Source: the human T2T-CHM13v2.0 reference genome, Homo sapiens. From it: a DNA stretch of 64,000 nt. This document shows, piece after piece, positions 1 to 64,000 of this stretch (position 1 is the first letter of the stretch; every line of letters begins with the position of its first letter). The stretch lies in NCBI RefSeq assembly GCF_009914755.1, contig NC_060926.1; one strand, 5' to 3'. The notes below the pieces were generated by a model. It saw only the letters and a program-made list of their open reading frames with translations, was not told the origin of the DNA and searched no databases. Both the position numbers and the translations under genes were made by a program.

Positions 1-627
1 ACAATTAGAGAAGTATTAGGCAGGAAACTATAAGGAACTACTGCTTCATGGAAAGAAAAGTTCTGAGGAAGGGTAGATCAATGAGGCTACAGAAATGAGG
101 AAAGACATCATGGAAGGAATGGGATTTGAATTTCAGTTTGAAAGCTGAGGAGTGGAGAAGACAGAGAGCAAAGGTGTAGATCCATGAGCCGAGTGGCATG
201 TATGAGTTGCCGGGGTGAAGTTGAGTGTGTGCTGGGAAGTACGAGGGGATTATAGTGGAAGATGAGTTGAAGATCTTGAAAGCCAGGCAGAGAGATTCTT
301 GGATTTTACAAAAACAAGCTGCCAAGTCACAAATCCTAGGGATGTAAGGTTCCTCATTGTTCAAAATAATTGAAATGTCTTTCATCTAGAGGCAGAAGAC
401 AGGATTCAGTTATTTCTCTATCAGGCTTAGGAGTATATAAAAACTGAGATACATTTTTAAAGATATAAAATGATGAATGTAGCAAAACATGGGAGGCCCA
501 AGTGGCTGAAAGAGAAGAATGGATAAAGAGTGGCTAAAAAGTTACCTTTTAATATGATTGCTGAAAAGCATGATGTCAGAAGGATAATGTGCTTAAGGTT
601 GAAAATAGATACGGTTGTTTTGGGACA

Positions 628-985
628 TTGTATTAGTCAAGATAGCTTATACTGTGTAAGCATTCTTCCCAGTTCTCAGTGTTGTAATGTGACAAAAATA
701 TATTTCTCGTGAGAATAGTTGGATTCTCTCCCTAGTGCCTCCCCAGGGCAGCCGCACTCCATGTGATAACTCAGTGGTATTCTCAAGACAAAGCTTCCTC
801 CTGGTCACTGTGATAGGAGAAGAGAAATGGGGAAACCATACAGGTTTGTCAGAATTGATGCTTTACTTTTGCCCACACATTCATCAGCTAAAACTGTTAT
901 TTTCCCCTCAATTAACTAAAGGGTGGCTTGACTGGTATAGTCTCTATTATATCCAGGAAAAAAAAAAAGACAAATATTGATGAGT
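628..985 (-). mobile_element. Old MaLR LTR fragment (MLT1J/K-like)
   Basis: Starts TGTATTAGTCAAGATAG...; contains 'cacattcatcagctaaaact...cccctcaattaactaaaggg', typical of MLT1 read on the minus strand; very diverged. Confidence 0.5.
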
Positions 986-1249
986 AATCAAAAGGTCAAA
1001 AATAGACATTTGGAGGGTGAAAATATCTACAGTGCAGTTAAAGATACAGGGTTCAGGTTCATTTGATAGCTAAAAATAACATCTGAGTATCATTATTATA
1101 GATGTTCATTTTGCTCTATTACAGAAGTTAACATTTATATGCAGCAGGATTAGAAGGATGAAGTGACAAATTGTGCACATCTGTAGGAAGGCTATCTTGA
1201 ATTGGAACCCAAGCCTGGTCTGAAACCAATGCCCTACTCTTAATCATTA

Positions 1250-1858
1250 TATTAATATTGGACCAGGTTTGTTCTTCCTGTGGTGCAGAAAGCCAATGAC
1301 TAAGAAGATGAGTTTTGCAGTGGAGAAAAAGTTTATTCACAGGGCAGCCCATTAAGGACACAGGAGAACATCTCTCAAATCCAGCTTCTAGAATATAGGG
1401 CTTAAGGGTATTTATGGGGTAGAGAAACAGGGTGGTCTAAGGTATGGGGACAGGTAATTGGCCATGTGGAAAATCAGGCAACTGGTGATCATGCAAACAT
1501 AGTGAGAGTTCAGGGGTCTTCCTAGAACACATGTTCAGACAATGGCAGCGTTAGCATGATATGAGGCAGGATTTTTGGTTCTCTGATGTCAAAAGCTTTC
1601 TTATTGCCTCTCAGGCATTTGCACAGGCCCAGTTGAAGCGTCAGTGGTCTCAGCCAGTTCAAGCTGGACAAGAGCTTCCCTCAATTTTGTGAAAAACAAC
1701 TTGAGTAGTCATTACCTGGTGACACATACTTTAGAGGTTTTACCTCTGCAGAAGCTAGTGAAGGTTAAATTAAAGAGTGTTTAGCAGTGCAGCTTTCAAC
1801 TAGGTAGGTTAAAAAAAATCAAGAAGCAAGCAACTAAAAAGATTAGCCCTCAGTTTCA
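1250..1858 (-). mobile_element. ERV1-class solo LTR (MER31/MER67-like)
   Basis: 'aagccaatgactaagaagatgagttttgcag...agtttattcacagggcagccc...ggagaacatctctcaaatcc' resembles MER4-group LTRs; ends CAGTTTCA (TG start on minus strand); subfamily uncertain. Confidence 0.6.
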
Positions 1859-2807
1859 GTATTATACTTTTTCCCTTACATACATCACAACTGAGTTAGC
1901 AATTTGAACTGAACAGCCCAATTATAAAATGGTTATCAACAAATTATTAAACTGAATGGAAAAGTAAGTTCAAATATGAATTTTCCTGGTCTGTGGGCTG
2001 ATTGCATATGGTATGGCACTTTTTTTTTTTTACCCTATATTCAGATTATAAAATAAATGATCCTACCTTCAGAGGTAATTTCCTGGGTTGGCGGTTGTGA
2101 AGTTTATGATGCGATGCAGTATGTGTCGTAAGGAGACCACAGCTATTGTGGGCAGGGAGATTTCAGGGTGAGCCCTGGTCCTGACACCTACCATCTGGAA
2201 CACTGGGTCCATCAGCTGGTTTAAGAACCATCATTGAACTTTACAGGGAAATCTGTGTTTGGACTAGTGCTTTAGCAAAACACCAGCAGATGCTCTTTTA
2301 GCTACTTTCCCCAATATTTTTGTTGCTAAGTGAGAGTGAGAATCAATATCTTTATTCTGGGGTGGGTATGTGAGACTGTGTTGTCAATAAGAAGATCATT
2401 ATCATTGTTGCTCATTGAGGGGTTATCACTGTTTTATCATTCAAGTCCTTCAACTTATTATATTGACTCAGGCTATCTCCAGAAACAACATGACAATCTT
2501 ATGAGATCTATCTTTGTCGATTGTGACACATGTAAAATACTCCTGCTAGTCGAATCCACTTAATCTCTTCTAATGACAAGGAGGGTCTCCTGTGAAAAAT
2601 AGTACTGGCCAGAATAAGAAATGTGTTGAAAAGATTGAGATGAATCTATGTCAACAAATTCCTTCATGATGCCAATGTGAACATTTGCCACCTTAAAATT
2701 TAATAGTAAAACAAAACAGACTAAAACAAAACAAACACTATTATACTCAAAACACTATACTTTGTGGTATTTCAATAGATGACATCATCCCTCCTTTAGA
2801 GAAATGC

Positions 2808-3092
2808 TCTATTGTTTCTCAAATTTAGCATATCTCTGGAGGGCTTATTAAAGCACAGACTGCTGGGTACCACTCCACAGTTACCGATTCAGTAGATCTG
2901 GGGTGGAGTCTGATAATTTTTATTTCCATTAGTTTCCAGGTGATGCTGGTGCTATTGTTCTGGGAACCATGCTTTGAGAACCACTGTTATTCTCAGACCT
3001 ACTGAATCAGAAACTCTGAGGAGGGCACCTAGTACTCTGTGTTTAAGGCATTTAGCTAATTCTGATGCATGACAGTTTGGAAATCACTGATC
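2808..3092. mobile_element. MER5A followed by a partial MER5 copy (hAT-Charlie MITEs)
   Basis: 'gattcagtagatctggggtggag', 'ctttgagaaccactg', then 'agacctactgaatcagaaactctg'. Confidence 0.8.
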
Positions 3093-3307
3093 TAATAATA
3101 CTGAACAGACTCTGCATATGGGCCAGTTTACCTTTACCCAGCAGATGGGCAAAGTTCAAAGGAAGAGATTCCAATTTCATTGGCCTTCCTTTTAGTGGGG
3201 ATCTATTATGTGAGTAGGGCTTTATTTATATACTTCTAGGAGCCAGGGAAATTAAATAAGATAGTATCCTTATTTTCAGGAGCTAACAGTCCAGTAATGG
3301 AGAAAGT

Positions 3308-3355
3308 CATGTAATCAAATAAATGCCAAGACATGTAATCAAATAAATGCCAAGA
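3308..3355. repeat. Perfect 24-bp tandem duplication (CATGTAATCAAATAAATGCCAAGA)x2
   Basis: Directly visible: 3308-3331 and 3332-3355. Confidence 0.95.
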
Positions 3356-3567
3356 TACCATTATGTAATCTTACACATAGATGGCACCTTTAATGTAGTG
3401 GTTTGAGGAAGTGGTGAGGACCAGGAAAGGCAAAGGGAGGAGCCTTCAGGCACAGTGTTTAAATATCACATCCTCTGTGAAACCTGACCAAGGTCTTAAA
3501 AAGTTATTTATCCAAGTGAATAGAAAGGAGAGGGAGAGGCATTTCAGGCAGAAGGAATAACATTGCA

Positions 3568-3697
3568 ATGAAACATTTCTGGAATATTAATTATTGGAAT
3601 GAAACATTCAAGGAATGTTAACTAGATGGGTATGAAACATTTAGGGGAAATTAGCTAGTTAGATATGAAACATTTCAGGAATACTAACTAGTTTGGT
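3568..3697. repeat. Degenerate minisatellite, 4 units of 31-33 bp starting ATGAAACATT
   Basis: Units start at 3568, 3599, 3632 and 3665; lies in L2-like sequence. Confidence 0.85.
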
Positions 3698-4178
3698 TTG
3701 ACAGGAGTAAAGGGCATTCACTGAGAAGCAAGCAGATGGAGCAGAGTTGATAGGCTCCTGGCACACATTTTAACTATTTGCTAAAATGTTGACTTACGAG
3801 CATCCAAGTTGTAAACTGCCACCTCCCTAACTCCCTCGTGTCATCCTCCCACTGATGAACTGACTGCCTTTCCCCTTTCCCTTCAACATTCTGCAAATCT
3901 AACAACTAAAGGGTAATTGCTCTACAATGAAGGAGGCCTCTGATCCCTTGCTTCAGGGCGACTGCTGTTTGTTTTTTGCTTGTTGGTGCCCAAGCCTTGC
4001 TGGCTTTTATTGTCATCCCTAAATTGAAGAAATTGGAGTAAAAATGTAGGTAAGACCAGATCATGAGGATGCCACAGATAAGGACTTTGAACTTTGTATT
4101 GTAGATACGTTCAGAAAGGATAGAGGGGGCCTATGGCATTTTTGGATGATTGCCTATCATGACAGAGGAGGAAACATG

Positions 4179-6868
4179 CAGACATGCCTTGCTTTATTAC
4201 ACTTTGCTTTATTGTGCTTCACAGATAATGCAGAGGTTTTTGTTTTTGTTTTTTTGAGACGGAGTCTCACTGTGTCACCCAGTCTGAATTGCAGTGGCAC
4301 GATCGCGGCTTACTGCAACCTCTGCCTCCTGGGTTCAAGTGATTCTGGCGCCACAGCCTCCCGAACAGCTGGCATCACAGGTGCACACTATCACACCCAG
4401 CTATTTTTTGTATTTTTTATAGAGACAGCGTTTCACCTTATTGCCCAGGCTGGTCTCCAACTCCTGAGCTCGAAGTGATCCTCCAGCCTTGGTCTCCCAA
4501 AGTGCTGGGATTGCAGGCATGAGCCACCACGCCCAGCCACGGTTTTTACAAATTGAAGGTTTCTGGCCTCGAGCAAATCATAGATGTCATTTTTATAACA
4601 GCATGTTCTTACTTCATGTCTCTATGTTACGTTTTGGTAATTCTTGCACTATTTCAAAATTTTATTATTATGTTATGGTGATCTGTGATCAGTGATTTTT
4701 GATTTTACAGTTGTAATTGTTTCAGAGTGCCACAAACTACACCCATAAGAGAGAATGAATTTATTTCATAAATGTCGCATGTATTCTGACTGCTTCACCT
4801 ACTAGCCATTCTGCATCTCTCTCCTTTGTTGTGGTCATTCTGCTCCTTTAGACATCAAAATATTGAAGTTAGGACAATTAATAACTCTGCAATGGTCTCT
4901 AAGTGTTCAAGTGAAAGGAGGAGTCTAATGTCTCCCTTGAAATCAAAGGCTGGAAATAATTAATATTAGTAAGGAAGACATGTCCAAAGCTAAGATAAAC
5001 CCAAAAGCTAGGCCTCATGTATCAAACAGCCAAGTTGTGAATGCAAAAGAAAAGTTACTGAAGGAAACTAAAAGTGCTATTCCAGTGAACACACAAATGA
5101 GAGGGAAACAGCCTTATGGCTGATATGCAGAAAGTTTTAGTGGTCTGGATAGAAGATCGAACGAACCAGCCACAACATTCCCTTCAGCCAAAACCCGACC
5201 CAGAGCAAGTCCCTAATTCTCTTTAATTCTATCAAGACTGAGAAGGTGAGGAGGTTGCAGGAAAAAGTCTGAACCTAGCAGAGTTTGGTTTGTGAGCTTT
5301 AAGAAAAGAAGCCGTCTTCATAACAAAAAGTGCAAGATGAAGCAGGAAGTGCTGAAGGAGAAGCTGTAGCAAGTTATCCAGAAGATCTAGGTAAGATCAT
5401 TGATGAACGTGGCTACACTTAGCAACAGATTTTCAATGTAGATGAAACAGGCTTCTATTGGAAGAGGATACCATCTGGGACTTTCATAGCTAGAAAAGAG
5501 AAGCCAATGCCAATTTTTAAAGTTTTAAAACGTGGACTGACTCTCTTGGCAGGGACTAAAAGAGTTGATGGCTTGAAATTGAAGCCAATGCTTATTTACT
5601 ATTCTGAAAATCCTGTGGACCTTCAGAATTATGCGAAGTCTACCCTGCCTGTGCCCTATAAATGGAACAATAACTCCGAATGACAGCACATTTGTTTGCA
5701 GCATAGTTTACTGAATATTTTAAGTCCACTGTTGAGACTTACTACTCAGTAAGTCTCAAATTTTGAATAAATTTTTTCAAAATATTACTGCTTATTGACA
5801 GAGCACTTGGTCACTCAAGACCTCTGATGGAGGTATACAAGGAGATTAATGTTGTTTTCATGCCTGCTAACACAACAAACATTCTGCAGCCCATGGATCA
5901 AGGAGTCATTTTGACTCTTAAATCTTACTATTTTAAAAATACACTTTATAAGAATATAGCTGTCATAGTGATTCCTCTGATGGATCTGGGCACAGTAAAT
6001 TGAAAAACTTCTGGAAACGATTCACCATTCTAAGTGCCATTAAGAACATTTATGATTCATGGAAGGAGTGAATAAAAACATCAAAATTAACAGGATTTGG
6101 GAAGAAGTTGATGCCAATCCTGATGTATGGCTTTGAGGGGTTCGAGACTTGAATGGAAGAAATCACTGTAGATGTTGTGGAAATAGCCAGAGAACTAAAG
6201 TTAGAAGTGAAGTCTGAAGACGTGACTGAATTTCCACAACCTCATGATCAGACTTGAATGGATGAGGAGTTGCTTTTTATGGATGAAGAAATAAAGTAGC
6301 TTCTTGAGATGGAAGCTACTTCTGGTGAAGATGCTGTGATCCTTGTTGAAATGACAACAAAGGATTTAGAATATTAAATACATTTGGTTGGTAAAGCAGC
6401 AGCAGGATTTGAGAGAACTTATTAAAATTTTGAAAGAAGTTCTTCTGTGGGTAAAATGCTATCAAATAGTATAGCATGCTCCCAAAAATTTTTCATGAAA
6501 GGAAGAGTCAATGGATGTGGCAAATTTCATTGTTCTCTTCTTTTAAGAAATTGCTGCAGCCACTCCAGCCTTCATCAACCACCACCCTGATCAATCAGCA
6601 GCCATCAATATTGAGTCAAGAATTACCCCCAGCAAAAATATTATGACTTGCTAAAGGCTCAGATGAGAGCAATTTTTAGCAATAAAGGACTTTAAAATAT
6701 GTAGATTTTTAGACATAATTCTATTGCACACTTAATAGACTATAGTATGGTATACACAAATGTTTTATATGCACTGGAAAACCAAAAAAATGTGACTTGC
6801 TTTATTGCAATGTCTACTTTGTTGTGGTAGTCTGGATCAGAACCCACAATATCTCTGTAATATTCCTT
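4179..6868 (+). mobile_element. Tigger1 (pogo-family DNA transposon), essentially full length, transposase decayed
   Basis: 5' end CAGACATGCCTTGCTTTATT; 3' end 'aacccacaatatctctg'; about 2.4 kb without the Alu; transposase motifs 'ttcaatgtagatgaaaca' (FNVDET) and 'ctgcagcccatggatcaagga' (LQPMDQG). Confidence 0.93.
4241..4538 (-). mobile_element. AluS nested in Tigger1
   Basis: Full dimeric Alu with T-tail on the left; GGTTTTT flanks both sides; Tigger1 resumes 'tttttacaaattgaagg'. Confidence 0.95.
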
Positions 6869-7021
6869 TTTACAGAAACTGTCTAGAATATTCATACATT
6901 TTCTATGAGATCCTTATCTTTCATAGTATTTTAAACACCCTGCTAGTTAGTATTCAGTCAGCTGAAATCCCCAAAACCTTGAAATCCCCCACATCTTCAC
7001 TTCAGTTAAAACTGATGTTTA

Positions 7022-7535
7022 GTCATGAAGTCTTTGCCCATGCCTGTGTCCTGAATGGTATTGCCTAGGTTTTCTTCTAGAATTTTTTATGGCTTTAGGT
7101 CTTACGTTTAAGTCTTTAGTCCATGTTGAGTTAATTTTTGTATAAGGTGTAAGGAAAATGTCCAGTTTCAGTTTTCTTCATGTGGCTAGCCAGTTTTCCC
7201 AATGCCATTTATTAAATAGGGAATCCTTTCCCCATTGCTTGTTTTTGTCAGATTTGTCAAAGGTCAGATGGTTGTAGATGTGTGGTGTTATTTCTGAGGC
7301 CTCTGTTCCATTCCATTGGTCTGTATATCTGTTTTGGTACCAATACCATGCTGTTTTGGTTACTGTAGCCTTGTAGCATAGTGTGAAATCAGGTAGTGTG
7401 ATGCCTCCAGCTTTGTTATTTTTGCTTAGGATTGTCTTGGCTATATGGGATCTTTTTTGGTTCCATATGAAATTTAAAGTAGTTTTCTCTAATTCTGTGA
7501 AGAAAGTCAATGGTAGCTTGACGAGAATAGTATTG
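7022..7535 (-). mobile_element. Inverted 5' segment of twin-primed L1PA (L1PA7-like), ORF2 fragment
   Basis: ORF 7178-7510(-) [19 protein letters not shown]...[10 protein letters not shown] is L1 ORF2; left TSD AAAACTGATGTTTA at 7008-7021. Confidence 0.95.
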
Positions 7536-8739
7536 AAACACCAAAAGCAATCGCAACAAAAGCCAAAATTGACAAATGGGATATAATTAAACTAAAGAGC
7601 TTCTGCACAGTTAAAGAAACTATCATCAGAGTGAACAGGCAACCTACAGAATGGGAGAAAATTTTTGCAATCTATCCATCTGATAAAGGTCTAGTATCCA
7701 GAATCTACAAGGAATTTTAACAAATTTACAAGAAAAAAATAACCGCATCAAAAAGTAGACAAAGAATATGAACAGACACTTCTCAAAATAAGACATTTAT
7801 ACAGTCAAAAACATGAAAAAATCTCATCATCACTGGTCATCAGAGAAATGCAAATCAAAACCACAATGAGGTACCATCTCACACCAGTTAGAATGGTGAT
7901 CATTAAAAAGTCAGGAAACAACAGATGCTGGAGAGGATGTGGAGAAATAGCAATGCTTTTACACTGTTGTTGGGAGTGTAAATTAGTTCAACCATTGTGG
8001 AAGACAGCGTGGTGATTCCTCAGGGACCTAGAACCAGAAATACCTTTTGACCCAGCAATCCCATTACTGGGTATTTACCAAAAGGATTACAAATCATTTT
8101 CTGTCTCCCTCCCACTCACTCCTCTTCAACTACACCCACATGTTCTGGGCAGAGGAAAAAGAACATGTAAAATCCCTGAGGAAGACAGTGTGGCAATCCC
8201 TCAAGAATCTAGAACCAGAAATACCAGTTGACCCAGCAATCCCATTACTGGGTATATACCCAAAGGATTATAAATCATTCTACTATAAAGATACATGCAC
8301 ACATATGTTTATTGCAGAACTGTTCACACTAGCAAAGACTGGGAACCAACCCAAATGCCCATTGATAGACTGGATAAAGAAAATATGGCACGTATATACC
8401 ATGGAATACTATGCAGCCATAAAAAGGGATGAGTTCATGTACTTTGCAGGGACATGGATGAAGCTGGAAACCATCATTCTCAGCAAACTAACACAGGAAC
8501 AGAAAACCAAACACCACATGTTCTCACTCATAAGTGGGAGTTGAACAGTGAGAATACATGGACACAGGGAGGGGAACATCACACACTGGGGCCTGTCAGG
8601 GGTTGGCAGGCAAGGGGAGGGATAGCATTAGGAGAAATACCTAATGTAGATGATGGATTGATGGGTGCAGCAAACCACCATGGCACGTGTATACCTACGT
8701 AACAAACCTGCACATTCTGCACATGTATCAGAACTTAAT
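7536..8739 (+). mobile_element. Non-inverted 3' segment of the same L1PA7-like element, with internal 86-bp foreign insert and 100-bp duplication
   Basis: ORF2 C-terminus (...HHMFSLISGS*), 3'UTR, short A tail; right TSD AAACCTGATGTTTA at 8740-8753. Confidence 0.95.
8094..8179 (+). repeat. 86-bp copy of 45275-45360 (L2-derived flank) embedded in L1
   Basis: Ungapped alignment, 80/86 identical, same junction to L1 (TGA|GGAAGACAGTGTGG). Confidence 0.97.
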
Positions 8740-8753
8740 AAACCTGATGTTTA

Positions 8754-9116
8754 AAACTGAGCCCAAAGAAGTAGAGAGTAGAACTGTGGTAGTTAGAGGA
8801 TAGGAGGTGTAGGGACAAAGAGAAGCTAGAGAGAGGTTGGTTAAGGGATACAAAGTTACAGCTAGATGGAAGAAATAAATTCTAGTGTTCTGCAGCACAG
8901 TGGAATGAATATGGTCAACAATAATTTAGTATATATTTTTACAAAACTAGAGAAGAGGATTTTGAATGTTCACAGTATCAATAAATGATACACGTATGAG
9001 GTGATGGATATGCTAATAATTCTGATTTTATTACATATTATAACACATATGAAATATTCTGTATTCCATAATTATGTACAATTATTACGTGTCAACTGAA
9101 AATGAAATGTAAAAAA
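8754..9116 (+). mobile_element. L1MA 3' end fragment
   Basis: 'gaagtagagagtagaa', 'acaaagttacagctagat', 'gaggtgatggatatgctaat', A-rich tail. Confidence 0.85.
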
Positions 9117-10392
9117 TCTTGATGTTTAGAAAATACAAAAGGTATTTGAGGACAAAAACTTGACTAATCACTTTTATGTGCCTTTTAGAACTCATGCCTA
9201 AGTTTTATTTTGTAGTTAAGGTTCTTTATTTATTGAATCATATTGATTCATCTAAAGGATATTAGGAATTCTTAGGAATTCTGCATCATCAAAGATCAAA
9301 TTATAGTCAGTAGTATTTTAATGTCAAATACCTATACGGAGGGAATTTCACTTTTTGAAAAACAAAAATCCTTGCATACTATACATTTAATAACTTTCTC
9401 TACTTTAATGTTAGATGTTCTGGATCACAGAATTCCTGATTATACCAAGTTTTATTATAGTTTTATGAGAGAAAGACCATTAATACTAAACTTCTTTAGA
9501 GTAGCATATTATTAAGAGTGACTGTTTCATCCCCATTAAATAATGTCAGGAGCCTAATCTATATTAACAGGTGGGCTGAGAAAATAGGAAGTGTTATAAG
9601 CAAGGCACATGGAATTTCATGATAGCCTCCTTCCAAATACACATGGAAATATTCCACTTAAGGCATAGTATGAAAAAATAAGGTTTGAGCCTATAATTTA
9701 AAGAAATATCCCTTTTTGATGATAGGAAAAGATACAGACAAATAAAAAAGAGGGTGCCTCTATTTTTGGTAATTATTTATTTGGATGTCAGAGAACTAGA
9801 TTTATCATGTAATTCAATAAATTTCTGCCTAAGGGTAATCTCTACATAGTCCATCCTAGTGTAACATTGCTTATAAATATCTTTCTGCCTATTTGATACT
9901 ACTCTTTAATTCTCTTCCGTTATTATTTGAAATATTTGACTCCCTAGAGCTTACATTGCAGCAAATTTGGCCACAATAAATCAGCTGGAGAATAGTAATT
10001 CATATAATTACTTCATTCCCAAGGATTGGGAGAGTTAGGGCAATGTGTGCTCACATATTTCATCAGAGGCCAAATATAAAGTCAGCTTGTGAAAGGAGTT
10101 ACATTGAGTTTCTTTAGGAGGACCATGAAGAGTTCCAGAAGGCTTGGGGAGACTACTGTCAAAATAAGAACAAAAAAGCAAGTTTCCCTTCCAAGTAAAC
10201 CAAGGGATAAGGCGTAGGAGAAATCGTTTCAAGACACATAAAAAGAATACTCTGCAGCAGATAGTTAACTCTAAGAATTAGGGGGAAAAAAAACTCTTGG
10301 ATGATAGAATCAATAAAGAAAGCTATTAGGAGAGACATTGAGACTTCAGGGACTATCCTGTTGTCCAATGTATTCCTAACTTTCCTTTTTGA

Positions 10393-10700
<308 letters not shown>

Positions 10701-11863
10701 TAATGGATTGATGCTGGCTTTTGCTTGCTGATGGTATTTTCTTCACCTAGGGTCTGATCCTCAGCTTTACCTGGAGTCTCATTTCTCAGTTTGAGAAATG
10801 TATTTTACTCATTTCTCAAGGGGAACAGTTTGTGGGACGCTAAGCCAAAAGTAGAAAACGAACTTTTCAACGAAAGGCCAATTATTTATGCACAGAGATA
10901 GAATTCTCCCTAAAGTGCCTCTCACATAACACCCACTTAAACTCAGATTGGAAAATTTGACCCCTGTTAAACAGACTGAGATATCTAATGCAACTGGTCA
11001 GCATGCTCTTTTCCAATAGGAGAATCCAATTGCCAGTAAGCTAAGACTAGGAAGAAAAGTAGTAGTATGAGAAACAAATGAATTTGCTCATGTACATAGA
11101 CAATGTCATCTTCATTTTTAAGGGCTATAACCTGGTAAACCAGCAAGTAGTCATTAGTGGAGTCCCCTTTACCCTGGTTCATGCTGAAGTAACACAAACA
11201 GTTTTTACTACTCAAATTGTTTTTCAATTGCCCAAATACCCTGTTGTTACATGGTGTCACATTACACTTTCCGAGATGGTATGTTTTCACTCAATCGTTG
11301 TATTTTAGACTTTTATGTTGCTTTTTTCTGACCATATCCTCAGATTCCAAATTCATGGAATTTTGATGTACCCACTAAATATATTTACGAATAATGATTG
11401 TGACTCAGAAATTGTGGCAATAAAATAAAGTCACAAGAAGACATTTTGGAAGTTGATTGTGGGGTGGCATTTTGTATAGAGGAAAACATGGATACCTTGG
11501 AGGCAAACTGACCTCAGTTTGAATCCCTTGTCTGGTACCAACTAGTTGTATAAATCTGGGCAGATACATCACTCAACCACTGTAAACTTCAATACACTCA
11601 TTCATAAAATATAAATATTGTCAGGTACTTTATGATTTTATGAAGATAAAAATTATTATTACCAAAAAGATCCCTGATATATAGTAAAAATTCAAAAGAT
11701 AGCTCTAATATTATGATTATGATTATTTTACTGCAGTTTTCTGAGTTGACCAGATCATTATTTTTGTATGCAGGGAAGTAGGCAACAGGTTTAACCTGAA
11801 CCAATATGCATACATTTGTCAACTTACAGAGGAGAGCAAAGTTATAGTCAGATTCAGCTAAAA

Positions 11864-11893
11864 CACACACACACACACGCACGTACGCACATG
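11864..11893. repeat. (CA)n microsatellite
   Basis: Directly visible. Confidence 0.9.
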
Positions 11894-12332
11894 CATGCTC
11901 CTGGACCTACAATGGGATTACATCCCAATAAACCCACTGTAAGCTGAAAATATTTTCAGTCAAAAGTGCATTTAATATTCCTAACCTGGTAGCTTCATAG
12001 CTTGTGAACATCATAGCTTAGCTGAACCTACCTTAAATGTGTTCAGAACACTTATATTAGTCTACACTTGGGCAAAATCATCTGGCAGCGCAAATACTGT
12101 ACAGTATGGGTTGCTTTACATGGTGATTGTGTGGCTGAGTGTAAGCTGTGGCTTGTCATTGCCCAAGATTGCAAGAGTATGTCCTACCACTTATCTCTCG
12201 CCTAGAAAAAGATCAAAATTCAAAATTTGAAGTAAGGTTTCTACTGTGCATCACTTTCTTATCACTTGTAAAGTAAAACAAAACAAACAAAACAAAACAT
12301 AAGTTGAACCATCGTAAGTTGGGGACTATCTG
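11894..12332. mobile_element. Tigger3/MER7-family non-autonomous element
   Basis: Ends 'gctcctggacctacaatgggattacatcccaataaaccc' and 'aaccatcgtaagttggggactatctg' followed by TA. Confidence 0.85.
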
Positions 12333-13734
12333 TATCTATACCTCGGAAGGGTAAAATTCAGGGAAAGTATAGATTTTAATACTCGAACATTTATTTATAT
12401 TTAGGTATATGACAAGAGATCAATATGAACCTCCAAAGTGGGTAAGGGATAAGCAACATAAGTCTAGTAGCTACTGTGCTGTATTGAAAAAATCTGGCCT
12501 TAAGGTATAAAATTGCAATTTATTATCTGCCTGTTGGTATGCCGGGCATTTCCTCATACATCTTTCACCTCGTAATATATTTTTCAGATATGTGTTTCTA
12601 GCCCAATTTTACAGATAGAAGAATTAAAGGTGGTTTGCACTACAGAAAACAACAGAATGTAGAGATAAAATGCCTTGTTGTCAGTTACCAAGGAGAGTCC
12701 TATACATGGTGAAGGATTGAGCTGCTCAGGAAACATACCTGGCCTAAAGCCAGGAAGGTAACCTTTGCAGAGGGATTCAGAGAGCTCCGTGCTGATACAT
12801 TCTCTGGGAAGCCTGTCCTCATTCTTAAACCAGGTTCACTCTTCTACTGTTTGCTTCTATGCTTCTATGACACTCTGCTGTTGTGTTCACCACACTTGAC
12901 TAGAATTATTTGAAGTAATCAAATTCTTTTTAGTGCATGTTTTCTTATTCATTAGACATGACGTTCTGCAGCTAGTATATAACAGGCTTTAGTACATAGA
13001 TGGTAACAGATGGATGGCTAGATAGTGATGTAAATGTGGCAGATTGATCTTTTCTCCTCCTTCTCACTCCGTTCCTGGAAAAGGGCCTTTGATAGATGGG
13101 GAAAAAAATGAATGATTTCATTAGCACAATGAAGAGAAGATTTATCTTTTAAGAGGCAGCCAGTATTAGCAAGAGAATGGCTGTTTTGTCCTGTGAATGT
13201 TTATCCTACAAAACTGAGGGGCTTAATACCCACAATCAGCGATGGGCTCCCACTAGATCTGACAGTAAGTAAATGCACTGGTTTAGATGATGGTACTTAC
13301 TATGGCAGGAAAAAAAATACAGTGCGCCTTCAAAAGTAGAAACTTACTTTTGCTCATTTAAAGAGAAAATGGTGATGGGGGAGAAGAGTGCTGTGTCACA
13401 TAGTCATTGAGGAATCCACGCCAACAAGGGCTTTGAGAAATACATTCTACCTGGGAGCCCAAGAGGAAAGGGAAAAGGATTTGTGAAAAGCAAGCTAGCT
13501 TTGCCACATTAACCTAAATAGAAAGCCACTCAAGTGTCTAATGCAATTTTTGTGGTTCTCTGAAGACTTGACTCCACAATTTGACTTATATTTCCTTTAA
13601 ATAATTTTGTCCTGGTGGAGTAAGTCTTGCACTAATACAGATGCAAATACTGGAACATTGTTTTTCTATGCATAACTTGATGGTAGTGATTAATTTATAC
13701 TCTAGTCAATAAAAACATGCATTTCTTTGTGTAT

Positions 13735-13828
13735 TATGTAACATATACATATATATAGTGTGTGTGTACGTATACACATATATGTATATATGTGTGTGTG
13801 TGTGTATATATATATAAATAAATATAAA
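13735..13828. repeat. Compound (TA)/(TG) microsatellite
   Basis: Directly visible. Confidence 0.9.
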
Positions 13829-14004
13829 AGGGTTTAAGATAAAGACGTGTGCAGCAGACAGTAGATTGGTATGATGTCAGAGAAGGAATTCCTGGATGAC
13901 TCGGGACTACATTTACTGTGAGTTTCAGTCTGATCTCTGCAGAGGACATGGAGGGACAGAACTGATGCAGTGAGTTTATACATCTTCATTTTCCCTCATT
14001 CACT

Positions 14005-15340
14005 TTTTAAGAAAATTATTTTGTTTATTAACATATATACTTTTTAAGCTTTGAAACAATAAATTTACAGAAGTATTGAAAGTACAGTATAAATATATAT
14101 ATTTTTTGCTGAACCGTTTGAGAGCAAGCAGTAACCTGTTGCCCAAATCACTTCTATTTTAGTGTGCATGTGATTAGCATGTATGGGATGATTTATTACA
14201 CAGCCATTGTGATTGCAACATCACTGAATTCTCAGACCCCACTCAACAGCCCCATCAATTTTTCCTATTAATGCCCTCTAGAGTAGAATGATACAGTTCA
14301 GAATCATGTGTTACATTTGATTATTATGTCTCTTTATTCTCCTTAGGTCTAAAACAGTTACTTAATCTTTCCTTAGCTTTCATGACCTTGCCACTTTTGG
14401 AGATTACAGGTCAGTATTTTGTAGTAGAATGCCTCTCAATTTGAGTTTTTCATTATGACTAGATTCAGGTCATGTATCTTTGACAAGAACATCAGAAGTA
14501 ATGATGTGTTTTTCTCACTGTATCCTGTCAAATGGTGTACAGTTTTTATTATCCCAACTATTAATGATGCTAATTTTGATAATTTGATTCTGATGATGTC
14601 TGTCAGGCTTTTCCACTTACCTTTTCGCTTAGTAGATAAGTTTATTGTGGGAAGGAACTTTTAACTATGTAAATATCCTGTTACTCATCAAACTTTTAAT
14701 CTAGTTGTTTATTTGTATCTGTATTGAGATATATTTTCTTACTTAATTCCATGCATTACCATCCATTATTGTCATTATTTGTTTTGATGTTTAATTTGCT
14801 CCCAGTTTGGCCAAGTGGAACTCTTCAATCTGGTTTCTGTGTCTTTTTGACATGTTTCTAACTTCTTGGAGCACTTTCTGTCACAACATTATGATCTAGG
14901 CTTGTACTTGCCCTGCCCCAAACCTAAAATCTATTTTCTCAAGGACCACAAAGTTCATTTTAGTGGAGAATGGTATTTAGAAGCCCAGATTTGGGAGGTA
15001 GATGTGCTCATTTATATTGGGGTGTCATTGCCCCCAGGCCCTTGCAGCAGATAGCACTTAAAGATATATAAATGTATATACACATAGGCATACATCAATA
15101 TCTGTATACCTTTCTCTAGCTTTATTGATTAAAAACCATGAGTTTGTACAGATACTTCTAATTCCAATATAGTAGCACAGGGTTTATTCTAGTTTTCTCC
15201 TTTCCACATTTGTAACTCATTTATCTGATGGTGAGAAACCTAGCTCCATTGCCTTTATTATACTTTTAAAATTTATCTGCCCACATGTTAACTAACCCAC
15301 CATCTGCTGCTAATTCCCTCATTCTGTGTTTCCTTCCTTA
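14005..15340 (-). mobile_element. Ancient L1 3' region (L1MC-like)
   Basis: 'tagattcaggtcatgtatc', 'ttttagtggagaatggtatttagaagcccagat', 'ggtgagaaacctagctcc'. Confidence 0.7.
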
Positions 15341-16084
15341 TCTTGTATACACGAGTCTACTACCCTAGGCCATTTTCTTCCCTACCATGGACAATCTCCT
15401 GCCTCTGTCTGGCTGACTGTCCACTCCAGGATGCATCCTGGCATGGACTATTCTTGACTCTGCTTGTTTTCTGATACCTCAGGCCAGGCTGCCCCCAAGC
15501 TTGGATGCCACCATGGGGTCTGACTCCCAACCAGGATGCCCTTCTCTTGCTTGAGCCCTGAAAATCTGCACCAGTCTGGATCTCTGATAAATACCTGCCT
15601 CACCCACTGAGGCTCTGACTTCCTATACTGGGTTTCCCCCACCTCTGGAGGTTGCCCTTTTTATCCTGCTTGATCTCTGACGCCACTTACGGGACCGCCT
15701 CTCTGTTGGAATGTTACATTTACCACTCTGGGCTGTCCCCATGTGTTATTTGTCTGTTCACCTTGCTTGGGCTGATGTCCTGCATGGGCACCAGCTTTAA
15801 CCTTACTTGAGATCTTACACCCCACATCCAGCAACAATCCGCAACCTGGATGTAGCCACCTTTGTGTCACTTTGCTCAGGGTCTCTGACATCTCATTCTA
15901 CACCATCACAGCTTCCCCAGCCCACCCCTTACCAGTGTGGCCAACTACGTTCCCTTGCTCCACCAGTTACTTTAGGAGTGCATTTTTTAAGGAAGAGAAG
16001 GGAAGAAAAAGGGCAAGAACAGTTGCACTGCCTTTTTGAATGAAGATCCTTAGGGGGATGTGGAGTTATTTAAATTTTTGATTT

Positions 16085-16500
16085 AGTCATTAATTCATAA
16101 AGCAAATATATGTAAGCACCTACTCTTTGTCAGGCTCTGATCTGAGTTCTGGGTCTATAGTGCAGTATACAAAACAATGCCCCTGATCCCATGGGTTTAT
16201 ATTCTCATGGAGTTGGAAAGATACTCAATACTAAAGGAACTAATTTGGTTTTGGCCTGCCCATGTAAGGACACTGGGGCATTAATCTGGTAAAGTGGCCA
16301 CATAATTAGTCCATCCTGTGCTTGGTGCCATGAAGAAAATTAAGGCAAGAATTTTGTAAAGTGATTTGAGCAGACTTAATGGGAAAGGCCGACTATAAGG
16401 AAAAAGTCCAAAACAGAAAAGTTGCAGGAATAAATGTCCTGGAGACATAAAAGCTCAAGTACGTTATAGAGAGGTCAGAGTGACTTGATCACTAGTTAGC
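16085..16500 (-). mobile_element. L2 fragment
   Basis: 'aaatatatgtaagcacctactctttgtcaggc' corresponds to the L2 3' end on the minus strand. Confidence 0.6.
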
Positions 16501-17779
16501 AATATTTGGGAGAGCTCTTTCAGATACACTAGGGAATTAGATAAGTAATCAACACTTCTGTGGTGCAAAAGCTAGACCCCATGGGTCTGAACTAAGAATA
16601 TGCCCTAATTAGGACTAAAGTTTAACTTTTCCAAGTAGTAATTTGCAATCAGGTAATATCCAGTGATATTGCCCATATGGTCTTACTGAAGTTAGAAGCA
16701 CCAGGAGGCAGCTTGGAGCTATCTCAGTGCTGAGTAGAGAGTGATGGAGAGAAAACAAATTTATCTTCCTTGAACTAAGCATATCCTTCCTTGTCTGTTC
16801 TGTTTAGACTTGGCTTGTGACTGTGATGCTCCAACCTACAAAAGGGGATACTTAAACTGCCTGAAAGAGAATTTATGGGGATGGGTACCTCTGTTTTCAA
16901 GGACAAGGCAACCACTGGTGCAGACAAATCCTTCCACATGTGCTTGAATGAATTGCTCACTTTTAAATTAGTTATATTAGAAAAGTTTAACACCATAGCA
17001 CCTTGTTTGTGAGGTGGTTTTTAAGGAAGAAGAATAGAGAAAATATTTGCAATGAATTCTGCCAAATAATTCAAAGTCATCTGCTCAACAGTTAAGGAAT
17101 AGCAAAACCAGCCAGACTGGATTTTTTTTTTCTGTTTATGCCCAGACTTACATCTGAGTTCTCTTTAAGATACTATAAAATCAGAATGTCCCATTCAATT
17201 TAAGGTTCAGTACAGCTTGGTATATAGATCAATATAGTGGTTTATGGATTCATTATATTTTGTCATAATGTATGTGGCTTATAGGGCCTTTAGTGGCTCA
17301 TACTAAGAAAACCGTACCTTTCCTGAGATGATTAAAGAAAGACTGTGAGGAAATACCTGATTCTCTCTCCTTCAAATCTAGCAGAAAATTACCACATTTA
17401 ACAAGCAAATAAATAATTTCGTGAGAAATCAGCAGATGCTAATACTGACTTTACTAGATGATTTCCACTTTTGTTTTTCGGTTTCTAAAATGTGTTTATG
17501 TGAAAATAATCACCCTAACAACCTTAGAAGTTATTTCCTTCTGTAAAATATAGGTATGATTAACAAGAGTATATTTGAACTCATAGGCTCACAGCACAAC
17601 AAATGTTTGTATTTTCCTTCTTTACTAATTTTCTATCTTTTACATCTATACTTTCACATTGATAATTGTTTAATCCTCACAGATTATGGTAAAAAGTATA
17701 GAGAGTTAAAATATTCACATTTTAAACACTTATATTTTATTTTCCCAGTAACTAAAAACTGAAATACCTGTATTTTGGG

Positions 17780-18940
17780 GAACTCCACTTTCTTCTGGGC
17801 TGGTAGGAATTCCTGCCAAATTGACCCTCCCACAGATAGCAGCCATAAACTCTGGGTAAAATTGGAAAAAATTCCTGGCTGGGTGCAGTGGCTCACACCT
17901 GTAATCCTAGCACTTTGGAAGGCTGAGACGGGTGGATTGCTTGAGGTCAGGAGTTCAAGACCACCCTGGCCAACATGGTGAAACCCTATCTCTACTTAAA
18001 AATACAAAAATTAGCCGGGCATGGTGACGCACACTTGTAATCCCAACTATTTGGGAGGCTGAGGCAGAATGATTTGAACCTGGGAGGCAGAGGCTGCAAT
18101 GAGTCGAGGTCACACAATGGCACTCCAGGCTGGGTGACAGAGGGAGATTCTGTCTCAGAAAAAAAAAAAAATTCCTGAGGACAGGGGAAAGTGAAGTGAT
18201 CAAAAGTGAGCAGATTTTCTAGGGGAATTTTACAGAAGAAGGGAAAAACACTGATTGCATTTCCTACTTTTACAGGTTTTAGCCTAAGAGTATGTTGTAG
18301 TCACTGATTTGAGGGGCAGATAGAGAGGGTTAAAATCAGATAGAAAACCGTACAATTCTTCTGTCCTGAAGGACCAGAGGGCACAGTTTGAGACAACCAC
18401 AGCTGTTAGAAAACAGAAAAGAAATCCCAGAAAAGAGAGAACCAGAAACAGAAAGCCCTAAATTCTGAGTATAAAGTTTGCTCAAATCTCTGGCTGGCCC
18501 ATCAACCATGCATGAGTAGGGTGACCTTCAGGCTCTAAAGCTAAGGACAAAAGAACTGAACTGAGATTTGAACAACCATTCAAAAGGTAGAGTTTGGAGC
18601 TTGAGTCCAAACACATTAATTGCCTTTTAAAATAGACAATAAAGGAAAACACTCTTTGGAAGAATATAGTAGATCCTAGGGTCCACAACAAACAATATTC
18701 AGGACACAATCCAAAATTTCTTCACGTATGAGAACCAGGAAATTGTGATCTACTTTGAAGCAAAAAGATAATCAGTGGAGACTGACTCCCTCATGACCAA
18801 AATGTTAAAAACTAGACAAGTATTTTAAAGCAAGTTTTATGACTATGCTTAGTGAATGTAAAGAAAATATGCTCATGATGTTTGAAGTTATAACATCTCA
18901 GAAGGGAAATAAAAACTATAAAACAGAACCAAATAGAAAA
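17780..18940 (+). mobile_element. Ancient L1M 5'/ORF1-region remnant interrupted by Alu
   Basis: A-rich; 'caggacacaatccaaaattt', 'gagaaccaggaaattgtga', 'aaaacagaaccaaatagaaa'. Confidence 0.55.
17877..18170 (+). mobile_element. AluS (Sx/Sz-like)
   Basis: Full Alu with A tail; TSD AAAAAATTCCT on both sides. Confidence 0.96.
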
Positions 18941-18999
18941 AGATATTTCTTATGACTAGTACTTAACCCAGTGTGGGTCACAGAGTAGACAGTTTATTT

Positions 19000-19270
19000 C
19001 TTCATTTTTATTTTTATGACTGATTTTATTTCAAATGGCAGATTAACACAAATTAAACTTTATATCTATTTTTCCAGCTTTATTGAGATATAATTGATAA
19101 ATAAATTGGAATACATTTAATGTGTACATCATGATGATGTGATATTCATATACACTATGAAATGATTACCACAATCAAACTACTATTAACACAATCAAAT
19201 CTAATTAACACATCCATCACTTCCCATAGTTACCTTTGTGTTGTGTGTCTGTGAGAACACTTAAAGTCTA
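19000..19270 (-). mobile_element. L1MA 3' end fragment inserted in an L2 tail
   Basis: 'cagctttattgagatataattgat', 'aaatgattaccacaatcaa', 'catagttacc...gtgagaacacttaa'; candidate TSD core AGAGTAGA at ~18982 and ~19272. Confidence 0.8.
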
Positions 19271-19613
19271 TAGAGTAGATGCTTTAAAAATATTTGTTAA
19301 ATATTACTCAGAACTTTTTGATTTTTCTTTAACTTTTTGTCTTGAGTCTTACTTTTTTATTCTTATTGCCTGTTTGCTTAAAATTTGGCTTTATTCTTTA
19401 AAGAGTTTTTAGCTCTACCATATTGATTTCTTCATTCAAGCAGTTACTAGGTATGTAGCAGAAGAATGATGATGATGACAATAGTGATGGAGAAGGAGGA
19501 GGAGGAGGAGAAAGACAATTTGCTTCATGAAGACAGGAACATTTTATGTATCGCAGGTGCCTAACACAAGACCTGGGACATAGTTAATTACTCTAATTAA
19601 TATTTACTAAATG

Positions 19614-19903
19614 GGCTGGGAGTGGTGGCTCATGCCTGTAATCACAGGACTTTGGGAGGTTGAGGTGGGAGGATTGCTTGAGACCGGGAGTTCAAGCCAG
19701 CCTAGGCAATATAGGAAGATTCCATCTCCATAAAAATACAAAAAATTAGCCAGGCATGGTGGTTCATGCCAGTAGTCCCAGCTACTTTGGAGGCCAAGGG
19801 AGGAGGATCGCTTCAACCGGGGAGACTGAGGCTGCAGTGAGCTCTGATTGCACCACTGCATTCCAGCCTGGGTGACAGAGTGGGGAACCCTGTCTTGAGA
19901 AAA
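19614..19903 (+). mobile_element. AluJ
   Basis: 'ggaggattgcttgag' J-type motifs; TSD TTTACTAAATG on both sides; sits in an L2 3' end. Confidence 0.93.
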
Positions 19904-20489
19904 GTTTTTACTAAATGAATTAATAAATGAATAAACAAACAAAGGATTGAATACAAATATTCCATAAACTATCTCTGTTTTACTTTATCTTTTATCCACA
20001 CCTTGCTCTTTTAAATTCTCCTAATGTTGAGCTACCAGTTTCACATTGTCTATTTCTTCATTTCACTCTTTCTTCTTTGTTCTTTTGGGTGCTCAGCACT
20101 TTCTCTCTGTGGTTTTATTTTTCACCATGTCTTTTCTGAATCTCTTCTTGACCATCTGTTTTTCAATATGGATGAGGTGGAATTCACAGATTTGCCACCA
20201 TTTCTTTTTCAAACCTCTTGGGGTAAAACAAAAACATTAAATTGTAAGACAGTTCTGTATTGATCATAACTGGCTACCTTGCCTGTGAAAGATGCAGCCT
20301 TCTAAGTTGTTATTTTTCTTTCACAGAGCCATGATAGTAGCTCCCTTCAGCAGCACACCATGTAGAGGTTCTTATATTAGACTAACAGCTTTCATAGAAT
20401 AAACATATAAGGACCTTGCCTTTCAGCAAATTATTCAGAAACTGAATCAACACTGTTACCTTACTAGTAATAATTAAAAGATAATATTG

Positions 20490-21480
20490 TTTTCATTGCA
20501 AGTAAGAGAAACTCAATCTAGCCCAGGCATAGAAAGGTAATTTATTAAGGGTCTTATCATAGAAACTCTGGTTTAAGTGTCAAACCAGGAGATAGAGTGG
20601 TTCAAATAATGTCACCAGACTTAGCCATGTGCTCACTATCTCTTCACAGTGCTTCCCTCTTACTTTATTTCAACCTTAGGTGGACGTTCTTTTTATGATA
20701 GAAAGATGCCTTCTGGAAGCTCCAAACTCCCATTTAACTTCTCTGAGTCCCTCTCTGGGTGCTTACTCACTGATTAGACAGATTTGGGGCATATGCTATT
20801 ATGAAAACACTCATTACATCCAGGGCAAGGAATATGCTTTTGCCCAGATTGCCTAATGTGTTCACCTGTAGTGGACATTACTAGTGCCCTGAAAATATCT
20901 CCTGATCTTCTTCGCATGCCCTTTTGGCCTATCCTTGAGTACTGTGTGCTTTGCTGCTATTGCCTTGCAGCTGCAATCTTCAGAGGATTGCCCTGAACTG
21001 TCTTGACTCAGAGAAAGAGAGAGAAAGAAAGAGAGGTAGAGACATCATGGAAAAGAAAGAATGCCTGTAAGTCTATATTGGTTTTGGGTCAGCCCATAGT
21101 AAATTACAAGACTGAGATATAAAAGACAAGCTCCCTTGCTGTGAGGCAAAACAAACTCTAATTTGCAGCTTTATACTTCAGAGCTCTCTGTCTCTGGCAT
21201 GAAACAGGGTAGAACTTTACCCTAAATCACATGCTTGTATGACTTCCTCCTCTTCCCTATCTTTCTCCCCCCCCTTTCTTGTGGATTATTTGGGAAGCAC
21301 CTCCTAAAGAAATCATTTGCAATCAATTTCTTGGCTTAGAATCAGCTTCTGAGAGAATCTAACCCAGAAAGTATCCTTGACTGCAGGAGTCCAGACTAAT
21401 ATGGAGTCAGAGCTGGAAAAGGAGGCTAAGGAGAATCAACATGCTGTTACCAGATGGGAAATCAAAGCTGGTAGATTAAA
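20490..21480. mobile_element. Old MLT1 fragment with nested LTR16-like ERVL LTR (~20867-21370)
   Basis: 'ttgcaagtaagagaaactcaa' (MLT1); 'tgtagtggaca...aaatcatttgc...cagcttctgagagaatctaacc' (LTR16-like). Confidence 0.55.
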
Positions 21481-22041
21481 ACAATAGTATGAGGTGTAAC
21501 TTCCAAATTAGTACAAGTTAACTCCTTTTATTGCTTCTTTCAATTCTGTTTTTTTTTTTTTTTTTTTACGATGGCAACTATTTCTTCTACAAAATGTGTA
21601 GAAATAATTCTCTTTGGCTTGCCTTCTGTCTTTATACTATTAATACAGTTCTGTCTTCCCTTTCTGTTTTGACTTTGGTTGGTTGAGACTCAGATTCCAG
21701 CTTATATGGAGATATTTTTGAGATATTGAGAGGTCTCTTCTGTTGTGATCTCTGTGATGCAGTTTGTATAAAATATGTCTGAGCTTGGTCTGTCCATTCC
21801 TAATCTTTTTTCATCTTAACATGAGGTAACTCCAGTACTCAAGTTGTATTCTATAGACCACTTGCTTTAAGGGGACAATCTTGATTTATTTCATTTGCCA
21901 ATTTAATTCCAAAACTTCTCATTACTGGCATAATGAGATATTTTGCATATTTAAATAGCACTTTTCTTTGTTTTTCAGTATCTGGTTTTAAAGAAAAATA
22001 TAATTTTGTCCATAAAAATGTGTTTTAAGGATTTCGTAATA

Positions 22042-23699
22042 TGAGGGTGCCTTTAATAAGTTCATAGGAAATGCATATTATGAAAAAAACTATACATATT
22101 TCAAAGTTGTTGCACAAAAATAAATTTGTAATAACTTGTTATAACCTAGCTGTATAGGATCTAGTTTGAGGTACCAAGAAGGATAAGATATCAGTTTGAA
22201 AGGAGCCCCTATCAGAGTAACATGAATTCTGCTAAAACTGAGGCAAAAACAAACATCAAATTTATGGTGAAGCTTGGGTGGAAGAATGTGAAATCATTGA
22301 TGTTTTACGAAAAGTTTATGGAGACAATGCCACAAATAAATTAGTAGTTTGCAAATGGATAACTCATTTTAAGAAAGGAAGAGGCAGTGTTGAAGATGAA
22401 GCTGGCAGCAGCAGATCATCCACATTAATTGGCCAGGAAAAAATTAATTTTATACATGCCCTAATTAAAGAGGGCCGGTGATTGACAGCAGAAACAATAG
22501 CAGATACCATAGACATCTCAATTGGTTCAGCTCACCATTCTCCCTGAAAAATTAAAGTTGAGCAAATTATCCACTCTCTGGGTACCAAAATCATCGTGCC
22601 CAGATTAGCTGCAGATGAGAGCAGAGCTTTCAATGGAAATTTTAAACAAGAGGGATCAAGATCTTGAAGTATTTCTTTGAAGAACTGTAACAGGAGATGA
22701 AACATGGCTTTACCAGTATGAACCTGAAGACAAGGCTTAATCAAAGCAATGGCTACCAAGAGGTTGAAATGGTCCAGTCAAAGCAAAAACAGAGTGGTCA
22801 AGAGCAAAAATCGTAGCAACTTTTTTGGGGGATGCTTAAAGCATTTGACTTGTTGACTTTCTGGAGGGGCAGAGAACAGTAGCATCTGCTTATTATGGGA
22901 GTGTTTTGAGAAAGTGAGCCAAAGCTTTAGCAGAAAAGTGCCTAGGAAAGCTTCAACAGAGAGTTCTTCACCACAATGACAACGTTCCAGCTCATTTATT
23001 TTATCAAACGGTAATTTTGTAAGAGTTCTGATGGGAAATCACTAGGTAACCATCTTTCTTTTCTGATTTGGCTCCTTGTGACTTGTTTTTGTTTCCTAAT
23101 CCCAAAAAATCTGTAAAGAGCACTGATATGGTTTGGTTGTGTCCCCACCCAAATCTCATCTTGAATTGTAACTCCCACAATTCCCATATGTTGTGGGAGG
23201 GACCCAGTGGGAGGTAATTGAATCATGGGGGTGGGTCTTTCCCATGCTGTTCTTCTGATAGTGAATACGTCTCATGAGATCTGATGGTTTTATAAAGGGG
23301 AGTTTCCCTGCAGAAGCTCTCATCTTCTCTTGTTTGCTGCCATGTGAGATGTGCCTTTCACCTTCTGCCATGATTGTGAGGCCTCCCTAGCCATGTGGAA
23401 CTGTGAGTCCATTAAACCTTTTCCTTTTGTAAATTGCCGAGTCTTGGGTATGTCTCTATCAGCAGCATGAAAATGGACTAATACAGTCACCTAGTGTTCT
23501 TCAGTTAATAATGTAAAAAGACTGCATTGATAGTGATTAAATTCCCAGGGCCCTCAGTCCTTTAGGGACGGATTAAGTGCTGGTATCATTGCTTTAAAAA
23601 GTGTCTTGAATTTGATGAAGCATATGTTGATAAATAAAGTTTACATTTTTTGTTTTTGTCTTTTAATTCCATTTTCCACAAACTTTTGAAGTTCCCTCA
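22042..23699 (+). mobile_element. Hsmar2 mariner transposon, full length, transposase pseudogene (ATG at 22222)
   Basis: TA-preceded terminal inverted repeat TGAGGG... / ...AACTTTTGAAGTTCCCTCA; MNSAK start; ORF 22278-22481 EIIDVLRKVYGDNA...KWITHFKKGR; VTGDETW and SDLAPCD remnants. Confidence 0.93.
23124..23485 (+). mobile_element. THE1 (C/D-like) solo LTR nested in Hsmar2
   Basis: TGATATGGTTTGG...GGACTAATACA; degenerate 5-bp TSD AGCAC/GTCAC. Confidence 0.95.
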
Positions 23700-25189
23700 T
23701 GTGTACCTGCTCTCCTTCAGTCAATGATGGTTTTTTCTCAAGTTATAGTAAGTTGTTAACTATATAACCAGCCATTTCTCTATATGCATTATTTTTATGC
23801 AGCTCTAAATGTTTTCGGTACAAGAGTTTTAAGAATCCAAATCTACATTCTATATTTAGAAATGTCATTGGTTTCAATTTGAACTTTATCTCTAAAATTA
23901 AAAATGTTATTTTTACACTGTTAATACTTCTTACTCATACACTTGAGTCATTTCAATATTTTATAAACTTCATTGATAATGTAAACAAAGTCTGTTTAGA
24001 AAGAAAGGTCTCAAAAACCCAATTTCAGGTGCCACCTTCTTCCTAAAAGTAGCCTGATTTTATTTTGTGTCACTTTGTTCTTCACTCAAAGTTTTATTTA
24101 TCATAATGTATAGTAATGTATAGCTTCCCTACATATTCTCTTTTCCTGGTGAATTGAGAGCTTCTCTATAGCTAAACAGTTTTTTGCTTATATTCATGTG
24201 TCTAGCATCTAGCACAGTCCCAAATACAAAGCATAATTTCAAAATGTCAGTTGAATCAATGCTTCATGAATAACACATAAAAACACTGAATAATCTGCTA
24301 ACTTCTGTTGCTGCAATGTCTGCTTTAAAAATAATTGTGCTTATGAGTTGTGGACCCTCAAATTTGGGAAGGTCTTTAAAATTCACTAGGAAGTTGAGAT
24401 TCTTCCTAAGAAAATTCAGAAAGCTGGTAAGTTCAGAAGTTGGGATCAAACCCAGGCCTTCTGATTCCATGCTAAAATTCTCTCTTTATTCTTGAATTGG
24501 CAACCTGGCATTTGCTCACATCTTTATCCTTGCTTTATGACTTCCTTTGCTCCTGAAACTACTCTTGAAAATGTATGTTATTTAATTCCTTTTTTTATAT
24601 TAGAATAGCATGTTTCCTAATATTTTTCTCTTAAATCCATTACTTCTCTTTTATTCTCATTTCTTTAACTGAATCTGTACAGTTTTCTCTGTTTTTTAAT
24701 TTTCTCAAATTTTGTTACTCTTATTTTATTTCCTTCTATATGTTCTCACATGAATCACTTCTACAAATGGAAGTCCCTACTTTATTTTCTGAAAGTTCAT
24801 GGCTGTACTTTCTGCTTGGAAGGTTAAAAAATCTTTTAAAATTGTCTCACTATTTTCTGATGTCCTTTTAGTTTAAAATATACAAAATTATATGTTCATA
24901 TATCATCATAAAATATTCCTTGTAAATAGTTGGAAAATTATTATATCTTGTTATTCAATTGTCTAACAGATGATATGTAACTGGGCACAAAAATACATGA
25001 ATTCACATATTTAGTTAGAGATCATGTGCAAAAGACAGAATGAGTGACATATACCAAAGTTGAAACACCAAAGGGTCTAAGAACTGGTTTTGAAAGTTTA
25101 AAATCCAAAATAATAGTATAAAAATTAAAGATATATTTACAATAAGAAGACAAATAATGAGGTTTAGACCTATTGTGTATCATAGTGAT

Positions 25190-25592
25190 TTCTATAGTCT
25201 GGAAATTTATTCTCTCCAAACCTCATGTTGAAATTTGATCCCCGAGGTTGGAGGTGGGGAGGTGTTTGGGTCATGGAGTGGATCCCTCATGAATAGATTA
25301 ATTTCCTCCCTTAGGAGTGAGTTCTCACTCTATTAGTTCTGTGATAACTGGTTGTTTAAAAGAGCCTGGCACCTCCCCCATCTTATTCTCTCTCTAGCTT
25401 CATTTTTCACCATGTGATCTCTACACACATCAGCTCCCCTTCACCTTTGGCCATGAATGGACACAGTCTGAGGATTTCAACAGGTGTCCAATCTTTCAGC
25501 CAGCAGAATTGTAAGCCAAGTAAACCTTTTTTTTCTTTAAAAACTCTCCAGTCTCAGGTATTCCTTTCTGGCAATACAAACAGACTAAGACA
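25190..25592 (+). mobile_element. MST (MSTB/C-like) MaLR solo LTR
   Basis: 'ctccaaacctcatgttgaaatttgatccc'...'acaaacagactaagaca'; perfect TSD GTGAT at 25185-25189 and 25593-25597. Confidence 0.9.
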
Positions 25593-27125
25593 GTGATACA
25601 ATATTTCCAGATGACTAAGAGGACAGTCAATTTTTCAACTTCAGCTTCTATTCTGATTTCTTTCTCAATAAGGCTTGCCATAATGGCCTTAAAGAAATGT
25701 AGGCCAAAGGTTTAAGGAAGAGTTGTGTTCAACTTTTCAGGTGTGTACAGGTTTGATCACAGGTAGTAAAAAATATTGTATATTCTTGACTAATTTAATT
25801 TGGAATTCTGAGTGCCCAGCAGATACTTGCCTGGGGTCTGGTCCAATGCAGGTGCTCACCAACGTTGGCAGAATGAATGGATGTTGTTGCCAACAATAAT
25901 CTGAAGAAACATGGAAAGTAACAGAAGGTCAGAACCCTAAAACAGGGAAAAATATGTCTTCTGAAAACTATAAAACAATGAGTTTACTGAGGATACCTAG
26001 CAGCCTACTAGGAATGGATTGGAAGTATGACCTAGAAAAACAGGAAAGGGGGCTTCAGACAAGCAATTAGATAAAACTATGGGATACATTAAAATGGGCC
26101 CAGATTAATGGATTCATGATTTTTCAGATTTATACAGATCCATGATTTTTCTTATCCACCCTTTTGACCACAAAACAAATTATTCCATTGAAATCTTTCT
26201 GAAAGACAAACATGTAGAACTATTACAGGGAGAGGTGGCAATTTGGAACTTTATATTCTTGTCTCTTTTCTTGTTCCTTCCTTCTGTGGTGGCCCAGAGG
26301 AACCTGCAGAGAGCCATAAATATAGGTTCCCAAATTGAAGCATGCATGGAAATCAGCTGAGGTATGATAAAATGTATAATTCTGTACCTTACCACAAGAG
26401 ATTCTCATTAACAAAGAAATACCCAAGTATCTCAGCTAATGGCTATGTAAATACTGTCCAGGCTCTGAAAAGCACAATCGGAAACCAGTAATGTAAAGAT
26501 AAACTGCCGTCTGTGTTCACAGCCTGTTAGGAAGTTAAAAACCTGGGGTAGATGAAATTCTGAAAGGAGTTAAATGCAAACCAGTTGTAAGTTAATATGG
26601 AGGGAAGTTTTGTGCCATTAGTACTGTCATTTGGTGTCATGACTAGTTAAATCCTTTTATTTATTGCTTTTTCAGATAGCATTCACGGGACACGTTCAAT
26701 GTTCATGCAGCAACTGAGAATTTGACATCATATAAACGGAAACAAAAATATCCTTATTTTTCATCTTTTCTACAGAGCTCAGCCTTTTGCTTGTCCCCAG
26801 GACAATTCAGCCAACTCAGGAGGCAGCTAATTCTTCTCAAACAGTGACTGTTTTACTTTGTCCCCTTCACTTTCCAGGGGCTATTGCCATATTGCCAGTT
26901 TAGCTCTTGTATTCCTCCCTTTTCATCATCCACCTGTGTTTAAAAGTGTCCCAGGTGCTCATGTTCAATTATTCATTGGCATTTCATTCTTGCCATAACA
27001 GTTCCTCTCAGTGTGCCCTACTGAATCTTTCCCTTCTATTTTATGTATGTACATTTACATGTAGAATTTTTTCATCTGGAGCTGCATTCTCACCTTTCTT
27101 CTAGGTTATTCTCTGGACCATAGCT

Positions 27126-27697
27126 GTGAATCATTCACCCCAAGTCTGAGAGCAATATGGTGGGCCACGTTCAACCAGGGTTCTGATTTTACCTACTGTG
27201 CGTGAGCATGTCACAGGTATCCCTCAGATCCAATTTTTCTTTGTCTCATGAACTGCTCTGTATTACAAAGAAGCTGACATCTATAGGCGGCATATCCCAT
27301 GTTCCATGTCAAATAACTTCCATCTCTGTTCACCCAAAAGGTGTACTGATGTAAATCTGGAACATGGGAGGAGGAAACACTCCAATTTCCATTCTGTCTC
27401 CAGCGGCATGTCTGACAGGGGTGGGACCATCCATGACTCCAACTCCTTTCTAATAGATCAGTCATGTTCCAGTTTCTTTCAGGTAACCCTGACTCTGAGT
27501 TTTGGTAATACTGTCTCTTTATCATTTTGTCTCTCCAGCTCTAGGGTATAGTGGGGTTTTGTGTTGCTAATCTCTGAATTACATAGATTTCTCAGCTCCT
27601 CCATCACCTGTGTAACCAATCCCCTGAATTAAATTCCCTCTGAATTAAATACTTGAAATTGTGTTTGTTTTTCTGATTAAAACTCCACTGTTACACC
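27126..27697 (+). mobile_element. Old ERVL LTR (LTR33-like)
   Basis: 'ctcagatccaattttt', 'tgtgtaaccaatcccctgaattaaattccctc...gtttgtttttctga'. Confidence 0.55.
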
Positions 27698-27744
27698 ATA
27701 TTACTTCTCACTCTCCATTTCTCCCTTTCCACTTTCTTTCTCTC

Positions 27745-28538
27745 CTATTTTTAACATTTATTTTAGGTTCAGGTGTTCATGTGCAGGTTTGTTATACAGG
27801 CAAATTGCATGTTATGGGGGTTCGGTGTGCAGAGTATTTCATCACCAGGTAAAGAGCATAGTACTGGATAGGTAGTTTTTTGATTATCTCCCTCCCCACA
27901 CCGAGGGCCTAGTGTCTATTGTTCCCCTCTCTGTATCCTTATGTTCTCACTGTTTAGCTCCCACTTGTAAGTGAGAACGTGCTGTAATTGGTATTCTTTC
28001 CCTGCATTTAGTTCACTTAGGCTGATGGCCTCCAGCTCCATCCATGTTCCTGTAAAGGACGTGATCTCATTCTTTTTTATGGCCAGATAGTATTCTATAG
28101 TGTATATGTACCATATTTTCTTTATATAGGCTACTATTGATGGGCATTCAGGTTGATTCCATGTCTTTGCTGTTGTGAATAGTGCTGCAGTGAACATCCA
28201 CATGCATATGTCTTTATAGTAGAACAATTTATATTCCTTTGGGTATATACTCAATAATGGGATTGCTGGGTTGAATGGTAATTGTGTTTTAAGTTCTTTG
28301 AAGAATTGCCATACTGCTTTCCACAACGGCTGAACTAATTTACATTCCCACCAGCAGTGTAAGCATTCCCTTTTCTTCACAATCTCACCAGCAGCTGTTA
28401 TGTTTGACTTTTTTAGTAATAGTCATTCTGACTGGTGTGAGATGATGTCTCACTGTGGTTTTGATCTGCATTTCTGTAACGATTAGTGATGTTGAGTATT
28501 TTTTTCATATACTTGTTGGCCACGCGTATGTCTTCTTC
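27745..28538 (-). mobile_element. L1PA15/L1PB-like 3' fragment
   Basis: ORF 27916-28380(-) [18 protein letters not shown]...MELEAI is the ORF2 C-terminus; followed by 3'UTR. Confidence 0.93.
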
Positions 28539-29703
28539 AGACTCTTCCGTCTTTATTTCTTCTCCTTCTGTTTCTCTTCCTCCTCCTCACTTTGGCAGCC
28601 TAGGAACTTCTAAACTTAAATGACAAAGCTTCAATCCTATTTCAGATTTTTCAGTGAAACAGACCACCCTTAAAAAGTTATTATGAAGCATTTTTTTTAA
28701 TTTGAATTCTGGTTTTGTGTGAGACCTAAAAGTAGTCATGAAAGCTCTTTATAGTTTGGTTTTCTTATGTGTATAAAGAGAATAATACTCAGCTTATAGA
28801 ATTAATTTGAGGATTAAATAATATAAATCTGCTGAAAAGCATATGTTGTTTGGCAAGTTGTAAGCCCTCAAAATATTTGCTGATCTTGTAGTTTCTATGT
28901 TACATGTACAGTTCCTAGAATATGTCCTGGTATTTAAGAAACTTTCAATTCAATATAATGTATCTTCTACATGTATATACTGCTCTACAAAGACTCTTGG
29001 AGTTCAGATTGATAAAACAGAAAAAAAAACCCTAAAACTCCTTAATTTTTGAGAAAGTTTAAAATATATTCAGCATACGTGTTTACTAAGGACACGTGAG
29101 TATCAAATAACTAAAGTCTTTTAATAACTGTGGGGGTTTTCTTATTGAACTTTGCCTCCACCCTTTAATTCTTTCCAATAGATTGTATAACCAGGAAAAT
29201 ATCAATTTTCTCATTCAGTATGAATCTATCTGTCTTATTTACCATGAACCTTGCAGTTCTTTGGTGCCGTTCTGATACTTCCTTTACTCATTCACTTCCA
29301 CTGACCCTATTCCTTTCCCTCATCATGACAATGGAGTATTCTAGCCCTCACTTTTGTTAGAATAATTCAGAACCTTTTAAGACACATAGATACAATTTTA
29401 TTCATTTTTAATGCTAATGTTGCCACATTAAAGATTTAGCAAGGAATTCTAGAAAAATGACTGCCTGCCACAATTTTTTACCTTTCCCTTTTCAACAGTA
29501 GTCATCTGTCTCATATGGATCAAATGGCTACTGGGGCAACACACTCCTGTATGCACATAATGCATTGCGTGCTGTGGGAATACAGGTAGTGAGAACTGGT
29601 GTGGACCAGACTAGAGATAGAATACTAACATCTAATAGCCCAGAGAGAAGGATCAGAACTAAGACACTTTCTAAGAGATCTTGACTCAATGATATGTGGG
29701 AAC

Positions 29704-29874
29704 AGGACCAGCTATATAACATGAGGATCTAGTGTAAAACAAAAGTGCAGAAACCCTTCTTGAAACGTTATTAGAAAATGTTAGATGATGGCAGAGCATT
29801 AAACAAAGCTTGGGTCCTTCTATGTTCAGGGCCTTATGTGGCTGCACAGATTGCACACTCACTATCTAGTCCTG
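29704..29874 (-). mobile_element. MER45A (hAT-Tip100)
   Basis: CAGGACCAGCTATATAA...'agagcattaaac'...'gctgcacag'...CCTG. Confidence 0.8.
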
Positions 29875-31378
29875 AGTGGGTGTAGGTGTGTTAAGAAAAG
29901 GAGGATGCAAACATCAATCTTGTATGATTGTGTCAGACTCCCTAGCCCAAGAATCAAGCAGCTAAACTGATGGGCTGAGTTCTCCCATGTGTGAGGCTCA
30001 GGGAGTGTGAGTGGACTGGGAAGCAAAGAGGCTTCCTCCTAATATCTCATCAAGTGACTGGCATCCTGACTGCTACTGTACCACTAGCCCACAGGGTTTG
30101 GTTACTTCATCTTATTTGACGCTGATCTGAAATAGCAAATACTATCAATCAATGGTCAAAAGTAAAAAAAAAAAAAAACAAAAACCAACAACAACAAAAA
30201 GAGAACTGATAAAAACATTGAAGAAATTTTTAAAAATTTGAGAGAGGGCAAGATGGCCAACTAGACATAGCCAGGTGGAAAAGCTGCCACCAAGGGACCA
30301 AGATGATTGGCCTACTCTTAACAGATTTTCAGAGGGAAGGCACTGAGAGTGGACAGAGACATGACACACAAGCGGGCTGAAGGGGCAGAAAGCTGGAAGC
30401 CTCGTATGGGGCTACTGTGCACCGAGGCTCATTCCTGGCCCCCAACAACTCCAGGGGTGAGTTGAACTGGCAAGGAGCAACACACTCTTGCCATGAGCCT
30501 CTGGAATCCTGGCAGGAGAAGACTCAACCTCCATGGACACTTGAGCTGGCAGAGCTGCTTAGAGAAGTGGTAGGGGAAGCAAGCCAGCCAATGTGGAGGG
30601 CAGATTTGGTACGAGAGCCTCTGTAGCAGAGTACAGCCAAGGACAGCCATTCCCCCAGGCTTGACTTTCTCCTATAGGAGACTTTAGCCCTAAGGGAACT
30701 GTCAGTCCTGAATTCTGCAGGGTGGTCTTGCCCATCAGATGGGGACATGCAACCTGAGCCACTGCGTAGTCTGCTGGTGTCTCCTAGGTCTCCAGCTTGG
30801 CCACATGCACTGGCAGGGCAGCCTCGGGTGCCCTAGGGGCTCCATCATAGCTTCTGGGGGGTGGACCCTACCTGACTGGAGGAGAGCTCCAGCAGTGTAG
30901 ATTCTACAGCCACACACACAGCCTACCCACTCCCTCCCCTGGGCCCACAGCAACCACCCTCCCCCCATTACTTTCCCAGCATGTGTGTGCGGAAGCAGGT
31001 TTTGCTTTCCTTGCCCCAATATGCCCATGTGTGTGCATGCACCCTGCCGTGCCACTGTTGCAACGGAAGTGCAACCTTCCCTCTTCTGACTGACTGCCAT
31101 TAAAGTCAGAGTATTGGCAGGTACAGAGCCAGCCAGCCCTGCTCCTGCCAGTGCCCACGGTTGCATCATTGCTGCTACAGGAGTGAAACTAGGCAATGAC
31201 ACTTGTAGGCTCAAAATAAAGGAGTGGAGAAAAATCTACCAAGCAAACGGAAAACAGAAAAACACAGTGGTTGCAATCCTAATTTCAGACAAAACAGACT
31301 TTAAGCAAACAAAGGTCAAAAAAGACAAGGAAGGGAATTACATAATGTTGAAGTGTTCAATTCAACAAAAAGACTTAA

Positions 31379-31433
31379 TATATATATATATATAATAGTT
31401 ATATATATAATAGTTTTACATATATACACATAA

Positions 31434-31479
<46 letters not shown>
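31379..31479. repeat. (TA)n/(CA)n microsatellite grown inside the L1 ORF2 endonuclease region
   Basis: Replaces the 'aaatatatatgcacc' (NIYAP) stretch. Confidence 0.9.
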
Positions 31480-34220
31480 GTCCAACAGAGGCACACCCAG
31501 ATTCATAAAAGAAGTTCTTACAGACCTGCAAAGAGACTTAGACTCCCACACAAGAATACTAGGGGATGTCAACACCACACTGACAATATTAGATCATTGA
31601 GACAGAAAGTTAACAAAGATATTCAGGACTTGAACTCAGCTCTGGATCAAGTGGACTTGATAGATATCTACGGAACTCTCCACCCCAAAACAACAGAATA
31701 TACATTCTTCTCATTGCCACATACACTTACTCTAAAATTGATCACATAATCAGAAGTAAAACACTCCTCAGTAAATGCAAAGAAAAAAATACTGAAATCA
31801 TAACAGTCCCTCAGATCACAGCACAATCAAATTATAATTCAAGATTAAGAAACTCAAAACCACACAACTACGTGGAAATTGAACAACCTTCTCCTGAGTG
31901 AATCTTGGGTAAATAATAAAATGAAGTTGGCAATCAATAAGTTCTTTGAAACAAATGAGAACAATGAAACAATGTACCAGAATCTCTGTGACACAGCTAA
32001 AGCAGTGTTAAGAGGGAAATATATAGCACTAAATGCCCACATCAAAAAGCTAGAAAGATCTCAAATCAGCAACCTAATGTGACAACTAAAGGAACTAGAG
32101 AACCAAGAGCAAACCCCAAAACTAGCAGAAGGCAAGAAATAACCAAAATCAGAGTGGAACTGAAGAAGATAGAGACACAAAAAACCCTTCAAAAAATCAA
32201 GAAATCCAGGAGCTGGTTTTCTGAAAGAATAAAATAGATAGACTGTTAGCTAGACTAATAAAAAAGAGATAAGAATCAACTAGACAAGATCAGAAATGGT
32301 AAGGGGGGATAGCACCACTGACCTCACAGAAATACAAACCATCAGATAATACTACAAACGCCTCTATGCATATAAACTAGAAAATCTAGAAGAAATTGAT
32401 TAATTCCAGGACACATACACCTTCCCATGACTGAACCAGAAAGAAATTGAGTCCCTGAACAGACCAATAGTGAGCTCTGAAAATGAGTCAGTAATAAATT
32501 GCCTACCAACAAAAGAAAGCTCAGGAATGGATGGATTCACAGCTGAATTCTACCAGATGTATAAAAAGAGCTGGTACTATTCCTACTAAAACTATTCCAA
32601 AAAACTGAGGAGTAAGGACTCCTCTCTAACTCATTCTACGAGGCTGGCATCATCCTGATACCATGACTTGGCAGAGTCACAACAAAAAAAGAAAACTGCA
32701 GACGAATATCTTTGATGAACATCAATGCAAAAATCCTCAACAAAATACTGGCAAACTGAATCCAGCAGCACATCAAAAAGCTTATCCAGCATGATTGAGT
32801 AGGCTTTATCCCTGGGATGCAAGGTTGGTTCAACATACACAAATCAATCAATGTGATTCATGACATAAACAGAACTAAAGACAAAATCACATGATTTTCT
32901 CAATAGATGCAGAAAAGCCTTGGATAAAATTAAACATTCCTTCATGTTAAAAACTCTCAATAAACTAGGAATTGAAGGAACATACCACAAATAAAAGGAA
33001 CCATCCATGACAATCCCATAAGCAGCATCATACTGAGAACAAAAGCTGGAAGCATTCTTCTTGAAAACCTGCACAAGACAAGGATGCCTTGTATCATCAC
33101 TTCTATTCAACATAGTACTAGAAGTCCTGGCCGGAATAATCAGGCAAGAGAAGGAAAGAAAGGGCATCCAAATAGGAAGAAAGGAAGTCAAACTATCCCT
33201 GTTTGCAGATGACATGATCCTTTATTTAGAAAACCCAAGAGTCTTGGCCTCAAAGCTCCTTAAGCTGATAAGAACTTCAGCAAAGTCTCAGGATACAAAA
33301 TCAATGTACAAAAATCACTAGCCATTCCTATACACTAACAACAGTCAAGGTGAGGGCCAAAACAGGAATGCAATCCCATTCACAATTGCCCCCCAAAAGA
33401 ATAAAATACCTAGGAGTACATATAACCAGGGAGGTGAAAGAGCTCTACAAGGAGAACTACAAAACACTGCTCGAAGAAATCAGAGATGACACAAACAAAT
33501 GGGAAAACATTCCGTGCTCATGGATAGGAAGTATCAGTATCAAAATGACCACACTCCACAAAACAATTTATAGGTTCAATGCTATTCTTAGTAAACTACC
33601 AATGACATTCTTCACAGAATTAGAAAAGACTATTTAAAAATTCATATGGAACCAAAATAGAGTCCAAATAACAAAGGCAATCTTAAGCAAAAAGAACAAA
33701 GCTTGAGGCATCATGCTACCTAGATGAAATAACCAAAACAGCATGGTACTGTTACAAAAGCAGACACATGCATGAATGGAACAGACTAGAGATCCAGAAA
33801 TACGGCCATACACCTACAACTATCTTCAAAAAACCTGACAAAAACAAGCAATGGGGAAAGGACTTTCTAATCCATAAATGGTGCTGGGAAATTTCCCAGC
33901 TAGTCAGTTACTAGCCATATGCAGAAGATTAAAACTGGACCCCTTTCTTACACCATATACAAAAATCAACTCATGGTGGATTAAAGACTTAAATGTAAAA
34001 AAAATAAAAATCCTGGAAGACAACCTAGGCAATATCCTTCTGGTCATAGGAATGGGTAAAGATTTCATGACAAAGATGCCAAAAGCAAATTGCAACAAAA
34101 GCAAATTTGACAAATGGAATTAAATTAAAGAACTTTGGCACAGCAAGAGAAACTGTCAACAGAGTAAACAGACAACTACAGAATGGGAGAAAATTTTTGA
34201 AAATTATGCATCTGGCAAAG

Positions 34221-35292
34221 TATCGGGGGAACCAGCCCCCAATATTTCAACATAAGTTCTTTCCTATTTTCCCTAAGTGTCGGCCAGTCTGAGAAATAGA
34301 GTACAAAAGAAAGAAATTTTACAGCTGGGTCTCCCTGGGTGAAATCACATGTCGGCAGGTTCCGTGATGCCCCCTGAGCCACAAAACCAGCAAGTTTTTA
34401 TTATGGATTTCAAAAGGGGAGGGGTGTATGAATAGGGAGTGGATCACAGAGATCACATGCTTCAAAGGCAATAAAATATCACAAGGGTAGAGAGGCAGAG
34501 TGAGATCACAAGGCCAGGGCAAAACTAGAATTACTGATGAAGGTCCATGTCCCGCTGGGCACACATTGTCATTGATAAACATCTTAACAGTAATCAGGGT
34601 TTGAGAGCAGACAACCAGTCTGACTAGAATTTCGCCAGGCTGGAATTTCCCAATCCTAACAAGCCTCGCGGAGCTGCAGGAGACCACGGCATATTTCATC
34701 CCTTATCTACAACTGCATAAGACACTCCCAGAGCGGCCATTTTAGAGACCTCCCCCTGGGAATGCATTCGCTTTCCCGGGGCTATTCCTTGCTGAGAAAA
34801 GAATTCAGTGATATTTCTCCTATTTGCTTTCTGAAAGAAGACAAATATGACTCTGTTCTGCCTGGCCCCGCAGGCAGTTAGACTTTATGCTTATCTCCCT
34901 TGTTCCCTGAAAGTCGCTGTTATCCTGTTCTTTTAGGATGCCCAGATTTCATATTGTTCAAACACACATGTTTTACAAACAATTTGTACAGAAAACGCAA
35001 TCATCACGGGGTCCTGAGGCGACATACATCCCCAGCTTATGAAGATGATGGGATTAAGAGATTAAAGTAAAGACAGGCATAGGAAACTGTAAGAGTATTG
35101 TTTGGGAAAGTGATAAATGTCCATGAAATCTTCACAATTTATGTTCAGAGATTGCAGTAAAGACAGGCGTAAGAGATTATAAAAGTATTAATTTGGGGAA
35201 CTAATAAATGTCCATGAAATCTTCACAATTTATGTTCTTCTGCCGCAGCTTCAGCCGGTCCCTGCATTTGGGGTCCCTGACTTCCCACAACA
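34221..35292 (-). mobile_element. MER11 solo LTR (HERV-K HML-8; MER11A/C-like) inserted in L1 ORF2
   Basis: Minus strand starts TGTTGTGGGAAGTCAGGGACCCC; 1072 bp; perfect 6-bp TSD GCAAAG at 34215-34220 and 35293-35298; internal tandem repeat at ~35065-35240. Confidence 0.95.
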
Positions 35293-36349
35293 GCAAAGGT
35301 CTAATATCCAGCATCTATAAGGAACTTTAACAAATTTACAAGAGAAAAACAACCCCACTAAAAAGTGAGCAAAGGACATGAACAGGCAGTTTTCAAAAGA
35401 AGACATACATGCGGCCAACAAGCATATTTTTAAAAGCTCAGTATCACTAATCAGTAGAGAAATACAAATCAAAACCACAGTGAGCTACCATCTCACACCA
35501 GCCAGAATAGCTATTATTAAAAATAACAGATCTGTCAAAAAATAACAGATATTGGTAAGGTTGAGGAGAAAAAGGAAGGCTTATATGCTGTTCATGGGAG
35601 TGTGAATTAGTTCAGCCATTGTGGAAAACAGTGTGGTTATTCCTCAAAGACCTAGAAACAGAACTACCTTTCGACCCAGCAATCCCATTACTGGGTATAG
35701 CCAAAGGAATAGAAATTGTTCTGTCATAAAGACATGTGCATGTATATGTTCACTGCAGCACTATTCACAATAGCAAAGAGATAGAACCAACCCAAATGTC
35801 CTTCAGTGGTAGACTTGATAGAGAAAACCTGGTAAATATACACCATGGAACACTATGCAGCCACAAAAAAGAGTGAGATCATATTCTTTGCAGATACATG
35901 GATGGAGCTGGAGGCCATTATCCTTAGCAAACTAATGCAGGAACAGAAAACCAAATACTGCATGTTGTTACTTATAAGTGGGAGCTAAATATGGAGAACA
36001 TATGGGCACAAAGAGGAAAATAATAGAAACTGGAGCCTATTTGAGGGTGGGGGGAGGGAGCAGGGAGAGGATCAGGAAAAGTAACTGTTGTGTACTAGGC
36101 TTAATATCTGGGCAATGAAGTAATCTGTACAAATCCCCATGACATGAGTTTACCTATATAAGAAGCCTTCACAAGTATCCCTGAAATTAAAAGTTAATGG
36201 AAAAAGAAAAAGATCTCTTTTTCTTGTTAAGATTGTATACTGAAAAATATAAGATATTTTGTAAAACTTTAAGATATTTGATAAGATAATTTAATAAAGT
36301 GGCTGTGTATAATAGAAACATACCAAAAACCCCCATATTTTCCCTCTAG

Positions 36350-36905
36350 TATTAACTGTGTTTTTATTAGGGAAGTAGAACTACTTGGAGTATCATGGAA
36401 GAGAAAATTTACTGCAGGAATTAAACATTACTCAATGTAGTCCTTGGAAAGTAAAGGTTCCAAAAGAAGAGTTTAAAAAATCAAAGAAAAATAACTAACC
36501 CTCATACAGGTATTTCCCAGCTTGCATACCTAGAAGGTAGGTTGATCTGGTTACTGTAGTTGGAACCATGAATAGACTTGCATAGAGGTTCATGGAAGGT
36601 TGTGTACATGTCAGTGAATGATATTTGGTTCATCATGGCCACTACCTCTTTGAGTTCACAGTGAAGCGCTGGTGGCAGGTCATTGATGGTCAGTAGAACC
36701 AGAGGTTAGGAAGGAGAGTTGGGGAAGAGAAAAAAACAAACAAACTGGAACACGCTTGTGCCTTTATTCAGAGCTATATGGCTGCATCTTCATTTCTACC
36801 TCGAATATTCCATGAAACTTCACTTTGGTCAACTCTATCTGTAATTATACAAGGAAAGAAAATCAGGGAAAATTGGTGCCCAGCAAGGCCATGTCTAAAA
36901 TAGAA
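36350..36905 (-). mobile_element. Old ERVL-type LTR (MLT2/LTR41-like)
   Basis: 'ttattagggaagtagaactac...ggaattaaacattac'; interrupts an ancient L1. Confidence 0.45.
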
Positions 36906-36929
36906 CAAGTGAACTCAGTTCCTAAAAAG

Positions 36930-38900
36930 AGAAATAGTCTACTCTCAGTAGCAAAATATCAATACATTATTTACTAATCAATTTAACTTGACCGATGTAA
37001 GATCTGCCTGAAGGAAATTATAAAATCTAATGACATTACACAATATTTGGTCTTTCCTTAGAATATTTAATACTTTAAAAATATCAGTTCTTCCAAACTT
37101 AATATATACATTTAACACGTTTAGAGTTAGACTCTCAATAGTCCTTTTTAAATAAAATGATGTTTAAGTAGACACATAAGAATAAATCTTCAGGGATACT
37201 CAAGGGAGAAATAGAAGTGACTTGTCAAAGAGATTCAGAATATATTAGTAAACGGAAAGCTTCTTCTCATAAATCATTATGATATGGCCACGGCAATAGA
37301 CAAAGCGGAAACAAGGAAGAGAGAATCCAAAAGTAGATCCTAGTGCATGTGAGCATTTACAAATGAAAGACAAATGCTGCATGATCTCACTCATTGATGG
37401 AATCTGAAAGAGCTGATCTTACCAAAGTAGAGAGTAGAACGGTGTTTTCCAGGGACTATGGGGTTAAAGCGGTCGGAAATACGTTAGTCAAAGGATACAA
37501 AATTTCTGTGAGATAAGTAAGTTCAAGAGGTCTATTGTACAATATGGTGACTGTAGTTAACAATATATTGTGTTCTTGAAAAATGCTGAGAGTGGATGTG
37601 AAATATTCTCACCACAAAAATGATAACTATGTGAGGTAATACATATGTTAATTAGCTAGATTTAGTCCTTCCCGACTGTATGTATACTTCGAAACAGTAT
37701 GGTGGCAAACACATACAGTTTTCCCTGTCAATTTAAAATAAATAAATATGACAGTATTTCCATATAAAGGGAAAATAATGGATTATTTAATAATGCAAAT
37801 AAAAGCAATGAAATATTTAATAGAGCACAACCTATCCGCCAAGAAAAAATTAAAAGTGGGCCCCTTTCTTCTCTATATCAAATGTAATTCCTAGTTGGGT
37901 TAGATATTTAAATGTAAAATTTAAAAAAACCTAGTAAGAAAATTCTGGAAGACTATATAAACATGCCAGAAAAAAGCGAAGGCTTCTAACACTCAGAAGC
38001 TATAAAACAACAGAGAAGACTAATTGTGTCTGTAAAATCTAAAAGTTCCTATTATGGCAAAGATACTATAAATAAAGTGAATAAACCAACAATAAATTTG
38101 GAAAAAAGAACTTGCATAGCAGATAAAACAGCTAACATGCATACTGTATAAAAGACTCAAAAGTTAATAAGAGAAATATAAAAAATAGAAAAATGGCAAC
38201 AGATGAAGAGAATGTTTCTATCAGTGAGAAGCCATGTAGTCAAAAATAATGAAAAGATGCACGCATACATTAGTAGTCAAGAAAAGAGAGATTAAAGTAA
38301 TAGATGTAACGTTTTACCTTTTAGACTGGCAAATATTGAAGTGAACATAAAATCTATTGCCGCCTGGGAATGGGAAAAATGGCATGCTCATAAAATGTGA
38401 AAAGAAATGTGAGCGCAATCCCTAAACACTTATAAAAAATGCATATACCTTAAAACCCAGTAATCCCTTTCCTAATAATCTATTCCCTACAAAAAAAAAA
38501 AAGTATCCGTATGTAAGGATTCTCTACAAGGTTGTTTACATCAGCATTGTTCATAGTGGAGAAAAAAAATCAATAAAAAAAGATAAATAAATTATTGTGC
38601 TTCCAAACCACTAACAGCAATGAACGAGAACTATGCCAGATACTTTATACCATTTCTATGACATTACATATGTTAGCCCATTTTTCCTATACATGGATAT
38701 CTGTGTGTAAATACATATATATGTATATATATGAATATGTATGTGACTAGGCATCGAGAAAAAATGTGAAAAGTTACATTTTAGGTTGTTAACTTGGGTC
38801 ATCTAGTGGGGAGGAGGCAGGAAAGAAGTTAACTGGATGGAGTGGGGAATAAGAGGAAATGCAAAAATGTAAATTACAAATGAAAAATGAATGAAAAGGA
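36930..38900 (+). mobile_element. Ancient L1M (L1ME-like) ORF2/3' remnant
   Basis: Degenerate collinear ORF2 motifs ('atatcagttcttccaaact', 'agactggcaaatatt', 'acccagtaatccc'). Confidence 0.65.
37360..37747 (+). mobile_element. L1MA (MA7-9-like) 3' end
   Basis: 'aaagacaaatgctgcatgatctcactcat', 'gtcaaaggatacaaaattt', 'ataactatgtgaggtaat'; tail AAATAAATAAA. Confidence 0.85.
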
Positions 38901-39199
38901 ATGCATAATTGTATTTCTGCATAAATACATTGTATGTGTATCTTATCCTTGTCATGTAAAATTAGAATTCTGTCACTATGTATATAAAAATACGTTTTAA
39001 AACAGGGTTTGAACTAAACCCTTGGCTGGCCCTGAGGTAATGCACCCCTTCCAGAGGTTAAATTTTCCTTTTTTTTTTTTAATTTTTATCTTTTAATATT
39101 TCTAGGACCAAGAGGTCAGTATATTGGGTACTGATTGTAAAGTGAAGGCAGAAGTGGCCTTCAGGGGATTTACATCTTGGGTACATTTGCCATTGACTT

Positions 39200-39900
39200 A
39201 TTTAATGGGAAGTGAATCATATGCTTTTTCTTTTTGAGAAACTAGAATAAGTTTCTGGGGAGTGCTGAGAAACAGGGCTTAGGACCTGGGACACTGGAAG
39301 AATAAGTGTGTTGTCACAGCAATAAGAAACACAGAAGGAGACGCTGCTTTATAGGGAAGGTCACAAATTTAAGTAGAACCGACTGCATTTGAGAAGGTGA
39401 TTTCAACACTTACAACTGGGCGTCAGCGAGGAGACAGCAGAAAGAGTGGTTAGAAGGTTGGGAGTGGGGAAATGGGCCTTCCTGGGGAGACAGAGGATGA
39501 TGCAATCACTGAATGAATTTGAGAATGCAGGTCAGAATCTTGGGGATATCATGCTTTAGAGAGAAGAGCAAGGGAGACTAGAAGGGTGAGAAAGGTTAAT
39601 GCAGAGAAGTAGAACAAGCTGAAGAAAAATGGCCATGGAAGCAAAAAGTGTTCATCTTCAGGGAGAATGTGCCTGATCACTCCAGGGAAATAGAAGGGAG
39701 AAGATGCCCTAGGCAGAGAGAAGACAGCGAGATTTGGCAACTCAGGGATATACCACTAATCTTGAGGGGGCATGTGTGCATCCAGTGGGCCATAAATGCT
39801 AGATTTGACCCTAGTGGAGGTTCACTCTTCATTAGAGACGAGAGGAAGGAGTGCAAGATGATGTGGAATTTGAGGACGGAGATCATTTAAGACTAACTTG
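39200..39900 (-). mobile_element. L2 fragment
   Basis: Purine-rich diverged L2 motifs ('taccactaatcttgagggg', 'ttcagggagaatgtgcctgatcac'). Confidence 0.5.
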
Positions 39901-40019
39901 AGGGATGTTTGTGAATCCTTTAAAACACATTATTACTACTTTAAGAAGATAGTAGTACAATTTATCTGTGCCACCAAAATGCTTGTAAAACAGCTACTCA
40001 GAACTCAGAGTGGAAATTG

Positions 40020-40277
40020 GTCTGGAGTGAACATGGCCACTCTATTAGGCTCCTCTTGGGCAACACTAAAGTCCTCTCCACTGCACCTCTTACTCCAGCC
40101 GCAGCTGCAGTGATCTGTGCTAGGTGGGCTTCCCCCAGCTTCATGCAGGAGCACCCTGGCAGCATCTCAGGACTGCCCAGTGCATGTCTCTGGCTGGCTG
40201 ACCTGCAGCTTCTTGTTCACAGGTGTGTGAGACATCCACTGGCACCTACTTGGCACCCACACATGTGGAATCCTGAA

Positions 40278-40338
<61 letters not shown>

Positions 40339-40634
40339 GGGGATGGTGACCCTTAGACCAAAGAATAACTGTCAATAGATAAATACCTCCTTTTCTTTTT
40401 CCTAGGGAGACACATGTGCTGAGATATTTTCCATATGACTTCTCATTTGCTCTTTTCAATTACTGCACCGTTTTCTCCATAGTAGCAGTGGCCAACTCCA
40501 TAATGCATTCTTGTTTCATCTCCCTTCTTCTCTGTTTCGGTTTCCCTATCCCTCATTGCCAACACTGTCTTCCAAATTATTGCACTTAAGCTTTTATTTC
40601 TGGCTCTGCCTTCTGGGGAACCCAAGGTAAGATA
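40020..40634 (+). mobile_element. Old ERVL LTR (LTR16-like) containing a (TG)n tract
   Basis: 3' end 'ctctgccttctggggaacccaaggtaagata'. Confidence 0.5.
40286..40337. repeat. (TG)~26 perfect microsatellite
   Basis: Directly visible. Confidence 0.97.
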
Positions 40635-41739
40635 GCTGCTGTTTAAAGAATAGAAAATAGGGGAGCTGTGTGGTCCAAAAAAAAAAGATAGGGAAAGGAA
40701 TGAATGTTTTTTTCACAAGCAAGTATGCTTCTGTATCCTTTTATTTCCTTTTTTTTTTTTTTCCCAAATGAGCTTAGGTCTTCAGTTACTTTTAAAATGT
40801 CTGTAATATGTAGAGATCCTTAGGTGAAAAGCAATAGAAGAACCAAGTGTTCTGTAATAGATCATCAATTAATTGCAGAATATACAAGAGAGGGTAAAAT
40901 AATTCAACTAATTTTGAATAAAATGCTTTTATAATTAAAATCTGTTAGGAGGAACAGTCCTAATTTTCCTTTATGTGTCTTGAAAATTTGCCAGGAATTT
41001 AAAAGTCTTCCATCATTACACATGGCTTCTGGACTTTAACAGTCCCTCAGCTCTTTAGTTAATTTTATGACCTAAACCAAAATTACTTCTTCAGGCTTTC
41101 TTTTCTTTTTTATATCACCCAATTTAGTAAGATTTTTGGAGATGGTTACTCTGATTATTCTTTTGTTATTGTGTGATCTACTGTAACAATTTATGCTATT
41201 CTGAAAGCAGTATTTGAATACACTATTCTCTTTTTGAGGATGATCTGGGAGCTTTCCAGTCTTACGTCTGTCACTTCTTGTCTCAAGGTTGTTCAAAAAT
41301 TATGTAGTATTAATGCATATCAGAAGCAAGACCAGAATTTGCGCTTTCTCTATTGCATTCAATTAAGAGAACTCATCCAATTACTACCTCTATTTGCTTA
41401 GAAGTTATCAGCTCATGATAAGTTTCTCCAAGGGCAGCATCCTAAACCTTTGTGGCTCCTTTATCTTTCCCGCATTTTGTTCTAGGCTAAACCTGTTTGA
41501 GCATTCTTCAAACAGAGCAATAAGCTCTTAAAGGAAAACAGCAAATTTGTCCTAGGGTACAAATTTCAATGTCAAACTCTATTTTTGCAATTGAATTAAA
41601 CCTCTAATTTTGAGCTTGTGAACCTGAACAGAAACCTGGCAGAAGTAAACTGTATCTGTATAGGTCTGATCCCAGTTGCTTACCTTTGGCACCGTTAAAA
41701 TAGACATCTGGAGAATTATAGCACTATGATAAAGTAGGT

Positions 41740-41902
41740 AGGCTCATGGATGTTGGTGTCAAATTGTCTGAGGCTAATTTCTGACTCTGTCACTTATTAT
41801 CTGAGTTTGATGCAAGTTACTTAATTTCTCTAAACCTCTATATCATTATCTGTGAGCACAGACAATAAGTACAACCATCTCATCAAATTGCTATGCCTAT
41901 AG
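41740..41902 (+). mobile_element. MIR, interrupted by L1
   Basis: 'tctgactctgtcacttatt...gcaagttacttaatttctctaaacctc'. Confidence 0.8.
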
Positions 41903-41918
41903 AAAGCACTCCCTGATA

Positions 41919-42105
41919 GGGGAACATCATACACTGGGGCCTGTCGGGGGTTGGGGGGCTAGGGGAAGGATAGCATTAGGAGAAATACCTGATGTAGATG
42001 ATGGGTTGATGGGTGCAGCAAACCACCGTGGCACATTTATACCTATGTAACAAACCTGCATGTTCTGTACATATATCCCAGAACTTAAAGTATAATTTTT
42101 TAAAA
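41919..42105 (+). mobile_element. Very short L1PA7-like 3' end
   Basis: 3'UTR G-rich tract and 'gaacttaaagtataat'; TSD AAAGCACTC(CC/TT)TGATA at 41903-41918 and 42106-42121. Confidence 0.93.
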
Positions 42106-42294
42106 AAAGCACTCTTTGATAACTATTATCATTATTCATTATAGCTGCTAACATAAACTGTAGTCAATTACAATAAATACCTGCAATACCTGTCGTCTTC
42201 TTTATGATGAATATGAATTGCCTTTTAAAGATTTTTGAAAAGTAAGGGAGAAAGAGCCAAGGAAACTTGAGATTTAATTAAAAAAACCGATGCT

Positions 42295-42505
42295 TTTACT
42301 GTGTATTGGTAAAGATCATGTTTTCTTGAGCCTAAAAACCTGGGTTCAAATCCCAGTTCTGCCACTTATTAGCTCTTATTAGCACTTAAATGAGCTATTT
42401 AACCTTTATGTGCCTATCTTCTCAGTCTGAACAGGAGATAATTACAGGGCTAACTTCACACAGTTGTTATCAAAGTTTACTATTTTTTCTTAAACCAGTA
42501 CCTGG
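42295..42505 (+). mobile_element. MIR
   Basis: 'cctgggttcaaatcccagttctgccacttattagct'. Confidence 0.8.
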
Positions 42506-43799
42506 CCAGGCTGGTTTCATAGACACGTGACCTGTGCACACAAGATGCCATGCTCGGAACAATCCAGTGCTTAGGCTTAGATTAATGTTCTGCTGTATCT
42601 ATCTTAAAATTAATAATAATTTCACATTTTTCTTTTCTTTTTGAGACAGAGTCTCACTCTGTTGCCCAGGCTAGAGTGCAGTGGTGTGATCTCTGCTCAC
42701 TGCACCCTCTGCCTCCCGGGTTCTAGCAGTTCTCTGCCTCAGCCTCCCGAGTAGCTGGGATTACAGGTGCCCGCCACCATGCCCAGCTAATTTTTGCATT
42801 TTTTTTTAGTAGAGACGGGGTTTTACCATCTTGGCCAGGCTGGTCTTGAACTCCTGACCTTGTGATCCACCCGCCTCGTCCTCCCAGAGTGTTGGGATTA
42901 CAGGCATGAGCCACCACACCCAGCCAATAATTTATTTTTCTTAGTAATGTTAAGCATGCATAAGAGCAGAGAAGGCAGGCTTAATAGGCATGTCCATTCT
43001 GTTCCTTGCTGCTGTGTGAGCACATATTATTTGTGATGCCCCATGAGCACCGAATGTTAGTGGACCCAAATGTGTGAGTTCAGTGAGCACAAGGTGAATG
43101 TGTTATGTCTATGACTGATTAAAAGAGAGCACAGACAGCTCCAAGACACTATACTTTTTGTTCAAACCAGAACTATCTTCAAAGGCAGAAAGAAGGCAAT
43201 GGCATTCTAAGAAACAGAAATGACAAAAAAAGCCCTATCATATTATTTCTTACTCATTTTATTTCCCATTATTAGCCAGTCATTTATGCTGAAAATGATG
43301 AGGTAGAAGGAAAGAGAAAGATCTCATAGTTCTTTTTCCTTTCAGTTCTTTCTTGCTCATCAGTGAGCTGAAAGTAGACAGTGTTGGTTGAATGTGTCTG
43401 TATCAAGACATGAAATAAAAATAGCTGAGTTCTTTTTGTATAGTTTCCTCTGTTCTATCAAGGAAAAATATGTATATGTACAACCTGTGAGATATATGAA
43501 TTCCACAACTCCAACAGTTCTGCAGGAGATAATGCTCTTACATTTTCATTTAAAATTGGTATTGTACAATATAAAGATTGACAATTAAATTCATGCTAAA
43601 ATTTTAAAAAAGTTTTCCATATTTAGAATGAAATTAAATTAAATGAAAAACATCATGACAAGTCAAAAGACAGACTGTGGAAGAAAGAAAACGTCTTTAT
43701 ATTTTAATACCTTTTATGGCACTTTTAAATTGTTTTTTGAACAAAGGACTCTATATTTTCATTTTTCATAGGGCCCTACAAATTATATAGCTGGGCCTG
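42506..43799 (+). mobile_element. MER45B-like hAT-Tip100 element with nested Alu
   Basis: Ends 'caggctggtttcatagac..gtgacctgtgc' and 'gggccctacaaattatatagctgggcctg'; degenerate 8-bp TSD GTACCTGG/GTGCTTGA. Confidence 0.8.
42627..42925 (-). mobile_element. AluS (Sg-like)
   Basis: Full Alu; TSD core AATAATTT at 42615-42622 and 42926-42933. Confidence 0.95.
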
Positions 43800-45189
43800 G
43801 TGCTTGACACATCATTGGTACTATACATGTATATCTATATGTATTTATGTGCATACACAGAGGCATATATACCTCAAAGGAATCAGTGGGGGTTGCATAT
43901 TGTTATATTGGAATATTGCATTCCTAAAAGGAAAATAGAGAATTTATATCTCTGAAAGAAAAATATTCGAACAGGGAAAGGTGGCTTACTCAGTACCTGA
44001 ACCTGTCCCTGTGAGTTTGACATTCTCCATGGGCTTAGATGCCCATTATTCCTAGATGGGGAAGTTTTTCTTTTATCTCATAGAAAGTTCTCTATAGCCA
44101 GATGGGCAAGGAGCACAGTACCTACTCAGTTTGTTCCTCTTGTCATCCCTTTGGCACTTTTCAGGGTTCCTCTGAAGAACTTTAAAGTTTTTGAAGACTT
44201 TCAAATACATTATTTCATCTAAGCCCCACAGTCCTTTTGAAGTAGGTAGTGGAGAAGCTAAAACTAATGTATGTGGCTGGCTAGTTACCAACATCCCCCC
44301 CGAGAGGCATTGCCTTCTGAGTTCATCACAGCCCAAGGTCTGACCCCTCTGTGTTACAGATTTAGAAAACAGACACTGTCAGTTTTCCAGAGCTGTACTG
44401 GACTTACACATGCTGGTTCACATCAACTAAATCTGCAGGAGAATAAAGTGTAGAACCCAGAAAGCCGATGCTGTAATTTATAGAGAAATATACCTTTCCA
44501 GCACACCAGAACATTCTCTCCCTGTAGAAAAACATCCTGGGAAGTTCGATTATCAGAAGGTAGCTCACGAGCATGGAATCAGAATGACGATAGTGGACTG
44601 GATAACTCGTATGTTTCAAGGCATCAGCCTCTGATGGTCTGATAGATCTGTCCTCAACAATAAGGAGAACTGGACACATTCACATCATTTTATCTTCCTA
44701 GGACGCTTTGTTCTCCAGTCAGTGCTGGAGGCGTGCTGATAATTTATGCCTTCTGTTCTCTTATACCCCTTGCTGATTGATTCATTTTCTGATTCTTTCT
44801 TGAGATATGTGATTTTTATCATATATAGTAACAGCCAGATTATTTTCCTTCCTGCTTCTGGCATAGGGAACAATTTTCCTTTCCCGAGGTGTTTTTCATA
44901 TAGAAGAGATTTCATGTGATATGTGCCAGATTTAAGGTTTAACTCTTAGCTTTTAGGAATGCATTGTTCTCACCTCTGCCTTCAGACAGTGCTGTCCTCA
45001 TTTTACAAAATGGAAAATAGGCTCAGGGATGTTAATAATGTGGTTCGTGTAAGGAAGCCTGATGTTTACTTGCCTTTGATATTTTTTGTTTATTTTTTGG
45101 ATTAAAGTAAAATGTTCTTCTTGCTACTGTATTATACTATATTACATCTGTCCTCTTAAAATTTAAATACTTTTTAAAAAATTCAAGAC

Positions 45190-46262
45190 AGCATTATATT
45201 AATACTCTACCAATTTTTTTTTTACTTGACCTACAAAATATAGTAGAATCTGCCTCTTAGCTATACTTCTGACTTCATATTCTTTCTCTCTCCTACTCAC
45301 TCCTCTTCAGCTACACCCACATGTTCTGGGCAGAGGAAAAAGAACATGTAAAATCACTGAGGAAGACAGTGTGGCGATTCCCCAGGAATCTAGAACCAGA
45401 AATACCGTTTGACCCAGCAATCCCATTACTGGGTATATACCCAAAGGATTATAAATCATTCTACCATAAAGACACATGCACGTGTATGTTTATTGCAGCA
45501 CTATTCACAATAGCAAAGACTTGGAACCAACCCAAATGCCCATCAATGATAGACTGGATAAAGAAAATGTGTCACATATACACCATGGAATACTATACAG
45601 CCATAAAAAAGGATGAGTTCATGTCCTTTGCAGGGACATGGATGAAGCTGGAAACCATCATCCTCAGCAAACTAACACAGGAACAGAAAACCAAACACCA
45701 CATCTTCTGAGTCATAAGTGGGAGTTGAACAATGAGAATACATGGACACAGGGAGGGGAACATCACACATTGGAGCTTGTCGAGGGCTGGGGCTTAGGGG
45801 AGGGATAGCATTAGGAGAAATACCTAACGTAGATGACGGGTTGATGGGTGCAGCAAACCACCATGGCACGTGTATACGTATGTAACAAACCTGCAGGTTC
45901 TGCACATGTATCCCAGAACTTAAAGTGTAATAATAAAAAAAATTATTTTTCTTCTGCCAAGAATGTTCTTCCCTCAGATGTACCCTTTGTTCCATCCCTT
46001 CAGTTCATTCAGAACTCCACCCACATTCAATTCAATCTGACATTAGACCACTATCATCCTCTTTCTCACTACCACACTTTTCTTCATAGAATTTAACACT
46101 GTTATTATGTGTCCTTGAAATATTGTATGTTTATTTTGTGTTTATTGTCTCATTCTCCTACTGGAATATAACCTTCAAAGGAGCTCTCTTTGTTTTATTC
46201 ACTGCTGTATCCTCAGTCTTTTAAACAACCCCATCACATTGGACTATTGTGGAATAAAGAAC
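45190..46262 (+). mobile_element. L2 3' region, interrupted and rearranged by L1
   Basis: 'actcactcctcttcagctacac', 'tctgccaagaatgttcttccctcagat', 'gtttattgtctcattctcctactggaatataac', 'ttcactgctgtatcctcag'. Confidence 0.8.
45361..45942 (+). mobile_element. 5'-truncated L1PA7-like element without direct TSD
   Basis: ORF2 C-terminus (KTVWRF...EQKTKH), 3'UTR, A tail. Confidence 0.96.
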
Positions 46263-47648
46263 TACACGTAGGGCACTTAATCAATTCTTGTTCTTACTAA
46301 GTGGGTGATATGCACTTTGTTGTCTAACATCCATGTACTATGGTTCTTTCATTGAGCGACTCTGAATGGGTATCCTGTGCACAGAGTAAATATTCATTAA
46401 ATGTATACTGAATAAACAGGTAGATAAATCAATAATAAACTATTATGGAATTTAAGAGGAGGAAAATGTCTCTTTCCACTGGATCAGAACTTAGGAAAAG
46501 ATTCATTAAAAAAAGTAGCCTTTAAATGAGTTCTTTAAAGATAAATTTGATTTAATTCTGTGGTATGGGGATAAAAGGAACTCAATACACATTTGCCAGG
46601 TGCTCCATAGCACTCTCTGCTTTGCCAGGTTAGCATCTTAGAAACATCCTAGAATGTAAACTCTATGAGGGCAGACTGTTTCTATCTAGTTCGTCTGTAC
46701 ATGCATGCACACATACACACACGTATATATTTATTACATATTTATATATAAAAACAAATAGATATAAATAAAAATAAAATGCTACAAAATTTATAAAAGG
46801 TGAGCTTTTAATAAATATGACACGAACGATTCTAAGTGAGGAGGTGAGGTGGAAGTTAGGCCTGTTTTGCAATTATGCCTATGAGTTAGTATTAGGGTTG
46901 CCAATAAGATTCAAATATAATTTGGCAAATCTAGAAGCTCATTTTTGTCCAGAGGGAAAAGTTGGAATGATTAGTATGTATACAGTTCAGAATAAGCTTC
47001 AAGTTGGTATAAAAGTTTATTATGAAATGTTGACATGATCATTTTTTAAATTAGAGTTTCAGAAAAACCATCAAAGTTTGAATTTTTAAAAGATTATATG
47101 ATGAGACTTTGTCTTGTGAAGGTTTTAGTAGTTAAGTTCCGAAACATTATGTGACCTGAAGATAACTGGTGATAATTGACATTCTCCTTTGGGAATATCT
47201 CATAGGAATGTGTTTCTTTACAATAAGCGCTGATGTTTCTTATTTCTCCATTATTTACGTTTTTCTCCATTTAAGGGGACTTCTAAAACTTATTCTACAT
47301 AAGAATTCTCTCTAGGCCACAGTTTTAAAAATCATCTTTTTGTTTTATCTCTAACCCGGACTTTTGCTTCATTCTTTGGGTTCATCACCTCTACTTAAAT
47401 GTCCCATAAACACATCAAAATTAATCAGCCCAGGCTAAGTTCATCACCAACCCCACCATGCTCTACCCCACCCACTTCATCACCATTCAGTTGATGGCAC
47501 TACCACCAGCTAGAAATGTGGATGAGGATACACTACAGTGGTTAAAGGGCCTGAGTTTGAAGTACCACTCTGTCACTTTCTACCTGTGAGAACCTGGAAA
47601 AAACTTAGCTTTTGCATATTTAAAAGGGGGATTAGAAAAGTACCTACA

Positions 47649-47958
47649 TGCTATGGACTGAATGTTTATATCTCTCCCCAAATTCATAGGGGAAGCCTAA
47701 TTCCCAATGTGATGGTATCTAGTGATAGGACTTTTGAGAGGTAATCGGGTTATAAAAAGAGACATAAGATAACTTGTTACTTCTCTATCTCTCCATCATA
47801 TGAGGCCATAACCAGAAAAGGGTCCTCACCAGAAACTGAATTTGCTGGCATGTTAATTTTGAACTTCACAGCTTCCCAAACTGTGAGAAATGCATTTCTG
47901 TTGTTTAAGCCGCTCAATCTATGGTAGTTTTGTTATAGTAGCTCAGACCAATTAACAT
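47649..47958 (+). mobile_element. MLT1A-like LTR nested in MIR
   Basis: TGCTATGGACTGAATG...'aactgtgagaaatgcatttctgttgtttaagcc'. Confidence 0.85.
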
Positions 47959-48275
47959 ACTACCAGATTAGATTTTTGCTGAATATAACAATGTTTGTAG
48001 GACGCTTAACACAGATTATAGTTCTAAGTGTGCAACAAATATTTCTTTAGTGCGTAACATTAATTGATTCATTCATTGAACAACTTTTTGTTGAGTGCCT
48101 ACCCTGCGCTAGGCTGAAGGATGCAAGACAAACAAGACAGATGTATTTTTGTCACTCATGAAATTTGCATTCTAATGAAAGAGATACAAAACAAGCATCT
48201 GTATTGCTATTGGGTCTTAATAAGTACTGTGAAGAAAGGCAAATTAGAGTTTGAGAATGACTAGGGTGAGTGCAA

Positions 48276-48593
<318 letters not shown>

Positions 48594-49401
48594 TGAGTGC
48601 AATCTTAAATACATAAGGGAAGACCTTTGTGAAAAAGTGGTTTTTGATTACAGACCTGAACGAAGTGAGAAGATGAAGCCCTGGCAACACTGGAGGAACA
48701 TTCCAGATAGAAAGGACTAACAACGACAAGGCTCTGTGACCAGGGTGAGAGTCAGTGTGGTTGGAGTATACAGTAAGCAAAGCAGAGAGGAATATTAGAT
48801 GTAGACCTAGATCTGCCCAATCACTGATGGCAGGGTAAGCCATAAAAAGGCATTTATATTTTGTTGTGAGTGTAATGAGAAGAGCTCGGAGAGTTTGGAG
48901 TAGGAAAGGAACTTAATCTGGTTGACATTTTTTAAAGAACACTGGTTACTGTGTAAAGAAATGGCTGTAAGGAGGCAAGTGTGGAAACTGGGAAACAAAA
49001 CAGAAGACTGCTGCCTGAGTCCAGGTAAGTCATGACAAAGGACTAGGATGGTGATGGTAGAAGGGCCAAGTGGTCCAATTTGGGATAGATTTGGATTGTA
49101 AGCAAGACTGGCTGCAGCCAAATTAAATGTGAAATAGGAGGAAAGAAAGGAATCAAAGATGATTCCTAGGTTTTAAGCCTGAATAATTGGGAGAATGATG
49201 TTGCCATTTACCAAGACTTGAAATATTAAGGACGGACCAAGCTACAGACAAGTTCAGGGGGATTCTTTGGGACATGTTGAGTATAAGATGCCTGATACAT
49301 TTCCAAGTGGAGATGTCAGCTGGGCAGTTGGATTTAGGAGTCGAACACAGCAGAGAGATCAGGGCTTGAAATAAAAATTTGGAAGATATCATAATTTAGA
49401 A

Positions 49402-49611
49402 CAGTCATTTTCAACTGGGAGACAGTTTTGCCTTTCAGAGATATTAGTCTGGAGATATTTTTGATTGAAACAACTAGAGTTGCTACTGGCATTTAGCAAG
49501 GATACAGATGCCAGAGGTGTTGCTAACTATCCTACAATGCACAGGACAGCCTCGTGCAAGAAAGAATCATTAGACCCAAAATGTCAGTAGTTCTGGGATT
49601 AAGAAACTCTG
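49402..49611 (+). mobile_element. MER20 (hAT-Charlie)
   Basis: 'ttgctactggcatttag', 'atcctacaatgcacaggacagcc', 'cccaaaatgtcagtag'; TSD ATTTAGAA/ATTTAAGA. Confidence 0.9.
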
Positions 49612-52106
49612 ATTTAAGAACCTACTGAAATCTGTGTGACTATATGAGATGGTTTAGGAGGGAGTTTAAACAGAGAATAGAAGAAGGCTGAGGCACTAAC
49701 ATTTTGAGACAAGACACTGTGAGGAGGGTGCAGTTAAGGAACAGCAAGAAAGAGTGGTCATTGAAGGAGAAGGAAAACTGAGAGTATGGTTTGAGAAGCC
49801 AAGTAAAGAAAAATATTTCAAAGAGGAAATGATAACTGTCAAATGTTGTTGAAAAGTTACATGAAGATTAGGAACAGACCATTTGATTTGGTGAGATTTT
49901 GGAGACAAATGTGTGCAGTGGAGGAACAGACATAAGAGCCTGACAGGAGCAGGTTAAATAGAGAATATGAAGTATGGAGACGGAGAAAGCAAACATAGAC
50001 AGAGAAAGTGAAGACGTAGGGTGAAGATAGACAGCACGTAGGTTTTAGAAAACATGTTTGTATCGTAAGAATGATCCCATATGGAAGAAGACACTAATAG
50101 TCTCTAAGATATAGATACTCATTTGACATTTGTTGCATGCATAAATTATCTTTGGCTCCCTCCCCTTTCCATTCAGTCATAGTTGTAGATATTGTGATGT
50201 TCCATCTAAATTCCTTTCAGTGCACCCATTACTCAGCCTGCTATGGGTATTCCAAACTCACTGCCCCTCTTTTCAGGAGAACTGATCCCAACCTTTCCCA
50301 TAAATGGCATATTCCCTCTCAGGGAAGCCCATAGCAAATGACTGACTGATGAGTGATAAACAGGGCTGGACCTACTTGTCTTAGGGAGGATGAGTTATGT
50401 CCTAAAAGCCATCCTACATGGATTAGGTGTTTACTTTACCTGACATGACATTAGGCTTCCATTTTTAGGACATCTCATTGTTCCCTAAAGCTGCCTTTGT
50501 TTCAGTCAATGTATCCAAATTTCAGTCAGTAGAACAGAAGAAAAAATGCCAAAAAAGGCATGCCTCACACCTTTAATAAATATTTCTCAGACTTTTCTCA
50601 CCCTATTTCTGCTTGCATCCCATTGACTAGGCTGACACCTAACTGCAGAGAAGCTGAAACATATAACCTTTAACTGGCAAGTGAGTATCCAGCTAATAAC
50701 TGGAAGAAGAGGGCAATGCATACTGGCAACACAAGAAGTCTTGGTTATAGAAAGTATCTTCTTCATTGCTGTTTTCTTAGATATAGCATAGGGCTGGCCC
50801 ATATTAGGTTTCAAGAAATATGGATTAAACTTTGCAGAAATAGTAAACTAATAAATTTGTGTAGTGTCCTACAGATTTCAATATTATATCACTTATTTGC
50901 TCATTTGACTCTCAAAATAGACTTATAAAGTAGGTATCACTGTGTCTCTAGATTCCTGTAAAGTAAATTGGCCAAGCCACTCAGCTAGTATGTGGCTAAG
51001 AAGAACCTATACTCAGGTCTTATGACTCTAAATATGATTTTTACTCACTACATCAACCATGGGGAAAAAAAAAAGAAGTGTCTAGTTGTTCCTGGGAGAT
51101 TTTTTTCCCCCTTACCTGGGCAATGAGCTATCAAAGACTAGGTTTGCAACCCCTTTCCCTGGGGAAAACTGACTCCAGTGGTTTTCTTTAGCACAGCTGC
51201 AGGGACAGACAAACCAGTTCTAAAAACTTGTTTATCAATTTACCCAGCAGGGCATGAAATGCAGTGAATGCTTGACAACTTTTTAGGGAATAATTTTCTT
51301 TTAGATCCTGTGCTTTAAAAACAACATATGGAGATATTTGGTTTTATAACGAAATTATAGCTAGCATGAAATGTTTATTAATCATACCTAATAAATTACA
51401 ATTTTCCAAACCTAGTTGGAAGTCAGAAACAAGGTATGGTTAATTATTTGCACACCTTAGTCAATACCATTATGTTAGACAGAAGTTGTAGCATTGGAGG
51501 GATTTTATATCAACATTTCTATTTATTTTTTCTCCAACTGAATAGTACCTACAGAAATATTATAAAACACACAGGATTTCATTGGACCTTTGAAGGCTGT
51601 AGTTCTCTAAGTTCCAATCTGAGGTAGGGTTGACTTTGGCAGGCTAATGATGTGTGGTCCGTTTGAGCTATGGATGTGATGCTGAAAACAAGGTGTGGTC
51701 AATAAGAGAAATTTGGGATGAACTTTGAAAGCCAGCAAAGAGGATACCAAAGAGGGCCAGCAGTAAATGAGGTAGTGACTTCAGAACCTGAAAAGCAAGC
51801 AACCAAAGAAAAACAAGCTAAAGGTTCTTCATGGTCTCTCCAAATATTTTGGATGGCAATCCCTTGGAATATTCAGTTTTGCTTTTGAGTGTTTCCTCTT
51901 AGTTTTTATATTTAGAAATTATTTCAGGGAGATGAAAGGTACCATGAAACTATATTGGGCTTGACCCATTTCTAGTTTTCATTCATTCATTCAAGAAACT
52001 TTTTGTGCATATACAAGATGCTATAGACATAGGTTGGGGGAAATTAAAAAAATCACGGTTTATGTTCAATGAACTTACTGTCTATTGATTCTAAATAGTA
52101 ACTCTC

Positions 52107-52515
52107 TGTGATAGTTCATTTCACATGTCAACTTGGCTAGACCAGAGTATTCAGATATTTGATCAAACATTCTAGATGTTTCTTTGAATGTACTCTTTAC
52201 ATGTGATGAACATTTAAATTGATAGGCTTTGAGTAAAGCAGATTACCATCCATAATGTAGGTGGGCCTCTTCAAACCAGTTGAATGCTTAAGAGAAAAAG
52301 ATGAACCTGTCCCAAAAAAGAGGGAATTCTTGCAACAGACTGCCATTGTACTGAAACTACAATTCTTCTCTGGTTCTCCGGCTTTCCAGCCCACCTTGTA
52401 GATTTTGGACTTGCCAAGCCTCCACAATTATGGGTGCCCAATTCCTTAAAATAAATCTCTCTTTCTATATATGTGTGCATACATACTATTGGTTATATTT
52501 CTCTTGACTAATACA
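52107..52515 (+). mobile_element. MLT2 (B/D-like) ERVL LTR
   Basis: 'tgtcaacttggctag', 'gagtaaagcagattaccatccataatg', ends GACTAATACA. Confidence 0.9.
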
Positions 52516-52599
52516 CTTTACATGGGACAAGTGGAAAACATCACCAACAAAATAATAGCTTGTTTTAATTTGTCATTTTTATTGCAACTTTTTTTATTT

Positions 52600-52840
52600 T
52601 AGATAGTAGCACTTTACAAATTTACTGGATTAACAGTTTTCAAAGGGCTTTCACATGAGTTTTCCCACTTGTTTATAAAACTTTTGACAGAAAATTAGGA
52701 TAGAGTTCAATTATCCTCATTTTATAGATTTGAAAAATATTGTTCAGAGAATTTATTACTTACTCAAAATCAGCTGGGAAGTGATAGCACTGGCATTAGT
52801 ACTCATATACCCTGCCTCATAGTGTAGTAATCTTTCCATG
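52600..52840 (-). mobile_element. MIR
   Basis: 'ttatcctcattttatagat...ttcagagaattt..acttactcaaaatca'. Confidence 0.7.
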
Positions 52841-53647
52841 ACATGTTCCTGCACCTTTGGGTATGTGAGAATATTCAGTCATGGTAATATACACACACAC
52901 ATACATTATATTAGAATAATACATACTGAAGAAAACCCGTGGACCTTATTGTAAGACAAAAACATTAAAAAGAAAATCTACAAGTTACCTAGGGGAACAT
53001 CAGTTCAAGCTCAGAGAGAGGGCTACTTCTAACTTTCAGTGGGATAACTCTGGGTATTTCTTGTATGGTTTAGGCAGGAACAGAGCTTCTTTTTTTTCCC
53101 TGTGTTCCAGCCTTATGATATCTGTTGGACACAGGAAGAATCAAACATAATAATGTTTCAAGGTCTTGGAAGGCAGGAATGCAATGTTTTCTTAGAAATA
53201 TGCAGAATATTAAAATCTTTTAATTATTCACACAGCTCAGCCAGGTTTTGATCCCTAACATTAGAAATCAGCACTTAAGGTCCACTCCTTTTAAGGTGGC
53301 CAAGTCCAAAAAAAGTCATAGGTTTATCTTGGCTTGGTGTAATTCTGCCATAGGACAATAAAACAAGGTAGTCGTAAATGATTTCAAACACCATTCATTG
53401 TCCTATCACAAGCTAATTTCTGCTAAAGTAGCTTCCAGTTTCTGTCGCCTTGTCTACGGGTACTTTTCTCTGCCCTTCCCTCTCAACCCTATCGTGGGCT
53501 TTGACTATAGGTGAAACATTAGTTACAGGAATTTGACATGAGCTACTTTGTGGAAGCCTGCCCCTTAACTCGCTCAGCAGAAGCAGTGATTAATATATGG
53601 AAACAAAAAAAAAGTGTTTGAAATATTAGACTCACAGGTGGAAATTA

Positions 53648-53648
<1 letters not shown>

Positions 53649-53680
<32 letters not shown>
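53649..53680. repeat. (CA)n microsatellite
   Basis: Directly visible. Confidence 0.9.
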
Positions 53681-55379
53681 GTATTGATTAAGGAATTGAG
53701 GGATTACAAATAAAGTAGCTCATTTATGACACTGACATTGATGGACGAAGTAACTTAATCCACACTGGTGGTGGTCTGGGTATCAGTGATGGGACCTGAT
53801 TCATCTTTGCTTCCCCGAGAAGGTAAAGGGCACAGAGAATGTGCTCAGTAAGACATTTCTCCATGTATGAATGAACACTGAATGTTAATGAGATGCTGTA
53901 GCTGGAACATACTCTTCTTTCACTCCATAGGGTAAACTGGGCAATGGGCAGGTTCAAAGTTAGCTTCGGTCAGTCAGATTGATTCCTGGTGAGGACCTGC
54001 TTGAAGTCCATGGACAATGGAAGCACCTGAAATGTCTTCCTCTAGAATGCCCTTCAACTGGGACACATTCCCCATTACAGACCATTCAAATCCCATACTT
54101 GTTTGTTAGCAACCTCCTATGCCATCTATAAACTGCTGTTTTCTAAGTTATTAGCATACTTAGGACTCTTTTTCTAGCCCAGAGAAAGTGGGCCATTTCC
54201 CTCCCTTTGTGCTGCTCATCAGCTTTCCCTTGGGCTGTTGCAGCTCTGTTGTAAGTGCACCTCTAAATGGATTTGGTTTGAACACAATCTGTCACTGCAC
54301 TTGTGGCAGGGTTATTAGGTGACAAGTGCATTCTTGTGGTTTTTGAAGGAAAACATTTGTGGCAGTGGGGAGCACAACGCCCTGGGAGTCAGGAGACCTG
54401 GATTCTCCTCCCAGGAGCTGTGTGAAGTTTGCATGATGACTTTTTTTCTCTCTGACCTAATTTCTGTTTCTGTAATTGAGAAGGTTAGCTCATGTGCTCT
54501 TCAGATTTCCCTCCAACTAAATGTCCTCTTGGTTTGCTAAAATGTTTTCCAAATGAGTATTAACTGTTGTATTAGGAAAGGAGGTCTTAGAATTGAGATT
54601 GGAGAAGATTGGAGAATAACCAAACCTTCACAGGCACAGTCTCAACTACATACCATACACATTGTATGGTATGTATTTTGGTATTTTGCAAACTTATCTG
54701 TAAAACTGGCAGAATAATAGTTCCTTCCTCACAAAGTTGTGAAGATTATAATATATGTTGCATTTGAAATAGCAAAAAGCAAGACTCAGGGTAAAACTAA
54801 ATAAATATTACTTACTTAGGGGATTGACTGAAAACAGAGAGAGACAGAAAGAAAAGGAAAGAGAGGGAAGATTAAACATTCACAATCAGCTGATATTTTA
54901 ACTTTCACAGGTGGAAATAAAATGCAGTAAAAAAGAATTGATTCCAAGCCTTATACTGCAAGTATCACTGATTGTTCATTCAAAGTATGAATGAACAAAA
55001 AGTAGTTTTCTATTACAAAGTTTTCTATTACAAAGCTTTTTATTTGTATCAAGAAACATGCTCTTTGCCTGGGGGTTTCAGGGGAGGCCTACATATGTAA
55101 GCATTTTAAAAAAACTTACCCAAATCATAAATCCATGTAATGATTCTAGTGGAAGAATAAACTATGCATGTGTGTAAATGTGTATGTGTGTCAGTTTGTC
55201 AGTTATTACTATTTAGTATTTTTCAAATGATGTACAACAAACATGCAGAAAATGTCTGTTTTGGCATCGTTACCCATTTCTCTACAGTCTCTTCCAAACT
55301 CCTCCCACAAAACTTAGCAATTTTGGGAGGTAGTTTTGTGTGTAATTCTCCAGGGTTTCTTTATCAAAACTTAATTCTT

Positions 55380-55538
55380 CTCTTTTGTTTTCATAGAGAC
55401 AGGGTCTCACTCTATCACTCAGGCTGCAGTGCAGTTATGTGATCATATCTTACTGCAGCCTCAAACTCCTGGGCCCAAGTGATCCTCCTTGCTCAACTTC
55501 CTGAGCAGCTCAGACTACTGCACCGAGCTATACCTTGC
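55380..55538 (-). mobile_element. Alu monomer or truncated AluJ (FLAM/FRAM-like)
   Basis: 'agagacagggtctcac...ctgcagcctcaaactcctgggcccaagtgatcctcc'. Confidence 0.8.
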
Positions 55539-55577
55539 TTTTGAACCTAACTCTTGATCCTGTAAATCCTTCCACTC

Positions 55578-56145
55578 AGTAGGGCAGATTATATTTTTCA
55601 AAAGTGGTGGCAACAGTAGCTGCCAATCCCACCTGCTTTTCTTCCAGTGTGACTTTGACACTGTTTCCATCAAGAGATGGGCCCATGTTCCCACCCCTTG
55701 AATCTGGATGGAGTTGAGACCATGGAGAAAATGATGCAGTGGGAAGAGGCTAGAATATAAAAGGTGATGCAGCTTCCTTCTAGCTATGTCTTTAGGATAC
55801 TGCTCTTGGAACCCAGCCATCATGTAGGAGAACCTAAGCAATCACTGAGAAGCCCTGTGAATGTGTTGTGATTTCAGCGCCAGCGGAGGTTCCATAAGCC
55901 AGCATCAAGCACCACATATGTAAGTGAGCAAACCTTCCCGTGATTTTAGCCTCCAGCTAAAGAGGACAGCCAGCCTTCAAGCCTTCCCAGTTAAGGCCCC
56001 ATATGTCCTGGAACAGAGATAAGCTGTCCTCATGAGGCCTTTTTAAAATTCTTGGCCCAGAGAGAATTTATGAAAATAATAAAGTGGTTATTTTATGTCA
56101 GTAAGTTTAAAATGGTTTGTTATGCAGCGTTAGTCAATTAGAACA
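55578..56145 (+). mobile_element. MLT1G/H-like LTR
   Basis: 'ccaccccttgaatctgg', 'ctcttggaacccagccatcatgt', 'aatggtttgttatgcagc...agaaca'. Confidence 0.8.
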
Positions 56146-56149
56146 GAGT

Positions 56150-58760
56150 TTCTACATTTTTTTTTATTTTTGCAGCTTGATAGTAGTCTATGTTAGAGCT
56201 AAATCATATTTTCTTTAACTACATTCTCATAGATATCCACTTGAGTGGTTAAATTTTTTGGCTTTTGAAAAATATCTTCTAATAAATAACCTTGTTCATA
56301 TATCATTTTAAGTCGATTCAGGTTTATTTATGAATATATTTCCTGAAGTGAGATTTCTGGGGCAATAGTAAATGAATTTGTATGCTTGACTGTTATTTCT
56401 CAATTTTCTTTTATAGTCGTTGTATGTACTTACACTTATACCTGTGGTATCTAAGAGCGCTTGTCTCAATACAGTCTTACTAAAGTATATTGTGGCACTT
56501 TCAGTTTTTTTGCTATCATAATAAATGAACTGTGGTATCCCCTAGTTATAATTTACATTTCTTTTATCGTGTGTGAATTTGAGCGAGGTTTTGTATGAAT
56601 GTACTTTTAGGTAAACTATCTCTTTGTATCTTATTTTCATGTCTAGGTGCTCTTATTCAATATCAAGTAAGTTAGTCCTGTATCTAAAAAGTGATTTGCA
56701 GATATTTTTCATATTCGTCAGTTCCTTTCAGCTGTCCTTACCGTGTTTTGTACAAAGTGGAATTTTTTTTATTTTTTGCTTAAAGTTATCAATATTTTTA
56801 TGGCTTTTGGATTTTGAGCCTTAATTAAAAAAATACTTTCCCTCTCCCATGTAATAAATTACTTCTCTATCAGTATACATCATTATATGTGTTATATATA
56901 TAAAATATATACATACACATAAATATATCTAAAATTTTATATATATTAGTAATATAGAACTTATCAGTACCTATTACTCACATATAGACACATTTTCTAC
57001 CTAAATATATATATATCAGTTTAATATATGAATACCAGTAATATAGAAATCCCCCTTATTATGTGTTTCAAAAATAAATAAATATAAAAACATGTATCAG
57101 TTTAATATCAATATAAATAGTGGCCTTATACTATGTATAAATAGAATATGCAAATATGTAAATTAGTTATATATATAAAATTCACAAAATATCTGTTGAG
57201 TACTATTGAACACTATGCATTAAATACTACTTAGTTTTTTACAACCTTTACAATGGGTGTTGAATTTGGCCAAATATGTTTTCAGCCTATTTTCAGATGA
57301 TCACATAATATATTTTGTCCAATGAACTCTTGATAATATGATGAATTTTAGATTTAAATCATCCTTTTCTTTTTTGCAATCTGGTCAGGTTTTGGTTTAA
57401 TCGTAGTTGTTTTATAAAAGAGTTTGAACACTTCCTTCTTATTCCATTGGAATCGTCTCCTCCTTCATGGTTTGCTTAAAGGGCTCATAGTTTCAAACCT
57501 CACTTTGAGGCTCTGAGAGATTAAGGTGTACTGGTACTTAAAGACCCTGAGAAACAGCTGGCGTCAAATGCCAGAAACATAAATTAGGGAATCAAGACTT
57601 CTGATTTGGTATTCCAATTATGGAATTATTAGCAGTTTGATGTCACTTAATATTTTCATTTATCTTTTTCTTCATTTAATGTTGGAATAATTTAATGATA
57701 GTTGCAAATACGGGGTTCACAAAGATCTTAGACATATCCTTCATGAATGTGGAATATGTAGATGATGAAAATCTATATTCACAATAAACATACAAAAGAC
57801 TGTATCTGTTTTCCACCTCCAGAGCCTTCATTCCCAAACACTCCCTTAATCCCCAGTGCATTAAAAGTGCTTACGTTTTGCTTGTGGGTTTTTATGGACC
57901 ACATGGACTTTTTTCCTACCAGTCCTTGCTTTTTTAGACCAAAATAAACTATATCAGTTATTTACTTAACCTGCAAATGCTGAGTATGCATGTGGATTTC
58001 TTCATTGTTTTAATTGAATCTTTTTTCTACTTTTTCAGAGAGGGACTTTGTGTAGTAAAACTTTTGAAACCTCCTATGTCTGTTAATGTCTTTATTTAGC
58101 TCTCACAATTAAATAATAGTATTGGTGGATGTACAATTCTAGGTTCAAAATTATTTACCTTCAATCACTTACACATATGACTTCATTGTATTGTCTCTAG
58201 AGTTCAGCTATTTTTGAGCCTGTTACAAATTTGACATCTTATTCTTTGTAAGTACTGCTTTCTCCAGAAACATTTAGAAATTTGTTTTTCTTTAGTATTT
58301 TTCCAATATTTTTCTTTAAAAAAGTTTTGAATTTTATCATTGATTTTAAAAAAGTATTTCTCTTCTTTTTCTGTCATTCCCAGTATTAAGTATAGCTTAA
58401 CTTTACTTTTGAAATTTTTAATCTTTTTTTATTTTTAGTGAGTTTTGGCAGAATTCCTTTATCTGATCTTCCAGGAAATAATTTTGCTATTCTAGTACAT
58501 ATATTTTGTTATATAGCTTATCTGTTAAGTTCTTTATATTTTTGAACATGGATTTCTACTTTGTCCTGCTTCATGTTACTAATACCTTCCCTTATCTCTT
58601 TTACAGTATTTTTAATGATTATTTTTAAAACTTAAGTTACCTGGTCCAATATTTGGGCCTTATCTGGCATAGGGTGTCCGTTTTGCACTCTCTCTTTCTC
58701 TTTTAAATTGTTATTATGCCCCTCAAATGTCTGGTTATTTTTGCTTTTGAGCTGTAAATA
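56150..58760 (-). mobile_element. Ancient L1M fragments with AT-rich low-complexity tract (~56875-57230)
   Basis: T-rich degenerate L1 motifs ('cctgaagtgagatttctggg', 'aattctaggttcaaaattattt'). Confidence 0.55.
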
Positions 58761-59955
58761 GACAAAATTGAGTAATTCTGACTTCATGCTCTGAATTATT
58801 ATAGTATCCTCTCCACGTCCATTGCATGAGAACATACCGAAGACCAGTGCAACTCTTCCTGACACAATGTCATTATATTTGTAGCCAAACCCCAATATGC
58901 AATACAAGCCTTATTCTCCTTACCTTGAAACCATGAGGGAAAATATTTGTATTTCAAATCTTTCAGTGTAATCTATTCCCTAGATTAATATTCCTGTTTT
59001 CACCGATTGCAGCAAAATAGAAGTTTTTTACTCTAGAAACAGAATGCCAACCCTCTATGCCTAAGGTCATGACTTTAAACTTCCTTTTCTGAGTTGTCTG
59101 TTATTGTAGGCTTAGTTGATTTTAAGTTCTTATGGCTCCACCCAAGCCACAAAAGGTCAAGTAGGTGCAAAAGCTGAGGTTGCATTTTGAAAATTGCAGA
59201 ATGCGTGTTTCTCTAGGTCTGGGGCCAGCTACTAATCTTCTGGGCCCAGTGTAAAATGAAGAAAAAAAAGCAAAGAAAAAGAGCCTGAAAAAGGGTAATG
59301 ATGGTTACTAAAATAAAAAGTTTTTCTCTGTCTTCGGTGGTCTCACTCACCCTTAACTTGTCACAGTGTTTTTTTAATTTACAATTTAATGTCATTCTAA
59401 GTAGGGAAAAGTTGCATTTTGTCTTTTTTTTTCCCCTTGGCCCGCTGCCTAAGGAAAGGTCACATGCTCTCATCACCACCTACTCTGCAAGCTGTTGTTC
59501 CCACACCTGACCAGAAAAGTTACATTTTAAATAATTAACAAGAATTTTACCATTCATCTTTATACTATGCAATGCCAATTATAATGCAAATATAAAGGCA
59601 TTTAAGTTGTTTGTGGTGTCACCAAAATTACATAGTTCATACATAAATATTTTGTTCTTACCAAAACAGAAGAAATACTGCACAAAAAAGAACTCAACCC
59701 TTTTTATTTTACTTGATGGATATACATTCTAACAACACTTTCTATCCTTGGTTTACAAATTAGTAAGAAAGAACAAAAAGGTAAAGAAACAAAACATAGG
59801 TAAGTAACAGGAGTGAGAAAGACTAGGATACGTTTCCTTTGTCGTTGTGCCTCTTAGAATCCCACTGTCTTCTTTCTGGTTCTAACAGAAAGCATAGTCT
59901 CTGAGACATGAGTGCCCTTGCCTACTTAGTCCATGCTTGCTTACCTTATACTTGC

Positions 59956-60306
59956 TGTCTTAGTCTGTTTGGGATGCTACAACAAAATACCATAGACCAG
60001 ATAGTTTATAAACAACAAAAATTCATTTCTCAGTTCTGAAGGCTGGAAGTCCATGGAGCCTGTGGGTATAGTATCTGGTAAGGGTCTGTTTCCTGGTTCG
60101 TAGATAACACCTTGCTGTGTCCTCACATGGCAGGGGACAAACAAGGTCCCTTGGGTCTCTTGTATAAGGGCACTAATCTTATTTATGAAGGCTCCACCCT
60201 TATGACCAAATCACCTTTTAATAGTCCCAACTCTTAATGCTATTGTGTTGGGGACTAGGTTTCCACGTATGAATTTTGGAGGGACACAAACATTCAGAAC
60301 CTAGCA
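59956..60306 (-). mobile_element. MLT1A-like LTR
   Basis: TGTCTTAGTCTGTTTGGG...'gagggacacaaacattcag'...AGCA. Confidence 0.9.
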
Positions 60307-60521
60307 TTTGTTTGAAGTTTGGTTCAATTCTCATGTATTGTGAGTTCACCAAAATTCTGTGCTCACAGGGCATCCCCAGTGCTATAAGCAAATTCGGTGG
60401 CAAGGAACAGGCAGATATGCATTATCTCCTCTGCTCGTGACCACGCTCCATTGTTCTATTTGACTTCACTTACAAAATGTGAGTTTAATGATAAAGTTAT
60501 TAACAATTTCAATATGGTTAC

Positions 60522-62804
60522 TGATATGGTTTGGCTGTATCCCCACCCAGATCTCATCGTGAATTGTACTCCCATAATTCCCACATGTTGTGGGAGGGAC
60601 CTGGTGGGAGATAATTTGAATCATGGGGGCAGTTTCCCCCATACTGTTCTCATGGTAGTGAATAAGTCTCATGAGATCTGATAGTTTTATCAGGGGTTTC
60701 CGCTTTTGCATCTTCCCCATTTTGTCTTCCTGCTGCCATGTAAGAAGTGCCTTTTGCCTCCTGCCATGATTCCAAGCCTCCCCAACCATGTTCATAGATA
60801 GCACTGTAAGTCCAGTTAAACTTCTTTTTCTTCCCAGTCTCGGGTATGTCTTTATCAGTGGCGTGAAAGAGGTTAATACAGTAAATTGGTACCAGTAGAG
60901 TGGGGCATTGCTGAAAAGATACCCGAAAATGTGGAAGTGACTTTGGAACTGGGTAACAGGCAGAGGTTGGAACAGTTTGGAGGGCTCAGAAGAAGACAGG
61001 AAAATGTGGGAAAGTTTGGAACTTCCTAGGGACTTGTTGAATGGCTTTGACCAAAAGCCTGATAGTGATATGGACAATAAGGTCCAGGCTGAGGTCATCT
61101 CAGATGGAGATGAGGAACTTGTTGGGAACTGGAGTAAAGGTGACTCTTGTTATGTTTTAGCAAAGAGACTGGAGGCATTTTACCCCTGCCCTAGAGATTT
61201 GTGGAACTTTGAACTTGAGACGGATGATTTAGGGTATCTGGCAGAAGAACTTTCTAAGCAGCAAAGCATTCAAGAGGTGACTTGGGTGCTGTTAAAGGCA
61301 TTCAGTTTTATAAGGGAAGCAGAGCATAAAAGTTTAGAAAATTTGCAGCTTGACAGTGTGACAGAAAAGAAAAAAACATTTTCTTAGGAGAAATTCAAAC
61401 CTGCTGCAGAAATTTGCATAAGTAACAAGGAGCAGAAAGTTAATCCCTAAAACAATGGGGAAAATATCTCTAGGGCATGTCAGAGGTCTTCACGGCAGCC
61501 CCTTCTGTCACAGGCCCAGAGGCCTAGGAGAAAATGGCTTCATGGGCTGGGCCCAGGATCCCCATGTGCTGTGTGCAGCCTAGGGACTTGTTGCCCTGGG
61601 TCCCAGCCACTCCAGCCATGACTGAAAGGGGCCAATGTAGAGCTTGGGCCATGGCTTCAGAGGGTGGAAGCCTCTATCCTTGGCAGCTTCCATGTGATGT
61701 TAAGCCTATGAGTGCACAGAATTCAAGAATTGGGGTTTGGGAACCTCTGCCTAGATTTCAGAAGATGTATGGAAATGCCTGGATGCCCAGGCAGAAGTTT
61801 GCTACAAGGGCAAGGTGCTCATGGAGAACCTCTGCTACAGCAGTGGGGGAAGGGACATGTGGGGCTGGAGCCTACACACACAGTCCCTACCAGAGCACTG
61901 CCTAGTGGACCTGTGAGAAGAGGGCCACTGTCCTCCAGACCCCAGAATGGTAGATCCGCCAACAGCTTACACCGTTTGCCTGGAAAAGCTACAGACACGC
62001 AATGCCAACCTGTGAAAGCAGCTGGAAGGGAGGCTGTACACTGCAAAGCCACAGGGGTGGAGCTGTCCAAGACCATGGGAACCCATCTGTTGCATTAGCC
62101 TGACCTGGATGTGAGACCTGGAGTCAAAGGAAATCATTTTGGAGTTTTAAAATTTGACTGCCCCACTGGATTTTTGACTTGCATGGGCCCTGTAACCCCT
62201 TTGTTTTAGCCAGTTTCTTCCATTTGGAATGGCTGTATTTACCCAATACCTTTATCCCCACTGTATCTAGGAAGTAACTAGTTTGCTTTTGATTTTACAG
62301 GCTCATAGGTGGAAGGGACTTGTCTCAGATGAGACTTTGGACTGTGGACTTTTGAGTTAATGCTGAAATGAGTTAAGACTTTGGGGGACTGTTGGGAAGG
62401 CAAGATTGGTTTTGAAATGTGAGGACATGAGATTTGGAGGGAACAAGGGCGGAATGATATGGTTTGGCTGTGTCCCCACCCAAATCTCGTCTTGAGATTG
62501 TACTCCCATAATTCCCATGGGTTGTGGGAGAGACCTGGTGAGAGATAATTTGAATCACGGAAGCAGTTTCCCCCATACTGTTCTCATGGTAGTGAATAAG
62601 TCTCACGAGATTGGATGGTTTTATCAGGGGTTTCCGCTTTTGTATCTTATTTTCTTTTGCCACCACCGTGTAAGAAGTGCCTTTCACCTCCTGCCATGAT
62701 TCTGAGGCCTCCCCAGCCATGTGGAACTATAAGTCCGATTAAACCTCTTTTTCTTCCCAGTCTTGGGTATGTATCTATCAGCAGCATGAAAATGGACTAA
62801 TATA
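60522..62804 (+). mobile_element. Complete THE1B MaLR element: LTR 60522-60880, internal 60881-62454, LTR 62455-62804
   Basis: Two direct ~350-bp LTRs; internal region starts GTAAATTGGTACCAG; internal ORF remnant 60977-61387 (EEDRKMWESLELPRDLLNG...); degenerate TSD GTTAC/GTTTT. Confidence 0.96.
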
Positions 62805-63139
62805 GTTTTAGCACAGCATTAAACCAAGTCCAGAGCCCTTTTGGATGTAGGGCTCTATGAGACTGCACAGGCTGCCCATTCATGAAGCCAACCCTGCCTG
62901 GAACAACTTCAAGGATTCTCACTTTCAGCATTACCCAATGATAAGGGTATTTGCCCTTGATGAGAAAGGAGAAACAATGAGGTGACAGAGGGTTCAGGGA
63001 TGAAGACGTTAGAGCCACCAATGAACAATTCCATCAGCTTCTCCACTGAGGTGAATGCTGCGCCTGTATTTGAGTTACCTTGTGAGAGGAACGACATTGT
63101 AAGGTGCTAGTAGTAAGTGCCCTGCAATTGCACTCAAGG

Positions 63140-63310
63140 GTCTTGTGCTCTGATCTCAGCTTGGCCCCTACTAGGCATGATACAACTTCTCTGAGTGCCA
63201 ATGTTCCCATCTACACAATGGGGATAATATTAGATACCTCATAGGGCTTCTGTGAGAAGTAAATAATGAATGATATACGCACATTGTAGGTGCCACTAAA
63301 TGTCATTTTT
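63140..63310 (+). mobile_element. MIR
   Basis: 'cttctctgagtgcc..ttcccatctacacaatggggataat...cctcatagggc'. Confidence 0.8.
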
Positions 63311-63659
63311 TATTCCCACTCAGGAGAGTTATTAATTCTGTGCTACCAAAAATTAATAGGTAGAAAGCCCTGTGCTGAAGAAAATCTGGAAGGAGGATTG
63401 AAAACGTCTGCAATTTGGCTCCAACCAGGGCTTCAGTTCCAAGGATAGTAGCAGGCTGACTATTAAAGATGATAATGTCTCTTGATAGTCATTAAGCTTT
63501 ATAATATCAGTAAATTATTAAAATTATATTTTTAGTAATCACTAATTATTTGATGATAGAACTGCCTATATAGGAGAAATGAACAGTTATGCACCTGAAT
63601 TATAGCGCTGGACTAATTCCCTTTACTTCTGTTTTAATCTAGGGCTGAAGTTGCCTAGG

Positions 63660-63742
63660 GTATATTTAAGTGTGTATGTGTGTATGTATATATATATAAA
63701 TGTATGTATATATGCACACACATACATACATATATATTTATA
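63660..63742. repeat. Compound (TG)/(TA)/(CA) microsatellite
   Basis: Directly visible. Confidence 0.85.
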
Positions 63743-64000
63743 GTTTCACCTTCTGTAAATGAATTTTATTCAGTTTCCTTCCTATTTGCATGTAAATATG
63801 TCACTTCTCATTTCCTGGCAGAGTAAGGGGACCAGCAAATGTTGGCCAGTCTGCTGCTTGGATTCACAATCACCCACCACTAAACTGGCATAGACTTTAT
63901 TTGTGCTGAGTTTTCTTTTTATTCTGTAAATCTGTGGTTATTGCAATCACTGATGCACGACTATAGGGTCTGTAAGAACATATTCTTGACTGGGAAATGA

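What the first reader, a model, noticed from the sequence alone, without database searches (positions are those of the whole stretch)
7999..8279. L1 carries a templated copy of another L1's 5' junction located 37 kb away
Seen: L1 sequence runs to ...AAATCATT (8098), switches to 86 bp of non-L1 DNA (8094-8179), then restarts 100 bp earlier in L1, so 7999-8098 is repeated at 8180-8279. The insert is 80/86 identical, ungapped, to 45275-45360, the flank of the L1 at 45361, and joins L1 at the same base (TGA|GGAAGAC). The left junction has TCAT microhomology. At 45.3 kb the segment is continuous with its L2 host, so that locus is the donor. The L1 portions at 8180+ and 45361+ share 'gaatctag' and 'gagaatacatgg', which differ from the consensus as I recall it. 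Inference: a break in the upstream L1 was repaired by one-sided invasion of the neighbouring L1, synthesis ran past its truncation point into flank, and the ends rejoined by microhomology. An alternative is reverse-transcriptase template switching between a local read-through RNA and L1 RNA. Both outer TSDs survive, so nothing else was rearranged.
Basis: partly seen in the sequence, partly recalled or inferred. Interest (0 to 1): 0.85.

Follow-up and report, generated by a model that had tools for sequence, protein, structure and literature searches.

The report
L1 patched from neighbouring L1's flank
An old L1 retrotransposon carries a patch copied from a second L1 37 kb away, including 86 bp of that neighbour's unique flank, which is a clear but functionless scar of template-copying repair of a kind already known.

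Summary
7999-8098 is repeated at 8180-8279 (88/100). The 86 bp between them match 45275-45360 at 80/86 without gaps, and both join L1 at the same base. The whole T2T genome holds only these two copies. The 8.1-kb element is one twin-primed L1 insertion between 14/15-identical target-site duplications. The 45.3-kb locus is the donor: there the 86 bp adjoin unique DNA and a naturally 5'-truncated L1 with its canonical 3' end and A-tail. The 8.1-kb L1 lacks that end, so it cannot be the RNA source.

Best reading: the right-hand L1 end primed DNA synthesis on the neighbouring L1. Synthesis ran over the truncation point into the flank, and the ends closed at TCAT.

Not supported: sizing a conversion tract. 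The two "shared variants" also occur in unrelated copies (2/29 and 7/29), and the L1 parts are no closer to each other than to unrelated copies. Patch divergence (12/186) gives roughly 40-100% of the L1s' age, so a later break and an insertion-time event cannot be separated. An RT template switch remains a rival. Continuity with an L2 host could not be tested. Ordinary in kind, neat as an example.

The parts
7007..7021 (+). Left target-site duplication of the composite L1 (TAAAACTGATGTTTA)
   Evidence: 14/15 match to 8739-8753. It sits at a TT|AAAA-like site read directly.
7022..7535 (-). Inverted 5' segment of the L1 (ORF2 region), the twin-priming arm
   Evidence: its reverse complement maps to comparator positions about 176-680, directly upstream of where the direct segment starts (about 679-685).
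7536..8098 (+). Direct L1 segment ending ...AAATCATT. Its last 100 bases (7999-8098, D1) are the first copy of the duplicated stretch.
   Evidence: maps to comparator about 680-1250. (non-CpG divergence 6.8% from the majority of 23 comparators).
8094..8179 (+). Foreign 86-bp stretch X. The first 4-5 bases, TCAT(T), are shared with L1 as junction microhomology. X holds a 9-bp internal palindrome at 8138-8146 / 8160-8168.
   Evidence: 80/86 to 45275-45360. (only two copies in the genome). (no Rfam family, all E > 1).
8180..8279 (+). D2, the second copy of the 100-bp L1 stretch. It must have been copied together with X because it carries the donor's X|L1 junction.
   Evidence: 94/100 to 45361-45460, 88/100 to D1. 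(3 private sites in D2, 3 in the donor, 1 shared).
8280..8738 (+). Rest of the L1 3' part, ending ...GAACTTAA with no A-tail and without the last ~10 L1 bases
   Evidence: Origin (own element or donor) not decidable.
8739..8753 (+). Right target-site duplication (TAAACCTGATGTTTA)
45275..45360 (+). Donor copy of X: unique DNA immediately 5' of a truncated L1
   Evidence: 45324-45344 is an 18/21 inverted match to 45943-45963.
45361..45942 (+). Donor L1: a 5'-truncated 3' fragment with canonical terminus and A8 tail
   Evidence: Non-CpG divergence 4.6%. No recognisable TSD.

Best explanation
This is a DNA-templated patch. The L1 at 7022-8738 arrived as one twin-primed insertion. At L1 position ...AAATCATT|CTAC the element was open, either at a later double-strand break or while its own integration intermediate was still unfinished. 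The 3' end of the bottom strand on the right-hand side paired with the closely related, same-orientation L1 fragment 37 kb downstream and was extended leftwards on it. Synthesis copied 100 bases of L1, crossed that fragment's 5' truncation point, and went 81-86 bases further into unique flank. The new end then came off and was joined to the left-hand L1 end at a TCAT microhomology. The left end still held its own copy of the 100 bases, so these are now duplicated around the captured flank. Shown: the anatomy, the two-copy uniqueness, the direction (45.3 kb is the source) and the old age. Inferred: that the template was chromosomal DNA rather than RNA, and the order of steps. The scar has no indicated function.
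For: Junction anatomy: one junction is inherited whole from the donor (TGA|GGAAGAC in both) and continues into L1 homology. The other junction is a 4-base microhomology with unrelated sequence beyond it. This is what homology-primed one-sided copying closed by end joining predicts, and it explains the exact 100-base duplication.

Direction: at 45.3 kb X adjoins unique sequence and a truncated L1 that keeps the canonical terminus and A-tail. The 8.1-kb L1 ends at ...GAACTTAA directly against its TSD (the terminus motif is in 27 of 53 comparators). The 45.3-kb copy therefore cannot be a retrocopy of the 8.1-kb one. X also has an 18/21 inverted match to the DNA right after the 45.3-kb A-tail, reached by 3 of 1254 null windows, which ties X to that locus.

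No third copy in the genome.

Proximity: the donor is the only L1 above 80% identity covering the duplicated stretch in the 64-kb window, while the first look found 7308-8995 candidate L1 matches genome-wide. A nearby template is expected for strand invasion. It is not expected for a free RNA: 2 x 37 kb out of 3.1 Gb is about 2e-5, my arithmetic.

Whole insertion intact: TSD 14/15.

Precedent seen in passages: Sen et al. 2007 (PMC1920257) read a three-piece L1 (their NCLI34) as a truncated/inverted insertion followed by intrachromosomal gene conversion. They also cite cell-culture repair of a break in a LINE by conversion from endogenous LINEs.
Against: Nothing in the sequence proves a DNA rather than an RNA template.

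No conversion tract boundary is visible. R8 versus R45 differences are 6/86 in X and 6/100 in D2 (all six in its first 48 bases). My hand tally from the table gives about 42 substitutions in 446 bases beyond D2, 13 of them within the 15 bases 8598-8612. The rate in the patch is therefore not clearly lower than in the rest.

Only 2 shared non-majority sites exist, and both are also seen in unrelated copies.

Patch divergence (12/186 = 6.5%) is close to the summed private divergence of the two L1s (4.7% + 4.6% non-CpG). The event may therefore be as old as the insertion itself, which would fit an insertion-time process equally well.

The donor L1 has no recognisable TSD, so I could not show independently that X lies outside the donor's own insertion.

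The left flank's L2 identity was not verifiable.
Confidence: 0.62

Rival explanations
1. Reverse-transcriptase template switch at insertion time. A read-through transcript of the 45.3-kb locus (sense to LINC01317, ending at the L1 fragment's own 3' end) served as first template. Reverse transcription ran through the L1 fragment and 86 bases of flank, then jumped by TCAT microhomology into an L1 RNA 100 bases downstream of the truncation point. The rest, including the twin-primed inversion, was copied from that RNA.
For: The whole composite lies inside one TSD pair and already shows one insertion-time complication, twin priming. Patch divergence is compatible with the age of the L1s. Both L1s are in the sense orientation of the annotated lncRNA (hub annotation). 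Template switching by the L1 enzyme onto other RNAs is documented (passages in PMC1920257; abstract and section 13 of PMC13174262).
Against: A free RNA would have had to integrate within 37 kb of its own source, about 2e-5 by chance. The switch would be internal-to-internal rather than from a template's 5' end onto an acceptor's 3' end, as in U6-type chimeras (recalled). The element has no A-tail. The right part shares no donor-specific variants beyond 2 that are common in the family. Law and Burns found unique-RNA chimeras mostly with near-full-length L1 and gene 5' exons (section 13), unlike this case.
Confidence: 0.2
2. The direction is reversed, or both derive from a third source. X was first inserted in the 8.1-kb L1 and then copied to 45.3 kb, or both loci are copies of a lost X-L1 source.
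For: The donor L1 has no recognisable TSD at either candidate 5' boundary, so X is not proven to be outside an insertion there.
Against: The 8.1-kb L1 lacks the canonical terminus and tail that the 45.3-kb copy has, which excludes an RNA route from 8.1 to 45.3. X would have no origin, since there are only two copies in the genome. The L1 restart at exactly the truncation base is natural only at 45.3 kb. X is related by an inverted match to the 45.3-kb right flank.
Confidence: 0.06
3. Assembly artefact or chance resemblance.
For: None found.
Against: 80/86 ungapped with 6 differences, plus a shared junction base. The two copies differ, so reads were not collapsed. The T2T assembly is the source (hub annotation).
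Confidence: 0.01

Closest known systems
One-sided invasion / coupled homologous and end-joining repair of a double-strand break (SDSA that copies past the end of homology). References: Belmaaza and Chartrand 1994 and Nassif et al. 1994 (seen only in a reference list), and Tremblay, Jasin and Chartrand 2000 for breaks in LINEs (seen only as cited; paper not held).
   Same: One junction lies in homology and the other at microhomology. Non-homologous donor flank is copied into the recipient. The donor is unchanged. A repeat family provides the homology.
   Different: This is a natural, fixed, tens-of-millions-of-years-old germline example rather than an induced break in cultured cells. The donor is a neighbour 37 kb away in cis. 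Whether the break was independent of L1 integration is unknown.
Internal L1 rearrangement by intrachromosomal gene conversion (locus NCLI34 of Sen et al. 2007, PMC1920257; passage read)
   Same: A truncated/inverted L1 with a foreign middle segment whose best match lies downstream on the same chromosome.
   Different: There the middle segment was L1 sequence of 377 bp at 98% identity. Here the segment includes unique non-L1 flank, which fixes the donor and the direction of synthesis unambiguously.
Chimeric L1 retrocopies by template switching and 5' transductions (Law and Burns 2026, PMC13174262; abstract and section 13 read)
   Same: Unique sequence fused 5' of an L1 3' part, inside one TSD pair.
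   Different: The unique piece here sits in the middle of an L1 with a 100-base L1 duplication. Its source is an unspliced flank of a 580-bp L1 fragment 37 kb away. There is no A-tail.
Twin priming (Ostertag and Kazazian 2001, recalled; discussed in PMC2837659, listing only)
   Same: The inverted 5' arm is colinear with the direct arm with a 0-1 base gap, and TSDs are present.
   Different: Twin priming explains only 7022-8098. It does not explain X or the duplication.

Membership tests
Ectopic templated repair (one-sided invasion / SDSA closed by microhomology joining) | Recipient carries a copy of donor sequence that includes donor-specific non-homologous flank | tested here: met
   80/86 ungapped; only two copies in the genome
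Ectopic templated repair (one-sided invasion / SDSA closed by microhomology joining) | One junction lies within homology shared by donor and recipient | tested here: met
   The X|L1 junction is identical at both loci and continues in L1, 94/100 over D2
Ectopic templated repair (one-sided invasion / SDSA closed by microhomology joining) | Other junction non-homologous or microhomologous | tested here: met
   TCAT is shared; sequences to its left are unrelated
Ectopic templated repair (one-sided invasion / SDSA closed by microhomology joining) | A pre-event state of the recipient without the patch existed | not testable with these tools
   No primate orthologues are held here.
Twin-primed L1 insertion | Inverted 5' arm and direct 3' arm colinear in L1 coordinates, flanked by TSDs | tested here: met
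Twin-primed L1 insertion | Poly(A) tail at the 3' end | tested here: not met
   The element ends ...GAACTTAA directly at the TSD
RT template-switch chimera (U6-L1 type) | Chimera enclosed by one TSD pair, with an A-tail | tested here: inconclusive
   TSD pair present; A-tail absent
RT template-switch chimera (U6-L1 type) | 5' partner is another RNA joined at or near its 3' end, with its source unlinked to the insertion site | tested here: not met
   The 5' partner is L1 entered internally, and the source of the 3' partner lies 37 kb away
   No repeat library is available. Non-CpG divergence from the column majority is 4.6-6.8%, and the best genome copies are 91-93% identical. This fits an L1PA of mid age only by recalled rates.

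The most novel reading that the evidence does not exclude
The patch was made while the 8.1-kb L1 was being inserted. The nascent L1 cDNA (or the L1 enzyme itself) left its RNA and copied the neighbouring locus, either its chromosomal DNA or a nascent read-through RNA of the same lncRNA gene, across the truncated L1 into flank. It then returned to the L1 RNA by 4-base microhomology and finished with twin priming. That would be a fossil record of an L1 integration intermediate sampling templates in its three-dimensional neighbourhood.
Probability: 0.3. Interest if true: 0.55.

Novelty: new member of a known kind. Interest (0 to 1): 0.3.

Why it matters
The captured flank makes this a rare natural case in which donor, recipient, direction of synthesis and both junctions of an ectopic repeat-to-repeat copying event can be read off directly. 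It illustrates that dispersed L1 fragments serve as repair templates for one another in the germline, and that such repair can move unique DNA. It is a good teaching or benchmark example for pipelines that call 'nested' or 'chimeric' L1s. A masker sees two L1 pieces with an 86-bp gap and would miss it. It does not point to a new mechanism or to any function.

Tried and rejected
(1) Sizing a conversion tract from shared variants. Only 2 shared non-majority sites (8206, 8555) were found against 33 and 27 private ones with 29 comparators. The 33 is inflated by about 8 by a misaligned 2-base deletion at the 3' end. Both shared sites occur in other copies.

(2) Looking for subfamily haplotypes that would separate the right part from the donor. 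The polymorphic columns among 53 comparators are mostly decayed CpG pairs with no clear linkage, and the comparators were chosen by similarity to the two queries, which biases this test.

(3) Age contrast between left and right parts. 7528-8098 is 6.8% from the majority, above all 23 comparators (maximum 5.4%), against 4.7% for 8180-8745. By my estimate 38/558 against 26/550 is not significant (no test was run).

(4) An unbiased comparator set chosen on the left part.

(5) Testing continuity with L2. The whole-genome search with the right flank gave one paralogue (L066), which covers only the distal part. nhmmer over the window plus 59 fetched loci found no other copy. The left flank found only itself and X.

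(6) TSD of the donor L1. No repeat of 9 or more bases with at most 1 mismatch ends near 45274 or 45360; only A/T-rich low-complexity hits further upstream.

(7) X as a small RNA. The Rfam best hit is E = 1.9, far below gathering scores.

(8) A direct-orientation similarity of X to 46050-46087 was not significant (17 of 200 shuffles reach it).

Tremblay 2000 and Gilbert 2005 are not held.

(10) The first full-length MAFFT run timed out. It was repeated with faster settings and then restricted to 23 comparators that span all segments. 30 of the 53 comparators were dropped there for not covering at least 470 bases of the inverted arm and at least 550 bases of the direct arm.

Full report
WHAT IS THERE

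- 7999-8098 is repeated at 8180-8279 (88/100).
- The 86 bases 8094-8179 match 45275-45360 at 80/86 without gaps.
- The sequence to the left of the shared TCAT is unrelated at the two loci.
- Both copies run into L1 at the same base (...TGA|GGAAGACAG).

Searches of the whole assembly with 8080-8200 and with 45180-45360 each returned two first-look candidates and two matches, which are these two loci. This is not a propagated subfamily.

THE 8.1-KB ELEMENT IS ONE INSERTION

A 15-base target-site duplication, 14/15 identical, lies at 7007-7021 and 8739-8753.

I compared the element with intact L1 copies fetched from the genome: 53 after removing own loci and duplicates, of which 30 carry all three segments.
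- The reverse complement of 7022-7535 maps directly upstream of 7536-8098, with a 0-1 base gap.
- 7528-8098 ends at comparator position 1250, while 8180-8740 begins at 1151.

So the element is a classical twin-primed L1 whose direct arm is interrupted by X plus a 100-base restart. Its 3' end is unusual. It stops at ...GAACTTAA directly against the TSD, without an A-tail and without the terminal ...AGTATAAT that comparators and the 45.3-kb copy carry (27 of 53 comparators match the terminus motif I used).

WHICH LOCUS IS THE SOURCE

At 45.3 kb, X is followed by a 5'-truncated L1 fragment with the canonical terminus and an A8 tail, and is preceded by sequence found nowhere else.

The 8.1-kb element never had that terminus, so the 45.3-kb copy cannot be a retrocopy of it. 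At 8.1 kb, X is foreign, lying between two copies of the same L1 stretch.

X is also tied to the 45.3-kb site. 45324-45344 is an 18/21 inverted match to 45943-45963, the first bases after the A-tail. Only 3 of 1254 null 100-base windows (both strands) of this window score as high against X (2 of 200 shuffles).

The right flank looks like an L2 3' end from recall and found one paralogue. The left flank found nothing, and no repeat library is available. The donor L1 also shows no recognisable TSD at either candidate boundary. A third, lost source therefore cannot be formally excluded, but nothing supports it.

ARE THE L1 PARTS SPECIALLY RELATED?

No.
- 8180-8745 versus 45361-45935 is 92.2% identical over aligned bases.
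- Unrelated copies elsewhere in the genome are 92-93% identical to either one, among the 40 scored of 7308 and 7722 candidates.
- Against the column majority of 29 comparators, the two share only two non-majority bases: 8206 A (also in 2/29) and 8555 T (also in 7/29). They have 33 and 27 private ones. About 8 of the 33 come from a misaligned 2-base deletion near the end.
With more comparators they are seen in 4/23 and 12/53 copies.
- Most polymorphic columns are decayed CpG pairs.

A conversion tract therefore cannot be sized. The evidence that L1 sequence was co-copied is the inherited junction itself and the logic of the duplication.

AGE

- X differs at 6/86 and D2 at 6/100. Together that is 12/186 = 6.5% between the two copies.
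- The two L1 right parts are 4.7% and 4.6% from the comparator majority at non-CpG sites. The left arms are 5.6% and 6.8%.
- A simple Poisson comparison (my arithmetic, not a tool result) puts the event at roughly 40-100% of the L1s' residence time. With the recalled rate of about 0.17% per Myr per lineage, that is of the order of 10-30 Myr.

The event is thus old and should be shared by apes at least. It is not distinguishable from the time of insertion.

MECHANISM

The anatomy fits copying primed in homology and finished by microhomology.

1. The right-hand L1 end (bottom strand 3' end, at or to the right of the ...AAATCATT|CTAC position) pairs with the neighbouring L1.
2. It is extended leftwards through 100 bases of L1.
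3. It crosses the neighbour's truncation point and copies 81-86 bases of flank.
4. It is released and joins the left-hand end at TCAT.

The base after TCAT differs (T versus A). This could be a later change, polymerase error, or a join one base further on.

The left end cannot have been the invader, since extension from it would copy only L1.

I favour a DNA template because the donor is a cis neighbour 37 kb away and the only close L1 homologue of the stretch in the window. For a free RNA, landing that close to its source is about 2e-5 by chance, while thousands of other L1s were available. Proximity is what strand invasion favours; that preference is from general knowledge, not tested here.

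Two sub-versions remain open. One is a later double-strand break. The other is an excursion of the nascent cDNA onto the neighbouring L1 during integration, followed by return to the RNA.

The rival is a reverse-transcriptase switch from a read-through RNA of the 45.3-kb locus (sense to LINC01317) into L1 RNA. It is compatible with the single TSD pair and with the age, but it needs the proximity coincidence and an internal-to-internal switch.

COMPARISON WITH WHAT IS KNOWN

Repair of a break in a LINE by conversion from endogenous LINEs was shown in mouse cells by Tremblay, Jasin and Chartrand 2000. I saw this only as cited and summarised in PMC3924843, PMC1920257 and PMC7407515; the paper itself is not held.

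One-sided invasion and copying of non-homologous sequence from ectopic sites are classical (Belmaaza and Chartrand 1994; Nassif et al. 1994). I saw these in a reference list only, and their content is recalled.

Sen et al. 2007 interpret their locus NCLI34 as a truncated/inverted L1 later modified by intrachromosomal gene conversion (passage read).

Law and Burns 2026 catalogue L1 chimeras with unique RNAs. These mostly involve near-full-length L1 and gene 5' exons joined at splice sites (abstract and section 13 read), which is unlike this case.

I did not search specifically for prior description of this locus. My five literature searches were on mechanisms, so I make no claim that it is unpublished.

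VERDICT

It over-reads the two shared variants and the L2 continuity. The finding is a clean example of a known repair outcome with no indicated function, so interest is modest.

Noticed in passing
8725-8753: The 8.1-kb L1 has a 15-bp TSD at a TT|AAAA-like site but no A-tail, and it lacks the last ~10 bases of L1 (it ends ...GAACTTAA). This looks like internal priming on the TTAAAG near the 3' end rather than on a poly(A) tail.
   Followed up: partly
45324-45344 and 45943-45963: An 18/21 inverted repeat brackets the 45.3-kb L1. Without the L1, the site would be a hairpin with a 16-base loop, and the L1 sits exactly at the foot of the right arm. No TSD was found for this L1, so it may be an atypical (target-altering or endonuclease-independent) insertion.
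   Followed up: partly
45319-45327 / 45341-45349 (and 8138-8146 / 8160-8168): X contains a perfect 9-bp palindrome pair (ACATGTTCT ... AGAACATGT) around a 13-base loop. It is conserved in both copies. No Rfam family matches.
   Followed up: partly
8023 and 45385: D1 and the donor L1 share a G where D2 and all 23 comparators have A. Under the copying model this needs two independent A-to-G changes; it is a single site.
   Followed up: no
7528-8098: The direct left arm is more diverged from the comparator majority (6.8% non-CpG) than any of the 23 comparators (maximum 5.4%) and than the right part (4.7%). By my estimate this is not significant on its own (no test was run), but it would fit the left and right parts having different histories.
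   Followed up: partly
27904-28504 (-), 34079-34220, 35295-36086, 41918-42088: Other L1 fragments in the window: two old ones at 76-79% identity to the composite, a 142-base piece at 82%, and a 171-base 3' end at 89%. None covers the duplicated stretch at high identity.
   Followed up: no
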